From assembly GCA_035269305.1 (NCBI GenBank), contig DATFJG010000123.1, positions 21,254-85,253 on the forward strand: DNA of 64,000 nucleotides, read 5' to 3'. This document shows, piece by piece, positions 1 to 64,000 of the stretch. The notes under the pieces are model-generated. The model worked only from the letters and a program-made list of their open reading frames with translations. It searched no databases and was not told where the DNA came from. Every line of letters starts with the position of its first letter. The stretch's first letter is position 1. A program made the position numbers and the translations under genes. Source of the DNA: Clostridia bacterium (GTDB lineage Bacteria; Bacillota; Clostridia; Peptostreptococcales; Acidaminobacteraceae).

Positions 1-982
1 TTTTAGATTTTGGATATTTTGTAATAAAAACAAAATCACTAGCATATCTTTCTTTAACATACTCACATATTAGTTTTTCTCCTTCACCATCTAGACCACC
101 GTAAGGTGATTTTTTGCCATATTCTTTTAAAATTAAATCTTGAGCATCCGTTAATTTAATTCTTGGTATATCTACTATATCTTTGAGTTCAATTGATAGT
201 AAACCTAATGCATCATCAGCTTTATCTCTTAAGCTCTGGAATAGATATTTTATAAAGCTTTCTTCTAAAGCCATTAAATCATACTCATCAGTAATAAATC
301 CCATTTCAACATCGAGACTTACATATTCATTTAAATGTCGCCATGTATTATGCAGTTCTGCTCTATAGGCATGCCCAACTTCATATACTGCTTCGAAACC
401 AGCACCTACCATCATCTGTTTATAAAATTGAGGACTTTGTGCTAAAAATGCCCGTTGGTCAAAATAATTAACAGTAAATAATTCTGAACCACCCTCTGTA
501 CCAGAAGCTAGAATTTTTGGCGTATGAATTTCAGCAAATCCCTTTTGACCGAAAAAATCTCTAAAAGCATTACATATCTCACTCTGAACTTTAAAGATAG
601 CTCTTTTCTTCGGTCGCCTTAAAGTCATAAAAGGAAAATCTAATTGCTTCTCTAAAGATGCTTTTATCTTTCGTTGATTGATACTAAAGGGTAACAAATC
701 ATAATATGTTTTTCCGATGATTTTGAATGTTTCAACTTTAATTTCTATACCTGTTGGGGCTTTCGAGTTTTTTACTAATTTACCTGTTACTTCTATTGCC
801 ATTTCTAGTTTTAATTGTTCAATAATTCCTTCATCATCAGTTACTAGTTGAAGGATTCCTGTTTTATCTCGCAGGTGAATAAAACATACTTGACCAAATT
901 TATTTATCTTGTGAACCCACCCTTTTACCATAACTTTTTCATCAATAGATCCCTCTAATGCTTTAATTAATACTCTTTCCAT
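1..982 (-). CDS. aspS: Aspartyl-tRNA synthetase, archaeal/type-2 form (possibly non-discriminating); 3' end cut by window edge
   Basis: Not in ORF track because it runs off the window. Manual translation from ATG 982..980 gives MERVLIKALEGSIDEKVMVKGWVHK... It contains LAQSPQFYKQ and YRAELHNTWRHLNEYVSLDVEM, matching archaeal-type AspRS (LAQSPQLYK / RAEEHNTTRHLNE) rather than AsnRS (LSQSGQLY). SD AAGGAGG lies upstream. Confidence 0.8.
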   Translation of the reverse strand, partial: MERVLIKALEGSIDEKVMVKGWVHKINKFGQVCFIHLRDKTGILQLVTDDEGIIEQLKLEMAIEVTGKLVKNSKAPTGIEIKVETFKIIGKTYYDLLPFSINQRKIKASLEKQLDFPFMTLRRPKKRAIFKVQSEICNAFRDFFGQKGFAEIHTPKILASGTEGGSELFTVNYFDQRAFLAQSPQFYKQMMVGAGFEAVYEVGHAYRAELHNTWRHLNEYVSLDVEMGFITDEYDLMALEESFIKYLFQSLRDKADDALGLLSIELKDIVDIPRIKLTDAQDLILKEYGKKSPYGGLDGEGEKLICEYVKERYASDFVFITKYPKSK

Positions 983-1009
983 AATCAAATCCTCCTTAAT
1001 TTTTATAAT

Positions 1010-1290
1010 AAAAAAAGCCTTTCATCCCCTATGAAGGGACGAAAGGCTTAGTTCCGTGGTACCACCCAGTTTAGTTATTTTCATAACTCACTTATATCAG
1101 TACGGAAAATATATTCGATACTGTTCAACTTGGTAACGGATTGATGCCGCCTAAATCTACTCTTATACTTAATTTTGACCTAGAAGCTCGGAGATGTTCT
1201 TCAATATAGGTAATTTTATCTGACTTCCACTACCACAGACTCGCTAAAAAATTATCTTCTATAGTTACTTTTCTCCTCATTGCTTTAAAT
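1010..1290 (-). promoter_or_regulatory. T-box riboswitch leader, probable Asn (AAC) specifier, with intrinsic terminator
   Basis: Minus-strand leader has AGTA/GAA S-turn elements, AG bulge AGCGAG, distal loop TGGTAGTGGAAG and specifier loop TTGAAG-AAC-A (AAC = + strand gtt 1196-1198). The conserved T-box sequence AAACTGGGTGGTACCACGG lies around 1054-1073. Terminator is AAGCCTTTCGTCCC / GGGGATGAAAGGCTT plus a T7 run (1010-1049). Confidence 0.85.
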
Positions 1291-1299
1291 TTGTTTATA

Positions 1300-1328
1300 A
1301 TATTATTCTAATAATTATACATTGTCAA
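1300..1328 (-). promoter_or_regulatory. Sigma-A-type promoter for the T-box/aspS transcript
   Basis: Minus strand reads TTGACA (1328-1323), 17-nt spacer, TAATAT (1305-1300). Confidence 0.6.
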
Positions 1329-1362
1329 GCATTTTTTTGAATTGACATAATATTAAGATAAC

Positions 1363-1731
1363 TTAATTAACTTCATTATTCAAAGCAATTACGCCTTCAT
1401 CACCATTTCTAATACGTATGACATTAGAAATATCAGAAATAAATATTTTTCCATCGCCAACTTCTCCTGTCTGACATATTTCCTTGGTAACTGCTACGAC
1501 TTGTTCAACAGGCACTTCAGATATAACTGTTTCAATCTTAATTTTAGGCAATACCTCTGGTGTATACGAAACACCTCTATAATTTTTCTTTAATCCTTTT
1601 TGTACACCACAACCAGAAACTTTAGTAACAGTCATACCCTGGACACCTATATTGTTTAAAGCATGCTTTAATTCAAAAAATTTGTTTTCTCTCGTTATAA
1701 TCTCTACTTTAGTAATTTTTTTCATTTTCAT
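1363..1731 (-). CDS. glnK: Nitrogen regulatory protein P-II
   Basis: 122-aa P-II family protein with T-loop region KKNYRGVSY and GDGKIF motif. Lies immediately downstream of amt. Confidence 0.9.
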   Translation of the reverse strand: MKMKKITKVEIITRENKFFELKHALNNIGVQGMTVTKVSGCGVQKGLKKNYRGVSYTPEVLPKIKIETVISEVPVEQVVAVTKEICQTGEVGDGKIFISDISNVIRIRNGDEGVIALNNEVN

Positions 1732-1739
1732 CTCCTCAC

Positions 1740-2978
1740 CTAAGCTATACTTCTAGGTTCAAAATCGGCATAACTCTCTGTACCATGTTCCTCTATATCT
1801 AAGCCATTATGCTCTTCTTCATTGGTTACTCGTAGGCCAATAATTGTATCAATTGACTTAAATAAAATATAACTCATCGAAATTGTCCAGATTGCTACAG
1901 CAATGATTCCAGTCATTTGTGCTCTTAGTAAAGCCAAGCTGCCACCATAGAACAATCCACCTTCTGTAGCAAAAAATCCAACTAAGGCTGTTCCAAGTGC
2001 ACCACTGATCCCATGAACAGCCACAGCACCAACAGGATCATCAATTTTAAGTTTAAGATCAACCCATTCGATTCCTAGTATAATTACAATACCTGCGAAT
2101 AAACCTATGAAAATTGCACCAAGGGGTGATACAATATCGCAGCCTGCTGTAATTGCTACTAAACCTGCCAATGCTCCATTTAATGTCATACTGACATCTG
2201 GCTTTCTATATCTAAACCATGAAAAAATCATAGCTACAATGGCTGCTGTTGCAGCTGATAAATTAGTTGTCACAAATATATGAGAAATACTCATATAGTC
2301 GGTACCTGATAGTGTTGATCCTGGATTAAATCCAAACCAACCAAACCACAAAATAAAAACACCTAAGGCTCCTAAAGTCAAACTATGACCTTTGATTACC
2401 TGCGACTCTCCTTTTTTATTATACTTACCAATTCGTGGGCCTAATACCCATGCACCTACAAGGGCTGCCCAACCGCCTAGCGAATGGACAACTGTTGAGC
2501 CGGCGAAGTCGTGAAAACCAAGGGATGATAACCAACCGCCGCCCCAAATCCAGTGTCCAACAACAGGATAAATTATTGCACTAATAACAAAACTGTAGGC
2601 TAAATAAGAAATAAACTTTGTTCGTTCAGCCATTGCACCTGAAACAATTGTTGCTGCCGTGGCACAAAAAACTGTTTGAAATATTAAAAATGCGAATAAA
2701 GGGATATTCAAACCCAAGTGTTCATATGTTTGAGTGGTGAAAAAATTAATTTCACCAATTATACCATTTTGATCTACACCAAACATTATACTGAAACCCA
2801 CTACCCAAAACACGACTGACCCAACTGAAAAATCCATTAGATTTTTCATAATTATATTACCAGCATTTTTGGCTCGTGTGAATCCTGTTTCTACCATTGC
2901 AAAACCTGCTTGCATAAAGAATACTAATACCGTTGCAATTAAAACCCAAACCGTATCAATTGCCATTGAATAATCCAT
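1740..2978 (-). CDS. amt: Ammonium transporter (Amt family)
   Basis: Polytopic membrane protein with Amt signatures (FAGSTVVHSLGGWAALVGAWVLGPR, AVHGISGALGT). The track start is TTG 2993. The ATG at 2978 follows GGAGAGGAGA and is preferred. Confidence 0.9.
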   Translation of the reverse strand: MDYSMAIDTVWVLIATVLVFFMQAGFAMVETGFTRAKNAGNIIMKNLMDFSVGSVVFWVVGFSIMFGVDQNGIIGEINFFTTQTYEHLGLNIPLFAFLIFQTVFCATAATIVSGAMAERTKFISYLAYSFVISAIIYPVVGHWIWGGGWLSSLGFHDFAGSTVVHSLGGWAALVGAWVLGPRIGKYNKKGESQVIKGHSLTLGALGVFILWFGWFGFNPGSTLSGTDYMSISHIFVTTNLSAATAAIVAMIFSWFRYRKPDVSMTLNGALAGLVAITAGCDIVSPLGAIFIGLFAGIVIILGIEWVDLKLKIDDPVGAVAVHGISGALGTALVGFFATEGGLFYGGSLALLRAQMTGIIAVAIWTISMSYILFKSIDTIIGLRVTNEEEHNGLDIEEHGTESYADFEPRSIA

Positions 2979-3030
2979 AATTCTCCTCTCCAATCCTTTA
3001 AATTCATTAATAAAATAATTGCTAAAAATT

Positions 3031-3087
3031 TAAAATAAAAAAGCGCCTATAAATCAAGAGAATGATATTCTCTTAAATTATAGACGC
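3031..3087 (-). terminator. Strong intrinsic terminator between ORF 3165..3677 and amt, lying inside the predicted amt leader
   Basis: Minus strand GCGTCTATAATTTAAGAGAAT / ATTCTCTTGATTTATAGGCGC forms a 21-position stem with 1 mismatch and 2 G-U pairs, loop ATC. It is followed by TTTTTATTTT. Confidence 0.7.
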
Positions 3088-3118
3088 CTTTGCCTACGTG
3101 TTATTTTAAATTTTCTTA

Positions 3119-3147
3119 ATAGTAACACAGGTTTATTAATAAATCAA
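3119..3147 (-). promoter_or_regulatory. Candidate amt-glnK promoter upstream of the terminator hairpin
   Basis: Minus strand reads TTGATT (3147-3142), 17 nt, TACTAT (3124-3119), preceded by a TGt extended -10 element. Confidence 0.35.
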
Positions 3148-3164
3148 ATATTTTTTAATCAATT

Positions 3165-3677
3165 TTATGATTCTAGTGGCTTTTTCTTCTGATTCATTAA
3201 ATCTAATTTTACTTGTACTTGTTGAATCTTAGACGTTGCACGACCCATTGGACAGATAACACACCAACTGCGCCCTTTAAAAAGAATTCCTATTAAAATT
3301 CCAACAATAAATGAACTTCCCATAAATCTAAACATTGAAAAAGCAATTTTTAAATAGTCTCCATTTGCATGACTGATTGATACCGTTAACAAAACTACCA
3401 TGATTAATAATAATCCATCTTTAAAAATATTATTTTTCATAAACTTCGGCATTTTATAACCAATACTGATTCGGTCGATTATTTGTCCTAAAAAAGAACC
3501 TCTTGGACAATACTTTACACAATGAACTTTACCATTACCTTTTAGTGCGTGAATAATCGGTGCGCCCATACACATAAAACCTAGAATGCCAAATCTAAAA
3601 TCAACAATTGACAAAACAAAAAATATTACTATTATAATCCATGCCCATTCCATATGGCTTTTTTTATTTTTCATCAT
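3165..3677 (-). CDS. Membrane protein with two Cys motifs ending CP-x-G (Fer4_5/NapH-like 4Fe-4S binding protein?)
   Basis: 170 aa with about 4 hydrophobic segments. Motifs HCVKYCPRG and WCVICPMG. Confidence 0.5.
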   Translation of the reverse strand: MMKNKKSHMEWAWIIIVIFFVLSIVDFRFGILGFMCMGAPIIHALKGNGKVHCVKYCPRGSFLGQIIDRISIGYKMPKFMKNNIFKDGLLLIMVVLLTVSISHANGDYLKIAFSMFRFMGSSFIVGILIGILFKGRSWCVICPMGRATSKIQQVQVKLDLMNQKKKPLES

Positions 3678-3801
3678 AACCCCTCCTACAGGGGGTAGTT
3701 TATACCATAGAATATACTAATGCAAGTGAAAAAAAGATGTTTAAATGTTGGAATTATTCTGATAATTCTTAAAACTAAAGTATCACAAAATATGAGTTAT
3801 T

Positions 3802-4335
3802 CTAATCTGATGTCACTTGGATTTCCTTCCATTTTATTTCATTAGCAGATATAATCTCAAACTTATATAAGCCAGAACCCATGATATGTCCGTCTTCAAA
3901 GGTAGCATAAACCCACTTTTCATTTAGTAAGTGGGCATCTGTAAAAAACATTGTTCCACCAAGTACCCCATCAATAGAAATTAACTCCGGTTTTTCTAAT
4001 AAATCTTCTTCTATTATCTTATAGTCATCTATACCCATTCTTTCTAATCTTATACTTGTCACATAATCAATAATTTTGGAGTCTTCCAGCTTCTGGCTGA
4101 GCTCTTGATTTTCGGCTTCTATAGCCTTCATAGTTATTATAGCTTTTTCATAATCTTTAGTTATTGAATCAATATTTTCTTCTTTTTCGTCTATTACTTC
4201 AGCCTGAATTATACTATTATCTTTCATACTTTCTAAATCTTTTTTTAACTGATTATTTTGATACAATAAAACAACTACTACCAAAATAATCATAACGATA
4301 ATAATATTTTTCTTATTACTCAAATTATCACCCAC
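3802..4335 (-). CDS. Hypothetical membrane-anchored coiled-coil protein
   Basis: 177 aa with N-terminal TM segment (IIIVMIILVVVVLL), an E/K-rich coiled-coil stretch, and a C-terminal domain of unknown family. Confidence 0.5.
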   Translation of the reverse strand: MGDNLSNKKNIIIVMIILVVVVLLYQNNQLKKDLESMKDNSIIQAEVIDEKEENIDSITKDYEKAIITMKAIEAENQELSQKLEDSKIIDYVTSIRLERMGIDDYKIIEEDLLEKPELISIDGVLGGTMFFTDAHLLNEKWVYATFEDGHIMGSGLYKFEIISANEIKWKEIQVTSD

Positions 4336-4344
4336 TTCTCGATT

Positions 4345-5112
4345 TTACTTAAAAATACTTCTAATTTTTTTATATCCCATATCTTCTATTTCATCATACT
4401 CTAAAACTTTTACAACCATTTGAAATCCTCTTTCATCAAGAATTTTTGATTCAGGATAATTTTTGAAACTGAATTTCTTTCCTAGATAAGCATTAATTGA
4501 AAGAACGAGAGCATCTAATATATCATCCTTTTTCACTTGTTTTCTTAAATATTTGTCTAAGGTATAATCTACTATTCTATCCGTTTCTGGATGTATTTTC
4601 TTTAAAAGATCTAATCTTTCAGAATAACCTTCTTTTTTCCGCTTATTATGATTCATTGCTTGGCCATTTAGCATCATAAAAGCCAGTTCTGGATGCGATT
4701 CAAATATTTTTTCTCCTAGTAATTTATTCTTAATTAAATATTGATCCAACCTTTTAATTTTAGGCGCAATACCCCATAACTGTTTAGAGATACCTTTATT
4801 CATTAACTTTTTATTTAAAGCATTCCCCTCATTGTAGCTATCACAATAGATAGCTGACCTAGAAGGAACACCAAAAACACTCATACCCCTTGGATAGCCT
4901 AATACTTTTCTAATCTCTTTATCACAAATACGCTCTTCTTTTGATTCATCGAGTAAACCTAATGGCATATCAATTAATATCAAATCACTTGATTTATAAT
5001 AATCTAAAAGTTCTTCAATATTTGAAAAAAGTTTTACTTTCCAAAAAAGATTCTCTTTGAGATTAACTGAAATCCAACCATATTTACAACCATCAATACC
5101 TACTACATTCAT
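4345..5112 (-). CDS. DUF429-family protein (predicted RNase H-fold nuclease)
   Basis: N-terminal VVGIDGCKYGW, IDMPLGLL and RICD pattern, recalled from DUF429 members. Confidence 0.55.
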   Translation of the reverse strand: MNVVGIDGCKYGWISVNLKENLFWKVKLFSNIEELLDYYKSSDLILIDMPLGLLDESKEERICDKEIRKVLGYPRGMSVFGVPSRSAIYCDSYNEGNALNKKLMNKGISKQLWGIAPKIKRLDQYLIKNKLLGEKIFESHPELAFMMLNGQAMNHNKRKKEGYSERLDLLKKIHPETDRIVDYTLDKYLRKQVKKDDILDALVLSINAYLGKKFSFKNYPESKILDERGFQMVVKVLEYDEIEDMGYKKIRSIFK

Positions 5113-5124
5113 TTATGATACTGC

Positions 5125-5508
5125 CTATAGTTCGCAAAATAATTCGTGTATATTCCCATCTGGATCAGCAAATAAAGCCGTCCTTTGATTCCATGGCATA
5201 TCTTCAGGCCTATGAATGGCAGCGGCCCCTTTATTGATTAACTGCTCAAATGATTCATCTAAATCTTCCTTATTTTCACAAGGAAAAGCTAATTCAAATC
5301 CTTGACCAGTTGATTTTTCTTTAAAAGCATTGGAGTATTTATACATAACGGTTCTGAGACATATTGCAAATCTTACCCCATCATTTGCAAATTCAACATA
5401 TTCTCCTAAGTCATTAATTATTCTAAAACCTAAAACCTTATTATAAAAATCTCTCATTTCATCCATGTTATCCGTCCAAATAGTTATTAAACTTATAATA
5501 TTTTTCAT
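5125..5508 (-). CDS. VOC/glyoxalase-bleomycin resistance family protein
   Basis: The beta-alpha-beta-beta-beta module pattern (FYNKVLGF..., DPDGNIHELF) is typical of VOC proteins. The ATG at 5508 follows AGGAGAGGAGAAG. The track start 5532 overlaps the upstream gene. Confidence 0.7.
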   Translation of the reverse strand: MKNIISLITIWTDNMDEMRDFYNKVLGFRIINDLGEYVEFANDGVRFAICLRTVMYKYSNAFKEKSTGQGFELAFPCENKEDLDESFEQLINKGAAAIHRPEDMPWNQRTALFADPDGNIHELFCEL

Positions 5509-5521
5509 ATCTTCTCCTCTC

Positions 5522-6325
5522 CTATTTAACACTAATTTCTATTTCATTCTTTATATTTAACTTGACTGCTCCTAATGTTACTATTAATAAAGCCATCAAT
5601 AATACAAAGCTTCCTCTTGGCGTCATTATGGTTGCTGCATAGCCTATCGTTGTATTTGCGATAGTATGAAATAGTATCGCTGCCCAAACACTTTCATTTG
5701 TTCTAAAAAATACTATTGAAATTAGAACAGAAATAAGCACTGTATATATCACATAACCACTTATTGTCGGCAATAGTGTGAATTTTTCAACCATTTGCCA
5801 CTGAAATGTCCCCTGCATAAAAAATCTTGGGAGATGCCAAAAACTCCAGATAATTCCAATAATAAAACTACTAATAAAAATATTATAAGATTTCATGATT
5901 CTACTCATTAAAAATCCTCGCCAACCAAACTCTTCGCCTAACGGCCCTTGAAATATTAAGATATAGAAAAAAACTAATGGAAAAACTTTTAATGGATAGT
6001 AAAATACAAAATCATCCCCTATGAGTTGTGTAATGATTAAAAATAAGCCTATCATTACGGGAAAATATGCAAATATCATTAAATATTCTTTTGTTTTGAT
6101 CTTAATCTTTAGCACCGATCTAAACAAATTGCTTTCTGTGGATTTTTTAGAGTATTTTATAGTCATTATTATACCAACAATTGAAGGCATATAGGTACCT
6201 GCGAGTATTAATCCGTTTTTAGAAATAAAAAAATTACTACCACTTACTAAAGGTAACCAAAAAATCCAAGTCAATAAATATACAAGTAGTACGAAAACTA
6301 TTGATTCTTTAATATTATCTCTCAT
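5522..6325 (-). CDS. CPBP family intramembrane glutamic endopeptidase (Abi/CAAX protease-like)
   Basis: Polytopic protein with EEFGWRGF (motif 1), SFWH and FHTIAN motifs. Confidence 0.8.
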   Translation of the reverse strand: MRDNIKESIVFVLLVYLLTWIFWLPLVSGSNFFISKNGLILAGTYMPSIVGIIMTIKYSKKSTESNLFRSVLKIKIKTKEYLMIFAYFPVMIGLFLIITQLIGDDFVFYYPLKVFPLVFFYILIFQGPLGEEFGWRGFLMSRIMKSYNIFISSFIIGIIWSFWHLPRFFMQGTFQWQMVEKFTLLPTISGYVIYTVLISVLISIVFFRTNESVWAAILFHTIANTTIGYAATIMTPRGSFVLLMALLIVTLGAVKLNIKNEIEISVK

Positions 6326-6460
6326 ATCATCTCCTTAGAATAATACATTAGAATAATACATTATCTAGGTTAATTATATCATTATCAATCATATTTCACA
6401 TATTTTTTTAGGCTAACTCATAATAAAAATAGGAGTTTATAACTCCTATTCATAAGACAT

Positions 6461-7774
6461 CTAATTATTCTTTTCTATATAGAATGATGGTACTGTAAAG
6501 CCTTCATGAAGTCCTGAGATAATAGAATTTAAGCCTAACCTAGAATATATACCATATAAAGATTCGTTATAGACAAATAGACCAGTAATATTTCTGAAAT
6601 CTTCAACAATATATTCTTCATTAGACTCAAATATTATATTTTTACTATATGAGGGTTGACAAAATTCTTGAATTAAATAGTTTTCATGTTTTATTCGCTC
6701 TAATTGAACAATCCACTCTTCATTCGTTAAGTCATTTCCAGCAAAAACACCCTTTGATGCATAATTATCAATAGGTTTCGCTATCAAAGAATTTTTATTA
6801 AGAATATATTTATCCTTAACTTCTTTAATTTTTTCAGTTATCGGAATATGGCTATTAATATATCTAATTTCTTCTACGGTTAAATACTTCTGGTATCTTT
6901 CATCATGTAATACTTTAAAAAAAAGTTTCGTATGAACTATTTGACTTCTTAAGTTTCCAATAATACAGGTTTTGTTTGCTTTTATACCTTCGATTAAGTC
7001 CGGAATTTGATCATAATTATCCATTAAATCCTTAGTGACTAACCGCCTATAAATTATATCAATTTTTTTCTCTTCATAATATAAAAAGCCCTGTCTTTCA
7101 CTTAGATCTCTTGGATCTGCAATAATAACATCATAATTTGTTTTTTCAAAAGCTTCTTTGAACTCAACAAACTCAATTGATGGTTCATCATGTATAAAAT
7201 CTAAAATACACAGCGTAGGATTTTCCTTAGAAATACCCGCCTCATTTTTAATCTTAGTGACTTCACTTACCCAAGTGTCGAACAGCTCAAAAGAGTGAAT
7301 GTTATAGTCTTTTTTTAGCTCTTTTAATAATAAACTTTTGCCAAAAATCTCCGATAGAACCATGTCTTCATTCATCGCAGATGAGCCATCTGTATTTAAC
7401 TCACAAAATTTATATTTTCCTTTTCCATAATAAAAAATATCGAATCGACCCATTGGTACATTAGATGAATATGGTTTCTCTAATAATATTAGCTCTTCTA
7501 ATCGTTGATCAAAGTTATATATTTTTCTTATCTCTTCATTATCAAAATAGAGATCTATAGTCTTGTTGACTAAATTAAAAATATTCTTAATAATTATATT
7601 AAAATCAATTATATCTTCTTTCGTAAAAAACTTTGGTACATATAAAAATGGCACAGGTTCACCCTTATAAATTGCTTTTGATTTATTTACTTCCTCATTT
7701 ATTTTTACAAAATCTTTATAATAATTTGAGTAATTTTCTATAATCCCTTCTACAAGTTTTTCATCATTTCCCAT
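6461..7774 (-). CDS. Glutathionylspermidine-synthase-like ATP-grasp ligase (possible gamma-Glu-Cys-X / glutathione synthetase)
   Basis: GRFDIFYYGKGKYKFCELNTDGSSAMNED is typical of GSP-synth pre-ATP-grasp family proteins. Overlaps the upstream GCL gene by 25 nt. Confidence 0.6.
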   Translation of the reverse strand: MGNDEKLVEGIIENYSNYYKDFVKINEEVNKSKAIYKGEPVPFLYVPKFFTKEDIIDFNIIIKNIFNLVNKTIDLYFDNEEIRKIYNFDQRLEELILLEKPYSSNVPMGRFDIFYYGKGKYKFCELNTDGSSAMNEDMVLSEIFGKSLLLKELKKDYNIHSFELFDTWVSEVTKIKNEAGISKENPTLCILDFIHDEPSIEFVEFKEAFEKTNYDVIIADPRDLSERQGFLYYEEKKIDIIYRRLVTKDLMDNYDQIPDLIEGIKANKTCIIGNLRSQIVHTKLFFKVLHDERYQKYLTVEEIRYINSHIPITEKIKEVKDKYILNKNSLIAKPIDNYASKGVFAGNDLTNEEWIVQLERIKHENYLIQEFCQPSYSKNIIFESNEEYIVEDFRNITGLFVYNESLYGIYSRLGLNSIISGLHEGFTVPSFYIEKNN

Positions 7775-9051
7775 GTCAAGCCCCCTGTCACTATTGAAAA
7801 GAATCTGCTTTTATCCTCCTGAAAGATTTTCTTTAAAAAATTCGATACACTTCCATAATTATCAATTAAATATTTAACTTCATATAACTCAACTATTTCA
7901 CTTTCCTTCAATACTTCCATTGCATCAGTAAATAACTCATTAATTATATTTTTACTGTTGATACCCTTGTAATTGATGTTTAAACTTTCTTTGAACAGTT
8001 CTTTAAATTTCATGTAATCTTCATCATCATATTCTAAAGATAATTTATAGTATTTATCCAAATTTTCTTGATTATAAAATATTCCTTTAATTAATGCTGG
8101 TACTGCAAGACTTAAAGGATATGGTAAAGCATCAGGCATTCTTAACTCAATATAACCTTTCAAACGTGTATCAGGAAAGACCATTCCTAAAGTATATTCT
8201 AAATCTATCTCTTGGTAGTCTTCTGTTTGAATTATTTCTTTTAGACTTTGCTGTCCAGTAAATGCATAATCTTTATTACTCCTTATAAAAATTGGCGGAG
8301 TGTTCATTATATACTCAGCATAATCATTAAAGTTAAAATTTTTTTTATTTAGTGCATTATTTGGAATGCCACATCTTGATTGATCTGTATGATCCCATAT
8401 ATTTAATCTTAAATTATTACTCTCATAAATCTTTCCTTCAAAAACTGGAGAAGCATCGAAAATTCTATAGATAAATGGGCTTAAAAAATTAGATACTCGA
8501 AATTTTTTTATAAAGTCATCTTCTGAATGATAATCAATAGCGACTTGCGTTGAAGCCGTACCTTTCATCATATAATGGGCATATTTCCCACAATTCTTAA
8601 AATATTCAAACATTTGATGATACCTTAATTTAGGAAGAATTTCTAATGTTTCTATTTTTGTTTTAGGATGATAACCTAAACTAATAATACATTGGTTCTC
8701 TAATAACGAAGACTTAATTTCATCTAATATACTAGAATATGCTTTTCTTATACTATCTATTCCCATAAAGGGTTTCAAACTAACTTCTATTTGTCCACCG
8801 GGTTCGAGAGTAATATAATGGTTATTTTTTGTTAAACCTAAAATCTCTTCTGAAGCCCTGTTTAGTTCTTTATATCCAAGATTTAATAAATTCTCCATAA
8901 CTTTTTTTACACCACTATTATAATCACAACTTTCAAGTGATTTTTGGTCTATAATAAAGTGTTCAAATTCAACACCTATCCTTTCGGTATTATTTTTAAT
9001 ACCATTATTAAATATTTGAACTAACTCTTTTATAAATATCATTTCATTCAT
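7750..9051 (-). CDS. gshA: Glutamate--cysteine ligase family protein
   Basis: RIGVEFEHFII N-terminal motif and ITLEPGGQIEVS motif resemble plant/group-3 gamma-glutamylcysteine ligases. Confidence 0.7.
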   Translation of the reverse strand: MNEMIFIKELVQIFNNGIKNNTERIGVEFEHFIIDQKSLESCDYNSGVKKVMENLLNLGYKELNRASEEILGLTKNNHYITLEPGGQIEVSLKPFMGIDSIRKAYSSILDEIKSSLLENQCIISLGYHPKTKIETLEILPKLRYHQMFEYFKNCGKYAHYMMKGTASTQVAIDYHSEDDFIKKFRVSNFLSPFIYRIFDASPVFEGKIYESNNLRLNIWDHTDQSRCGIPNNALNKKNFNFNDYAEYIMNTPPIFIRSNKDYAFTGQQSLKEIIQTEDYQEIDLEYTLGMVFPDTRLKGYIELRMPDALPYPLSLAVPALIKGIFYNQENLDKYYKLSLEYDDEDYMKFKELFKESLNINYKGINSKNIINELFTDAMEVLKESEIVELYEVKYLIDNYGSVSNFLKKIFQEDKSRFFSIVTGGLTWEMMKNL

Positions 9052-9199
9052 TTATCGTCTCCTTAATATTCCTATACCTTATAATATCACTAAGGATTGA
9101 AACTTCAAGAACATTTTTATTTTTTATGTTTAGTAAGGTAAATTTAGGGAATGTATATAGATAGAAGTATTTTAATATAGTAGATTAAATGGAGGTAAT

Positions 9200-10870
9200 A
9201 TGAAAGTTAATATTGTTATTGCAGGCGCAGCTGGACAAGGCTTAAAAACGCTAAATAATATCTTGTCTAAGATTTTCTTTAGATTAGGGTATGACATATA
9301 TTCAACGAAAGATTATATGTCACGCATTCGAGGTGGGCATAATTTTATGTCAATTCGCATTGGTGATGAAAAAATTACTAGTTCAGAGAAAGAAATTGAC
9401 TTATTAATTGCTTTGAACTCAGAAAGTATAGAGATTCACAAATCAGATATTAAGAAAGATGGTGTTATTCTATTTGATGGCGATAAAACACATGATCAGT
9501 TAATTAATATCCCCGCAAAGGAAATTGCAAAAGAAATTGGTAATCGACGGGTTTCAAATATGGCTTTTGTTGGTAGTGTTCTAAAAATTCTAGGTATCGA
9601 TTTAAAAGAAGCTTCTGAAATCGTTACACATTATTTTGATGCTGATGAAACCGTTGCTGAAGCAAATATCGAATCATTAGAAAAAGGATATAATTTGCTT
9701 GATGAGAAACTCCCATTACCAAAGGTTGAGAAAAATGATGACCAAATACTAATTAATGGTAATGACGCCGTTGGTTTTGGTGGTGCAATTGGTGGTGTAC
9801 AATTTTACTCTGCTTATCCTATGACACCTTCTACAGGCATTCTCAATTATATGGCTAAACACTCAAATAAAATGAACATTGCAGTAGAACAAGCTGAGGA
9901 TGAAATAGCAGCTGTTAATATGGCTCTTGGTGCTTCTTATGGTGGTATTCGTGCGATGACTGGTACTTCTGGTGGCGGATTTGCTTTAATGAACGAAACC
10001 ATTGGATTAATATCTCTCATGGAATTACCTTTAGTGATTGCTAATGTTCAAAGACCAGGACCAGCTACTGGTATGCCGACACGAACGAGCCAAGGTGATT
10101 TAAGTTTCATTATTAATTCTTCTTCTGGAGAATTTCCATTAGTTGTTAGTGCACCGCGTCATCAAAAAGATGCTTTTTACCAAACGTTTAAGGCAATGAA
10201 TTTATCAGAAAAATATCAAATGCCTTTTATTATTCTAACAGATCAATACTTAGCTGATACAAAACAAAATTTTAAGACCTTTGATATCGATGCTTTAGAA
10301 AATAAGAATTATTATTTTAATAATAAAGAAAAATCAGATGTTAAAGACTTTAAACGATATGAACTAACCCAAAATGGTATCTCACATCTGACTTATCCTG
10401 GTCAGCTATCGAATAGTTATGTTATTGCAGACAGTCATGAACATACTGAGTATGGTAGAATTTCTGAAGATATTGATGTTAGAAACAAGATGGTTGAGAA
10501 ACGACAAAGAAAGTTTGATCATTTTATAAAAGAAGATTTAGAGGAACCTATATATAAAGGTCCAGAAAATCCAGAGCATGTTCTCATTAGTTGGGGATCT
10601 ACTTATAGTCCTTCTTTAGAAGCAATACAAGATTTTGATAATATTGGTCTATTAAGTTTTAATCACGTTTGGCCTCTACCTACAAAAAAATTGAATGAGT
10701 ATGCAAAAGGTTCAAAATTTATTGTGATTGAAAACAACTCTATGGGACAATTTGCAAAATTAATTAGACAGGAAACATGTTTAACAATCGACTCTCAAAT
10801 CTTAAAATATGATGGTCGTCCATTTACTTCAAAAGAAATTGTCAATCGTATTAAAAATGAGGTGTTATAA
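9200..10870 (+). CDS. 2-oxoacid:ferredoxin oxidoreductase, fused gamma-alpha subunit
   Basis: N-terminal gamma-like segment (IVIAGAAGQGLKT) is fused to an alpha-subunit core (YPMTPSTGI, GTSGGGFALM). Confidence 0.85.
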   Translation: MKVNIVIAGAAGQGLKTLNNILSKIFFRLGYDIYSTKDYMSRIRGGHNFMSIRIGDEKITSSEKEIDLLIALNSESIEIHKSDIKKDGVILFDGDKTHDQLINIPAKEIAKEIGNRRVSNMAFVGSVLKILGIDLKEASEIVTHYFDADETVAEANIESLEKGYNLLDEKLPLPKVEKNDDQILINGNDAVGFGGAIGGVQFYSAYPMTPSTGILNYMAKHSNKMNIAVEQAEDEIAAVNMALGASYGGIRAMTGTSGGGFALMNETIGLISLMELPLVIANVQRPGPATGMPTRTSQGDLSFIINSSSGEFPLVVSAPRHQKDAFYQTFKAMNLSEKYQMPFIILTDQYLADTKQNFKTFDIDALENKNYYFNNKEKSDVKDFKRYELTQNGISHLTYPGQLSNSYVIADSHEHTEYGRISEDIDVRNKMVEKRQRKFDHFIKEDLEEPIYKGPENPEHVLISWGSTYSPSLEAIQDFDNIGLLSFNHVWPLPTKKLNEYAKGSKFIVIENNSMGQFAKLIRQETCLTIDSQILKYDGRPFTSKEIVNRIKNEVL

Positions 10871-11724
10871 TGAATAATAGTGTATTTGAACTATCGGAAA
10901 AAACTAGTTGGTGTCCGGGATGTGGAAACTTTCCATTGAGAGAAGCTTTAAAACAAGCATTGAATGAACTGGACTTAGATTATACTAATACTGTTATGTC
11001 ATCTGGTATTGGTCAAGCAGCGAAAATGCCACACTATATAAATATCAACGCTTTTAATGGATTACATGGTCGCGCAATGCCACCTGCTTTAGGTATTAGA
11101 GTTGCCAATAAAAATATGAAAGTAATCGTTGAATCCGGTGATGGAGATAATTATGGTGAAGGTGGTAACCATACCATTCATAATATGCGAAGAAATTTAG
11201 ATGTATCACATTTTGTTCATAATAATCAAATCTATGGACTTACAAAAGGTCAAGCATCACCAACAACAGGTTTTAATATGACAACTCCTGTACAACAAAA
11301 TGGTATAACTGCTAATCCTATTAACCCGCTACAATTAGCAATAACAATGAATGCCACTTTTGTTGCAAGAGCTTCTGTTGGTAATAAAGAACACTTGGTA
11401 GAGATCATGAAAAAAGCTATTGAACACAGAGGATATGCTTTAGTAGACATCCTTCAACCTTGTGTAACTTTTAATAATGTTAATACCTATCAATGGTATA
11501 AAAAACACTCTTACATCCTTGAAAATGATTATGATGCATCAGACAAATATGCAGCATACAAAAGAGCTGCAGAATTTGGTGAAGAGGGCATACCTTTAGG
11601 TATTTTGTACCAAGCTGAAGAACCTACTTTTTTAGATCGTCATCCAGAAATCGGAGATAATCCGCTGGTAGAAAACATTATACAACCTTCTGAGCGTAAA
11701 GAGCTCATTAATGAATTTAAGTAA
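10870..11724 (+). CDS. 2-oxoacid:ferredoxin oxidoreductase beta (TPP-binding) subunit
   Basis: Contains WCPGCGN and GDGD TPP-binding motifs. ATG overlaps the alpha-subunit stop (ATAATG). Confidence 0.85.
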   Translation: MNNSVFELSEKTSWCPGCGNFPLREALKQALNELDLDYTNTVMSSGIGQAAKMPHYININAFNGLHGRAMPPALGIRVANKNMKVIVESGDGDNYGEGGNHTIHNMRRNLDVSHFVHNNQIYGLTKGQASPTTGFNMTTPVQQNGITANPINPLQLAITMNATFVARASVGNKEHLVEIMKKAIEHRGYALVDILQPCVTFNNVNTYQWYKKHSYILENDYDASDKYAAYKRAAEFGEEGIPLGILYQAEEPTFLDRHPEIGDNPLVENIIQPSERKELINEFK

Positions 11725-11760
11725 AAAAAATGCCTCCAGAATCTGGAGGCTTATTTTTTT
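11723..11760. terminator. Bidirectional intrinsic terminator
   Basis: A8-TGCCTCCAGA-ATC-TCTGGAGGC-TTATTTTTTT lies between convergent genes. Confidence 0.8.
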
Positions 11761-12071
11761 TACTTTTTTTTCTTGAAAATAGTTTTTGCTTTCTCTAGTG
11801 ATTTTTTAAAAACCCCTTTAGATTTTTCAAATCCTTCTTTTATTTCTTCTAATGCTTCTTCACTGGCTTCTGATACTTTATTAATCTGATCTTGTGTATT
11901 TTTTCTTTGTTTCTTAAGCTTATAAATTCTTTCTTCATATTCTTCTTTTACATCATCTTTAACAGTTTCTAGCTTTTTATCTAATTCTTTAATATCTTTA
12001 TTCCATTCTTCAATTTGAGATTTCATTTTTTCAACAATTTCGTTACGTTTATTCATAATTAATACCTCCAT
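11760..12071 (-). CDS. Hypothetical K/E-rich coiled-coil protein
   Basis: 103 aa, highly charged heptad-like sequence. No family recognised. Confidence 0.4.
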   Translation of the reverse strand: MEVLIMNKRNEIVEKMKSQIEEWNKDIKELDKKLETVKDDVKEEYEERIYKLKKQRKNTQDQINKVSEASEEALEEIKEGFEKSKGVFKKSLEKAKTIFKKKK

Positions 12072-12241
12072 ATTTCATGCTTTATCTTCTACTTTGTTAT
12101 ATATACCCACTTCTTAGGCTTCTAAATGTTTTTTTGAAATTACATTTTCAGAAATTACATAAGCATGATGTGAATTTACAGTAAAATTCTTCCTAAACCA
12201 TGAATTTATAGTATTATTATTCATCTAACTTCAAAAAAAAT

Positions 12242-12823
12242 CTATACTTTTAATTTTAATAGAACGCTTTCAATTAAGAAATCCATAACTTCTGGAAAGT
12301 GTTCCGCGCCAATATCAGCTTTATAAAGTTCAACATAAAACAATGAGTCAAAACCCGCTAGTAAAATCCTCAAATCAATATCTGGGTTAATCTCTCCAGA
12401 TTTTTGCCACACTTTGAAATATGGTAAAAACAACTCATAGGCAAACTCAAATTTATCTTTTTTTCTATTTGAATCGTAACCATCTCGGTATTTATGGTGT
12501 ACTTCTTTATTCAAAAATAACTTAAGGATTGGATCTTCTTTCATTCTTTCTAGAAAGGTTCTTAATATATCTTCTATAATGTTTATTGCTTTTTTGTCCT
12601 TACTAATCAAACGCGTCATTTCTTTCTTCATATCATCATGTCTCATTAAATATATTTCTAAAAATATGTCGTCCTTAGAACTAAAGTAATTATAAAATGT
12701 ACCAGTTCCAACATTTGCTTCTTTTGTTATTTGACTTACTTTAGTTTTTTTATAACCATTCTTGGTAAATAATTTTATTGCAGCATCTAATAAACTTTTT
12801 TCTATATTAATATCTTTGCTCAA
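12242..12823 (-). CDS. TetR/AcrR family transcriptional regulator
   Basis: N-terminal HTH (GYKKTKVSQITKEANVGTGTFYNYF). TTG start preceded by GGAAGGAG. Confidence 0.8.
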   Translation of the reverse strand: MSKDINIEKSLLDAAIKLFTKNGYKKTKVSQITKEANVGTGTFYNYFSSKDDIFLEIYLMRHDDMKKEMTRLISKDKKAINIIEDILRTFLERMKEDPILKLFLNKEVHHKYRDGYDSNRKKDKFEFAYELFLPYFKVWQKSGEINPDIDLRILLAGFDSLFYVELYKADIGAEHFPEVMDFLIESVLLKLKV

Positions 12824-12900
12824 AATTTCTCCTTCCGTTAATCAATTCACTTATGATTACATATTATCACAAGATACTTAAAAATTACATAGTTAAATAT

Positions 12901-12939
12901 GTAAAAAGACGAGAATACTTTTAAGTACGCCTCGTCTTT
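12901..12939 (-). terminator. Intrinsic terminator ending the cysK-cysE-sORF transcription unit
   Basis: Minus strand AAAGACGAG...CTCGTCTTT followed by TTTTAC. Confidence 0.7.
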
Positions 12940-13052
12940 GTTACAGTTAAGGATTTTTTTGGGAATTATGTTAGTTCAATGGTAAATATTTGAAAAAGGA
13001 TGATTCGCAATTTACCTAGTTTTAATTCTATATTTGTTTCGTTATTACCAAT

Positions 13053-13160
13053 TTAATTATATAAACGTAATGTTTCAATTAATAAATCTATATTTCCATT
13101 TTTATTAAACTTCCCTGTATCATTATTCTTAGCAGATCTTAAAGTTATATTATTTAGCAT
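13053..13160 (-). CDS. Unannotated 35-codon small ORF (MLNNITLRSAKNNDTGKFNKNGNIDLLIETLRLYN)
   Basis: Below the ORF-track size cutoff. Has a strong SD (AAGGAGGTCAAAATATG), its own promoter with a Fur-type box, and a terminator downstream. Confidence 0.45.
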   Translation of the reverse strand: MLNNITLRSAKNNDTGKFNKNGNIDLLIETLRLYN

Positions 13161-13199
13161 ATTTTGACCTCCTTGTTTAACCTTTATCTCTATAATTAA

Positions 13200-13228
13200 A
13201 TGATAATGGTTATCAGTCTCAATGTCAA
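13200..13228 (-). promoter_or_regulatory. Sigma-A-type promoter of the 35-codon sORF
   Basis: Minus strand reads TTGACA (13228-13223), 17 nt, TATCAT (13205-13200). Confidence 0.55.
13201..13215. promoter_or_regulatory. Fur-family (7-1-7) box candidate
   Basis: TGATAACCATTATCA (minus) / TGATAATGGTTATCA (plus) matches the Bacillus-type Fur consensus TGATAATNATTATCA at 14 of 15 positions. Overlaps the spacer and -10. Confidence 0.5.
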
Positions 13229-13247
13229 GTGTTTTTTGAACTTTTTT

Positions 13248-13820
13248 TTATATAACCATATTATTATACATTTTTCGCTTTCGATCCATGTCCACAATTT
13301 GAGAATCAACTTTCTTTATTATTTTTGCAGGAATTCCAACTGCTGTTGAATTTTCAAATGTATCAGTCAAAACAACGGATGATGCACCAATTTTAGTTCC
13401 TCTTTTTATTTCAATGGGGCCAAGTACTTTCGCACCTGAACCAATGACAACATTGTCTCGAACAGTTGGATGTCGCTTTCCAGTATCTTTACCTGTTCCG
13501 CCAAGGGTTACTCCTTGATAAATCGTAACATTATCACCTATCTCAGTTGTTTCGCCAATAACTACACCTGTACCATGGTCTATGAATAGATTTCGGCCAA
13601 TGGTAGCACCAGGATGAATTTCAATTCCAGTAAGAAATCTTGCTAGTTGAGAAAGTAATCTTGATACAAAGAAAATATTGTGATTATATAAGAAATTTGC
13701 TATTCTATAAAAGAACATGACATGAACTGTTGGATATAGCAAAATAACTTCAACATAATTCTTTGCAGCTGGATCTTTATCAATTATATTGTCTAAATAA
13801 CTTTTCATATTCTTAAACAT
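13248..13820 (-). CDS. cysE: Serine O-acetyltransferase
   Basis: Hexapeptide-repeat acyltransferase with [11 protein letters not shown] and [13 protein letters not shown] motifs. Lies downstream of cysK. Confidence 0.9.
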
Positions 13821-13828
13821 ATTGCACC

Positions 13829-14728
13829 TTACCCTTCATTGAAAACACCTGTTGATAAATAACGTTCACCAATATCACAATTAATTGTGACAATTTTACT
13901 GTTATTAGGAACTTTCTTTGCTAGTTTAATAGCGCCTGCTACATTAGCACCTGTTGATAATCCAAATAGTAGTCCATATATATCACGTATTTTTCTTGTC
14001 ATTTCAAAGGCTTCATTACTATTGACCTTAATAATATCATCAATCATTTTAGTGTCTAGAATTTCAGGAATGAACCCTGCACCAATTCCTTGTATCTTAT
14101 GAGGACCTGGATCATTACCGGATAATACTGAAGATTCTTCCGGTTCAATTGCAACTACTTTTGCATTGGTCTCTTCTTTCAACCTTCTACTTATACCAGT
14201 TATAGAACCACCTGTCCCGACGCCTTCAATAAAATAATCTATGTCTGGTACTTGATTTATGATCTCCACTGAAGTCATTTCATAATGTATCCCTGGGTTA
14301 GCAGGATTTCTAAACTGATCTAAATACACGTAATTATCATTTGCTTTTAACATACTCTCAACTTTATTAATAGAACCTTTCATTCCTTCATTCCCTGGGG
14401 TTAAAATCAATTCTGCTCCATAGGATTTTATTTCATTCTTGCGTTCATTGCTCATGGTTTCAGGCATTACAATAATCACTTTATAACCTTTTAATCTTCC
14501 TAGCATTGATAAAGCAATTCCTGTATTACCACTCGTCGGTTCTATTATTATACTCTTTTCATTCAATAAACCTTTATCTTCAGCATCTTTGATCATGCCA
14601 TAAGCAGTTCTCATTTTTATACTACCAGTCATATTTCTTGACTCTAATTTTAGATAAATCTCTTCTCCATCTATAGATAGATTAATCACAGGGGTATTTC
14701 CAATTAATTCAATAATATCTTTACTCAT
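13829..14728 (-). CDS. cysK: Cysteine synthase A (O-acetylserine sulfhydrylase)
   Basis: PLP-dependent with GSIKMR (PLP Lys region), TSGNTG and GTGGSITG motifs. Confidence 0.9.
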
Positions 14729-14749
14729 AACTCACTCCTTTATATTCTA

Positions 14750-15003
14750 AAACAAAAAACTCCACTCCCTAACTTATAGGGGTGAAGTATTATTCACGGT
14801 TCCACACTACTTTTTTCTCATTCAGACACTTTCATATCTTATCTCTATAACGGGAGAACCCGACTAAACCTACTAATTTCGGTTTGTATCTCAAAAGGGC
14901 ACTTCAATATAATTTCCATTAGAAATCTTCCAGCCTAGGATTTCCTCTCTCTTAATATCCATTAAATCTACTTTCCTCTATCATCGATTATTATTTGTTA
15001 TTC
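14750..15003 (-). promoter_or_regulatory. Cys (TGC) T-box riboswitch, proximal copy, with terminator
   Basis: Minus strand has GATGA K-turn, AGTA, AGAGAGAGG AG-bulge and GGCTGGAAG distal loop. Specifier is TTGAAG-TGC-C (+ strand gca 14899-14901) and the T-box sequence is AGTAGTGTGGAACCGTG. Terminator is CTTCACCCCTA / TAGGGAGTGGAG plus a T6 run. Confidence 0.85.
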
Positions 15004-15005
15004 AC

Positions 15006-15034
15006 ATTATATTAATCCTTAGTGATCTTGTCAA
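15006..15034 (-). promoter_or_regulatory. Consensus sigma-A promoter of proximal T-box
   Basis: Minus strand reads TTGACA (15034-15029), 17 nt, TATAAT (15011-15006). Confidence 0.7.
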
Positions 15035-15059
15035 GATTAAATTGTAATTATTTCAATTG

Positions 15060-15312
15060 AAACAAAAAAACTTCACACCCTAACTCATAGGGGTGAAGTA
15101 TATTCACGGTTCCACACTACTTTTTTCTCATCAAGACACTTTCATATCTTATCTCTATAACGGGAGAACCCGACTAAACCTACTAATTTCAGTTTGTATC
15201 TTAAGAGGGCACTTCAATATAACTTCCATTAGAAATCTTTCAGCCTTGGATTTCCTCTCTCTTAATAGCCATTAAATCTACTTTCCTCTATCATTGATTG
15301 ATATTTGATTAG
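15060..15312 (-). promoter_or_regulatory. Cys (TGC) T-box riboswitch, distal copy, with terminator
   Basis: Near-identical to the proximal copy, with the same TGC specifier (+ strand gca 15209-15211). Terminator is CTTCACCCCTA / TAGGGTGTGAAG plus a T7 run. Confidence 0.85.
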
Positions 15313-15313
15313 T

Positions 15314-15342
15314 ATTATATGTGCTATCATATTATCTGTCAA
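15314..15342 (-). promoter_or_regulatory. Consensus sigma-A promoter of distal T-box
   Basis: Minus strand reads TTGACA (15342-15337), 17 nt, TATAAT (15319-15314). Confidence 0.7.
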
Positions 15343-15573
15343 TAATAATTTTAAAGTAAGTAGAAGAAAAGTGATCATTTAATGGAAGTCAATAGGCTGA
15401 TGAGTGCCAATCAAATCATCTCTTTACACTTTATCTAATTAATGTGCAATTAGGCTTAGATGAATTTATCTAATAATTAAAAGTACTTTCTAATTTTTTT
15501 ATTATAAGTGCTTTTCACTAACTCAATACTGAGTTTAACAACTTAGTCTAAGTAAAATTCTTTTAAAAAGAAT

Positions 15574-15602
15574 TTGACATGGTAATTTTTTAATGCTATC
15601 GT
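15574..15602 (+). promoter_or_regulatory. Sigma-A-type promoter for leader ORF / ABC importer operon
   Basis: TTGACA (15574-15579), 17 nt, TATCGT (15597-15602). The -35 is overlapped by the inverted repeat AAATTCTTTT/AAAAGAATTT. Confidence 0.55.
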
Positions 15603-15631
15603 ATTAATCACATTGGCATTGGAGGAAAATT

Positions 15632-15754
15632 ATGAAAAATTTAGAATCAATAATAATTATCCAAAATTTAATTTTTTCTAGTACTTGTTGCTGTTGTTCT
15701 GTTTTTATAGAAAACAAAATAATAGCGTTTTGTGCTGGAAATAACAATGCTTAA
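15632..15754 (+). CDS. Unannotated 40-codon upstream ORF with CCCC run (candidate Cys leader peptide)
   Basis: GGAGGAAAATTATG opens MKNLESIIIIQNLIFSSTCCCCSVFIENKIIAFCAGNNNA. Codons 19-22 are TGT TGC TGT TGT (15686-15697). Confidence 0.5.
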   Translation: MKNLESIIIIQNLIFSSTCCCCSVFIENKIIAFCAGNNNA

Positions 15755-15796
15755 GTAAATATAAATCATTATATTTATACAATAATTTTAATTATT

Positions 15797-15827
15797 AAGT
15801 ATCGGTTGTTTACCGATACTTTTTTTA
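15797..15827 (+). terminator. Intrinsic terminator in the leader of the ABC importer operon
   Basis: AAGTATCGGT-tgttt-ACCGATACTT followed by T7, 53 nt upstream of the SBP start codon. Confidence 0.75.
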
Positions 15828-15880
15828 TTGCTATAAAAAATGATTCGTCAATTATATGTAAAAATTATTAGGAGGAAATT

Positions 15881-16669
15881 ATGAAAAAAAGTATTATATT
15901 AGTGACAATTATTGGGATTCTTATTTTAGGTGTACTAGCATTTTCTATAAACTCTAGAGAAGATGATAACACACTTATAGTTGGTATGAGTGGTGGTTAC
16001 AGACCATATACTTTCTTAAACGATCACGCTGAATTAAAAGGTTTTGATGTAGATGTATGGGAAGAAATAGGCGCAAGAACTAATTATAGGATTGAATTTG
16101 AAACATCAGATTTTAGTGGTCTTTTTGGTAAACTTGAATCTGGTCAAATTAATACAATAGCAAACCAGATAACAATTACAGAAGAGCGAGAAGAGAAATA
16201 TGATTTTTCAAAACCTTATGTGTACTATGGTGCTCAACTCGTGAGTAAAGAAGGAAACACTGATATAAAAGATTTAGAAAGTCTACAAGGAAAAAAAGTT
16301 GGCGTTAGTCTAGGTTCTAATTATGAAAAAATGATTATGGATTCTCAATATGCTGATCAAATTGATGTTATAACTTATGAAAACTTTCAAGGATCACTAC
16401 AAGATGTATCTAATGGTCGTTTAGATGCTGTTTTAAATGATCGATTAGCAGCCCTTACTGCTGTTAATGAATCTGGACTTAATTTGCAATTAGCTGGTGA
16501 ACCATTGGAAGTGCTGTCGAATGCTTTCCCATTTGTTAAAAATGATACTAACAAAGAATTGATCAGAACAGTTAATATTGCTATTACTGAAATGTATGAG
16601 GATGGCACCATGGAAAAACTTTCATTAAAATGGTTCCCAGTCAACATAACAGAAATAGCAGGTGAGTAA
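15881..16669 (+). CDS. Amino-acid ABC transporter substrate-binding protein (family 3; cystine/polar amino acid type)
   Basis: N-terminal signal/anchor. GYRPYTF and GFDVDVW motifs are typical of polar amino-acid SBPs. Confidence 0.8.
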   Translation: MKKSIILVTIIGILILGVLAFSINSREDDNTLIVGMSGGYRPYTFLNDHAELKGFDVDVWEEIGARTNYRIEFETSDFSGLFGKLESGQINTIANQITITEEREEKYDFSKPYVYYGAQLVSKEGNTDIKDLESLQGKKVGVSLGSNYEKMIMDSQYADQIDVITYENFQGSLQDVSNGRLDAVLNDRLAALTAVNESGLNLQLAGEPLEVLSNAFPFVKNDTNKELIRTVNIAITEMYEDGTMEKLSLKWFPVNITEIAGE

Positions 16670-16670
16670 A

Positions 16671-17336
16671 ATGAATTTTGATTTAAGTTATTTTTTCAAG
16701 ATCATCCCTGTCATTGGCAGAGCATTGCCAGTAACGCTGTCCATTGCTACCTTATCAATGGCATTAGGTTTAATTTTAGGTACAGCAATAACTTTTATCT
16801 TAAAACATGCTTATTGGCCAATCAAGGAGTTTTTTAAAGGTTATGTATCATTTTTTAGAGGTACACCATTAATGGTTCAGCTTTTCATATTTTTCTATGG
16901 CGTTCCTCAGTTACTACCTTTTTTATCGAGAATTAATGCATACTCTGCATCAGTTCTTGTAATGAGTATTAACGCAAGTGCGTATATTTCTGAAGTTATT
17001 CGATCTTCATTAAATTCAGTAGATTCTGGTCAACTAGAAGCAGCAACTGCTATGGGTATGACAAAATTTCAAGCGATGGAACGGATTGTTTTACCCCAAG
17101 CTTTTAGAATTGCAATACCACCTTTAGGCAATACATTAATTAATCTGATCCAAGGTACAGCTTTAACTTTTATGCTTGGTCTTAAAGATATAATGGGTAT
17201 TTCAAAAATGTTAGCAGCTTCATCCTATCGTTTTTTTGAAGCCTACTTAGCTGTTGGGTTAATTTACTGGATTATTACAAAGTTGGCATCAATCGCTAAT
17301 AAATATCTTGAAAGGCGGTTAGATTATGAGCAATAA
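16671..17336 (+). CDS. Amino-acid ABC transporter permease
   Basis: HisM/GlnP-type permease with an EAA-like loop (EAATAMGMTKFQAMERIVLPQA). ATG 16671 is preferred over the track GTG 16662. Confidence 0.8.
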   Translation: MNFDLSYFFKIIPVIGRALPVTLSIATLSMALGLILGTAITFILKHAYWPIKEFFKGYVSFFRGTPLMVQLFIFFYGVPQLLPFLSRINAYSASVLVMSINASAYISEVIRSSLNSVDSGQLEAATAMGMTKFQAMERIVLPQAFRIAIPPLGNTLINLIQGTALTFMLGLKDIMGISKMLAASSYRFFEAYLAVGLIYWIITKLASIANKYLERRLDYEQ

Positions 17337-18075
17337 TGAAAACTTCTTAGAAGTTAAAAATCTGAATAAAAGTTATAGTGATGAAGCAATCTTAAAAAAT
17401 TTCTCTTTTCAGCTCAAGAAAAATGAAATTGTCTCAATTATTGGCCCGTCAGGTGCCGGTAAGTCAACATTTTTAAGAACCTTAAACTCATTAGAGCCAG
17501 TGACATCTGGTACTTTGATTTTTGATCATAAGACATATGATTTAAGTACAATAAGTAGTTATAAGAAAACCGAAATAAGGAAAAATATGAATATGGTTTT
17601 TCAACATTATAATTTATTTAATAATAAAACTATAATTCAGAACATTACTGAAGCACTACTCATAGTGCATAAATATAATCTTAAGGCTGCCACTAAAAAA
17701 GCTCTAGAAATGCTTGACCTTGTTGATTTAAAAGAAAAAGCCAATCAATACCCGCATCAACTATCCGGTGGTCAAAAACAAAGAATTGGTATTGCAAGAG
17801 CTTTAGCTGCTGATCCTAAAGTCATACTTTTTGATGAACCAACTTCTGCATTAGATCCTGAATTAATTGGGGAAGTTGTTAATATCATAAAAAAGACAGC
17901 AGCAAGACAATCAACAATGATTATTGTAACCCATGAAATGAGTTTAGCACGAGAAATATCAGATAGAATCATATTTATGGACCATGGCAATGTTATCGAA
18001 GAAGGGGCACCTGATGACTTGTTTCTTCATTCAAATAATAATCGCTTAAGACAATTTTTATCTCGCCTAAAATAA
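17326..18075 (+). CDS. Amino-acid ABC transporter ATP-binding protein
   Basis: Walker A GPSGAGKST, signature LSGGQKQR, Walker B ILFDEPTSALD. Confidence 0.9.
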   Translation: MSNNENFLEVKNLNKSYSDEAILKNFSFQLKKNEIVSIIGPSGAGKSTFLRTLNSLEPVTSGTLIFDHKTYDLSTISSYKKTEIRKNMNMVFQHYNLFNNKTIIQNITEALLIVHKYNLKAATKKALEMLDLVDLKEKANQYPHQLSGGQKQRIGIARALAADPKVILFDEPTSALDPELIGEVVNIIKKTAARQSTMIIVTHEMSLAREISDRIIFMDHGNVIEEGAPDDLFLHSNNNRLRQFLSRLK

Positions 18076-18082
18076 TTTTGAT

Positions 18083-18113
18083 AAAAAAATCCACTTTAAA
18101 AAGTGGATTTTTT
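18083..18113. terminator. Bidirectional intrinsic terminator
   Basis: AAAAAAATCCACTTT-aaa-AAGTGGATTTTTT lies between convergent genes. Confidence 0.8.
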
Positions 18114-20163
18114 AGTCTACATATTGTAATTTATACAAGTCATAATACATTTTTCCTTTTTCTATTAACTCATTATGTGTACCCATTTCCATGATTTTTC
18201 CTTGATGTAATACTATAATCTTATCTGCATTCTTTATTGTCGATAATCGATGGGCAACAATAATTGTTGTACGGCCTTTTATCAACTTTTCAATAGCATT
18301 TTGAATAAGTAGCTCTGTATGTGTATCAATATTTGATGTTGCTTCATCTAGTATTAAAATATCAGGATCAAAAGCTAATGCTCTTGCAAATGATAGTAGT
18401 TGCCTTTGACCAGTGGACAAAGTAGAACCTCTTTCTGTTACTTCTTGATCATATCCTTTTTCTAAACTAGTAATAAACTCATGAGCATTGACGTACTTCG
18501 ATACTTCTTTGATTTCTTTTAATGTGATATTTTTGTCATTTAATCTAATATTTCCCTTAATATCTCCAGCAAACAAGAAAACATCTTGTAAAACCATCCC
18601 AATATGTTTTCTTAAATCTTTTTTTCGAATGTCCTTAAGATCAATACCATCAACTGTGATTTTACCCCTTTGAATATCATAGAAACGATTAATAAGACTA
18701 GTAATCGTTGTCTTTCCAGAACCTGTTGCACCAACTAAAGCAACCGTTTCACCTGGATTTACTTCAAAATTAATATTTTTCAGAACATAATTTTCCTCTG
18801 TATCATATGAAAAAAAGACATCCTCAAAAGTAATTTTACCATTAACTCGCTCTGGTAGTTTTTTCTCATTAACAGGATTCTTTATTTCTATTGGTTCATC
18901 TAATAATATAAAAACACGTTCACTAGATGCCATAGCTGATTGAAATATATTGAATTTCTCTGCCAAATCGAATATGGGTCTAAAAAATTGATTTAGATAT
19001 TGAATAAAAGCCACTAAGACACCTAATTCAATGGCTTGATTAATTGACTGTCCGCCACCATACCATATTATTAATCCCAAAGAAATCGAATAAATCAGGT
19101 TCATACTTGGCTTAAATATAGCATATAATTTTGTTTCATTCAAAGACGCCTGAAAATATGATTCGTTGATTTTTTTAAACTCTTCATATATAAAGTTCTC
19201 ACGATTAAAAATTTGAATAATACTCATTCCATTAATATTCTCTGCAAGGGTTGCATTGATACGAGCCAATCGTTTTTTTACCTGTCTTTGAATCTTTCTA
19301 GCCTTAATTCTAAAAAAATAAGAAATGATAAGAACTATTGGCACTGTTGAAAATGCAACAAGTGCTAACTGAAAATTGATGGATAACATGACAATAATTG
19401 TACCAAATATTAAAAACAAATCTTTTAGGGTTGTTACCAATACAGTTGTGAATAGCTCCGCAATATTTTTCATATCATTTGTTACCCGTGTAACTAAACG
19501 ACCTACTGGATTATTATCAAAAAAACTTAGAGACAGATCTTGAATATGTTTAAATAGATCTGAACGTAAATCATAAATAATTTTTTGACTTGCATAATGT
19601 AATGTAATCATATTAATAAAAGAAAAAATATAATTTAATAGTAATAGTACTAGTAGTATTAGACCAATTTTTACTAAATCACTTTTATCATTTTCTCTAA
19701 ATAATTGATAGTCATCTTCTGTAATTTTTTCTACAGAAAAACTTTTACCATTACTGATAAGAGTATTATTTTTTAACTCATAATCCTTTTCTGAGTAGTT
19801 ATTGACTCTTCCCATGACTAGATAATATTGGTTATCATACCTTATTAGAGTATTATACTTATCATTTTTATTTCCTTCTACTTTTGATACTTTTGTATAA
19901 AACTGATCATTAACAGAAAAAGAATCTTCATTGATTGAATCTTCACTCACTACCATTGGTTCATTATATGCCGTAATATTTTCATCAATTGCAACTTTGG
20001 TTAAGTAAGGAACAGATAAGTCTATGCCCGTCATTAAAACAATTAGCACCAAGCAAAATAAAAACTTAAATAACTGAGGTTTAAGATATTTCCCAAGTCG
20101 CTTGACGATATCTAAATCAAAAGAACCAATGATTTCTTTCTCTTCATTTCGTTCAGTATCCAT
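18112..20163 (-). CDS. ABC exporter permease/ATPase fusion (heterodimer partner B) with enlarged first extracytoplasmic loop
   Basis: Type-I exporter TMD plus NBD (GATGSGKTT, LSTGQRQLL, ILILDEATS). About 115 aa lie between TM1 and TM2. Confidence 0.85.
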   Translation of the reverse strand: MDTERNEEKEIIGSFDLDIVKRLGKYLKPQLFKFLFCLVLIVLMTGIDLSVPYLTKVAIDENITAYNEPMVVSEDSINEDSFSVNDQFYTKVSKVEGNKNDKYNTLIRYDNQYYLVMGRVNNYSEKDYELKNNTLISNGKSFSVEKITEDDYQLFRENDKSDLVKIGLILLVLLLLNYIFSFINMITLHYASQKIIYDLRSDLFKHIQDLSLSFFDNNPVGRLVTRVTNDMKNIAELFTTVLVTTLKDLFLIFGTIIVMLSINFQLALVAFSTVPIVLIISYFFRIKARKIQRQVKKRLARINATLAENINGMSIIQIFNRENFIYEEFKKINESYFQASLNETKLYAIFKPSMNLIYSISLGLIIWYGGGQSINQAIELGVLVAFIQYLNQFFRPIFDLAEKFNIFQSAMASSERVFILLDEPIEIKNPVNEKKLPERVNGKITFEDVFFSYDTEENYVLKNINFEVNPGETVALVGATGSGKTTITSLINRFYDIQRGKITVDGIDLKDIRKKDLRKHIGMVLQDVFLFAGDIKGNIRLNDKNITLKEIKEVSKYVNAHEFITSLEKGYDQEVTERGSTLSTGQRQLLSFARALAFDPDILILDEATSNIDTHTELLIQNAIEKLIKGRTTIIVAHRLSTIKNADKIIVLHQGKIMEMGTHNELIEKGKMYYDLYKLQYVD

Positions 20164-21938
20164 TAGTTCCCTCCTTTTAGTTTTTCTTCTATTAATTGTT
20201 TCTGATATAAATCATAGTAATATCCCTTATCTTCTAATAAAGATTTATGGTTACCAGATTCTACTATTGAACCATGGTCTAAAACAATAATTTTGTCTGC
20301 ACTCTTAATTGTTGAAACACGATGAGCAATTATAATTGATGTTTTATCCTTTAACTCTTCAGCTAAATGATTTAGGATACTCTCTTCAGTTTTTGTATCA
20401 ACAGCTGATAAAGAGTCATCTAATATGATAATATCTGGATCTTTTGCTAATGCTCTAGCAATTGAAACACGTTGCTTTTGACCACCAGACATGTTCACAC
20501 CACGCTCACCTAATAGGGTTTGATAACTTCCTTCAAACTTAATAATTTCAGAGTGCACCATAGCAATTTTGCTAACTTTTTTTATATTATCAAATGAAAT
20601 TTTACTATTTGAAAAGCCAATATTTTCTTCAATAGATTTAGAAAATAAGAAATTGTCCTGTGGTACATAACCAATCATCTCTCTAATTTTTCTAATTGGT
20701 AACTCTAATAAATCATATTCATCAATTTTTATTTTCTCATCAGGTATATTGTATTGGCGAAGTAACAAATTAACTAAAGTTGTTTTACCACTTCCTGTTT
20801 TTCCTACTATGGCTAATGTTTCACCAGAATTCACACTTAAACTTATATTTTTTAAAGCGAACTCATTTGTATCAGGATATTTGAAGCTTAGATCTTTAAT
20901 TTCAATATTAGGTTTGATTATCTCATCATTTAGTTCTTCCTTTACCATAGGACCATCTTTTATTTCAGGTTCTGTATCTAAAATCTTATTTATTCTTTCA
21001 AGGGAAACTCTTCCCTGTTGTAATCGATGATAAACAAAACCTAAAGCCATCATAGGCCAAGTAAGCATACTTACATAACTTAGAAATGATACTAAGTTTC
21101 CAATAGTTATTTCATTATTAATAACTAAACTCCCACCATAAATCAGCGAAATTATTATACTAATCATAGTTATTAGAGATACTAAGGGAAAAACTAAGCC
21201 TTGAAGTTTTATTAAATCCATATTTTTATCAAAATTATTTTTATTACTTCGGTTAAACTTCTCTAATTCACTTGTCTCTTGAACAAAGGACTTAATGATA
21301 CGGATACCACCAAATGATTCTTGAACAACTTCACTCATTGTTGAGAATGCCTCTTGAACTGCTTTAAATTTTCTTCTCATTACTTTACTCAATAGTAATA
21401 CTAATATAGCTATAAATGGTAAAGGACTTAAAGCAATTAAAGTCAACCTAAAATCTATCCTTGTAATCATTAGAATAATTGTGATGATAGTCATAAATAG
21501 TGAATCAATAATCATAATTGTCCCACCACCAAATGCCATTCGAATCATAGAAATATCATTTGTACAATGGGCCATTAAGTCTCCTGTTTTATGATTATTG
21601 TAATAGTTTTGACTCATATTTTCTAAATGCCTAAAAACTTTGTTTCTAACATATTTTTCTAAGCGTTTAGAAATGCCTATGATATACATTCTCCAACCAA
21701 ATCTACCAACAGCAACAGCAATAGCAATTATTAAAACTAGAAAAACATACTTATAAATCATTCTCATCGTTAACAGCCCATCAGATAAAGCATCTGTAAA
21801 ATTACCAATAATTAAAGGTGTAATCATCTGTAAACCATCAACAAAAACTAATAATAAAATGCCTATGAAATAATTCCCTTTATTTTTCTTTAAAAAATCA
21901 ATAATATGTTTAAATAAATCTTTCATTAATATCTCCAT
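20163..21938 (-). CDS. ABC exporter permease/ATPase fusion (heterodimer partner A)
   Basis: TMD plus NBD (GKTGSGKTT, MSGGQKQR, IIILDDSLS). An alternative ATG at 21926 follows a GGAG SD. Confidence 0.85.
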   Translation of the reverse strand: MEILMKDLFKHIIDFLKKNKGNYFIGILLLVFVDGLQMITPLIIGNFTDALSDGLLTMRMIYKYVFLVLIIAIAVAVGRFGWRMYIIGISKRLEKYVRNKVFRHLENMSQNYYNNHKTGDLMAHCTNDISMIRMAFGGGTIMIIDSLFMTIITIILMITRIDFRLTLIALSPLPFIAILVLLLSKVMRRKFKAVQEAFSTMSEVVQESFGGIRIIKSFVQETSELEKFNRSNKNNFDKNMDLIKLQGLVFPLVSLITMISIIISLIYGGSLVINNEITIGNLVSFLSYVSMLTWPMMALGFVYHRLQQGRVSLERINKILDTEPEIKDGPMVKEELNDEIIKPNIEIKDLSFKYPDTNEFALKNISLSVNSGETLAIVGKTGSGKTTLVNLLLRQYNIPDEKIKIDEYDLLELPIRKIREMIGYVPQDNFLFSKSIEENIGFSNSKISFDNIKKVSKIAMVHSEIIKFEGSYQTLLGERGVNMSGGQKQRVSIARALAKDPDIIILDDSLSAVDTKTEESILNHLAEELKDKTSIIIAHRVSTIKSADKIIVLDHGSIVESGNHKSLLEDKGYYYDLYQKQLIEEKLKGGN

Positions 21939-21994
21939 CCTTTACAGTTAATATATATTCTATCTTATTTACTGCATATTAAAAAGTGAATTCT

Positions 21995-22029
21995 AAAAAA
22001 AAAATAACCTTCCTTAAATAGAAGGTTAT
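21995..22029 (-). terminator. Intrinsic terminator after MCP gene
   Basis: ATAACCTTC...GAAGGTTAT with a T-run on the minus strand. Confidence 0.7.
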
Positions 22030-22052
22030 AGTAATTATCAAAATTATTATTT

Positions 22053-24245
22053 TTATACTTTAAATTTATTAATTTCATCATTTAATTTAACTGCTAACTC
22101 ATTTAATCGTTCTGATTCAGCAGTTACATTGTTTACTGAGTTTTCCTGCTCTGTAGTGGATGCTGTAACTTCCTCAGCTGCTGCTGCTGTCTCTTCGGAT
22201 ACAGATGTAATACTATGAATAACATTAACTATTTGGTCTTTATTATCATCAATTTCCTTTACAAATTGATCAATGGTCTCAATGGCCTGAGTAATTTCAT
22301 TAACAATTTCAGAGTTTTCATCAAAAGCATTGTTCACGTTACTAACAGAATCATTTTGCAATTCATTATTGTTTTTTACATCTAATATTTTTTTAACAGT
22401 CTGATTACTGTCTTCTTGAATCGAGTTAATTATACTAGCAATTTGATCCGTCGAACTAGAAGTTTCTTCAGCTAACTTCCTAATTTCATCTGCTACAACT
22501 GCGAAACCTTTACCATGTTCACCAGCTCTTGCCGCCTCAATTGATGCATTTAGTGCTAATAAGTTAGTTTGAGATGCAATAGAATTGATTGTTTCTACTA
22601 TTACATTTATACTTTCAGATTTTTCATTTAAGTCATGAATTGAAGAACTTACATCTTGAATTGAGTCAGAATTTTCCTTACTTTTTTCTTCGAGTATATT
22701 AACTGCTTTTCTACTCTTGTTATTAATTTCTAGGGCTTTATGAGATTGATTTAAAATAGATTCTACATTTTGAACTAAAGCATTAATTTTATCCCCTAGT
22801 TGACTAGTCATTTGAGCCCCTTTATCAGTTTCAACAGCTTGATCTGTAGCACCTTCAGCAATTTCAGAAGATGCATGTGCAATCTCTTTCGCTGAACGCA
22901 ATGAAACTTCGGCAAATCCATCTAATGATCTAGCGGATGCTAATAGATCTTTAGCGAATTTTATATTATGCTCTATCAATTCACCAATATTTTCAGCCAT
23001 TAAATTCAAATTTTTACTTAGGTGCCCAATTTCATCCTTAGACTTATTGGTAGAACGTATAGATAAATTACCAGATGCCATTTCCTTAATTACTCCATTT
23101 AATGCTTCAATTGGTTTTGTAAATCTATTTGAAACAATAACTGTTAAGAAGATACCTATTAGTAATGAGACTAAAACCATTTGAATAGATTGAGTTCTCA
23201 GATCTACGAGAGAACCATATATATAACTTTTATCATAAGCTACTAACATATACTTATCAGTTACTTCATTATAATCTACATAGGCTAAAGTATTTTTCAT
23301 TTTATCTGTTGTTGAAGATTTATAATCTAATGATATAAAATCATTCTTATGTTTGATTGCTAATTCACTAAAATATTTATCACTTTTTAGATCTTTTAAT
23401 TGGTCTTTCTTTCCAATAAGCGCTGAATTTTCATGATAGTATATTGACCCATCACCATTAAAGACCATTGCATTACGATAATAAGAACGATTTAGATCAT
23501 CCATGGAAGCTTTAAATCTTATCAATGCTCTTGATTCTAAACTACTAACATTTTTTTCAACAACTTCAAATGCTTGAGCGCCAATAACAACTACATCTAA
23601 TGTTTCATCATAAATAGAATATACTCTGAAAGTCTTATTATTGATTTCAATAGAAGTATACAACTCACCATTAGTTAACGTCTCATTTAGAATCTCCTCT
23701 TTATTTGAACCCAATTTCAAATCATTAATAATTACTTCTCCAGTTGTATCTATTACAGAAAACTTCTGATCTATGTTTTCTGTTAGCTCATTAAACAACT
23801 CTACTTGTATAGCCTCTAAATTGATTTCTTCATTAATTTCTATTATATCTAATTGGTAAGAATAGGCATTATTAATAAGGTTTAAAAACAATAATGTCTT
23901 TTCCTTTAATTCTTCTTCAAATCGTTCATCTAAATTTTCTTTAGCAATATCTATTTGACTAAAATTGTTAGATAACAAATTGTTTTGACTTTCTGTTTCT
24001 TGGGTTAACAAGGCTCTAATATTTTCATCAATTTGCTTTTGTGTTAAGTCATAATTAATATAGCTTAAACCACTTACAATTAGTATAATTAAAACAGAAA
24101 TCAGTAAAATTAATTTTAATTTAATACTGTCTCTAAATCTAATTTCTCCTTTAGTTGCATCTTTTCTTCTCAAAAACTTATTTTTAAGTGATTTGTTCTT
24201 AAATAATTTATTTAAAAACTCTTTACTTTTCATAATATCCTCCAA
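22053..24245 (-). CDS. Methyl-accepting chemotaxis protein (large periplasmic sensor domain, HAMP)
   Basis: Contains the conserved signalling hairpin ([37 protein letters not shown]). ATG 24233 is a plausible true start. Confidence 0.9.
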
Positions 24246-24354
24246 ATCTAATTCTTAGCTTATGTCAATTATATCATCCCATTAAAATCTTACAATGGAA
24301 ATACCTTACAAAAAAATTATATTTATGTTAAATAAATATAGTATTTGTTTATAA

Positions 24355-24392
24355 AATGAAAAAGGCTAATATGATTTACTATATTAGCCTTT
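24355..24392 (-). terminator. Intrinsic terminator after second MCP gene
   Basis: AAAGGCTAATAT...ATATTAGCCTTT followed by a T-run on the minus strand. Confidence 0.7.
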
Positions 24393-24451
24393 GTTTCGAT
24401 TTATTTATGAAATCTTACCTAGTGTAAAAATCTATCTATAATCGAATGTTA

Positions 24452-26227
24452 TTAAATATTGAATACTTGAATCTCTTTTTCTAATTTTTCCGACATATCC
24501 TTTAGATGGGAAACACTGTTAAATAAATATTCCATGTTTGACAACTGTTCCTCAGTGGAAGCAGAAACTTCTTCACTACTTGCAGAAATTTCTTCTGAAG
24601 CGGATGAAATACTATTAATATTGTCTTGAATATCATCTTTCTTCAGTTCTATATCTTCAACTGATAAGAAAATTTTATCAATAATACTAACAATAGATTC
24701 TATAGTTGTAGTTATACTTGAAAATATTTCTTCAGTCTCTTTAACAGCCAAACTGTTTTTATTTACTATTTCTTCGGTTTCAGTCATACTAGTAACTGCA
24801 CTTTTTGTAGAGTTAATAATCAACTGAACTTTTGAATTAATTTCGTTAGTTGAAACAGCTGTTTCTTCAGCTAGTTTTCTAATCTCATCAGCTACTACAG
24901 AAAACCCTTTACCTGCTTCTCCTGCTCTTGCTGCTTCAATAGAAGCATTCAGTGCCAATAGGTTTGTCTGTTCTGCTATACTACTAATTGTTTCAGTAAC
25001 ATCTTTAATCAACTTAGTATTCTCATCCATCTCTTTAATTGTTTGTCCAACACTTTTTGTACTTGTTAGTGTTTTTTTAGACCATTCTTCTAGCGCATTA
25101 ATCTTATTTTTACCCTTATCATTTAAATGATTAATGCTTTCAATTTTCTCATTTAATACTTTACTATTATCATATAGATTATCTACATCCATTGCTAATG
25201 CATCTATCTTTCTCACAGTATCTTCAGTATTTTCAGCTTGAGCTACAGTTGCTTGTGTGACTTCCTCAACTGCTGTTGCTATTTCTTTAGATGTTGATTT
25301 ATTATTCAAAGTTAACTCTTTCAGCTCAATCATTGAAGATTTTAATTCATTTGCACTCTTTTGTGAATAAGAAATAAAGTTATTCAGATGACTTTTCATA
25401 TGGTTGTAGAAAGATTTAAGCTCACCAATTTCATTTTTCTCATTTATTTCTAAATCTTCTCCAGTCAAATCATTATTTGCAATTTTTCCCATAGATTCTT
25501 TTACTCTAACAATCCCGACTGATAACCGTTTACTATATATAGTTGCAGATATTAAAATTAAAACCAATACAACTCCAAATATAATGCCAAAATAGATGAC
25601 TGATTTATTAATCTCGTTTTCAATTTTTGTATTCACTTGATCAACTGAAGCATCAATATTATCCACATAGTTGCCTGTACCGATAACCCAACCCCATGGC
25701 TCAAAATATTCTGTATAACCTCTTTTTTGACTTGCTTTGGTCTCTCCGGGTTTAGGGAAATAATAATCTACATATGTAGATCCATTTTCTACTGCACCAT
25801 CAACTAATTCTTTTATAAAATTTGTTTCATTTTGATCCTTTAAATTTCCTCTAAATTCTCCCTCTTGATCCGAATGTCCTGGAAATAATTGTAAAATATA
25901 TTCTTCATTATCAATCCAGAAATAACCAATATCATCTTTGCCATATCTCATCTCTCTTATGGATTTCTTAGCTTGGGCCTGCGCTTCTTCTAAAGATAAC
26001 TCGCCAGAAACATATAAACTATGATTTAATTCTAGTATTCCTTTAGCACCCTCTACTAAATTTTTAATTTTCTCATCATAGTCTAGTAGTAACTGTGTTT
26101 TGGTTTCATTTAAGGTTACATCTTTTACTGTATTGAGAGAGTATAGACTCATGATTCCTAAAGCACTAATAGATAAAACTGCTATAATAGTAATAATAAC
26201 AATTAATTGCATTTTAATTGATTTCAT
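24452..26227 (-). CDS. Methyl-accepting chemotaxis protein with Cache-type sensor domain
   Basis: Cache-like [10 protein letters not shown]...[10 protein letters not shown], a HAMP domain, and the MCP signalling motif [37 protein letters not shown]. Confidence 0.9.
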
Positions 26228-26321
26228 AAAATACCCCTTCCATACTTAACTCATAAGTATATTATACCCTTACAACTTATGTTTAAACAATTCTCATAGA
26301 GTTATGTAATTTTTTTGTAAA

Positions 26322-26352
26322 GAAAAAGCGGCTTCACAGACTTTGTGAAACC
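26322..26352 (-). terminator. Intrinsic terminator ending the pan operon
   Basis: Minus strand GGTTTCACAA-agtc-TGTGAAGCC followed by GCTTTTTC. Confidence 0.65.
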
Positions 26353-26361
26353 ACTTATGAA

Positions 26362-26745
26362 TTAATACTTATTTCTCTTAATATCTTTTAATAATCGTTT
26401 TATATCTTTTGCTAATACATCCCTTGTTTTTTCTAAATCATTTTTGTAAATGTGAGTGTTCCAGCTAAGTTTCGCACTTTCTGGTACAAACATTATATCA
26501 ACATTTTCACCTAAAGTTACTAATATATCGATATCTTCAAATTCATTAATTTGTCCTATCTTATTATTTTTTAAATCTATACCAATATCTGACATTACTT
26601 TCAACATCTCTTTATTTAACTTTTTGCCCTTGGTTAAACCACTTGATAAAATTTCTAAATCTTGAAGATCATTGAATTTTTTAGCTAATCCTTGAGCTAT
26701 TTGAGAATATAAAGTATTATCATAATCAATAAACATTAGTTTCAT
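26362..26745 (-). CDS. LMW-PTP/ArsC-fold protein lacking the catalytic CX5R(S/T) loop (probable pseudoenzyme)
   Basis: Aligns from memory with B. subtilis ArsC/LMW-PTP. FLCTGNSCRSQMAEG is replaced by [15 protein letters not shown]. The downstream Cys and Asp positions are also lost. The ATG overlaps the panD TGA (ATGA). Confidence 0.6.
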
Positions 26746-27131
26746 TTAATCTCACCATGTTTTTCAACATTTGTCTTCTCTACAATTTTGTTATTTCCAT
26801 CAACAAAAATTACTGAAGGTTCAAAGGTTTTAGCTTCTTCAGGAGTCATATGTGCATAAGCAATAATAATTACTTGATCACCTGGTTGCACTCTTCTTGC
26901 AGCTGCACCATTTAGACAAACAACACCACTTCCTGCTTCACCTTTAATCGTATAGGTTTCAATTCTCTCCCCATTATTATTGTTTACAATTTGAACCTTT
27001 TCACCTGGTAATATATTTGCTTCTTCAAGTAAATTAGAATCTATTGTTATGCTGCCAACATAATTTAAATCAGCTTGTGTTACTGTTGCTCTATGAATCT
27101 TTCCTTTAAACATCGTGATATTCATAATCAT
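26742..27131 (-). CDS. panD: Aspartate 1-decarboxylase
   Basis: [25 protein letters not shown] with the self-processing G-S site. Confidence 0.95.
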
Positions 27132-27976
27132 CCCTCCACAATAATATTATCGATTAGTCTTGGTTTCCCAATTTTCACTGCTAACGCAATGACTACATCT
27201 CTATCAATTATTTCAATATTTTCTAAAGTTTTTGCATCTAGTATCTCTACATAATCTATTTCAGAATAAGGTATTTCATTGATTTTGTCAAGAATCTCTT
27301 CTCGAATCACCTTTTTATTCTTCTCTCCCTTTAGAATTCTTTCTTTTGCTTCTTTTAATGATTCATTCAATACCAAAGCATCTTTTCTTTCATTAGGTTC
27401 TAAGTAAGTATTTCTAGAACTCATAGCTAAACCATCTGATTCTCTTACAATTGGGCAATCAATAATTTCGACTGGTATGTTCAAATCATTTACCATTTTT
27501 TTAATAACCGCGACTTGTTGATAATCTTTACGCCCAAAGTATGCTTTACTTGGTCTAATAATATTAAATAGTTTGGTCACAACGGACATAACACCTTTAA
27601 AGTGTCCTTCTCTAGAGGCGCCACATAGTTTATTCGTTATATTACTCTCTGTAATAACATAAGTTGCGTAATTATCTTCATACATCTCATCAACACTTGG
27701 ATTAAATATATAATCGACACCTTCATTTTTACATAAGTTCTGATCTCTATTAATATCTCGAGGATAAGTTTCTAAATCCTCACCAGGACCAAACTGAGTT
27801 GGATTAACAAATATTGAAACAACAACGATATCATTGTTCTTGCGCGCTTCTTTAATTAAAGACAAATGGCCTTCATGAAGAAATCCCATGGTTGGCACTA
27901 AGGCAATGGATCTGTTCACTTTTCTTTCTAAATCTAATATATTTCTAATTTCATCTATCTTATCTATTGTTTTCAT
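27128..27976 (-). CDS. panC: Pantoate--beta-alanine ligase
   Basis: [13 protein letters not shown] (HIGH-like) and the overall PanC pattern. Confidence 0.95.
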
Positions 27977-27987
27977 CTAATCACTTC

Positions 27988-28818
27988 CTAATATAATTTA
28001 TTAATAACCTCTTCATCTATACTAAAAGTATGTTTTTCTTCAGGGAAGCTTTGATTTTTAACATCTTCAATATACTTTTCTATAGAAGAAGCCATCTCTT
28101 TATTCAACTCAGCATATTTTTTTACAAACTTAGGTGTGAAATCTGAATACATACCTAACATATCTTGAATAACAAGCACTTGACCATCACATTCTTTTCC
28201 TGCACCAATACCAATTGTTGGAATAGTAAGTTTTTCACTAATTATTTTGGCTAATTTTGAAGGGATCCCTTCTAATACAATGGCAAAGACACCAGATTTT
28301 TCTAATAACAATGCATCTTCTATCAACTTTTCAGCCGCTTCTATATCTTTTCCTTGAACTTTGAATCCCCCCATCATATTAACAGATTGAGGTGTTAATC
28401 CTAAATGTCCACAGACTGGTATTTGCGCCTTGATGATCCCTTCTATTTTATCAATTATATTACTTCCACCTTCAAGTTTAACAGCGTGTGCACCACCTTC
28501 TTGAATCATTCTCCCAGCATTCCTTATACTTTCTTCTACAGAAATATGATAACTTAGGAAAGGCATATCTGCTATTACTAATGCATGCTTTGTTCCACGT
28601 ACAACTGCTTTCGTATGATGAATAATATCATTAACAGTAACTTTTAACGTATCATCATATCCTAGCATCGTCATTCCCAAAGAATCACCAACTAAGATAC
28701 TTTCAATTCCTACAGTATCAACTAATTTGGCAGTTGAGTAATCATAAGCTGTTAACATAGTAATTTTTTCTTTTTTATTTTTCATCTCTAAAAAACTTTT
28801 AGTTGTTATCTTTTTCAT
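27988..28818 (-). CDS. panB: 3-methyl-2-oxobutanoate hydroxymethyltransferase
   Basis: MLTAYDY, VGDSLGM and KLEGG motifs. The internal ATG 28818 (MKKITTKSF...) is used. The track start 28884 adds a non-conserved 22-aa extension inside the upstream gene. Confidence 0.9.
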
Positions 28819-29677
28819 GACTATCCTCCAATACATTCCGCATATTCTTAATAATTTCAGTCTTCTGGATACTGTTCTTTTCAATATAATCTAAAGTCTT
28901 AATTCCCATGACTCTATAAAAACTTTCATATTCTTGATTTACTTTATTATATGATTCCAGATGAGATTCTATTGTCTTAACATCTCCCCTTGCAAGAGGT
29001 CCTGTTAATGAATGTTCAATTCCTTCATTTTGAATATTTTTAATTGTACTATTAATCAATGGAAGCATCGCTTCAAATGCTTTGTCTTTATCAATTCCAA
29101 TAGAGCTTGTCAGTTCAAGACCAAAATCTATTAATGTTGTTAGATAATTAGAAAATACACAAGCCGACATATGATAAACTGATTTTTGATTTGGTTCAAT
29201 CTCAAAATAATGATTAATACTACTTAATATTTTTTTTATGTGTTTATTCTTACTACCTATTGATTCAATTGAAAAATATGTCTTCTCAAAATCTTTTACT
29301 GCTTTTTCTATATTAGATACAGACTGTAACGGATGCAGCGCATAAATATCCGCTTTTTTTTCATAAGCTTTAATTAATATCTTAGAAGAATGAACACCGC
29401 TCATATGAATAAATGTTTTCTCTCTTAAATCCTGAAAGGTATCAATTGAAGTTTCTAAAACATTTTGAATTTGATCATCCTTTACAGTAATGAAAATTAC
29501 ATCGGCTGCATTAATTAATTCTTCTTTTTGAAAGGCTCTCGTCTTTGTATAGTTAATTGCATGTTCTAAAGATTTTTTGCTACGACTATTATAGCCTATG
29601 ACAGAAATCCCATGATTGATAAGAAATTTGCCAAAAGCTGTTCCTACTTTACCTGCACCAATAATTCCGACCTTCAT
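28799..29677 (-). CDS. panG: Rossmann/DUF2520-type putative ketopantoate reductase (PanG-like)
   Basis: N-terminal [19 protein letters not shown](P)-binding fold and first position in a panBCD operon. Identification with the PanG class is from memory of that family. Confidence 0.6.
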
Positions 29678-29692
29678 ATTTATCTCTCCATT

Positions 29693-29728
29693 AAAAAAAC
29701 TCTATTTTGCCCACGACAAGATAGAGTT
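29693..29728 (-). terminator. Intrinsic terminator inside the pan operon leader
   Basis: Minus strand AACTCTAT-CTTG-tcgtggg-CAA-A-ATAGAGTT followed by T7. It ends 10 nt before the GGAGAG SD of the first pan gene. Confidence 0.6.
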
Positions 29729-29847
29729 ATTGTATATTTCATAAATTAACTATATCCTGTCTCTGTCATTAAAAGATCAAAGCAGTGATTTAAAACTATT
29801 GTTTTTCTAATTAAGTATGATTCTCAATAAGATATCATCTTAAGGTC

Positions 29848-29876
29848 ATCTTAACACATAATTAACATTTACGCAA
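29848..29876 (-). promoter_or_regulatory. Candidate pan operon promoter
   Basis: Minus strand reads TTGCGT (29876-29871), 17 nt, TAAGAT (29853-29848). Confidence 0.45.
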
Positions 29877-29901
29877 TAAAAGTATTTTTCGTGATAATTA
29901 T

Positions 29902-29930
29902 TTGACAATATCCTTTTTTCATATTATTAT
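29902..29930 (+). promoter_or_regulatory. Sigma-A-type promoter of the CoADR-fusion gene
   Basis: TTGACA (29902-29907), 17 nt, TATTAT (29925-29930). Confidence 0.6.
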
Positions 29931-30000
29931 ACTTATAGACCCCCCTACCGAAGGGCGAGGCTTTTAATGAGAAATGCTGACAGAAAAAATGGAGGTTTAA

Positions 30001-32508
30001 ATGAGTAGAAAAATATTGATTGTTGGTGGTGTTGCCGGTGGTGCATCAACTGCTGCAAGACTAAGACGAAATGATGAAGATGCAGAAATAATATTATTTG
30101 AACGTGGCGAATATATATCTTTTGCAAACTGTGGTTTACCCTATTATATAGGTGGTACCATTGAGCAAAGAGATGCTTTATTGGTTCAAACCCCTGAAGC
30201 TATGGGCACACGTTTCAATATGGATATAAGGGTAGAAAACGAAGTTATTTCAATTGACCGAGAAAATAAAAAAGTTATTGTTAAAGATTTAAAAGCAGAC
30301 AAAGAATACGAAGAGAGTTACGATAAATTAGTATTATCACCTGGTTCTACACCATTAGTACCGCCAATTCCTGGTATTGATGGCGATAATATATTTACCT
30401 TATGGACAATTCCAGATACTGATCAAATAAAATCATATATAGATGTAAAGAAGCCAAAATCAGCTGTTGTAGTTGGTGGGGGGTTTATTGGTATAGAAAT
30501 GGCTGAGAACTTACATGACCTTGGTATTAATGTAACAATAGTAGAAATGCAAAACCAAGTCATGGCACCAGTTGATTTTGAAATAGCTCAAGAAATTCAT
30601 AAACATATTCGATCTAAAAACGTAGATTTAATTCTTGAAGATGGTGTTAGTACTTTTGAGGATGCAGCAGGCAAGAAAAAAATTACTCTCCAGAGTGGCA
30701 AAACAATTTCAACAGATATGGTAATGTTATCCATTGGTGTTCGACCAAATAATGAGTTAGCTAAAGACGCAGATCTTGAATTAAATAAACGTGGTGGCTT
30801 TGTTGTCAATGAATACCTTCAAACAAATGATGAAGATATCTATGCTTTAGGAGATGCAATTGAAGTCGTAGACTATGTTGATGGTACGAAGACAATGATT
30901 CCCTTAGCAGGCCCTGCAAATAAACAAGGTAGAATTGTTGCTAATAATGTTTGTGGTAATAAAGAAAAATACAAAGGCACACAAGGTACATCTATTGCTA
31001 AAGTATTTGACCTAACTGTTGCTTCTACTGGACATAATGAAAAAGTCCTTCAAAGAAAAGGATTAGAATATAAGAAAGACTACCATTATTCTATTACTCA
31101 CTCAAAGTCTAATGCTGGATACTATCCTGGTGCTATACCAATGACTATTAAAACATTATTTGATAATAAAGGTAAAGTACTTGGTGCACAAATCGTTGGT
31201 TATAATGGCGTTGATAAAAGAATTGATGTTTTAGCAACGGCTTTAAGAGCTGACATGACAGTATATGATCTAAAAGAGTTAGAATTAGCATATGCTCCAC
31301 CTTTCTCATCAGCAAAAGATCCTGTAAACATGGTTGGATTTGTTGGAGAAAACATCTTAGAAGGAAAGGTAAATGTTTTTAGTACTTCTGAGTTCGATAA
31401 AATCGATGATTCATATATTATTTTAGATATTAGAGAAGAAGAAGAATTGAATTTAGGCTATATTACTAATTCTGTTCACATACCTCTTGACCAATTAAGA
31501 GAACGAAAAAATGAACTAGATATTGATAAGAAAATTGTTGTTTACTGTGCAATAGGTGTTAGAGGCTATATTGCTGCAAGAATACTAATGCAAAGTGGTT
31601 TTAAAGAAGTATATAACTTAAATGGTGGTTTCAACACTTATTCTGCTGTCTTCTGTTTAGATGATGACAGTAAATGTGGTGGTGTAGGTTTTGATCCATC
31701 CGTAGAGTTTGATGAGTTTGGAAATATCGAACACCATGAGTCAGATCCTGTAAGTTTTGAAAATATAACTGATGTTGTTGAATTAAATGCTTGTGGCCTT
31801 AGTTGTCCGGGTCCAATAATGCAAGTTTCAAAAAAGATGAAAGAACTAGACAATGGAGAAGTTCTAAAGGTAAGAACAACTGATCCGGGTTTTACTGCAG
31901 ATATTGGTTCATGGACAAAACGAACACAGAATACTCTCATTAGCGCAGGCAAAGAAGGTAATGAATTTGTAGCATTAGTAGGAAAAGGAACCAATATAAA
32001 ACCTAATGCAAAAGAGCAAGCTTCTTTGACTGAACTACCAAAGGATAAAACAATGGTTGTCTTTAGTGGTGATCTTGATAAAGCAATCGCTTCATTGATT
32101 ATTGCCAATGGTGCATTATCAATGGACAGAAATGTGACAATGTTCTTTACTTTCTGGGGTTTGAATATATTACGAAAGAATAACGGTCCTAAAGTGAAGA
32201 AAAACTTAATTGAAAAAATGTTTGGTAAAATGATGCCACAAGGCACTTCAAAACTAAAACTATCTCAAATGAATATGGGTGGCATGGGTGCTGGTATGAT
32301 TAAAGGTTTAATGAAGAAGCATAATGTTCCATCAATAGAAGAATTACTTCAACAAGTAATTGATAATGGTGCAAAAATAATTGCTTGTCAAATGTCTATG
32401 GATTTAATGGGTATTAGAAGAGAAGAACTAATTGAAGGTGTCGAAATTGGAGGCGTTGCAAACTACTTAGATGCTTCAGAAGATGCGGGAACCAACTTAT
32501 TTATCTAA
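30001..32508 (+). CDS. Four-domain fusion: CoA-disulfide/persulfide reductase-like flavoprotein + rhodanese + TusA/SirA-like + DsrE-like domain
   Basis: GGVAGGAS FAD fold and redox Cys44 in SFANCGLPYY. Rhodanese active-site loop VVYCAIGVRG, TusA-type CPGP motif (ACGLSCPGPIMQ), and a C-terminal DsrE/DsrF-like region (IIACQMSMDLMG). Confidence 0.8.
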   Translation: MSRKILIVGGVAGGASTAARLRRNDEDAEIILFERGEYISFANCGLPYYIGGTIEQRDALLVQTPEAMGTRFNMDIRVENEVISIDRENKKVIVKDLKADKEYEESYDKLVLSPGSTPLVPPIPGIDGDNIFTLWTIPDTDQIKSYIDVKKPKSAVVVGGGFIGIEMAENLHDLGINVTIVEMQNQVMAPVDFEIAQEIHKHIRSKNVDLILEDGVSTFEDAAGKKKITLQSGKTISTDMVMLSIGVRPNNELAKDADLELNKRGGFVVNEYLQTNDEDIYALGDAIEVVDYVDGTKTMIPLAGPANKQGRIVANNVCGNKEKYKGTQGTSIAKVFDLTVASTGHNEKVLQRKGLEYKKDYHYSITHSKSNAGYYPGAIPMTIKTLFDNKGKVLGAQIVGYNGVDKRIDVLATALRADMTVYDLKELELAYAPPFSSAKDPVNMVGFVGENILEGKVNVFSTSEFDKIDDSYIILDIREEEELNLGYITNSVHIPLDQLRERKNELDIDKKIVVYCAIGVRGYIAARILMQSGFKEVYNLNGGFNTYSAVFCLDDDSKCGGVGFDPSVEFDEFGNIEHHESDPVSFENITDVVELNACGLSCPGPIMQVSKKMKELDNGEVLKVRTTDPGFTADIGSWTKRTQNTLISAGKEGNEFVALVGKGTNIKPNAKEQASLTELPKDKTMVVFSGDLDKAIASLIIANGALSMDRNVTMFFTFWGLNILRKNNGPKVKKNLIEKMFGKMMPQGTSKLKLSQMNMGGMGAGMIKGLMKKHNVPSIEELLQQVIDNGAKIIACQMSMDLMGIRREELIEGVEIGGVANYLDASEDAGTNLFI

Positions 32509-32532
32509 TAACCACACTTAATATCACTCACT

Positions 32533-32564
32533 AAAAAAGCGACAGTTAAAGCTGTCGCTTTTTA
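32533..32564. terminator. Bidirectional intrinsic terminator
   Basis: AAAAAAGCGACAG-ttaaa-GCTGTCGCTTTTT. Confidence 0.8.
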
Positions 32565-32576
32565 CATATAAAATTT

Positions 32577-34772
32577 CTATTCATGAGAAACAATTTTAAA
32601 TTCTGGTAATGGGTAATCATCTTTCTTAATATTAATTTTCACCTCACCGTCAGTTAATCTTAACTCTACTAAACTATACTCCCCTTCTTCATAATTAAAA
32701 GTCATACCATCATCAAAGTACAACTCATAAGTTGTATCTGACCCATGATAAACATGAATTTCTAATGTCTTTGGTAATGTATTTAAGCTTAAAGAGTTTT
32801 CTTGCATTGGTATAATACTACCTGCTTTAATGAACATTGGAAATTCATCTAACGCCACATCTAAAGTATAATATTTTTCACCTTCAAACTTCTCGCCGTT
32901 AAAATAATGGTGCCATGTACCCTTTGGTAAATAGACCATTCGCTTCTTCTGTCGTGGCTTATAAATTGGTGCTACGAGTATTTGATCGGCGAATAAGAAA
33001 CTATCGTCAATATTAACTGTTTCATCATCAAAATCTTTATAAAATAATGGTTGAATGAGACTTCTACCATCTTGACTCGTATGGTATAACTTATTGTAAA
33101 TATGCGGTACCAATTGGTATCTCATTTTTATAAATTTCTTAATTATTTTTAAGTAATCCTCTCCAAAACACCAAGGTTCTTGATTAATAAAATCCAAAGC
33201 ACAGTGGTTTCTAAATAAAGGCGTAAATATTCCAAACTGTACCCATCTAGTTAACAACTCACCACTTGAATTTTCTAAGAAGCCACCCATATCTGCGCCA
33301 ATAAAGTTAAAGCCACTAAGAGAAAGATTAATCATCATTGGAATAGCATTTTCAAGATGTTCCCAAATAGAAGCATTATCTCCTGTCCAAAGTGCAGCAT
33401 ATCTTTGTGTACCGGCGAAAGCACTTCTTGTTAAAACAAAGGGCCGGGTGTTTTGCATTTTCTTTAAAGCATTATAAGTGCTTATGTCTTCTAAATGACC
33501 ATATATATTATGAATTTCTTTTTGGTATCGCTTAGTCCCTGAATCATCAATATGATAAGCATCTAACGGTAAAGTTTTGTTTTTTGTAGAAAAATCAGCA
33601 ATTTCATTCATATCATTCCAAATACCACTAACACCAGCATCAACTAATACTTTATGAAGATCTCCCCACCAATTTCTAACTTCCTTTCGTGTAAAATCAG
33701 GGAAGACACTATCACCTGGCCATACTTCTCCTACATATACTTCACCTTGACTATTCTTTATAAAATAATCTTTAGCCATGCCTTCATCATAGACTTTGTA
33801 TCCCGTTTCTCTTTTTACACCAGGATCAATAATTGTAACTAATTTATAACCCATTTCATTTAGTTCTTTAATCATACTTGAAAAATCTTTGAAATCTTTT
33901 TTATCTGTTGTAAACACCTTATAATCATCCATATAGTCGATATCTAAATAAAAAACATCACAAGGAATTTTTTCTTTGTGCATGCGTCTAGCGACTGACA
34001 TCAATTCTTCTTTGGTTTGATAACTCCAACGACATTGTTGATAACCTAAGAAATCTCTTCTAGGTAGTGGCATTTTTCCAGTAATTTTAGAATATCTTTT
34101 GACAACAGTATCTACATTTTTACCAGTAATCAAATAATAATCAAGATATCCGCCGTCGGCTTTAAACAATACACCCTCTTGATTTTTATTGAAATCAAAA
34201 TAAGTTTTATATGTATTATCATAATATACTCCATAAACTAAGTCTTTACGTAATCCAATATAAAAAGGTATTGATGTATGATATTCTCTCTGAGTTGATG
34301 TATGAATTGGTGAAACCGCTAAAACATCTGTATTGAAATTAGCTGTATCCCTTGCAAGAAAATTTAAATGGCCATATTTTTCTCCCAAACCGTAAAAACC
34401 AACCTCATCGTTATATTTTTTTAAGTGAAAAAGAGAAGTTGATTCTCCCTGGTCCGTCATATACTTCTCCATTAACCCTTTTTCTTTTTTCTCTTTCACT
34501 TTTTTTTCTATATCTACTATTTTATCTTGTTGTAAAATTTTTCCCTTTAGGTCAGTAATCGTTAATCTTAAATCTTTTGCTACATGAACGATTAACTCTT
34601 TTGTTTTTATTCTTTGAGCTTCATTGACTACATCAATTGTCTTTTCATTTAAAACAACTCCAACACTTGATTCAGGCCTCTCGCCTTTTTTATGATAAGT
34701 AATCCGAGTAATCCCCTCATAAAAATGTAGAGTTAATTGATTATTTTCATTAATAAATTCTATCTTATCCAT
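32577..34772 (-). CDS. Glycoside hydrolase family 31 alpha-glucosidase
   Basis: GIWNDMNE catalytic-nucleophile motif and RSAFAGTQRYAALWTGDN. ATG 34772 follows AAAGGAGAAAAA. The track start 34802 lies in a palindromic operator-like element. Confidence 0.9.
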   Translation of the reverse strand: MDKIEFINENNQLTLHFYEGITRITYHKKGERPESSVGVVLNEKTIDVVNEAQRIKTKELIVHVAKDLRLTITDLKGKILQQDKIVDIEKKVKEKKEKGLMEKYMTDQGESTSLFHLKKYNDEVGFYGLGEKYGHLNFLARDTANFNTDVLAVSPIHTSTQREYHTSIPFYIGLRKDLVYGVYYDNTYKTYFDFNKNQEGVLFKADGGYLDYYLITGKNVDTVVKRYSKITGKMPLPRRDFLGYQQCRWSYQTKEELMSVARRMHKEKIPCDVFYLDIDYMDDYKVFTTDKKDFKDFSSMIKELNEMGYKLVTIIDPGVKRETGYKVYDEGMAKDYFIKNSQGEVYVGEVWPGDSVFPDFTRKEVRNWWGDLHKVLVDAGVSGIWNDMNEIADFSTKNKTLPLDAYHIDDSGTKRYQKEIHNIYGHLEDISTYNALKKMQNTRPFVLTRSAFAGTQRYAALWTGDNASIWEHLENAIPMMINLSLSGFNFIGADMGGFLENSSGELLTRWVQFGIFTPLFRNHCALDFINQEPWCFGEDYLKIIKKFIKMRYQLVPHIYNKLYHTSQDGRSLIQPLFYKDFDDETVNIDDSFLFADQILVAPIYKPRQKKRMVYLPKGTWHHYFNGEKFEGEKYYTLDVALDEFPMFIKAGSIIPMQENSLSLNTLPKTLEIHVYHGSDTTYELYFDDGMTFNYEEGEYSLVELRLTDGEVKINIKKDDYPLPEFKIVSHE

Positions 34773-34870
34773 TTTTTCTCCTTTCAATGCAAACCCTTGC
34801 ATTAATCATACGATATATTTTAATATTTTTCAACTTTAAATAAATTATCACCTGGTAATAATATCTACTA

Positions 34871-34899
34871 TTGACATCTGATTCGTTATACTTTATACT
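34871..34899 (+). promoter_or_regulatory. Sigma-A-type promoter
   Basis: TTGACA (34871-34876), 17 nt, TATACT (34894-34899). The track ORF start TTG 34871 is this -35 box. Confidence 0.6.
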
Positions 34900-34921
34900 T
34901 ACATTTATAGGAGTGATAAGA

Positions 34922-35989
34922 ATGAATATACCCACATTAAAAATCGGAAATTTAGAAGCAAAGTTCCCATTGATACAAGGGGGAATGGGAATAGGTGTTT
35001 CATTGTCTAGACTTGCTGCAGCAGTAGCAAATCAAGGTGGCATTGGAATAATATCTGGTGCTCAAACAGGTTATAAAGAAGATAATTTTAAAACAAATAA
35101 TGATCAAGCCAATGTAACTGGTATTCAAAAAGAAATTAGGAAAGCAAGAGAGTTAAGTCCAAATGGAATAATTGGAATAAATTTTTTGCAAGCCTCACAT
35201 AACTATATTGAATTAGTTAATACTGCCGTTAAAGAAAAAGTGGATTTGATTATTTCTGGTGCTGGTTTACCAAAAACTCTACCAGAATATGTTCAAGGTA
35301 CCCAAACAAAAATTGCACCAATCGTTTCATCTGGTCGAGCGGCAAAACTACTGACTAAGTTATGGAAAAAAAGATATGATTATCTACCGGATGCCATTGT
35401 AGTAGAAGGTTCAAAAGCAGGAGGTCATCTAGGTTTTAAAAGAGAAGATTTAGAATCGAATACTGTTAAGCCTTTAAAAGACTTGGTAGTAGAAGTACTA
35501 GAAGCCATTAAACCTTTTGAGGAAAAATATAATCAGAAAATTCCTGTCATCGCAGCTGGCGGTATCTATACTGGAAAAGATATGCGTGAAATGATTGAAT
35601 TAGGCGCATCCGGTGTACAAATGGCAACAAGATTTGTCGCTACTGAAGAATGTGATGCCCATGATAACTTCAAAAAAGCATACATTGATGCAACAGAAGA
35701 ATCTATCGAACTCATTCAAAGCCCTGTCGGGTTACCAGGACGCGTAGTAAAAAATGAGTTTACAAGAAAAGTCGCTGCTGATGCATTAAAAATAAGAAGT
35801 TGTTACAGATGTCTAAAAGGTTGTAATCCTAAAGTCGCGCCCTTTTGTATCACTGAAGCTTTAATAGATGCTGTTAATGGTGATACTGAAAACGGACTGA
35901 TATTTGTTGGTACAAATGGTTATAAGATTGATCATATATCAACGGTGAAGGATGTTATTGAATCACTGAAAAAAGAATACTTAAAATAA
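34922..35989 (+). CDS. NAD(P)H-dependent flavin oxidoreductase (nitronate monooxygenase / FabK-like)
   Basis: FPLIQGGMG N-terminal motif and a TIM-barrel FMN enzyme pattern (AAGGIYTG). ATG 34922 follows AGGAGTG. Confidence 0.8.
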   Translation: MNIPTLKIGNLEAKFPLIQGGMGIGVSLSRLAAAVANQGGIGIISGAQTGYKEDNFKTNNDQANVTGIQKEIRKARELSPNGIIGINFLQASHNYIELVNTAVKEKVDLIISGAGLPKTLPEYVQGTQTKIAPIVSSGRAAKLLTKLWKKRYDYLPDAIVVEGSKAGGHLGFKREDLESNTVKPLKDLVVEVLEAIKPFEEKYNQKIPVIAAGGIYTGKDMREMIELGASGVQMATRFVATEECDAHDNFKKAYIDATEESIELIQSPVGLPGRVVKNEFTRKVAADALKIRSCYRCLKGCNPKVAPFCITEALIDAVNGDTENGLIFVGTNGYKIDHISTVKDVIESLKKEYLK

Positions 35990-35995
35990 ATTTTG

Positions 35996-36028
35996 AAAAG
36001 AATCTATGAAAATGGATTCTTTTTTTTA
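35996..36028 (+). terminator. Intrinsic terminator
   Basis: AAAAGAATC...GATTCTTTT followed by a T-run. Confidence 0.7.
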
Positions 36029-36031
36029 TGC

Positions 36032-36057
36032 AAAAAAAAATCCTTTTGAAAGGATTT
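36032..36057 (-). terminator. Intrinsic terminator for the small zinc-ribbon ORF
   Basis: Minus strand AAATCCTTT-caa-AAGGATTT followed by T8. Confidence 0.7.
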
Positions 36058-36096
36058 AGTTAATTCAAATGATTAAAATGAAATAATAGTCTATGT

Positions 36097-36258
36097 TTAA
36101 TAATCCATGCTTTTAATTGAGTATAACATACCATATTCATGATCTACTTCAACTTGACAAGCTTTACATAAACCAAACTTATTTACTTCTTTTTCATCAT
36201 GACATCTGTTACAAGAATCTACCTTCACGTTTGAATTTTTTATTACATCATTTGTCAT
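36097..36258 (-). CDS. Unannotated 53-aa CxxC...CxxC zinc-ribbon-like small protein
   Basis: Manual translation gives MTNDVIKNSNVKVDSCNRCHDEKEVNKFGLCKACQVEVDHEYGMLYSIKSMDY. SD is GAAAGGGG. Own promoter on the minus strand: TTGCAA (36339-36334), 17 nt, TATAAT (36316-36311). Own terminator. Confidence 0.6.
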   Translation of the reverse strand: MTNDVIKNSNVKVDSCNRCHDEKEVNKFGLCKACQVEVDHEYGMLYSIKSMDY

Positions 36259-36362
36259 AATTAACCCCTTTCAATACCATTTGTATTATTGTATACGATT
36301 ATTTAATTATATTATAATACATCAAAATCAGAATTGCAAGAATAAATATTAATATTTTTTAA

Positions 36363-36400
36363 TAAAAAAGTAATTTCTCATGAAATTGAAAAATTACTTT
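36363..36400 (-). terminator. Intrinsic terminator after histidine kinase gene
   Basis: Minus strand AAAGTAATTTTTC...GAGAAATTACTTT followed by TTTATT. Confidence 0.65.
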
Positions 36401-36417
36401 CCTATTAGAATCAATAT

Positions 36418-38487
36418 TCAATTGACTTCCTCTGTAGATACTTTATATTTCTCTAGTTTAATCATCACTTTGAATAGATCGCCATCTATTACAATGTCAA
36501 GAGAGCCATTTTGAACTTCTACTAGACTTTTTGCAATGGACAAGCCTAACCCACTACCGTCATTACTTCGAGCTTCATCTCCCCTTGTAAAACGTTGGAG
36601 TAATTCATCTGCGCAAATATTTAAAGCATTTCTTGAAATATTCTTAACAGTTAATATGACATAATTTTCTTTAGATGTAACATCAATATATACTCTTGAA
36701 TTTTCTAACGCATATTTGAATATATTTGAAAAAATATTGTCAATTGACCGCCATATTAAACTACCATCGGCATTAACAAAGAAACGTTCATCATCAGAAA
36801 AACTTAGTATAAAGTCAAGCCCAGATTCTTCAATTGAGTTTTCATATTCCCCTAATCCTTGATTAATTAAGTCAACTAAATCAATCTTACTTTTTTCTGT
36901 TTGTATATTGCCGCTTTTTAATTTTGACATTTCAAATAAGTCATCTGTTAGAATTTTTAATCGATTAGATTTTTGATCAAGAACATTAATATATTTCTTT
37001 TGTTTTTCAGGATCTTTCTCTTCTTTTAACAAATCAATGTAAGTAATTATAGAAGTCAAAGGGGTTCTTAAATCATGAGATACATTCGTTATTAACTCGG
37101 TTTTTAGCCTTTCACTCTTAACTTCATTCATTAAAGCATTCTTTAATCCTTCTCTAATACCATTGATTTCTCCAGCAATTTTTTTAAGTTCTCCATTTCT
37201 TTTCACTTCAATTTTATGGTCTAAATTACCTTCTCTTATTTTTTGAGTACCAATTTTGACTTTCTTGATTCCCTTAATATTTATAATCCATAGCAATATG
37301 ATAAAAAATACTGGAATAGCTAGAATAGTTAAAGGATAAATTAATACGGAAAACAGTACTAAAAATGTATATAGCCCAATTGCTAAGACTATTTTTATTC
37401 CTAAACTTCCCATATTAAAAATGCTTTGTAAACTTAAAAATATTTTTGATAAAATAGTATAAATTAGCGAATGCTTTATAAGCGTTCTATTCTTTAGATG
37501 CTTAATAATTGATAAGAACAATAGTAATCCCAGAGAAATAGCGAAAATGGTTAATGGAAGATAGTATTCTATTTCATTTAAACCCATTTGTATAAATTCA
37601 GACATAATTATTATATATGTAACCACTAAAATCGAAAGAATCAATAAATTAATATCCGTATATAATTTGTCAACAAAATTCATTTGAACTTTTTCTACTT
37701 CCCCATTCCTACCAATGATAATCATCAATAGTAATAAAGAAATAACACCAACAGATAGATAAATAACTGATAGTCTTAAACGATTTTCAGCAATACTTTT
37801 GGTCAAAGTGTAATCTTCTCTTAAATCCTCTAAGATATTATTTGGAAAGCTTGTGTAAAAAATATCTGTTTTCTCATGAATATTTTTCAAAGTATGATTA
37901 AAGTAATATGCCTTTTCCTTAAATGCTTCTGGTGCAACTATATTACTACTTTGATTTTTTACCATATAGATTTCTGAAGAACTAAATGCTCTTGCCATTG
38001 AATCGTCAGCATTAGACAATTCAAATGAATCACTTTTTAAATAATATTTTAGATACATAACTTCTGAACTGTTTGAGAGATTTCTTTTAATTTCTGCAAC
38101 ATCTTGATCTATTAATTCCCTTTTAATCTCAGTTATCTGATTTTCCTCAAGATTATTTAATTCTTCAATGGACTCAATATTATAATCTTCCTTAGCTTGA
38201 CTAAGTATTCTTTCATCTGAGATATATCCTTTTTGCTTCGTAAGTGATAGTTTTTCATTTAATTCAAGTCTTTCATGTATTCTATGAAGGTCTGAATAAA
38301 TCTTACTATTGAGTATCTGACTCTCATAAAAACTATTGCTATTTAAAACCGATACAATTGAATGTTCTGTTCTCTGATCATCTATTAAAAGACCTGAAAC
38401 TAATAATGTAAAGGATGCTACAATTAAAGCAAATAATATTATTTTAACAATTATTGAATGGCTTAATTTCTTCAACTTTGTATCCAA
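36418..38487 (-). CDS. Sensor histidine kinase (large N-terminal extracytoplasmic region plus multi-TM block, HAMP)
   Basis: H-box NVSHDLRTPLTS and a C-terminal HATPase region (GSGLGLSIAK). Overlaps the response-regulator gene by 44 nt. Confidence 0.9.
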   Translation of the reverse strand: MDTKLKKLSHSIIVKIILFALIVASFTLLVSGLLIDDQRTEHSIVSVLNSNSFYESQILNSKIYSDLHRIHERLELNEKLSLTKQKGYISDERILSQAKEDYNIESIEELNNLEENQITEIKRELIDQDVAEIKRNLSNSSEVMYLKYYLKSDSFELSNADDSMARAFSSSEIYMVKNQSSNIVAPEAFKEKAYYFNHTLKNIHEKTDIFYTSFPNNILEDLREDYTLTKSIAENRLRLSVIYLSVGVISLLLLMIIIGRNGEVEKVQMNFVDKLYTDINLLILSILVVTYIIIMSEFIQMGLNEIEYYLPLTIFAISLGLLLFLSIIKHLKNRTLIKHSLIYTILSKIFLSLQSIFNMGSLGIKIVLAIGLYTFLVLFSVLIYPLTILAIPVFFIILLWIINIKGIKKVKIGTQKIREGNLDHKIEVKRNGELKKIAGEINGIREGLKNALMNEVKSERLKTELITNVSHDLRTPLTSIITYIDLLKEEKDPEKQKKYINVLDQKSNRLKILTDDLFEMSKLKSGNIQTEKSKIDLVDLINQGLGEYENSIEESGLDFILSFSDDERFFVNADGSLIWRSIDNIFSNIFKYALENSRVYIDVTSKENYVILTVKNISRNALNICADELLQRFTRGDEARSNDGSGLGLSIAKSLVEVQNGSLDIVIDGDLFKVMIKLEKYKVSTEEVN

Positions 38488-39148
38488 TGCCCCACACCAC
38501 CTTTAAGTATTCTGGATTCTTCGGATTGATTTCAATTTTTTCCCTAATTCTTCTAATATGAACTGCTACTGTGTTCTTAGAATTATAAGATTCTTCTTGC
38601 CAAACATTCTCATAGATTTCATCTATTGAGAAAACTCTACCTGCATTTTTTAACAGAAACTTAAGCATCTCATATTCAATTGGCGTTAATTTTATGATTT
38701 CTCCATCAACTGTTACTTCTTTTTTCTCATCATCAATTACTAATCCACCAGTTTGAAAAACATCTTCTTTCATTTCCATGCTGCCGAGTTGAGTATATCT
38801 TCTAATTTGAGATTTAACCCTTGCAATCAATTCCAATGGATTAAATGGTTTTGTAATATAATCATCGGCTCCCATGTTTAGCCCCATTATTTTATCCATA
38901 TCTTCTGACTTTGCAGATAACATAATTACTGGAATATTAAAATCTTTTCTAATTTTATTCGTTGTTTCTAAACCATTCATTTGCGGCATCATAATATCCA
39001 TTATTACTAAATGTACTTTGTTATCTCTCAATAATTGAAGTGCCTCAACTCCATTATGTGCTTTTAATACATCATAACCTTCATTTGATAGATATATTTC
39101 TATCGCATCTACTATTTCATGTTCATCATCGCATACTAATATATTCAT
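38444..39148 (-). CDS. OmpR/PhoB-family response regulator
   Basis: Receiver domain (ILVCDDE...MDIMMP) and winged-helix C-terminus (VAVHIRRIREKIE, VWGIGYK). Confidence 0.9.
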   Translation of the reverse strand: MNILVCDDEHEIVDAIEIYLSNEGYDVLKAHNGVEALQLLRDNKVHLVIMDIMMPQMNGLETTNKIRKDFNIPVIMLSAKSEDMDKIMGLNMGADDYITKPFNPLELIARVKSQIRRYTQLGSMEMKEDVFQTGGLVIDDEKKEVTVDGEIIKLTPIEYEMLKFLLKNAGRVFSIDEIYENVWQEESYNSKNTVAVHIRRIREKIEINPKNPEYLKVVWGIGYKVEEIKPFNNC

Positions 39149-39207
39149 ATATCTCCCTCCTACTGAATTCTATTATAACAGGAAAATATTAATAAATAGC
39201 TAATAAA

Positions 39208-39231
39208 ATTCTTAAGATTTTCTTAAGAATT
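39208..39231 (-). promoter_or_regulatory. Direct repeat CTTAAGAA x2 (11-nt period) upstream of the TCS promoter
   Basis: Minus strand AATTCTTAAGAAAATCTTAAGAATT lies about 43-66 nt upstream of the inferred TSS. The extended -10 is TGtTATAAT (TATAAT = 39177-39172). Confidence 0.35.
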
Positions 39232-39267
39232 AAAAAATCCCTTTCTTTCGAAAGAGATTCTATAATT

Positions 39268-40512
39268 CTATATATTCAAGTTGATCTGTTCTGCTATGAT
39301 TTCATTAGCAGTTTTTTCTTTCCTTATTTTTTTGATAACCCCATCTATAACAAAATATTCTGCAGGAAAATCATGGGATAGAAAATATAACATACTCTCA
39401 CTATAACCATAAGCTCCCGCTTCTAAAATTGCAAGATAGTCACCCATTTCTAGTTTCGGCATTTCAATATCTTTGGCGAAAAAATCTAAACCTGTACATA
39501 ATTGACCACCAATAGATACTATTTCTGATGGTTCACTTAATTCATTGAAAGTTTCTATATAATGGTTTTGCTTAATAAGTGCTGGTCTTAACAAATGATT
39601 AATTCCACCTTTAACTAAAACAAAATTCTTTTCTCTTGATGTTTTTCTGTCAATCACTTGTGTTACATAAGCACCAGATTCACCAACTAAATACCTACCA
39701 CTTTCAAGAATGATCTTAAAATTCTGGCGATTTGCGAAGTCATCATTTTTCACTAAAATCTTTTCTAACTGAATTCCTAATGACTCAATACCTAACACAT
39801 TACCATTATGGAGATAATCAATACCAAAACCACTACCAACATCAATTGTTTCAAATGTCATATTCATTTGGTTTTCTAATTTTCTCGTTAGTTTGAATAC
39901 TTTTTCGAAATAATCACCAATGAGAGTCTCATTTAACACTTGCGTCGCTGCAAAAATATGTAACCCTTTAATCTTAGCGTACTCTAAAGTGCTGAATACT
40001 TCTGTAAAATTTGGTATTTGTTCCTCATCGATTCCAAATTTCATAGCACCACCGCCCATTTGCAAGATTGACTCATCTACTGTAAACAATGGATTAATTC
40101 TTAAATTAATATTTTGTGTTAAATTAAGACTTTTGCATAATTTTTCAACTTTTTGTAGCTCATTTATAGACTCTACATTAATAGCAAATATTTGCTTCTC
40201 AATAGCTAACTTTAGGCCTTCAATGGATTTAGCTGGACCTGCAAACACAATTCGCTTTGGATCAACTCCCATTGAAATGGCAGCTTTTAACTCACCAATT
40301 GAAGCAATTTCTATTCCTGATCCTAACTGATTGAGAAATCTTACAATATTTATATTTGGATTTGCCTTCATTGAAAAAAATACGTCAATTATACTTGGTA
40401 ATTTCTCCTCAAGGGAACTGTATTGATCCTTAATTACTTGGCTATCATAAATATAAAATGGGGTTTTAGTTTTTTCGATGAAATCTTTATACGCTTTAAT
40501 ATCTATTTTCAT
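39268..40512 (-). CDS. lysA: Diaminopimelate decarboxylase (Orn/DAP/Arg decarboxylase family 2)
   Basis: PFYIYD and the PLP-Lys motif FFSMKAN. Last gene of the L-box-controlled DAP/lysine operon. Confidence 0.8.
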   Translation of the reverse strand: MKIDIKAYKDFIEKTKTPFYIYDSQVIKDQYSSLEEKLPSIIDVFFSMKANPNINIVRFLNQLGSGIEIASIGELKAAISMGVDPKRIVFAGPAKSIEGLKLAIEKQIFAINVESINELQKVEKLCKSLNLTQNINLRINPLFTVDESILQMGGGAMKFGIDEEQIPNFTEVFSTLEYAKIKGLHIFAATQVLNETLIGDYFEKVFKLTRKLENQMNMTFETIDVGSGFGIDYLHNGNVLGIESLGIQLEKILVKNDDFANRQNFKIILESGRYLVGESGAYVTQVIDRKTSREKNFVLVKGGINHLLRPALIKQNHYIETFNELSEPSEIVSIGGQLCTGLDFFAKDIEMPKLEMGDYLAILEAGAYGYSESMLYFLSHDFPAEYFVIDGVIKKIRKEKTANEIIAEQINLNI

Positions 40513-40523
40513 TTCTTATCCTT

Positions 40524-41636
40524 TCAATTAATATTCTTAAAATAGTCATTTATTCTAGTCATTGCTTCTTTAATATCATCAGGCTTTGCACCAAAGGATA
40601 ATCTTAAATGTCCTTTACCCCTTGAACCAAAGGCACTACCAGGTATAACTAACACATTTTTTTCCTTTAATAAATCCATAGTGATTTCATCATCATTTCC
40701 ATAAAATGAAACATCTATAAAATAATAAAGTCCTGCTTCTGTATTAACATATTTTATATGTTCTATTTTTCTCAGGTAGTTTTCCATAATGTTCTTGTTT
40801 TCTCTTAACTGATTTATAACAATACCTTTATTATTCTTTAACCCTTCTAAAGCTGCATATTGAGAGATTGTTGAAGCACAGGAATTCATCAATAAATGGT
40901 GCTTAACCATTTCGTCGATAAATCCTCGATTCCCATAAATCCAACCAATACGCCACCCTGTCATTGAAAACTCCTTTGAAACGCTTGAAATGGCAATAAC
41001 ATTATCTTTATGGTTATAGTCATACAATGACTTGACTCGACTACCATTATAGTTCAAACCTTGATAAGCTTCATCAGAAAGAATAATAATATTTTTCTCA
41101 TTTGCCAGTTGTACTAACTTTTCTAAGTCACCCCCATGAAAAGCAACCCCTGTTGGATTACCTGGATTATTAATGATGATCATCTTTGTTTGGTCTGTTA
41201 TCTTATCATAAATACTTTTTAAATTAATTTGATAGTTTTTATTTAACTCATAATACTTGCAAGATGCCCCTGTTAACCTTCCAATAGGCTCATAGGCTAA
41301 GTAGCCCGGATTAGGTATTAAAACCTCGTCACCGGCTTCTAAAAGGGATCTCATGACAAGATAAATCCCTTCAGCAGCACCAATAGTTACTAAAGCATTA
41401 TTAAAGTCCCCTTTTGTATAACGCTTTGAAATTTCATCTCTTAATGCTTTTATGCCATAATTACTAGAATAGTAGGTTTCATCATTATTAATAGCATCAA
41501 CAGCTGCCTTTTTTATATAATCCGGCGTTTTACAATAAGGACGACCAATACCTAAATTAATCGTTTCTTCATTCGCCAATTGATTCAAAGACCTAATTTT
41601 TGAATACTCTAAGGCTTTTACTTGTTCTAAAATCAT
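40524..41636 (-). CDS. Class I/II PLP aminotransferase (probable N-acyl-LL-diaminopimelate aminotransferase)
   Basis: NPGNPTG and SVSKEFSMTGWRIG (PLP Lys) motifs. Lies between dapD and lysA. Confidence 0.7.
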   Translation of the reverse strand: MILEQVKALEYSKIRSLNQLANEETINLGIGRPYCKTPDYIKKAAVDAINNDETYYSSNYGIKALRDEISKRYTKGDFNNALVTIGAAEGIYLVMRSLLEAGDEVLIPNPGYLAYEPIGRLTGASCKYYELNKNYQINLKSIYDKITDQTKMIIINNPGNPTGVAFHGGDLEKLVQLANEKNIIILSDEAYQGLNYNGSRVKSLYDYNHKDNVIAISSVSKEFSMTGWRIGWIYGNRGFIDEMVKHHLLMNSCASTISQYAALEGLKNNKGIVINQLRENKNIMENYLRKIEHIKYVNTEAGLYYFIDVSFYGNDDEITMDLLKEKNVLVIPGSAFGSRGKGHLRLSFGAKPDDIKEAMTRINDYFKNIN

Positions 41637-42460
41637 AACCTTAAACCTTCTTCAAGGGATAATTTTACATCGGTTTGGTCATCTCTATACTTAATAATAA
41701 TTGGTGTATATACACCTAAGTTATTTTCTTTTCCAAAATCAGTATTAATCGGTCTATTGCCAGGTACAACTACAGCATTTTCTGGCACCTCTAAGACACC
41801 TTCATTATTTTTGGTGATAACACATTCATTCACTAAATCATAAATAGGTGTTGATGCAGTAATGATTACACCTGAAGAAATAACGGCATTTGAATTAACA
41901 AGTACGCCTTCATAAATACCCGAGTTTCCACCAACGAAAACATTGTCTTCTATTATTACAGGTGTAGAGTTAACTGGTTCTAGTACACCACCGATTTGAA
42001 CACCAGCACTAATATGACAATTTTTTCCAACTTGAGCACAACTGCCAACAAGAACATTTGAATCAAGTAAGGTTCCTTCGGCTACATAGGCGCCAACATT
42101 TACATAAGTCGGTGGCATAACAATGACTCCTTCTTCAATGAAACTACCCTTTCTTAATGAAGTACCACCTGGAACAATTCTCCTTTTATTGTTAATAAAA
42201 GTCTTAGCTGGATAAGTGTCTTTATCATAAAAACTTAACCCCCCAGCCGCCATATCTACAACTTCACCTATTCTAAAACCAAGTAATATTCCCTTCTTTA
42301 CCCATGCATTTGCTTGCCACTCACCATCAACTTTTATTGCTGATCTAATTTTTCCGCTATCTAATAACTTGATAAACTCATTAAATGTATCTTTTACTTC
42401 TTGTATTGCTTCTGCTTCAAATCCTTCATAAAATTCTAATATTCTCTCTTCTAAATTCAT
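41633..42460 (-). CDS. dapD: 2,3,4,5-tetrahydropyridine-2,6-dicarboxylate N-acyltransferase (DapD type)
   Basis: Collinear with E. coli DapD from memory (DGEWQANAWVKKGILLGFR; GSCAQVGKNCHISAGVQIGGVLEP). Confidence 0.85.
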   Translation of the reverse strand: MNLEERILEFYEGFEAEAIQEVKDTFNEFIKLLDSGKIRSAIKVDGEWQANAWVKKGILLGFRIGEVVDMAAGGLSFYDKDTYPAKTFINNKRRIVPGGTSLRKGSFIEEGVIVMPPTYVNVGAYVAEGTLLDSNVLVGSCAQVGKNCHISAGVQIGGVLEPVNSTPVIIEDNVFVGGNSGIYEGVLVNSNAVISSGVIITASTPIYDLVNECVITKNNEGVLEVPENAVVVPGNRPINTDFGKENNLGVYTPIIIKYRDDQTDVKLSLEEGLRL

Positions 42461-42462
42461 TT

Positions 42463-43353
42463 TTACTGCCTCCCTATTGCTTCAACGATTGATTCAATTA
42501 ATCCTACATTTTTATTTGTTAATTTTACCAGTGGTAATCTTACTTCGCCAGTATCCATACCAGCATATTTCATAGCACCTTTTATCGGTGAAGGATTGGT
42601 TTCTATAAATGCACCCTTCATCATTGGTAGTAATTTATTATGAATGCTTCGCGCCTCTTGAAAGTTTCCCTTTAGTGCGGCGCGAACCATTGTTGACATT
42701 TCTTTTGGGTAAAGATTACTTATAACAGATACAACACCATGACCACCAAGTCCTAAAAGTGGCAATGTTAAACTATCATCTCCACTCATCACATGAAAAT
42801 TTGTTTTTGGATTTGCAATTTCTGTTATAACAGATTGAATTTGACTCATATTTCCTGAAGCTTCCTTTACGCCAATGATGCCTTCTAATTCAGCAATTCT
42901 TTTTAACGTTTCTGTTTCAATATTTCTACCTGTTCTTCCTTCAATGTTGTAAACCAATATGGGTATATTCGTTGCTTCAACAACTGCTTTAAAATGTTGA
43001 AATATCCCTTCTTGAGTAGGCTTGTTATAATAAGGTGTAACAATTAGAGCGATATCAGCTCCTTTTTTTTCAGCTTCTATTGTATCTTTAACGGTCTTTG
43101 CTGTGGCGTTACTACCTGTTCCAACCATTAAAGGCACTCGATTATTGATTGTTTTGATACAACAATCAATTATTTTATTTTCTTCTTCTGCCGTTAATGT
43201 AGGTGTTTCAGCAGTTGTTCCTAAAGCTAATAAACCGTCAATTCCATTTTCAATTTGATATTCTACATTTTTCTCTAACTGTTTGTAATCAACACTTCCA
43301 TCCTCTAAAAAAGGTGTAATTAAAGCAGTAAATGCTCCGTTAATTATCATCAT
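42463..43353 (-). CDS. dapA: 4-hydroxy-tetrahydrodipicolinate synthase
   Basis: GAFTALITPF, GTTAE and YNKPTQEG motifs. The internal ATG 43353/43350 after GGAGGG is used instead of track start 43416. Confidence 0.9.
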   Translation of the reverse strand: MMIINGAFTALITPFLEDGSVDYKQLEKNVEYQIENGIDGLLALGTTAETPTLTAEEENKIIDCCIKTINNRVPLMVGTGSNATAKTVKDTIEAEKKGADIALIVTPYYNKPTQEGIFQHFKAVVEATNIPILVYNIEGRTGRNIETETLKRIAELEGIIGVKEASGNMSQIQSVITEIANPKTNFHVMSGDDSLTLPLLGLGGHGVVSVISNLYPKEMSTMVRAALKGNFQEARSIHNKLLPMMKGAFIETNPSPIKGAMKYAGMDTGEVRLPLVKLTNKNVGLIESIVEAIGRQ

Positions 43354-44107
43354 TAATCCCCTCCAATATATCATCAAAATAATCCTTAAACTCAAAAGTA
43401 CCTTTCTTGTCAACAATATAATGTGCTGCCATTAATGCTCCTTTAGCAAAACCTTCTCTATTACGTGCTTCATGTTTTATACTTATTTGGTCTTCCTTTG
43501 AATCAAATATCACTTCATGTAAACCATTAATATTTCCACAGCGCATACTTGTAAAATGTAACTCATTCTTATCAATAGCTCTATTGCCTGGTTGATATGT
43601 TACTTTGTCTTTTCTATCGTATTGGTTCAAAATAATATTGGCTATGGTTTCAGCAGTACCAGAAGGAATATCTTTTTTCATACGGTGATGGCTTTCAAAA
43701 CCTGCTACATCATATCCCTTGACTTGATTCATTAACTTACTTCCATAACTAATCATCTTAAAAAGAATATTTACACCAATGGAATAATTTGATCCAAACA
43801 TGAGTGTAGTATTATTTTTTTCAACCATTTCTTTAACTTTTTCTAAATCATCATACCAGCCCGTTGTTCCCACAACAACTGGCATTTTTAACTCAACTAA
43901 TTTTCCAATATTTTCAAGTATGACAGCTGGTGTAGTGAAATCGATGCATACATCGCAGTCCCTTAAATTCTGTTTTGTAATTTCTCTTCCAGTAGCTTTT
44001 TCATGAAATGGATCAATTATCGCCTTTACTTCAATACTAAAATCATTTGATAGCTTATGAAGCATTTGTCCCATTTTTCCATAACCAATTAGACCTACTT
44101 TTAACAT
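43340..44107 (-). CDS. dapB: 4-hydroxy-tetrahydrodipicolinate reductase
   Basis: MLKVGLIGYGKMG Rossmann N-terminus and ESHHRMKKDIPSGTA motif. Confidence 0.9.
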   Translation of the reverse strand: MLKVGLIGYGKMGQMLHKLSNDFSIEVKAIIDPFHEKATGREITKQNLRDCDVCIDFTTPAVILENIGKLVELKMPVVVGTTGWYDDLEKVKEMVEKNNTTLMFGSNYSIGVNILFKMISYGSKLMNQVKGYDVAGFESHHRMKKDIPSGTAETIANIILNQYDRKDKVTYQPGNRAIDKNELHFTSMRCGNINGLHEVIFDSKEDQISIKHEARNREGFAKGALMAAHYIVDKKGTFEFKDYFDDILEGINDDN

Positions 44108-45459
44108 ACCGTCACCTCTTCTTCAAATATTAAACCATCATGCAGTGCATTGATTGTTTTTTCTAATTTTTCTGAATCGATAATAAACCCTATATTTACA
44201 TGGGATGCTCCATAAGAAACCATTTTTATATTAATATTATGCTCTTCTAAAATATCAAAGGCTTGATTAAAAATGCCTGTTGATTCTTCAGTATTGCCGA
44301 TTAAACTCACAATTGATTGGTTTTTTGTAATTTTTATATGAGCAAAATGAGATAAAGCTTCTTCTAAAGTATCCAAGTCATGACTTTCATCTAGTGTTAA
44401 AGAAATACTTACTTCACTGGTAGCAATCATATCAACAGATATTTTAAGTGCATCAAAGACTTCAAAAACTCTTGCAAGAAATCCATAATGGCCTAGCATA
44501 CGATTAGATTCGATATGAATTAATGTAATATCCGTTCGATAAGAAATTGTTTTAATATGACTTTGATCTTTTAAATAATCAATGGTATCAACTATTTTCG
44601 TTCCTTCAGCATCAGGATCTAAGAAATTTTTTATCCAAACGGCAATATTTTTCTCCATTGCTGGAAATATGGCTTGAGGATGTAAAATTTCTGCACCATA
44701 GTACGCCATCTCTGAAGCTTCCTTGTAACTAATGCAGTTTATTTTACGAGTATTCTTTACTAACTTCGGATTAGAAGTTAGTATTCCTTCGACATCTTTC
44801 CATAAAACAACTCTTTCGGCACCAATGGCTTGAGCGATGTATGATGCTGTTAAATCTGAGCCACCTCTTCCTAAGGTTGTAATATTTCCATTTTTCTCCT
44901 TTGATATAAAACCTGTTATAATCGGCAAAATATTTTGATCTAAATATTTTTCTATATTATACTTGATTAACTCACTTGATTCTTCTAAGATACTCGCTTG
45001 ACCATAATTACTATTAGAGACTATTCCTATTTCCCAACTATTAAACCCTTGAGCATTTATCCCCAATACCTTTAAATATTCACTTAATACAATTATTGAA
45101 AGTCTTTCCCCAAAACTCATCATTAAATCATAATTTTTTTTGCTTAATTGCTTTTCTTCTTTGATCGCCATTAAAGCTGTTTCCATTTGTTTAAATATAT
45201 CTTCTAATCGGTTATAATCAATAGTTAGCGCTTCACAAATATTTTGATGAATCGTCTTTACATTTACGAAATCAATTGTCCCTTTAGCCGCTTTATTACC
45301 AGCTATTATAAGTTCATTAGTTGACTCACCAATAGCTGAAATAACAACTACTAATTCTTTGTCTAAATTATTTTTGATAATTTTTGCTGTATTTTTTAAG
45401 CGTTCACTATTCTTTAAGCTTACGCCTCCGAATTTGATAACTATTCTATCTTTTTCCAT
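44101..45459 (-). CDS. lysC: Aspartate kinase
   Basis: IVIKFGGVSL, TLGRGGSDLTA and C-terminal ACT repeats. ATG 45459 is preferred over track 45471. Confidence 0.9.
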   Translation of the reverse strand: MEKDRIVIKFGGVSLKNSERLKNTAKIIKNNLDKELVVVISAIGESTNELIIAGNKAAKGTIDFVNVKTIHQNICEALTIDYNRLEDIFKQMETALMAIKEEKQLSKKNYDLMMSFGERLSIIVLSEYLKVLGINAQGFNSWEIGIVSNSNYGQASILEESSELIKYNIEKYLDQNILPIITGFISKEKNGNITTLGRGGSDLTASYIAQAIGAERVVLWKDVEGILTSNPKLVKNTRKINCISYKEASEMAYYGAEILHPQAIFPAMEKNIAVWIKNFLDPDAEGTKIVDTIDYLKDQSHIKTISYRTDITLIHIESNRMLGHYGFLARVFEVFDALKISVDMIATSEVSISLTLDESHDLDTLEEALSHFAHIKITKNQSIVSLIGNTEESTGIFNQAFDILEEHNINIKMVSYGASHVNIGFIIDSEKLEKTINALHDGLIFEEEVTVC

Positions 45460-45462
45460 ATA

Positions 45463-45510
45463 AAAAAACATCCTTTCTACGAGTAGTTACACTACTTGTA
45501 AAAAGGATGC
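45463..45510 (-). terminator. L-box expression-platform terminator (3' arm contains the lysC SD)
   Basis: Minus strand CATCCTTT-TTAC-AAGTAGT-gtaa-ACTACTC-GTAG-AAAGGATG followed by T6, then ATATG. Confidence 0.75.
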
Positions 45511-45554
45511 AGTAAAGTTTTGTATATATTTTAAGTCACATAAATATACCCAAG

Positions 45555-45760
45555 TTTTTAACATCCTCAATAATTCACAGTAGCGCAACATTATAATCAA
45601 TTTATAATGACAGTTCTATATTTATTTAATATAGACCCAGGAAATATATTTTGGTGAATATATACCTTCGGCAAATTTCCCTTTCGTCACTTCTCATCGA
45701 TTACCAATCTAAAAGCAACTACTATTAAAATTCGCACCTCTAACTTCAAACATGAGGTTT
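45555..45760 (-). promoter_or_regulatory. Lysine riboswitch (L-box)
   Basis: Minus strand carries the conserved L-box blocks AGAGGTGCGA, AGTA, GCCGAAGG, CCTGGGTC, AACTGTCA and TGCGCTACT in canonical order, upstream of lysC. Confidence 0.85.
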
Positions 45761-45774
45761 ATTAAGTTTTTTAT

Positions 45775-45803
45775 ATACTAACATTTATAATTATACATGT
45801 CAA
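45775..45803 (-). promoter_or_regulatory. Sigma-A-type promoter of the L-box/lysine operon
   Basis: Minus strand reads TTGACA (45803-45798), 17 nt, TAGTAT (45780-45775). Confidence 0.6.
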
Positions 45804-45832
45804 CGTTAATAATTATTTTTTTAATAATTTCG

Positions 45833-46942
45833 TTAATCTAAGCTCTTATGAAATTTTTTAATAGCAGTCATTAATAGAATAAATGAAAATGCAACTAGCA
45901 CAAGTGACTCTGTAATTAATAATTTAAATGATGTTCCTTTCAGTATGATTCCTCTTAAAATAACAATAAAGTAAGTCGCTGGTAATAATTTGCTTATATT
46001 CTGTACCATACTTGGCATTGCATCAATTGGAAACATAAAACCACTTAAAAGTATTGTTGGCAGTAATATAATGAAAGTAATCTGCATTGCTTGTAATTGA
46101 TTTCTTGCAATAGTAGAAATTAGCATGCCAATAGATAAAGCGGTAATTACAAAAACAAAACCCAGTATCATTAATAACAAAAGACTCCCGCGAATTGGAA
46201 TTGAAAACAACTGCGTACCTAAGAATAACGCAATCAAAAAATCTATGAATCCAATACTAATATATGGAATCATCTTTCCAATAATTAACTCAGAAGGTTT
46301 AATCGGACTAACAATTAATAATTCCAAGTTCCCCCGTTCACGTTCTCGTACCAAAGAAAAAGCTGTTAGTATTATCGTAATATTTTGCATAACTATACCA
46401 ATTAATCCTGGCACAATAAAATTAGTACTTTTAAGATTTGGGTTATACCAAACCTTAGTATTTAGAGCCCCTTCAGTCATCTTTAGTCTAACTTCTTTAC
46501 TAACAGAATTAACATTTGCAATTAAGGTTCCACTTTGAAGAGCTGTCTGAGCAACTGTTGGGTCTGTACCATCAATAATTAATAGCGCCTCTTCCTTTTT
46601 TTCGCCTAAATCACTATAGCCATGGGGTATTATTAAAGCACTTTTAACCTCATTTGAATCAATCATTTCTTCTATTGAATTTAGGTTATTAACATATGCA
46701 TAGGGCTTGAAATAATTTGAAGCAGCAAATTTACTCACTAAAGCACGACTTTCATAAGAATAGTCATTATCTAAAATCGCAAGCTTTATTTCATCTACTT
46801 CAGTAGTAATTGTATATCCAAAAAGTACAGTAAAAAGTATAGGCATCATTAAAACAATAAAGAGACTCGCTTTATCTCGCTTGATATGAATAAACTCTTT
46901 TTTTATTATATTCAATAATCGATAGAAACTCATATTAGGCAT
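45833..46942 (-). CDS. ABC-2 type transporter permease
   Basis: 369 aa with one N-terminal TM, a large external loop, then five TMs. This is typical ABC-2 (YhhJ-like) topology. Confidence 0.8.
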   Translation of the reverse strand: MPNMSFYRLLNIIKKEFIHIKRDKASLFIVLMMPILFTVLFGYTITTEVDEIKLAILDNDYSYESRALVSKFAASNYFKPYAYVNNLNSIEEMIDSNEVKSALIIPHGYSDLGEKKEEALLIIDGTDPTVAQTALQSGTLIANVNSVSKEVRLKMTEGALNTKVWYNPNLKSTNFIVPGLIGIVMQNITIILTAFSLVRERERGNLELLIVSPIKPSELIIGKMIPYISIGFIDFLIALFLGTQLFSIPIRGSLLLLMILGFVFVITALSIGMLISTIARNQLQAMQITFIILLPTILLSGFMFPIDAMPSMVQNISKLLPATYFIVILRGIILKGTSFKLLITESLVLVAFSFILLMTAIKKFHKSLD

Positions 46943-47720
46943 CTCCTTTAATGAATTTTAAACTTTTAAATGATGTATCAATTGATTCCCCCGTAATTTT
47001 TTCGACATACTTAATAAATACATCTTCAAGAGTTTTTACATTTTCATCAGATTTTAAATTTTCTGGTGTGTCCACTGTTAACAACTCACCTTTAAAAATG
47101 AATCCAACTGCATCACAGCTTTCCGCTTCATCCATATAATGTGTTGTGACTAAAACAGTAATACCTTGATTAGATAATTCAAAAATCATTTTCCAAAATA
47201 CTCGCCTTGATACAGGGTCGACACCTGCAGTTGGTTCATCTAATATTAAAAGTTTCGGTCGATGAATAAGTGCACAACCTAAAGCCAGTCGTTGTTTCCA
47301 TCCACCTGATAATTGACTTGCTAAGACTTTTTCTTTGCCGTTAAGATTCGCCATATTTATTAATTGCTCAATACGTTCTTCTTTATCTTTACCCCGAACA
47401 CCATAGATACTCGCATAAAAATTGAGATTTTCAATTACCGTTAAATCTTCATATAAGCTAAATTTTTGTGACATATAACCTATATTTTTCTTAACTTGAT
47501 CTGGATGCTTTGAAACATCTGTATCATTTACAAAAATTTCTCCTTCTGTTTTATCTAATACACCGATGATCATTCGGATAGTTGTAGACTTACCAGAACC
47601 ATTAGGTCCAAGCAAACCAAAAATTTGTCCTTTTTTTACTTTCAGACTTAAATTTTTTACAGCAACAAAATCACCGTATTTCTTTTTAACACCTTTAAGT
47701 TCAATCATTTCTCTACCCAT
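46935..47720 (-). CDS. ABC transporter ATP-binding protein
   Basis: Walker A GPNGSGKST, signature LSGGWKQR, Walker B LILDEPTAGVD. Confidence 0.9.
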   Translation of the reverse strand: MGREMIELKGVKKKYGDFVAVKNLSLKVKKGQIFGLLGPNGSGKSTTIRMIIGVLDKTEGEIFVNDTDVSKHPDQVKKNIGYMSQKFSLYEDLTVIENLNFYASIYGVRGKDKEERIEQLINMANLNGKEKVLASQLSGGWKQRLALGCALIHRPKLLILDEPTAGVDPVSRRVFWKMIFELSNQGITVLVTTHYMDEAESCDAVGFIFKGELLTVDTPENLKSDENVKTLEDVFIKYVEKITGESIDTSFKSLKFIKGDA

Positions 47721-47721
47721 T

Positions 47722-48732
47722 TTAATCTCCTAACAAGTCTACCGTTAGATACATTCCTGGTTTGATTTTAGAAGCATTATAAATTTTTATTTTTGTTTCA
47801 AAAACTAATTCTTGCTTACTTTCTTTAGTTGATACATTTTTTGGTGTAAATTCTGCTTTTTCAGATATATATGAAATAACACCATAAGCATCTTTTTCAA
47901 TAAAATCATCTATAAATTTAACTTCCTGATTGAGTTGAATTTTTGAAATTTCTTTCTCTGGTACATAAATCACCAAATACATATTGCTTGGATCAATGAT
48001 TTTTAAAAGTGGCTCTCCCATGGTTGCAAATTCTCCAATATTAACATAATTTTTCTGAATGATGCCATCAATTGGAGCTTTAATATTACTCTTAGTAAGC
48101 TCATAATTCATTTTGTCAATCTGATTATTAATTGATTGTACATTTTTGTTTGCTTTCTTAATGACTTGTTCCGTTGTACTATTTTGAATATTTTCTTTTG
48201 AATTTATAGCTACAACTCTTTTTTGATACAGTATATCTAGTTTATCAAGACTCTGATTATAAGCCAATTCAGAAGCATCCAGCTGTTCTTTCGAGATGCC
48301 TTGCGCATTATATAAAATCTTATTTTTTTCAAATTTTTCTTTATTGTGCTCAATTACCCTTTTTTGAGCTGCTATTTCCTTATTAATTACATTAATTTCA
48401 CTTTCTTTTAAGAAAATATTTGTATCTGGTATCCCATCTAATAAATCGGATAGGGTAAGTTCTGCTATCTCCTTGTTTATTTCTAATGCTTTTAAATCAT
48501 ACTGTAAAGATTGATTTTCAATGAGGATTAATTGTTGGTCTATTTCTATTTTTTCACCTTCAGAAATATGATTCGCAATAATTTCACCACTCACTTGAGC
48601 TTTTACAATCACATCTTTTGCTTCGACAGAGCCTGTGTATAACATTGAATCCTCCGTATTGTTTAATGTGCAACTGGTTAGAAAAATCAATATTAAACTG
48701 TATAATACTAAAATATTAAGCTTTTTCATCAC
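47722..48732 (-). CDS. HlyD-family membrane fusion / efflux adaptor protein
   Basis: Lipoprotein-like N-terminus (LTSCT), a long coiled-coil hairpin and a beta-barrel C-terminus. Confidence 0.8.
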   Translation of the reverse strand: MMKKLNILVLYSLILIFLTSCTLNNTEDSMLYTGSVEAKDVIVKAQVSGEIIANHISEGEKIEIDQQLILIENQSLQYDLKALEINKEIAELTLSDLLDGIPDTNIFLKESEINVINKEIAAQKRVIEHNKEKFEKNKILYNAQGISKEQLDASELAYNQSLDKLDILYQKRVVAINSKENIQNSTTEQVIKKANKNVQSINNQIDKMNYELTKSNIKAPIDGIIQKNYVNIGEFATMGEPLLKIIDPSNMYLVIYVPEKEISKIQLNQEVKFIDDFIEKDAYGVISYISEKAEFTPKNVSTKESKQELVFETKIKIYNASKIKPGMYLTVDLLGD

Positions 48733-48740
48733 TTCCCTCC

Positions 48741-49349
48741 CTATTTTAATCCATTGATTAATTGCTCAATTACGATATCTACTTCTTCTTCGAATGTAAG
48801 GCCAGAACTCCATTGGTTTAAATAATAGTGATTAGACAACAACATTATAAATGATCCTAGCATGTTTCTAATGAAAATATAACTGTTTGTTTGATCTGTT
48901 ATAACATTTTTCTTAATACCTATATTAATCAATTTATCGAAAATTGCCTTAACATCTTCTTCAAATTCATTTTTGAATAACTCCTGTATTTCAGAATGAT
49001 TTTTATATTCAGTTAATAAAACGATTAAATAATGAGAGTAATCATCAGCTAATTTTTTTCTGTTCATGATTATTTTTTTTAGAATCTCATTGAAACTTAA
49101 ATCATCACTTTTTTCGAGTATCTCCTCTAAACTTTTTATAAATAACTTATATCCAAAATTTGATAAGAATTTTAATATCCCGCTAATCATTAGATTTTTT
49201 TTAGATACATAATATTTAAAAACTGTTCCCTCTGAAACATCCGATGCTTCAGCAATTTCTTTAGTAGTTGTGCCATCATATCCTTTTTTTGAGAATATGC
49301 TCATTGCATTTTCTAATATTCTTTTTTTAGTTCTCTCAGATTTTTTCAT
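48741..49349 (-). CDS. TetR/AcrR family repressor of the adjacent efflux operon
   Basis: N-terminal HTH (GYDGTTTKEIAEASDVSEGTVFKYY). First gene of the tetR-hlyD-ABC-ABC2 operon. Confidence 0.85.
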   Translation of the reverse strand: MKKSERTKKRILENAMSIFSKKGYDGTTTKEIAEASDVSEGTVFKYYVSKKNLMISGILKFLSNFGYKLFIKSLEEILEKSDDLSFNEILKKIIMNRKKLADDYSHYLIVLLTEYKNHSEIQELFKNEFEEDVKAIFDKLINIGIKKNVITDQTNSYIFIRNMLGSFIMLLSNHYYLNQWSSGLTFEEEVDIVIEQLINGLK

Positions 49350-49359
49350 ATAACCTCCT

Positions 49360-49385
49360 AATAAGTGAGTGATTACTCACTTATT
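49360..49385. promoter_or_regulatory. Perfect 11-4-11 palindrome, probable TetR operator
   Basis: AATAAGTGAGT-gatt-ACTCACTTATT overlaps the -10 (TATAAT) and abuts the GGAGG SD of the TetR gene. Confidence 0.65.
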
Positions 49386-49410
49386 ATATAATAATTCTTG
49401 AAACATATCA

Positions 49411-49439
49411 AAAAAAAAGAATAGTCATAAACTATTCTT
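49411..49439 (-). terminator. Intrinsic terminator after GH18 gene
   Basis: Minus strand AAGAATAGT-ttatg-ACTATTCTT followed by T8. Confidence 0.7.
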
Positions 49440-49452
49440 AATCATAAGCTCT

Positions 49453-51120
49453 TTAATCTTTTAAATATATATCTATTAAATCCCAATAATAAGTTTCTTC
49501 ATAGCCTTTTCTCCAACCAGCAATACCTGCTAAATCATATTCATTGATTAATTTAATTCTTTTTGTCATAGAATCTTTATCTTCTAACCAAATTTTTATT
49601 GTATTGCCTTCATGTTGGGTTTCAATATAATTCTGTTCTGATGCTTCATCATAAACTATTTTATAGTCAATATCTTCTAAATAACTATCGATGTTTTTCA
49701 TTTCATAAGCCTTAGAATCAATAATTCTATTATTTACCTCAACCCAAATACGCATATAAAGGGGGACACCTAATACTAATTTTTCATTCGGTACAAATTC
49801 TAATGTTCCTTCAACTCCTTTTCTAACCCAAGGTAAAGATGCAACTGAGCCACTGGTTGGTGCACTACCCCAGTGTTCATCATAGGCCATTAAAATAAAA
49901 TAATCAACTAAAGGTGCAATTCTTTCTCGATCTATAACCTTTGAATATTGATCAGAACCACCTGGCACGACTGCGTCAATCGATAAAACTAAATTTTGCT
50001 CTCTAGTCAACAATCTCACTTTTTCAACGTAATTTACTAAAGCAGCCTTATCTTTAAGATAGATATTTTCAAAATCAATATTAATCCCATCTAAATCATA
50101 TAATGCAGAGTAAATTAGCATCTGGGCGATTGATTGATTGACATATGCCTCATTATTCAACATCTCATTCGTCCAATTAGGGTTAAAACTATTACTATAT
50201 AGTCCCCAAACATCGTATCCAGCTTCATGAGCTAATTTTGTATAGGCCATGCTTGCATCATTAATAACGATGCCATTTACATTTAAAGAGAACCAGGTTG
50301 GCGAAATAACATTTAGACCATCCATTGAATCCATCTTATAATTTTTACTATCATTATAACTCGATATACTATCCCATATTAAATTTATACTTGAGTACTC
50401 TTTGGTCTTTCTTACTACATTGACTTGATTTGTTTTTTGTGTATCCTCAACTAGACTCATTTCACTTGTCTTAATGAGACCAATTTCTCCCTTTGGTGTG
50501 ATAATTTCAGAATAATTTTCTTCACCAATTTTCTTTTCATCAATAAGAATAAAGGGTTCACCACTACTCATTTCATCAAAATCAATTAATAAGTCCGCTT
50601 CTAAATAAAATACTTTCTGATTTTGATTTGTTTCATAATAATCAACTGATCTTGTATTTGTCTTTAAATAGAGACTTTCACTGTCAGAATAATAATTATA
50701 ATGCAGCGGATATATCTTTTCAAGTAGCTCTAGATTTAAATATCTTTTGCCATCAATAATCCTTAATGGGATGTTGATTCGATCTAAATTTTCATTAACA
50801 AATTTATCTAGTACCTCTGTCTCTAAAGAAAAATCCAACTGAGATAATAATACATAAACCCTTGCCCCACTATTTGACAACTCTAATGTTGGATCAATTT
50901 GATCTAAAACTAATTCAAAAGGGATATATACTCCAGCGTCTGTATTAATTTCGTAATCGTAGATATATACATCATTTACTATAAGATTACTTGTGGTTCG
51001 TTTACTTTTTAAGATTTCATATATTTCATTATATGATTCACTTTGATCTATATACATAAATCCTAAAACACTACTAACAACAAGTAATATAACTATAATC
51101 CCTATTAAAAAGACTCTCAT
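49453..51120 (-). CDS. Glycoside hydrolase family 18 protein (YaaH/YdhD-like peptidoglycan/chitin hydrolase)
   Basis: N-terminal membrane anchor. GH18 catalytic motif DGINIDFE. Confidence 0.8.
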   Translation of the reverse strand: MRVFLIGIIVILLVVSSVLGFMYIDQSESYNEIYEILKSKRTTSNLIVNDVYIYDYEINTDAGVYIPFELVLDQIDPTLELSNSGARVYVLLSQLDFSLETEVLDKFVNENLDRINIPLRIIDGKRYLNLELLEKIYPLHYNYYSDSESLYLKTNTRSVDYYETNQNQKVFYLEADLLIDFDEMSSGEPFILIDEKKIGEENYSEIITPKGEIGLIKTSEMSLVEDTQKTNQVNVVRKTKEYSSINLIWDSISSYNDSKNYKMDSMDGLNVISPTWFSLNVNGIVINDASMAYTKLAHEAGYDVWGLYSNSFNPNWTNEMLNNEAYVNQSIAQMLIYSALYDLDGINIDFENIYLKDKAALVNYVEKVRLLTREQNLVLSIDAVVPGGSDQYSKVIDRERIAPLVDYFILMAYDEHWGSAPTSGSVASLPWVRKGVEGTLEFVPNEKLVLGVPLYMRIWVEVNNRIIDSKAYEMKNIDSYLEDIDYKIVYDEASEQNYIETQHEGNTIKIWLEDKDSMTKRIKLINEYDLAGIAGWRKGYEETYYWDLIDIYLKD

Positions 51121-51130
51121 TTAATCACCT

Positions 51131-51664
51131 CTAAAAAATAATTAATCCAATACCTGCTGACATAAATATTGCAAGTATGGGATGCAATTTTACTTTCATA
51201 ACCATAAATACTACAAACAAAATAATAAGCACTTCATGATAACTATCTATAGTCTTTATACCCAACTTAATAACTACTGTAACAATAATACCAACGATTG
51301 AAGGTTTTAAACCAGTTAGTACCGCTTGAACAATTTTTGAATCTTTAAATTTCAGAAAATAATGGGCTACTATATTAACCAGTATAAATGATACGAGAAT
51401 TACACCACTTGTTGCAGCGATTGATCCAGGAATCCCCATAATCTTAAAGCCAACAAAAGTTGCTGAGTTAATACCAACTGGACCAGGTGTTATTTGAGAC
51501 AGGGCTAAAACATCTAGAAACTCTTCAACGCTTAACCACTGGGCATTATTAACAATTTCTCGCTCAATTAATGATAATGCTGTATAACCACCACCAAAAC
51601 TAAATGCACCGATTTTTAAAAATCGCCAAAAGAGACTAATTAAAATGTCCATAAACACCTCCAA
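51131..51664 (-). CDS. chrA: Chromate transporter family protein (short-chain CHR, half 2)
   Basis: FGGGYTALSLIE motif typical of CHR proteins. Overlaps its partner by 29 nt. Confidence 0.8.
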   Translation of the reverse strand: MEVFMDILISLFWRFLKIGAFSFGGGYTALSLIEREIVNNAQWLSVEEFLDVLALSQITPGPVGINSATFVGFKIMGIPGSIAATSGVILVSFILVNIVAHYFLKFKDSKIVQAVLTGLKPSIVGIIVTVVIKLGIKTIDSYHEVLIILFVVFMVMKVKLHPILAIFMSAGIGLIIF

Positions 51665-52193
51665 TCATGCCTGAAAAAATTAATGCAATAATTGGATGGA
51701 TGTTAAAAACTAAAATTGCTAGGATAGTTACTGTTATAATACATATAGAAAAAAAGTTCTTCTCAAGAGGTTTACCCAACTTATAAACAGAAAAAATCAT
51801 AATACCAATAACTGCCGGCCGAATTCCAGAAAAACTCTTCACTATAAAAGTACTATCCCGATATAACATTAAAACATTCGCCAAACCAATAATAATTAAA
51901 AATGACGGTAGAACAACTGCTAGACAAATAATCAATGCTCCCAACAATCCATGTAATTTATAACCAATAAATGTTGAAACATTTACGGCAATGATACCTG
52001 GTATTGATTGTGCAACAGCTATATAATCTAAAAATTCATCTTCTGTAACAATTTTTTCTCGATCAACTAGTTCTTTATGAATGACAGGAATCATTGCATA
52101 GCCTCCGCCAATCGTTAAAGCACCAATCCTAAAGAATATAAAAAATATTTTCAATAATTCTTTCATAGTCACCAATTTCTTTCTATACATCAT
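51636..52193 (-). CDS. chrA: Chromate transporter family protein (short-chain CHR, half 1)
   Basis: IGGGYAMIPVIH motif. Paired short-chain arrangement, as in B. subtilis YwrA/YwrB. Confidence 0.8.
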   Translation of the reverse strand: MMYRKKLVTMKELLKIFFIFFRIGALTIGGGYAMIPVIHKELVDREKIVTEDEFLDYIAVAQSIPGIIAVNVSTFIGYKLHGLLGALIICLAVVLPSFLIIIGLANVLMLYRDSTFIVKSFSGIRPAVIGIMIFSVYKLGKPLEKNFFSICIITVTILAILVFNIHPIIALIFSGMIGGVYGHFN

Positions 52194-52350
52194 TAAAGGA
52201 TAGATTAACTATCCTTCTCATAATTTTCAATATGTAACTCTATTCTTTTAATCCTTTTTACTCGATAGAATAACCAATTAGATTTTCATTCCCGAGTATT
52301 ATAATAATTTCTTCTCCATGTATATCTATAAAAATAATATACTTAATAGA

Positions 52351-52411
52351 CAAAACAAAATACCCTTTGAAATTATAATCAGCTACCAATTGATTCATAA
52401 TCTTTCAGGGT
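52351..52411 (-). terminator. Long imperfect hairpin plus U-tract downstream of the AIM24-family gene
   Basis: Minus strand ACCCTGAAAGATTATGAATCA...TGATTATAATTTCAAAGGGT followed by ATTTTGTTTTG. Confidence 0.5.
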
Positions 52412-52552
52412 TCTCTTGTTTTATGTCAATAGTTATTAAAAACTAAAATTATTAATGAAAGGTCTAACCGTCGAGTTTATATTATACTTTCATTCATCAT
52501 TTATAAAGTCTTAAATATATTTAGATCTTTCAAATCAAACTTTAGATGAGTA

Positions 52553-53302
52553 TTAATCATTAAAAAGTCCACCAACGATACCACCTAAATTATCAGGGTT
52601 ACCGCCTTTATTAGTTCTTGCTGAAGCCAAAATTCTTTCAGATAACTTTGATATTGGTAAAGATTGCATATATACGATACCAGGACCAGTTAAACTTGCT
52701 AAAAATAACCCCTCTTTTCCAAAAAGAGCATTTTTAAAACCACCAATAAATTCAATATTATAATCAACTGTATCTTCAAAGCCAACAATACATCCTGTAT
52801 CAACTTTAATTTTTTCGCCAGTTCTTAACTCTTTTTTTATAATTGCACCACCTGCATGAATAAAAGCTTTTCCAGTGCCTTGTAATCTTTGAAGAATAAA
52901 TCCTTCTCCACCAAAAAAACCAGCGCCTAATTTCTTAGTAAATTCTACTTCGACATCGATACCATTTGCAGAACATAGATAAGCATCTCTTTGACATATA
53001 AACTTACCTCTATGATTTTCTAACTGTATTGGGATAATCCCGCCTGGATAAGGTGCAGCAAAGCCTACATGACTTATTTTATTACTTGTATTTAAAAAAG
53101 TCGTAATAAAAAAGCTTTCACCTGAAACCATTCGTTTAAATCCACCAAATAACCCTCCTGAAACGCCGGTTTGCATTACTATACCGTCTTCCATAAAAGT
53201 CATTGCACCAGCTTCAGCTCTTACCCCTTCACCCGGATCCAACTCAATTTCTACAAGTTGCATATCTTTTCCATGAATCTCATAATCAATTACATCAGAC
53301 AT
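52553..53302 (-). CDS. AIM24/DUF124 (TIGR00266) family protein
   Basis: Beta-rich 249-aa protein. The motifs LDPGEGVRAEAGAM and GEGFILQRLQGTG recall this family. Confidence 0.65.
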   Translation of the reverse strand: MSDVIDYEIHGKDMQLVEIELDPGEGVRAEAGAMTFMEDGIVMQTGVSGGLFGGFKRMVSGESFFITTFLNTSNKISHVGFAAPYPGGIIPIQLENHRGKFICQRDAYLCSANGIDVEVEFTKKLGAGFFGGEGFILQRLQGTGKAFIHAGGAIIKKELRTGEKIKVDTGCIVGFEDTVDYNIEFIGGFKNALFGKEGLFLASLTGPGIVYMQSLPISKLSERILASARTNKGGNPDNLGGIVGGLFND

Positions 53303-53540
53303 ATTTTCACTCCTTTACTCAATTATACTATGATAATTATATCATTAATTTCTTAAGTTTTGAATAGTTAATTATATACTTAGTATAATCATTTTATTTG
53401 AAGAATACTTTTTGTAATATCAATGAAAATAATGGGTATAAGATTTATAACTCATAATAATCAATATGATTAGAGAAATAAAGCTTTACTTTAAGTCATT
53501 TTATGATAATATATTAAATGATATTAAGGAGTTGATTATT

Positions 53541-54005
53541 ATGCAAAAAACATTACTGACTAAGAGTGCTTTAGAAAAATTAGAAAGAAAATTAGATCAA
53601 TTAGTTTTGGTCGAACGTAAGAATATTGCACAAGAGATAAAAAGAGCTCGAGAATTTGGGGATTTATCTGAGAATGCTGAGTACCATGCAGCAAGAGAAA
53701 TGCAAGCAAAAAATGAAGCTGAAATAGCTAAGTTAAAAGAGTTATTAAGCAATTATGAATTGGTTCAAGAATCAAATGATACAGATAAAATTCATATTAA
53801 CTCTCGTGTAAAAATCGAATATTTGGATTCACATGAAGTTGCTGAACTTATGATTGTTCCAAGTATTGAAGCTGAACCTTTTGAAGGAAAAATTTCAAAT
53901 GTATCACCAGTAGGAAGTGCTTTACTTGGTCATACAAAAAACGAAATAATACCTGTAGAAATTCCAAAAGGTATTTTAAACATCAAAATTTTAGAAATTA
54001 ATTAG
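53541..54005 (+). CDS. greA: Transcription elongation factor GreA
   Basis: REFGDLSENAEYHAAREMQ motif. ATG 53541 after AAGGAG is preferred to track start 53466. Confidence 0.9.
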   Translation: MQKTLLTKSALEKLERKLDQLVLVERKNIAQEIKRAREFGDLSENAEYHAAREMQAKNEAEIAKLKELLSNYELVQESNDTDKIHINSRVKIEYLDSHEVAELMIVPSIEAEPFEGKISNVSPVGSALLGHTKNEIIPVEIPKGILNIKILEIN

Positions 54006-54027
54006 TTTTAAATAAGGAGTGGCCATT

Positions 54028-54915
54028 ATGAAGATTAAAATAATCTATAACCCCAGTGCTGGGAAAAATAGAGGACTTAGAGATATAAAAAGTTTAACAG
54101 ATGAATTATTAAATAATGGTCACTTGGTTCAAAGAATTGCTACAAAAAAAGAAAGAGATACTTTTAATGAAACTGAAAAAGCTATTGCTGATACCTTTGA
54201 TATCATTATTGCTGCTGGTGGTGATGGTACTATTAATGAAGCGGCTTCTGCTTTGGCTAAGAACAATTCTTCTATACCTTTAGGTATTTTTCAATTTGGT
54301 ACTGTTAATGATTTTGCAACTTATTTGAATATTACTAATGATCCGTATGAGTTTGCAGAAATGATTGAAAAAATGGAAATGATACCTATTGATCTAGGTA
54401 AGACTAATGGCTCTTTTTTTATTAATGTAACAGCCGGCGGCTTACTCACAAACGTAGCACATGATACACCAAGAGAAATGAAAGCTGTTTTAGGAAAGAA
54501 TGCTTATTATCTCAATGGGCTAAAAGACTTAACAGAAAAAGGTCTTTACACTTCAAACTTAACCATTATCACTGAAGATTTAGAATTAACAGATGATTTT
54601 TATTTATTTTTAGTAAGTAACTCTCCTTCTGTAGGTGGTTTTATTAATCTAGCACCAGAGGCTGAGATACAAGATGGTTTACTCGATTGTGTCTTTGTAA
54701 AAAAGGCAAGTTTTATTAATAATGTGGAAGTATTTATTAAAATATTAAATGGTAATCATATTAATAATGATAATGTTTTATATTTTAAAACCAATAAAAT
54801 AGAAGTCATTAATAACTCAGAAAGAGTTGTTGAGTATGATCTTGATGGCGAATATGGTGGTATTTTACCAATAGCCATTGAAGTTGTTCCATCAGCAATA
54901 AATATTCTGATTTAA
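54028..54915 (+). CDS. Diacylglycerol kinase-family lipid kinase (YegS/DagK type)
   Basis: YNPSAGKN and AAGGDGTINE motifs. ATG 54028 after AAGGAG is preferred to GTG 54019. Confidence 0.85.
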   Translation: MKIKIIYNPSAGKNRGLRDIKSLTDELLNNGHLVQRIATKKERDTFNETEKAIADTFDIIIAAGGDGTINEAASALAKNNSSIPLGIFQFGTVNDFATYLNITNDPYEFAEMIEKMEMIPIDLGKTNGSFFINVTAGGLLTNVAHDTPREMKAVLGKNAYYLNGLKDLTEKGLYTSNLTIITEDLELTDDFYLFLVSNSPSVGGFINLAPEAEIQDGLLDCVFVKKASFINNVEVFIKILNGNHINNDNVLYFKTNKIEVINNSERVVEYDLDGEYGGILPIAIEVVPSAINILI

Positions 54916-54980
54916 GTCCCTGTATGGGATTTTTTTATTTAGAAAATCATTTTATACAAAAATACGATACTAATAATAAC

Positions 54981-55020
54981 CAAACGGCCCCTCACTACTA
55001 AAAAAGTGAGGGGCCGTTTG
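54981..55020. terminator. GC-rich hairpin terminator
   Basis: CAAACGGCCCCTCACT-actaaaaa-AGTGAGGGGCCGTTTG followed by ATTTTG. Confidence 0.8.
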
Positions 55021-55230
55021 ATTTTGTAAAGAAAGTACCACTTCTATAGTAAGTTAATTTCTCTAAGAAAGATTGCTAAAGCAATTATTAAAAGTATCTC
55101 TAATGATAAACCAATAATAATTGAATTAATAATATTTCAACCCGCTTTTACTAACTACTATAAACCTCTTGTGTAGATTATTTCATTTTTAATTAATTTT
55201 CTATTCATCCAAATATTCAATTGCTTTTCT

Positions 55231-55674
55231 TTACTCAAAAATACTTGAATAATCCTCATAGCCTTCATCTCTAAGGTCTTCTCTTGGAATAAATCTTAAA
55301 GCTGCACTATTGATACAGTATCTTAATCCAGTTAACTCTTCTGGCCCATCTTCAAAAACATGTCCTAAATGGGAATCAGCTTTCTTAGATCTTACTTCTG
55401 TTCGAGTTCTAAATAATTTATGATCTGCTTTAGTAACAACTGCATCCTCGTCTATTGGTTTAGAAAAACTTGGCCATCCACAGCTAGATTTGAATTTATC
55501 TTTAGAAGAAAAAAGTGCTTCACCTGATACAACATCAACATAAATCCCTTCTTCAAAATAATCATGGTATGGATTTTGAAAAGGTCTTTCAGTGCCGTCT
55601 TCTTGAGTTACATGGTATTGAATATCCGTTAACTGTTCTTTCAGTTTATTTTTGTCTACTTTGTTAGATTTCAT
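55231..55674 (-). CDS. msrB: Peptide-methionine (R)-S-oxide reductase
   Basis: SelR domain with GWPSF and catalytic RYCINSAAL. Confidence 0.9.
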
Positions 55675-55740
55675 CTAATCCTCCTCTTCTATTCTTATTA
55701 TTATATACCCAATGAATGGTATTTAAATAATTTTTCGCAA

Positions 55741-55766
55741 ATAAAAACCACCAACTAAGGTGGTTT
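55741..55766 (-). terminator. Intrinsic terminator after gltD
   Basis: Minus strand AAACCACC-ttagtt-GGTGGTTT followed by TTATTT. Confidence 0.7.
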
Positions 55767-55771
55767 TATCA

Positions 55772-57178
55772 TTATTTTAAATAATTATAGATACTTTTAG
55801 ATGCTTCTCTACCATCACTAATTGCTTTACATATTAAAGATGGTCCATTTTTAAGATCACCAGTGGCAAAAATTCCTTCTACATTAGTCATATGATTTTC
55901 AGTTATAATACTATTTTTTTCTCCAAAGGTTAAACCTAAAGTCTCATACATCTCATAATTTTTTGTATCAATGAACCCTGCTGCTACAATAACAAGATCA
56001 GAATCCATTTCATATTCACTATTTTCTTTAACAGTCATTTTCATTTGTCCATTAATAGATTCCCAACTTACTTGACTACAAACGACTGATTCAATACTCT
56101 CATTCCCTTTAAATCTTTGTGTAAGAGTATCCCAGCTTCGTTGGCCACCTTCTTCATGTGCAGTATTTTTTCGTAGCATATAAGGCCAATAGGGCCAAGG
56201 TGTCTTACTGGATCTTTCTTTCGGTGGTTCGGAAAGAATTTCAATCTGATGAATACTTTTTGCACCTTGTCTAATGGCAATACCAAGACAGTCTGCCCCT
56301 GTATCGCCACCACCAATGATCAATACATTTTTATCTTTAGCATTTATTAACTCATTTTCTAAAGGGATACCAGCATTTATTAAATTCTGCTGTTTTAAGT
56401 AATCTAGTGCAAAGTAAATACCTTTTAGTTGATTCCCAGGTGCATTTATTTCTCTTGGCACTGTAAAACCATTAGCTAAACATATCCCATCGTAATTTTC
56501 TTGCAGCTCTTCAATTGCTAGATCTACACCAATCTCTGTGTTACATATGAACTTAATACCTTCTTCTTTCAATAAATCAATTCGCCGATCAATAATGCTT
56601 TTTTCGATTTTATAATCTGGAATTCCCAGTCTTAACAAACCACCAGGTTCATAGTCTTTTTCATAAACTGTTACATTGACACCTTTTTTATTTAATTCTT
56701 GAGCAACAGCTAAACCAGATGGGCCAGAACCAATTACTGCTACTTTTTTATCAACTCTAAACTTAGGTTTTATGGGTTTTACGTAATTTTCTTTAAAACC
56801 TCTTTCGATAATAGATAACTCAATCTCTTTTGTCGTTACGGAACCATGGTCAATACTTAAAGAACATGATCCCTCACAAAGTGCTGGACATAATCTACCA
56901 GTAAATTCTGGAAAATTATTTGTTTCTAATAGAATTTCTAAAGCTTTCTCCCAATTATCTTCAACGATTAACTCATTGAGCTCTGGCAAAGAATTCCCTA
57001 ATGGACAAGCATAATTGCAAAATGAAACACCACAATCCATGCAGCGACTAGCTTGTTTTTTTATTGCCTCATCACTTTGATATAAATAAAATTCATTGTG
57101 ATTCTTGATTCGCTCTACAGGTGCTAATTTCTTTGCTATTTGTCTCTCAACATTTTTAAATAGTCCTTTATTATCCAA
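55772..57178 (-). CDS. gltD: Glutamate synthase (NADPH) small subunit
   Basis: N-terminal Cys clusters (CMDCGVSFC...CP) and Rossmann motifs GSGPSGL and GGGDTGADC. Confidence 0.9.
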   Translation of the reverse strand: MDNKGLFKNVERQIAKKLAPVERIKNHNEFYLYQSDEAIKKQASRCMDCGVSFCNYACPLGNSLPELNELIVEDNWEKALEILLETNNFPEFTGRLCPALCEGSCSLSIDHGSVTTKEIELSIIERGFKENYVKPIKPKFRVDKKVAVIGSGPSGLAVAQELNKKGVNVTVYEKDYEPGGLLRLGIPDYKIEKSIIDRRIDLLKEEGIKFICNTEIGVDLAIEELQENYDGICLANGFTVPREINAPGNQLKGIYFALDYLKQQNLINAGIPLENELINAKDKNVLIIGGGDTGADCLGIAIRQGAKSIHQIEILSEPPKERSSKTPWPYWPYMLRKNTAHEEGGQRSWDTLTQRFKGNESIESVVCSQVSWESINGQMKMTVKENSEYEMDSDLVIVAAGFIDTKNYEMYETLGLTFGEKNSIITENHMTNVEGIFATGDLKNGPSLICKAISDGREASKSIYNYLK

Positions 57179-60100
57179 TTCTATTCACCGCCTGTAAATT
57201 TACTAAATTTTCTAATCCTTTATTCTCTGCAATCGCATCATAGCCATCACTACTTACTTTCACAAATAGATTTGAATAATACATCCACTCATCCAAGATA
57301 CTTTTGGCTTTTAAACTACCAGTCAATTCAATATGTTCTTCCAATAAACTTTTAAGAATCTCTTGATCAACTGAATTCAAATCTTTAACACTTACCGTAT
57401 CTTTATTGACTTTTGATTCTGTTAATGGATTTTTATTAAGCACATATGCAATTCCACCTGTCATACCAGCCGCAAAGTTATCTCCTACATCTCCTAAAAC
57501 TACAACTATACCATTCGTCATGTATTCACAACCATGGTTCCCTACGCCCTCCACAACACTAATCGCACCTGAGTTTCTAACTGCAAACCGTTCACCTGCT
57601 TGACCATTAATAAACAGTTTTCCTTTAATCGCACCATATAACGTTGTATTACCTACTAAAATATCTGTTTCAATCTTATTATCTGGATGTTTTACGATTA
57701 TTGTTCCACCAGATAAACCCTTAGCTACATAATCATTGGCATCACCAAACATTTGGAAAACAATTGGTGCTGTTAAAAATGCGCCAAAACTCTGACCAGC
57801 AGTGCCTTTAAATTTATATACCTTTTCATTTTCAATCTTTAGTTTATTTTTAATAATATAACTGCTTAGTTTTGTACCAATAGATCTATTTGTATTGGTT
57901 ATTGTTATTTCATCTTCTATGGTATTCTTATTAAGTATCGCTATTAACTGATCATCTAGAGTCGCTATATTTTCTAAGGCTTTTGCTTCAACATGTTTAG
58001 ACCCAAAACTCTTTGGTAATTCTGGCTTAAATAAAATTTGTGATAAATCAATATTTTTTATCTTCCAGTGGTCAATTAAATCTTTTCTTTTTAGTAAATC
58101 AGATCGACCAACAAGTTGATCTAAAGATTCGTAACCTAAATTGGCTAGGTATTCTCTTATTTCTTTCGCAATAAATGTGAAGTAATTTACAACATGCTCC
58201 GGCTTACCTTTAAAGTATTTTCTCAATTCAGGATCTTGTGTTGCAACACCTACTGGACATTTATTCGTATGACACTTTCGCATCATGATACAACCACTAA
58301 CAACTAAAGGTGCTGTAGCAAATCCGTATTCTTCAGCTCCTAAAAGGGTTGCTACTAAAACATCGCGACCAGTTCTCATTTGACCATCTACTTGCAATGA
58401 AACCTTCTTTCTTAAATTATTCATTAATAAAGTCTGATGTGTTTCGCTTAAACCTATTTCCCAGGGAACGCCAGCATTCTTTATAGATGTCATCGGTGCT
58501 GCTCCAGTACCACCATCATGCCCTGAAACTAAAATCATATCAGCATGACCTTTTACAACTCCTGCAGCAATTGTTCCAATACCAGCTCTAGAAACTAGTT
58601 TTACACTGATTCTAGCTTTAGGATTTGAAGCTTTTAAGTCATAGATCAATTGCTCTAAATCTTCAATTGAATAAATATCATGATGCGGTGGTGGAGATAT
58701 TAATGGTAAATTTTCGATGGCATGTCTAATTTCTGCTACTTTTCCAACAACTTTTTTACCAGGTAAATGACCACCTTCACCAGGTTTTGCTCCTTGAGAA
58801 ACTTTGATTTGTATTTCTTCAGCATCATTTAGATACTCAATTGATACACCAAATCTTCCAGCAGCAATTTGCTTAATTTTTGATTTCTTGTTCGTATAGT
58901 ATCGATCTTTATCCTCGCCACCTTCTCCTGAGTTACTACTTGCACCGATTGAATTCATTGCTACAGCTAAATTCTCATGGGCTTCCTTACTCAATGATCC
59001 GAATGACATTGCTCCTGTAACAAACTTCTTGAGAATATTTTCAATTGGTTCTACACTATCAATGGGTATTGGTTGACGATCAGATTCAAAGGTTAATAAG
59101 CCTCTTAAAGTAATTAAAGACTTTTTAGAATCATTAACCATCTCTGAATACTCTTTGTATTCATTATAATTATTTGTGCGACAGGAGTTTTGCAATTTAC
59201 CAATAACTTCTGGTGTAAATAAATGCTTAATACCATCTTTTTTATAGTGCAATTCACTTCCTTTTTTTATTTTTTCACCTTTAAAAAATGCATTTTCATG
59301 TCTAATGAATACTTCCTCGGCAATTATATCTAAATCAATGCCGGTTATTGTATGTGATGTCCCGTTAAAATATGATTCAACGATTTCACGATTTAGACCA
59401 ATGATTTCAAAAAGCTGAGCACCGATATAACTATTCAATGTAGATATTCCCATTTTAGATAATATCTTCAATAAGCCTTTTTCTAAAGCTTTAATATAAT
59501 TTTTCTTGGCTTCTATGGGTGTTAAATCTTTAATATATAAGTTCTCATTAACTAATGAATTAATTGTATCTAAAGCCAAATATGGATTAACTACTGTTGC
59601 ACCATATCCAAATAGCAAGGCTATATGCATAGGATCTCTTGCCTCTCCAGTTTCGACAATTAAATCCACTTTCGTCTTAATTTTCTTCTTCAACAAATGT
59701 GTATTTACTGCAGCCAATGCTAATAAACTTGGTATAGGTGATCTAAACTTATCTATCATTTTGTCACTTAGAATTATAATATTGAAGTCATTTTCGATTG
59801 CCTTCTCAACTCTTTGACAGATTAACTCTAATCCTTTTTCTAATCCACTTCCAAGTAAATCAGAATCAAAAACCATTGGAATCTTTATACTTCTAAAGTC
59901 TGAGTTCATTAAATTTTGTATCCCATCTAATTCTTGATTGTTTACAATGGGATGCTCAAAAGTAAGAAATTTACTTTCTTCATCTTTTATTTTTCCATCA
60001 AGGAGACCTTTGAAATTTCCAATTGTTGTTCTTAAAGACATTACATTTTTTTCTCTTATTGGATCTATGGCTGGGTTTGTTACTTGTGCAAATAATTGCT

Positions 60101-61634
60101 TAAAGTAATCAAAAAGTAATTTAGGTTCTTCACTTAATACCGCAAGTGGCGTATCAGTACCCATTGAGAGAATCGGTTCTTTCCCATCTTTTGCCATTAC
60201 TGCAATAACACGCTTTAATTCTTCTCTTGTATACCCAAAGGATACTTGCTTTTGATTAATTATTTCCGCATCTTCTATAACACTCTTTCCTATTTTAACT
60301 GTCAACTCGTTCTTTTTAATTAACTGTGTATATTCTGGTGTCACAAAAGTTTCTAAAATATCCTTTTGCAACATTAGTGAACCACTATCTAAGTCAACTG
60401 CTAAAAATTCGCCAGGTTTAATCTTTCCACGACTAATCACCTGATCATCCTTTATTCCTACAACGCCAGCTTCAGAAGCCATAATCACTTTATTTTTAGT
60501 TACGTAATAACGAGCGGGACGTAACCCATTTCTATCTAGTTTGGTACCAATATATTGATCATCAGAAAAAATTATAGTCGCTGGTCCATCCCATGGTTCA
60601 ATTAGATTTGAATGATACTTATAAAAATCTACCACATTCTCATTTAAGTAATTCGCATTCTCCCATGGTTGAGGAATAAGCATTGCTAATGCGTGTAATA
60701 TACTTCTACCACCAATTGTAAACAGTTCGACGATATTGTCAAGATTAGCAGAGTCAGAAACATCTTTCTCTATTAGATGCTCTATATCTACTAATGCATC
60801 TCCAAAAATCTTTGATTCTAAATTTTCTTTTTTGGATTCAAATTTTTGAATATTTCCTTTTATTGTATTTATTTCACCATTATGAGCAATATATTTAAAT
60901 GGATGGGCTAACTTCCAACTAGGCGAAGTATTTGTACTGTATCTTTGATGAACTACTATATAAGCAGTCTTAAAGCTTGTACTTTGCAAATCTTTAAAAA
61001 AAGTTTTCATCTGATTGGCTAATAATAATCCTTTGTAGACTATACTATGAGAAGATAAAGAACAGATATAAAAATTTTCAATGTATTCGCTTTCAATGTT
61101 TAAAATTGCTGAATCAATATTTTTTCTTAAAATAAATAATTCCTTTTCAAAGTCATTTTTTGGTACTTCGTTGCGCTTTATAAATAATTGCTGGATTTCA
61201 GGCAAAGTGCTTCTCGCATAACTACCAGCTGCCGTTGTATTAATTGGAACATTTCTCCACTGTATAAATTCTAATTTCGAATTCGATATTATCCGTTCAA
61301 TAGTCGCCATACATTCAAAGCGTATATCCGGCGCTAATGGAAGAAAAATCATACCAACAGCATAATCACCAGGACTAGGCAAATCATTGCCTAACGCCAT
61401 TTTAAAAAAATCATGTGGTATTTGGAATTTAAGTCCAGCCCCATCTCCTGTTTGGTCATCATAGCCTACAGCACCCCGATGGGCCATATTGTTAAGCATA
61501 TCTAAACCATCATCGATCATCTTATGGCTTTTTCTACCATTTGTGTCTACTATGAAACCTACACCACAATTATCACTTTCATATTCTGGTTTATAAGCTC
61601 CATGTTCAATAAATTGTTTTTTCATAGTCATCAC
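57171..61634 (-). CDS. gltB: Glutamate synthase large subunit
   Basis: Ntn-amidotransferase Cys in DNCGVGFIV, a central FMN / 3Fe-4S region, and a C-terminal GXGXG beta-helix domain. The track start is GTG 61634. ATG 61631 or 61625 is equally possible. Confidence 0.95.
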   Translation of the reverse strand: MMTMKKQFIEHGAYKPEYESDNCGVGFIVDTNGRKSHKMIDDGLDMLNNMAHRGAVGYDDQTGDGAGLKFQIPHDFFKMALGNDLPSPGDYAVGMIFLPLAPDIRFECMATIERIISNSKLEFIQWRNVPINTTAAGSYARSTLPEIQQLFIKRNEVPKNDFEKELFILRKNIDSAILNIESEYIENFYICSLSSHSIVYKGLLLANQMKTFFKDLQSTSFKTAYIVVHQRYSTNTSPSWKLAHPFKYIAHNGEINTIKGNIQKFESKKENLESKIFGDALVDIEHLIEKDVSDSANLDNIVELFTIGGRSILHALAMLIPQPWENANYLNENVVDFYKYHSNLIEPWDGPATIIFSDDQYIGTKLDRNGLRPARYYVTKNKVIMASEAGVVGIKDDQVISRGKIKPGEFLAVDLDSGSLMLQKDILETFVTPEYTQLIKKNELTVKIGKSVIEDAEIINQKQVSFGYTREELKRVIAVMAKDGKEPILSMGTDTPLAVLSEEPKLLFDYFKQLFAQVTNPAIDPIREKNVMSLRTTIGNFKGLLDGKIKDEESKFLTFEHPIVNNQELDGIQNLMNSDFRSIKIPMVFDSDLLGSGLEKGLELICQRVEKAIENDFNIIILSDKMIDKFRSPIPSLLALAAVNTHLLKKKIKTKVDLIVETGEARDPMHIALLFGYGATVVNPYLALDTINSLVNENLYIKDLTPIEAKKNYIKALEKGLLKILSKMGISTLNSYIGAQLFEIIGLNREIVESYFNGTSHTITGIDLDIIAEEVFIRHENAFFKGEKIKKGSELHYKKDGIKHLFTPEVIGKLQNSCRTNNYNEYKEYSEMVNDSKKSLITLRGLLTFESDRQPIPIDSVEPIENILKKFVTGAMSFGSLSKEAHENLAVAMNSIGASSNSGEGGEDKDRYYTNKKSKIKQIAAGRFGVSIEYLNDAEEIQIKVSQGAKPGEGGHLPGKKVVGKVAEIRHAIENLPLISPPPHHDIYSIEDLEQLIYDLKASNPKARISVKLVSRAGIGTIAAGVVKGHADMILVSGHDGGTGAAPMTSIKNAGVPWEIGLSETHQTLLMNNLRKKVSLQVDGQMRTGRDVLVATLLGAEEYGFATAPLVVSGCIMMRKCHTNKCPVGVATQDPELRKYFKGKPEHVVNYFTFIAKEIREYLANLGYESLDQLVGRSDLLKRKDLIDHWKIKNIDLSQILFKPELPKSFGSKHVEAKALENIATLDDQLIAILNKNTIEDEITITNTNRSIGTKLSSYIIKNKLKIENEKVYKFKGTAGQSFGAFLTAPIVFQMFGDANDYVAKGLSGGTIIVKHPDNKIETDILVGNTTLYGAIKGKLFINGQAGERFAVRNSGAISVVEGVGNHGCEYMTNGIVVVLGDVGDNFAAGMTGGIAYVLNKNPLTESKVNKDTVSVKDLNSVDQEILKSLLEEHIELTGSLKAKSILDEWMYYSNLFVKVSSDGYDAIAENKGLENLVNLQAVNRIG

Positions 61635-61638
61635 CCCT

Positions 61639-61653
61639 AATTTTCTGAAAATT
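61639..61653. promoter_or_regulatory. CodY box, 15/15 match to AATTTTCWGAAAATT
   Basis: AATTTTCTGAAAATT on plus, AATTTTCAGAAAATT on minus. Lies between the gltB -10 and SD. Confidence 0.6.
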
Positions 61654-61666
61654 CTGTATTTTCATT

Positions 61667-61694
61667 ATTATATAGGAGTATTTGCAATTGTCAA
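61667..61694 (-). promoter_or_regulatory. Sigma-A-type gltBD promoter
   Basis: Minus strand reads TTGACA (61694-61689), 16 nt, TATAAT (61672-61667). Confidence 0.6.
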
Positions 61695-61706
61695 TGGCAA
61701 AACTTG

Positions 61707-61810
61707 CAAAAAACCTTTTCCTAACCAAGGAAAACGTTACCAATATGAAATTTATTGCCTAGCGGCTTTCAAAAACAAAAAAATCATATTGCTATTAACA
61801 ATATGATTTC
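61707..61810 (-). terminator. Two successive intrinsic terminators after the UPF0210 gene
   Basis: AAATCATATT...AATATGATTT plus T7 (about 61771-61810), and TTTTCCT-tggtt-AGGAAAA followed by GGTTTTTT (about 61707-61735). Confidence 0.7.
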
Positions 61811-61814
61811 TACT

Positions 61815-63173
61815 CTAATTTTTAAAACTATGAATAGGCGCTGGAATCCTACCCCCACTATTAATGAGATTTTTACAGTCATTTTTATTAACTGCCATGA
61901 CTGGTGCTGTACCCAATAAACCTCCAAAATGGACAACGTCACCTTCTTTTCTATTATATGCAGGAATAACACGTACAGCAGTTGTTTTCTGATTAATCAT
62001 CCCTATGGCCATTTCATCGGCAATCATCCCTGAAATAATAGATGCCGGTGTTTCTCCAGGAATAGCAATCATATCTAAGCCAACTGAACATACACATGTC
62101 ATTGCTTCAAGTTTGTCAATACTCATGGCACCGGATTGTACAGCAGCAATCATCCCTTCATCTTCACTTACGGGTATAAAAGCACCACTTAACCCACCTA
62201 CATGATTTGCAGCCATAACACCACCTTTTTTTACAGCATCATTCAAAAGAGCCAAAGCTGCTGTTGTTCCATGGGTACCAGATACTGAAACACCAATTTC
62301 CTCCAAGATTCTAGCCACACTATCACCAACAGCTGGTGTCGGTGCAAGTGATAAATCAACTATTCCTAATTTAACATCCATAATCTTAGAAATTTCCTTA
62401 GCAATCATCTGACCAGCTCTTGTTATTTTAAAGGTAGTCCGTTTAATCACTTCTGAAACGTCATCGAAACTTTCTCCCTTAACTTTTTCTAACGCTGATT
62501 TGACAACACCTGGTCCACTAATACCTACATTTATTACCGTTTCAGCTTCTTCTACGCCTAAAAAAGCACCCGCCATAAATGGATTATCACTCACAGCATT
62601 TGTAAATACAACTAATTTTGCACAGCCAATACTCTCTTTACTTTTAGTGCATTCCGCTGTTCTTTTAATAACCTCTCCCATTTTCTTTACAGCATCCATA
62701 TTTATACCTGCTTTAGTTGAGCCAACATTGATGGATGCACATATACGATCTGTTTCAGCTAACGCTTGTGGTATTGATTCAATTAATATCCGATCCCCTT
62801 TAGTACATCCTTTCTCAACTAATGCTGAAAATCCACCAATAAAGTCAATATTTAATTCTTTTGCTGCCTTGTCTAGAACTTTAGCATACTTTGTATAGTT
62901 CTTAGCTTCTGATGCTTGAGCTATTATTGCTATAGGCGTTACAGATATCCGCTTATTTATGATAGGTATCCCATAAGCCCTGGAAACCTTGTCTGCAGTT
63001 GTTACTAAATTTTTAGCTTCCCTAGTGATTTTATTATAAATTTTCTCACAAGATTTGTCTGAATCACTATCAATACAATCCAGTAATGAAATCCCCATCG
63101 TTATTGTTCGAATATCTAATTTTTCTTTTTCAACCATATTTTGTGCTTCTAATACATTTTCAAAACTTATCAT
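61815..63173 (-). CDS. UPF0210 (DUF711) family protein, function unknown
   Basis: 452 aa. N-terminus ([29 protein letters not shown]), length and pairing with a small ACT protein match my recollection of the UPF0210/UPF0237 gene pair in Firmicutes. Confidence 0.7.
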
Positions 63174-63182
63174 TTTTTCCTC

Positions 63183-63449
63183 CTATAGAGAATACATATT
63201 GTTAAACAAATCTTCATTATACATTTTGATATTTAATTTCAATGCAGAGGATTTTTCTCTAAATTTTTTCTCTAAATTATAGAAATCTTCTTCTGTATCA
63301 AACTCTATTTCCATCATCATTGTAAACTTGTCGTTCATTATAGTTTGCTCAACATTAACAATATTCGAATTATTCTCTGCAATTAAATTTGCTATTTGTG
63401 CAATTATTCCTACTCGATCTTTCCCCACTACAGTTAAAACAGCTTTCAT
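63183..63449 (-). CDS. ACT domain protein (UPF0237 family)
   Basis: 88 aa. MKAVLTVVGKDRVGIIAQIANLIAENNSNI is a typical ACT beta-alpha-beta start. Confidence 0.8.
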   Translation of the reverse strand: MKAVLTVVGKDRVGIIAQIANLIAENNSNIVNVEQTIMNDKFTMMMEIEFDTEEDFYNLEKKFREKSSALKLNIKMYNEDLFNNMYSL

Positions 63450-63464
63450 ATGTCCTCCTTACAA

Positions 63465-63497
63465 AAACAAAAAAACAACCAAAAATAGGTTGTTTTA
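63465..63497 (-). terminator. Expression-platform terminator of the glycine riboswitch
   Basis: Minus strand AAAACAACC-tattttt-GGTTGTTTT followed by TTTGTTTTTG, just before the AAGGAGG SD. Confidence 0.7.
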
Positions 63498-63504
63498 CTC
63501 TTAT

Positions 63505-63584
63505 CTTCTGTCCTTTTACCTGAGAGCTTGATTATTTTTCAATAACTTTCCCCTTCGGTGTTCAATGCTGAATCTCTCCAGAAG
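63505..63584 (-). promoter_or_regulatory. Glycine riboswitch, single canonical aptamer
   Basis: Minus strand reads CTTCTGGAGAGATTCAGCATTGAACACCGAAGGGGAAAGTTATTGAAAAATAATCAAGCTCTCAGGTAAAAGGACAGAAG. P1 is CTTCTG/CAGAAG. The conserved GGAGAG, CACCGAAGGGG and CTCTCAGGTAAAAGGAC blocks match the V. cholerae and B. subtilis glycine aptamers as I recall them. Confidence 0.85.
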
Positions 63585-63706
63585 TTTGTCCATTAACGGT
63601 CACCTAAATTTCCACTAACTTCATCCAATATTAAATTAGACTCAGTTTAGCATATTTCATATAAAAAGTAAAGTGAATCTTCTAAATGAACAATTGAGAT
63701 TTAATT

Positions 63707-64000
63707 TTATAAGACCTCTTGAACAAAAATATCTACGATATTTGAATCAAACTGCTTGCCTGAGCAACTTATTAACTCTGTTATTGCGGCTTCCTTTGTC
63801 ATTGCTTCTTGGTAAGGTCTTTCAGAAGTCATTGCTTCATAAGCATCTGCAACTGCAATAATTCTTGAACCTAAAGGAATTTCATCACCTTTAAGTCCTT
63901 CGGGATACCCTTTACCATCAATTCTCTCATGGTGGTATAAGACGTCTTCCGCAAAATCAAAATATTCTTCTACAGATTTCAATATTTGATAACTAGTTTC
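63707..64000 (-). CDS. HD-GYP domain protein (c-di-GMP phosphodiesterase family), C-terminal part only
   Basis: HHERIDGKGYPEGL motif. The reading frame stays open to the window edge, so the track Met at 63982 is internal. Confidence 0.75.
   Translation of the reverse strand, partial: ETSYQILKSVEEYFDFAEDVLYHHERIDGKGYPEGLKGDEIPLGSRIIAVADAYEAMTSERPYQEAMTKEAAITELISCSGKQFDSNIVDIFVQEVL

Follow-up and report, generated by a model that had tools for sequence, protein, structure and literature searches.

Leader and operon architecture

The window, the whole 64,000-nucleotide stretch of Clostridia DNA analyzed here, contains a three-gene operon for a putative cystine/cysteine-type ABC importer, preceded by a leader with its own promoter, a short open reading frame (sORF) that includes four consecutive Cys codons, and an intrinsic terminator (Table 1). 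The leader is divergent from cysK-cysE, which two Cys T-boxes control; an earlier note on this DNA had described only one. The best NCBIfam matches of the importer proteins are to a cystine ABC SBP (1e-59), a permease (1e-50), and TcyN (2e-78), all below the curated cut-offs. Because the SBP score lies below the cystine-transporter cut-offs, the substrate is a putative one; relatives in the PDB include known cystine-binding proteins.

Table 1. Features of the importer leader and its neighborhood (window coordinates)
Feature	Position	Strand	Details
Two tandem Cys T-boxes upstream of cysK	14775-15303	opposite to leader	about 300 nt away from importer leader
Sigma-70-type leader promoter	15574-15602	+	-35 TTGACA 15574-15579; 17-nt spacer with TG; -10 TATCGT 15597-15602
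P0 5' strand, proposed anti-antiterminator	15615-15621	+	GGCAUUG; in 5' UTR, abuts sORF Shine-Dalgarno; partner 15745-15751
sORF Shine-Dalgarno (SD)	15621-15625	+	GGAGG; related leaders have the same motif, or one close to it, ahead of their sORF ATG
Leader peptide sORF	15632-15754	+	start ATG 15632, 40 codons + TAA (stop codon 15752-15754); encodes MKNLESIIIIQNLIFSSTCCCCSVFIENKIIAFCAGNNNA
Hairpin P1	15675-15741	+	outer 15675-84:15732-41, inner 15689-98:15718-27, apical 15700-06:15710-16; 5' arm holds the Cys codons
Regulatory Cys codons (putative)	15686-15697	+	TGT TGC TGT TGT, codons 19-22 of sORF
Antiterminator 5' strand (predicted)	15739-15754	+	AAAUAAC.AUGCUUAA; contains sORF stop; pairs with P0 5' strand or 15795-15811
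Hairpin A	15755-15778	+	15755-64:15769-78; enclosed by antiterminator helix; variable or replaced in relatives
Hairpin B (small)	15781-15796	+	15781-86:15791-96; A/U-rich 3' strand overlaps antiterminator 3' strand
Antiterminator 3' strand (predicted)	15795-15811	+	terminator 5' arm plus loop; UUAAGUAU 15795-802 with 15747-54; GUUGUUU 15805-11 with 15739-45
Intrinsic terminator	15797-15826	+	stem 15797-806:15812-821 (arms AAGTATCGGT/ACCGATACTT), loop 15807-11, T-run 15820-15826
Importer operon (polar-amino-acid ABC importer)	15881-18075	+	SBP 15881-16669, permease 16662-17336, ATPase 17326-18075

The promoter matches at 10 of 12 hexamer positions and has a TG-extended -10; three leaders from relatives (L106, L019, and L018) retain both the -35 TTGACA and the TG-extended -10. 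Transcription probably starts near 15609, leaving a 5' UTR of about 22 nt, GGAGG included, before the sORF ATG. By chance, a run of four TGY codons is expected 0.12 times per 64 kb; the two other such runs in the window (21709-, 22179+) lie within large genes, out of frame or antisense, and were set aside as irrelevant. The terminator (15797-15821) is the sole terminator-like site within 14600-16100, and we found no promoter-like site between it and the SBP ATG (15828-15880). The leader RNA folds much more stably than its shuffles (z = -7.3).

Promoter, SD, 40-codon sORF, Cys codons, and terminator all lie exactly where the earlier note had placed them. That note had also called the sORF unannotated. 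In NCBI it appears as HKL42677.1, a hypothetical protein from a Clostridia MAG, so it is not strictly so.

Conservation of the Cys run

Conservation of the Cys run in related leaders had been named in advance as one of the observations on which the attenuator reading of the earlier note should stand or fall, and it proved to be strong. An sORF with SD and ATG and at least four Cys in six codons lies 5' of the SBP gene at all four loci whose SBP orthologue is at least 75% identical, at 20 of 21 loci with 60-74% identity (at the lone negative, the contig breaks off within the Cys run), at 9 of 14 with 53-59%, and at none of 46 with 45-52%. This makes 33 orthologous loci with an in-frame run of four to six clustered Cys codons in an SD- and ATG-led sORF, 31 of which have a detected intrinsic terminator 5' of the SBP gene, and supports the reading of the leader as a Cys-specific leader-peptide attenuator. 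Leader-bearing loci span at least two Clostridia orders, with Acidaminobacter (Peptostreptococcales) and Oceanirhabdus (Clostridiaceae) among them. Cultured carriers include Acidaminobacter sp. JC074, whose leader occupies 2813-2960 of locus L022, and Oceanirhabdus sp. W0125-5, with its leader at 2813-2970 of locus L023. An SBP search of genome contigs returned a single close relative, L001; the 14 distant SBP relatives (≤36% identity) from the same search have no Cys sORF.

The run consists of four, five, or six Cys codons and is sometimes interrupted (CCSCCC, CPCCC, CCCCSCC), with the frame always kept. Other than this run, the 30 distinct leader peptides, 20-52 aa in length, have essentially nothing in common. 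Such divergence in sequence and length argues against a functional micropeptide, an alternative that the earlier note had raised. In that case, the sORF would be an independent gene for a Cys-rich peptide (a metal or redox peptide, a RiPP precursor, or a small toxin) ending at its own terminator, with the importer transcribed separately. A good SD and promoter, a strong terminator after the sORF, the hypothetical-protein call at NCBI, and the fairly hydrophobic character of the window peptide are all compatible with such a gene. Many of the orthologous peptides are polar, however, and the leader always lies directly 5' of the same SBP gene while other neighbors differ. The sORF stop position shifts among relatives, and in L001/L019 conservation of the DNA extends beyond the stop codon, which points to the RNA, not the peptide, as what is conserved in the 3' part. 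Searches against peptide families gave no match (NCBIfam for the window peptide, Pfam for seven leader peptides); no model for Cys-rich RiPP precursors or small-protein families such as SCIFF matched, and no maturase is adjacent to the sORF. Together with the lack of a promoter-like site ahead of the SBP gene, these findings make an independent micropeptide very unlikely.

Hairpin P1

The dominant structure of the leader RNA is a long hairpin, P1, which is the minimum-free-energy fold, with the Cys codons in its 5' arm, in 26 of 27 leaders. Covariation was assessed on a structure supplied by hand, against slid controls, and by means of a covariance model. In an alignment made from sequence alone, the paired fraction of cells was 75.5% (36-46% in slid controls), the covariation score was 0.273 (at most 0.097 in slid controls), and 52 cells showed double changes (13-27 in slid controls); alignment to the covariance model gave similar values. 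The covariance model, R1, matched once at each leader-bearing locus and nowhere else in 414 kb. When 26 P1 segments were aligned with MAFFT, the alignment mixed two helix registers, and RNAalifold therefore predicted no pairs. P1 had escaped the earlier note.

A strongly structured, covarying hairpin might also be expected if P1 and its flanks were a ligand- or protein-binding RNA (a riboswitch or repressor target) and the ORF a by-product of a UGY-rich helix; that synonymous positions of the Cys codons are identical in the window and L001 would fit as well. We consider such an element highly improbable: no stop codon separates SD and ATG from the UGY run at any of the 33 loci, where the run is in frame, the number of Cys varies by whole codons, and indels come in multiples of three, both in the stretch from the ATG to the run and inside the run itself. 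The apical part of P1 varies freely, and P1 has no conserved internal loop or junction of the sort typical of ligand pockets. Nor did the leader RNA match any Rfam family at gathering or permissive thresholds; a search of 15560-15880 at E ≤ 10 returned only noise (for example, a microRNA and MALAT1), without features of the T-box family RF00230.

A predicted fold switch

Three strands of the leader RNA are mutually complementary: one in the 5' UTR, the antiterminator strand, and the terminator 5' arm. The 5'-UTR strand of L019, UUAAGUAUCGG, is even identical to the terminator 5' arm of the window. Pairing of the 5'-UTR strand with the antiterminator strand forms P0, whose duplex energy of -9.6 kcal/mol compares with -2.7 ± 1.9 for shuffles. 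The P0 strands covary in four lineages (GCAUUG:CAAUGC, ACAUUG:CAAUGU, GUAUCG:CGAUGC), and in a cross-lineage energy matrix the own-lineage P0 was the stablest in its row for L107, L018, and L019/L001 and joint best for the window lineage. In the window, pairing of the antiterminator strand with the terminator 5' arm and loop amounts to -10.9 kcal/mol, a value equaled by 0.2% of shuffles; every member of the window lineage has this competing antiterminator at a significant level. No more than 1.2% of shuffles did as well as the real P0 pairing, and no more than 2% as well as the real antiterminator.

The earlier note had taken three hairpins after the stop codon to be mutually exclusive. They are not: hairpins A and B coexist with the terminator in the minimum-free-energy fold. 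Hairpin B was rejected as an antiterminator: in the folds, the terminator and the short form of B occur together, and the long-range pairing is much stronger. For the window lineage, the masking analysis that the note had suggested predicts that covering the Cys codons favors the 15739-15754:15795-15811 antiterminator, which gives the leader a regulatory logic that the note could not derive by eye.

When folds of the nascent RNA from the window and L026 were constrained by ribosome position, P0 and P1 formed in the ribosome-free RNA and left the terminator arm free, a ribosome on the Cys codons allowed the antiterminator to form, and a ribosome on the stop codon blocked it. The paired probability of the terminator 5' arm was 0.49 without a ribosome, 0.75-0.79 with a stalled one, and 0.43-0.62 with one at the stop codon. 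These values bear on the opposite logic, in which stalling at the Cys codons would promote termination and plentiful cysteine would turn the operon on. Across the family, equilibrium predictions are ambiguous in this respect, and several relatives have a small hairpin just 5' of the terminator that can form at any ribosome position. In both the window and L026, however, the terminator 5' arm becomes more paired once the Cys codons are masked, as in the antiterminator state, while with the stop codon masked its pairing is no higher than, or near, the ribosome-free value. An importer for a sulfur amino acid beside a T-box-controlled cysK-cysE would also be expected to be induced by shortage. We regard reversed control as extremely unlikely.

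The ribosome-position-dependent switch is predicted for the window and L026 and, in its details, is not general across lineages. Equilibrium pairing of the terminator 5' arm across 16 leaders followed no consistent pattern among free, stalled, and stop states beyond the window and L026, and an automated search for antiterminator and anti-antiterminator duplexes in the leaders was noisy, its z-scores being significant in no lineage but that of the window. Many weak alternative helices are available because of the very high A/U content. In L018 and L019/L001, the antiterminator strand begins only after the sORF stop codon and is thus out of reach of a terminating ribosome; in L019, a 16-bp P0 persists in every constrained fold, and in L106 the antiterminator is the minimum-free-energy fold even without a ribosome. 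Inspection by eye of the subfamily with UAGAAGG terminators revealed no trp-like helix between the 3' arm of P1 and the 5' arm of the terminator. Even with the Cys codons masked, the full-length RNA favors P0 and the terminator at equilibrium; the model therefore relies on cotranscriptional kinetics.

Since the antiterminator logic is not clear beyond the window lineage, the poly-Cys sORF could sense cysteine and act through another output, namely, translational control, Rho-dependent polarity, or mRNA stability, with the hairpin and U-tract merely ending the leader transcript. One relative, L108, has the Cys sORF and lacks the terminator, and the only Cys uORFs studied experimentally act on translation (bioRxiv 10.1101/834739). 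We nevertheless think such an output unlikely: a canonical G+C-containing hairpin followed by a U-run stands between sORF and SBP gene in 31 of 33 leaders, and all window-lineage members show significant pairing that sequesters the terminator 5' arm. Furthermore, the Cys codons of the window pair with 15718-27 within P1 rather than with the SBP SD, which lies about 170 nt 3' of the Cys run, past the terminator.

Proposed mechanism

Taken as a whole, the leader is very likely a trpL/hisL-type transcription attenuator in which the ribosome senses cysteine and which controls a cystine/cysteine-type ABC importer operon; we infer translation of the sORF, stalling, the timing of folding, the on-when-starved direction, and the transported substrate. 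The RNA would be transcribed from about 15609, and the 40-codon leader ORF would be translated while being made. With ample Cys-tRNA(Cys), the ribosome would pass the four Cys codons and arrive at the stop codon (15752), which is part of the antiterminator strand (15739-15754). That strand would then be covered by the terminating ribosome or, after its release, be captured by 15615-15621 (P0) once P1 refolds; the terminator (15797-15821) would form, and transcription would end before the SBP gene. With scarce Cys-tRNA(Cys), the ribosome would stall on 15686-15697 in the P1 5' arm and block P1. The 15739-15754:15795-15811 pairing would then outcompete P0 and preclude the terminator, and RNA polymerase would read into the importer genes.

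Transcription and translation are reportedly poorly coupled in Bacillus subtilis; comparable coupling here would make the timing of attenuation harder. Because the P0 strand (15615-21) abuts the SD and the stop position drifts freely, the decision might depend instead on ribosome loading or queuing, with disomes sensed at the initiation region, or the poly-Cys nascent chain itself might affect stalling, for example, through its thiol or redox state. Such variants are conceivable, if rather improbable. If either holds, two kinds of device within one divergent region, a T-box and a leader peptide, would draw on one tRNA(Cys) pool at different thresholds.

Relation to known systems

The classical leader-peptide attenuators of Proteobacteria are Escherichia coli trpL and Salmonella hisL, the latter with a multi-hairpin scheme (A:B, C:D, E:F). 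Like these, the Clostridial leader has an sORF close to the promoter in which codons for the amino acid to be sensed are clustered; these codons fall in the 5' arm of a hairpin, and an intrinsic terminator follows. Mutually exclusive pairings are predicted to decide termination, and the terminator is predicted to form with either no translation or full translation. The leader differs in using cysteine, in its host, which belongs to class Clostridia of the Bacillota, and in its target, an ABC importer rather than a biosynthetic operon. Its proposed anti-antiterminator strand precedes the SD, within the 5' UTR, and is not part of the coding region, and as much as about 55 nt can separate its Cys run from the stop codon. 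It shows no sequence homology to trpL or hisL and matches no Rfam leader family.

Cys leader peptides without terminators were first predicted in Actinobacteria (PMC1262725). Mycobacterial polycysteine leaderless sORFs, such as Ms5788A, exert translational control: the Cys tract pairs with the SD of the next gene, and there is no terminator (bioRxiv 10.1101/834739). As is proposed for the Clostridial leaders, consecutive upstream Cys codons sense cysteine supply for downstream sulfur-related genes, although the latter leaders have a 5' UTR with an SD, pair their Cys tract within their own P1, and are followed by an intrinsic terminator. The uORFC-8-2 motif upstream of cysS in Rhodobacterales, a computationally predicted ribosome-mediated attenuator, resembles the Clostridial leader in that adjacent Cys codons fall within the earlier of two stems and that its terminator ends in a U-run, but it has only two Cys codons, belongs to Alphaproteobacteria, controls cysteinyl-tRNA synthetase, and is unrelated in sequence (PMC8632094).

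Within Firmicutes, His leader peptides have been predicted, by computation only, upstream of hisS/hisZ paralogues in Bacilli (PMC2965389); they too would be amino-acid-specific attenuators where a T-box would be expected, and they differ from the Clostridial leader in amino acid, genes, and class. The antibiotic-sensing ribosome-mediated attenuators of B. subtilis, bmrB-bmrCD (PMC4191407), tlrB/yxjB (PMC6851288), and vmlR (PMC9226507), redirect the RNA from terminator to antiterminator when a ribosome stalls on the leader ORF, as is proposed here, and the first two provide precedent that ribosome-mediated transcription attenuation works in Firmicutes. In these systems, a drug that acts on the ribosome brings about the stall, whereas scarcity of one charged tRNA plays no such part, and their leader ORFs lack a run of a single codon. 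The nearby Cys T-boxes would share with the importer leader both the signal, tRNA(Cys) charging, and the output, terminator read-through; unlike that leader, which lacks T-box features, a T-box binds uncharged tRNA directly and does not need translation.

In the literature searched, we found no Cys leader peptide from Clostridia or upstream of a cystine transporter; subscription papers were partly outside the coverage, and a prior description is possible. Judged from sequence comparison, the leaders would be a new family of a known mechanism, with Cys leader peptides otherwise known or predicted only in mycobacteria (translational) and Rhodobacterales (cysS).

Significance

Amino-acid-specific leader-peptide attenuation is textbook knowledge in Proteobacteria and is considered rare in Firmicutes, because T-boxes, riboswitches, and repressors such as CymR serve there. 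The leaders described here would be a widespread, clearly conserved Clostridia family (30 distinct leaders in at least two orders) whose signal is the rarest amino acid. They would also provide the first Cys-specific attenuator with the full classical anatomy: an SD-led sORF, four to six Cys codons, a hairpin, and an intrinsic terminator. They offer a ready annotation rule, since such sORFs are almost never called as genes or are labeled "hypothetical," and they would serve as regulatory evidence that an uncharacterized SBP/permease/ATPase clade imports cysteine or cystine. The locus may allow a natural side-by-side comparison of two sensors of tRNA(Cys) charge, with synthesis under a T-box and uptake under a leader peptide. 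Finally, because the proposed mechanism needs a ribosome that keeps pace with RNA polymerase, it would bear on transcription-translation coupling in Clostridia.

Anatomy of the leader and its operon

The leader of the importer operon contains what the earlier note had read in it: a promoter with a 17-nt spacer, a 40-codon small open reading frame (sORF) with a Shine-Dalgarno (SD) site ahead of its ATG and a TGT TGC TGT TGT run, and an intrinsic terminator (see the table). Within 14600-16100, the promoter ranked first among plus-strand promoter-like sites and the terminator was the only terminator-like site; the promoter scan found no promoter-like site between the terminator and the ATG (15881) of the substrate-binding-protein (SBP) gene. 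Predicted folding of the leader RNA is far stronger than that of shuffled controls (MFE, −59 kcal/mol; z = −7.3). The window holds three runs of four TGY codons, compared to 0.12 expected per 64 kb; the two others were rejected as leaders because both are internal to large genes and either antisense or in another frame. The sORF had been called unannotated, but its product is deposited at NCBI (HKL42677.1, "hypothetical protein VJ962_08890 [Clostridia bacterium]," from a MAG, 91-kb contig). Gene callers nonetheless usually overlook such sORFs, since nine other leader peptides were absent from a 15-billion-protein collection.

The SBP, permease, and ATPase genes 3′ of the leader have cystine ABC transporter components as their top NCBIfam matches, all under the curated cutoffs; cysK and cysE lie on the opposite strand. 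There, the earlier note had placed one Cys T-box; the T-box is present but is one of two, the products of a 310-bp tandem duplication (94% identity; 14749-15342, minus strand). Both are complete, have a probable UGC (Cys) specifier, and possess their own perfect TTGACA-17-TATAAT promoter (15034 and 15342). Further Rfam matches above the gathering score in the window, all on the minus strand, were a third T-box (1032-1289), a pan motif (29753-29841), a lysine riboswitch (45573-45750), and a glycine riboswitch (63498-63591).

Features of the leader region (window positions)
Feature	Position	Strand	Remark
T-box 1 upstream of cysK-cysE	14775-14993	−	Rfam match
T-box 2 upstream of cysK-cysE	15086-15303	−	Rfam match
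Promoter	TTGACA 15574-79; TATCGT 15597-602	+	TG in spacer
5′-UTR strand GGCAUUG	15615-21	+	abuts SD; pairs with 15745-51 (P0)
SD site GGAGG	15621-25	+	5′ of ATG 15632
Leader sORF	15632..15754	+	product MKNLESIIIIQNLIFSSTCCCCSVFIENKIIAFCAGNNNA
P1 helices	15675-84:15732-41, 15689-98:15718-27, 15700-06:15710-16	+	RNA folding
Four Cys codons	15686-15697	+	
Antiterminator strand AAAUAACAAUGCUUAA	15739-54	+	directly 3′ of P1; includes sORF stop codon
Terminator 5′ arm plus loop	15795-811	+	pairs with 15739-54
Intrinsic terminator	15797-15821	+	followed by T-run

Conservation of the Cys sORF

Related leaders were drawn from species-representative genomes, contigs of SBP relatives in the protein database (hundreds, at 53 to 89% identity), and 80 metagenome loci; a locus was scored as positive if an sORF with SD site, ATG, and ≥4 Cys in six codons lay upstream of the SBP gene. 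The Cys sORF was present in 4/4 loci with SBP identity to the window of ≥75%, 20/21 at 60 to 74% (the lone negative being a contig that ends inside the Cys run), 9/14 at 53 to 59%, and 0/46 at 45 to 52%. Thus, the Cys run is conserved in most orthologous importer leaders at ≥53% SBP identity, a result on which the earlier note had made its proposal depend. The single close relative among species-representative genomes, L001, has an identical layout (SBP, 64% identical) and the sORF MKNLNKSFFTIEKFSSNCCCCFVSTKTTQ.

The 30 distinct leader peptides (20 to 52 amino acids; for example, MKILKLKKVNHNSIFSSTCCCCCSVFIKKQNNSVLCWK, MIKSIITLNKIANTCCCCCCFQENSIRLN, and MTRTQNNTNTTSKMNMEVCCCCSCCSQQMNNGYF) have only the Cys run in common. 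They include those of Acidaminobacter sp. JC074 (MKHSILGNSKISYTCCSCCCVYKT) and Oceanirhabdus sp. W0125-5 (MKSIINLIKNYKSESVSLCCCCTCQNLIDKYS), hosts from different Clostridia orders. The run varies by whole codons (4, 5, or 6), the stop codon shifts among leaders, and the terminator search was positive for 31 of 33 leaders. Such a pattern, with peptides that otherwise diverge, is characteristic of regulatory leader peptides. That divergence argues against a functional micropeptide encoded by the sORF, as do the DNA similarity between the window and L001, which extends past the L001 stop codon, and the lack of family matches among the peptides scanned (seven against Pfam, the window peptide against NCBIfam). 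The conserved Cys sORF and terminator instead support attenuation, and the sequence evidence makes it quite probable that the element is a Cys-responsive ribosome-mediated attenuator.

Leader structure and a predicted switch

P1 is a two-tier hairpin (15675-15741 in the window) that carries the Cys codons in its 5′ arm; this placement was seen in 26 of 27 leaders. When 26 leaders were aligned by sequence alone (MAFFT), 75.5% of P1 cells were paired (36 to 46% in controls with partners slid 1 to 3 columns), the covariation score was 0.273 (0.04 to 0.10), and 52 cells had changes on both sides (13 to 27). A covariance-model alignment gave similar figures, though it is fitted to structure; the model matched exactly once per leader-bearing locus and had no further match in 414 kb, which takes in the window and the leader-less loci. 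RNAalifold predicted no pairs on the 26-leader MAFFT alignment, as this mixes two helix registers.

Comparison of seven sequences, representing four lineages, revealed three mutually complementary strands: the 5′-UTR strand, the antiterminator strand, and the terminator 5′ arm plus loop. The P0 core co-changes by lineage (GCAUUG:CAAUGC in the window, ACAUUG:CAAUGU in related locus L018, GUAUCG:CGAUGC in L019/L001), and when pairing energies were compared across lineages in a matrix, no pair in a row was more stable than the own-lineage one, which ranked first outright for L107, L018, and L019/L001 and tied for first in the window lineage. As good a pairing was reached by ≤1.2% of shuffles for P0 and ≤2% for the antiterminator (−7.4 to −11.4 kcal/mol). 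The L019 5′-UTR strand, UUAAGUAUCGG, is identical to the window terminator 5′ arm; thus, two strands mimic each other.

We folded nascent window RNA to 15812, when the terminator 3′ arm is not yet made. Without a ribosome, P0 and P1 were predicted to form, leaving the terminator arm essentially free; with a ribosome on Cys codon 1 or 4, P1 was lost and the predicted antiterminator formed (15739-45:15805-11 plus 15747-54:15795-802); with a ribosome at the stop codon, the antiterminator strand was covered. Predictions for the related locus L026 were alike. Mean predicted pairing probability of the terminator arm was 0.49 without a ribosome, 0.75 to 0.79 when stalled, and 0.43 to 0.62 at the stop codon. 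Based on these folds, we propose that stalling on the Cys codons would melt P1, allowing the antiterminator to outcompete P0 and transcription to read through, and that full translation, or no translation at all, would lead to termination. The folds show a small hairpin (15781-86:15791-96), earlier put forward as the antiterminator, side by side with the terminator, so there is no need to invoke it. This specific P0/P1/antiterminator model is tentative, with a little under an even chance of being correct.

Nor does the model hold throughout the family. The stop codon of L018 and L019/L001 is located upstream of the antiterminator strand, the 16-bp P0 of L019 persists under every ribosome mask, the antiterminator of related locus L106 is predicted to form even without a ribosome, and all that was found in the large (U)AGAAGG-terminator subfamily were weak local hairpins, rich in A/U, that overlap the base of the terminator. 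Neither automated antiterminator searches nor pairing probabilities computed across the family gave a clear answer. In full-length window RNA at equilibrium, the terminator was still preferred with the Cys codons masked, so the outcome must be decided kinetically, which is true of every attenuator. Outside the window lineage, most leaders have (U)AGAAGG or GAAGAAGG as terminator 5′ arm (e.g., L029:1935-1953, L022:2937-2955, L032:1757-1780, and L042:1684-1709) and, just after P1 and ahead of that arm, a conserved U-rich box, AUUUACUUUAUUU, a candidate antiterminator strand or pause site.

Variant and leader-less relatives

In related locus L108 (200-356; SBP, 63% identity), the sORF MRKQLYITKIMKKTLISNSMEHCCCC stops straight after CCCC, no terminator is present, and ∼75 nt separate the sORF from the SBP start; L108 may represent a translational version of this sensor, and thus some family members may act on translation. 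A 10-codon ORF, MR[AP]CCCGYFI, occurs ∼100 nt upstream of SBP genes of 45 to 46% identity from a higher-GC organism (L073:1872-1904, L090:1872-1904, L074, and L070:190-222), with neither SD site nor terminator; these loci are near-identical to one another, so their conservation is barely informative. Geosporobacter ferrireducens and metagenome contigs (L024:2920-3000, L047, L048, and L049) lack a Cys leader upstream of SBP; their short leaders share an AAATACTAWGG motif between promoter and SD site, which may be a repressor site in place of the attenuator. Fusibacter (L025) also lacks a Cys leader.

Relation to known systems

The leader matched no Rfam family and is homologous to no known leader. 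Earlier predictions include Cys leader peptides without terminators in Actinobacteria (PMC1262725) and, in Rhodobacterales, a cysS attenuator that contains two Cys codons (PMC8632094). Firmicutes offer two kinds of precedent: histidine leader peptides, predicted in Bacilli (PMC2965389), and the proven ribosome-mediated attenuators with which B. subtilis senses drugs (PMC4191407, PMC6851288, PMC9226507). In mycobacteria, leaderless polycysteine sORFs were shown to regulate translation by occluding the SD site of the next gene, and the authors stated that cysteine uORF attenuation had not been described previously (bioRxiv 10.1101/834739). In the literature we covered, which is incomplete, we came across no account of a Cys leader from Clostridia or of one that controls a cystine-type importer. 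Members of the mycobacterial family are leaderless, pair with the SD site, and lack a terminator, defining features that the window element does not share; in its anatomy it does fit the classical trpL/hisL kind. It is best filed as a new, cysteine-specific family among classical leader-peptide transcription attenuators, in Clostridia, and the operon it would control is probably a cystine/cysteine ABC importer, adjoining the T-box-controlled cysK-cysE.
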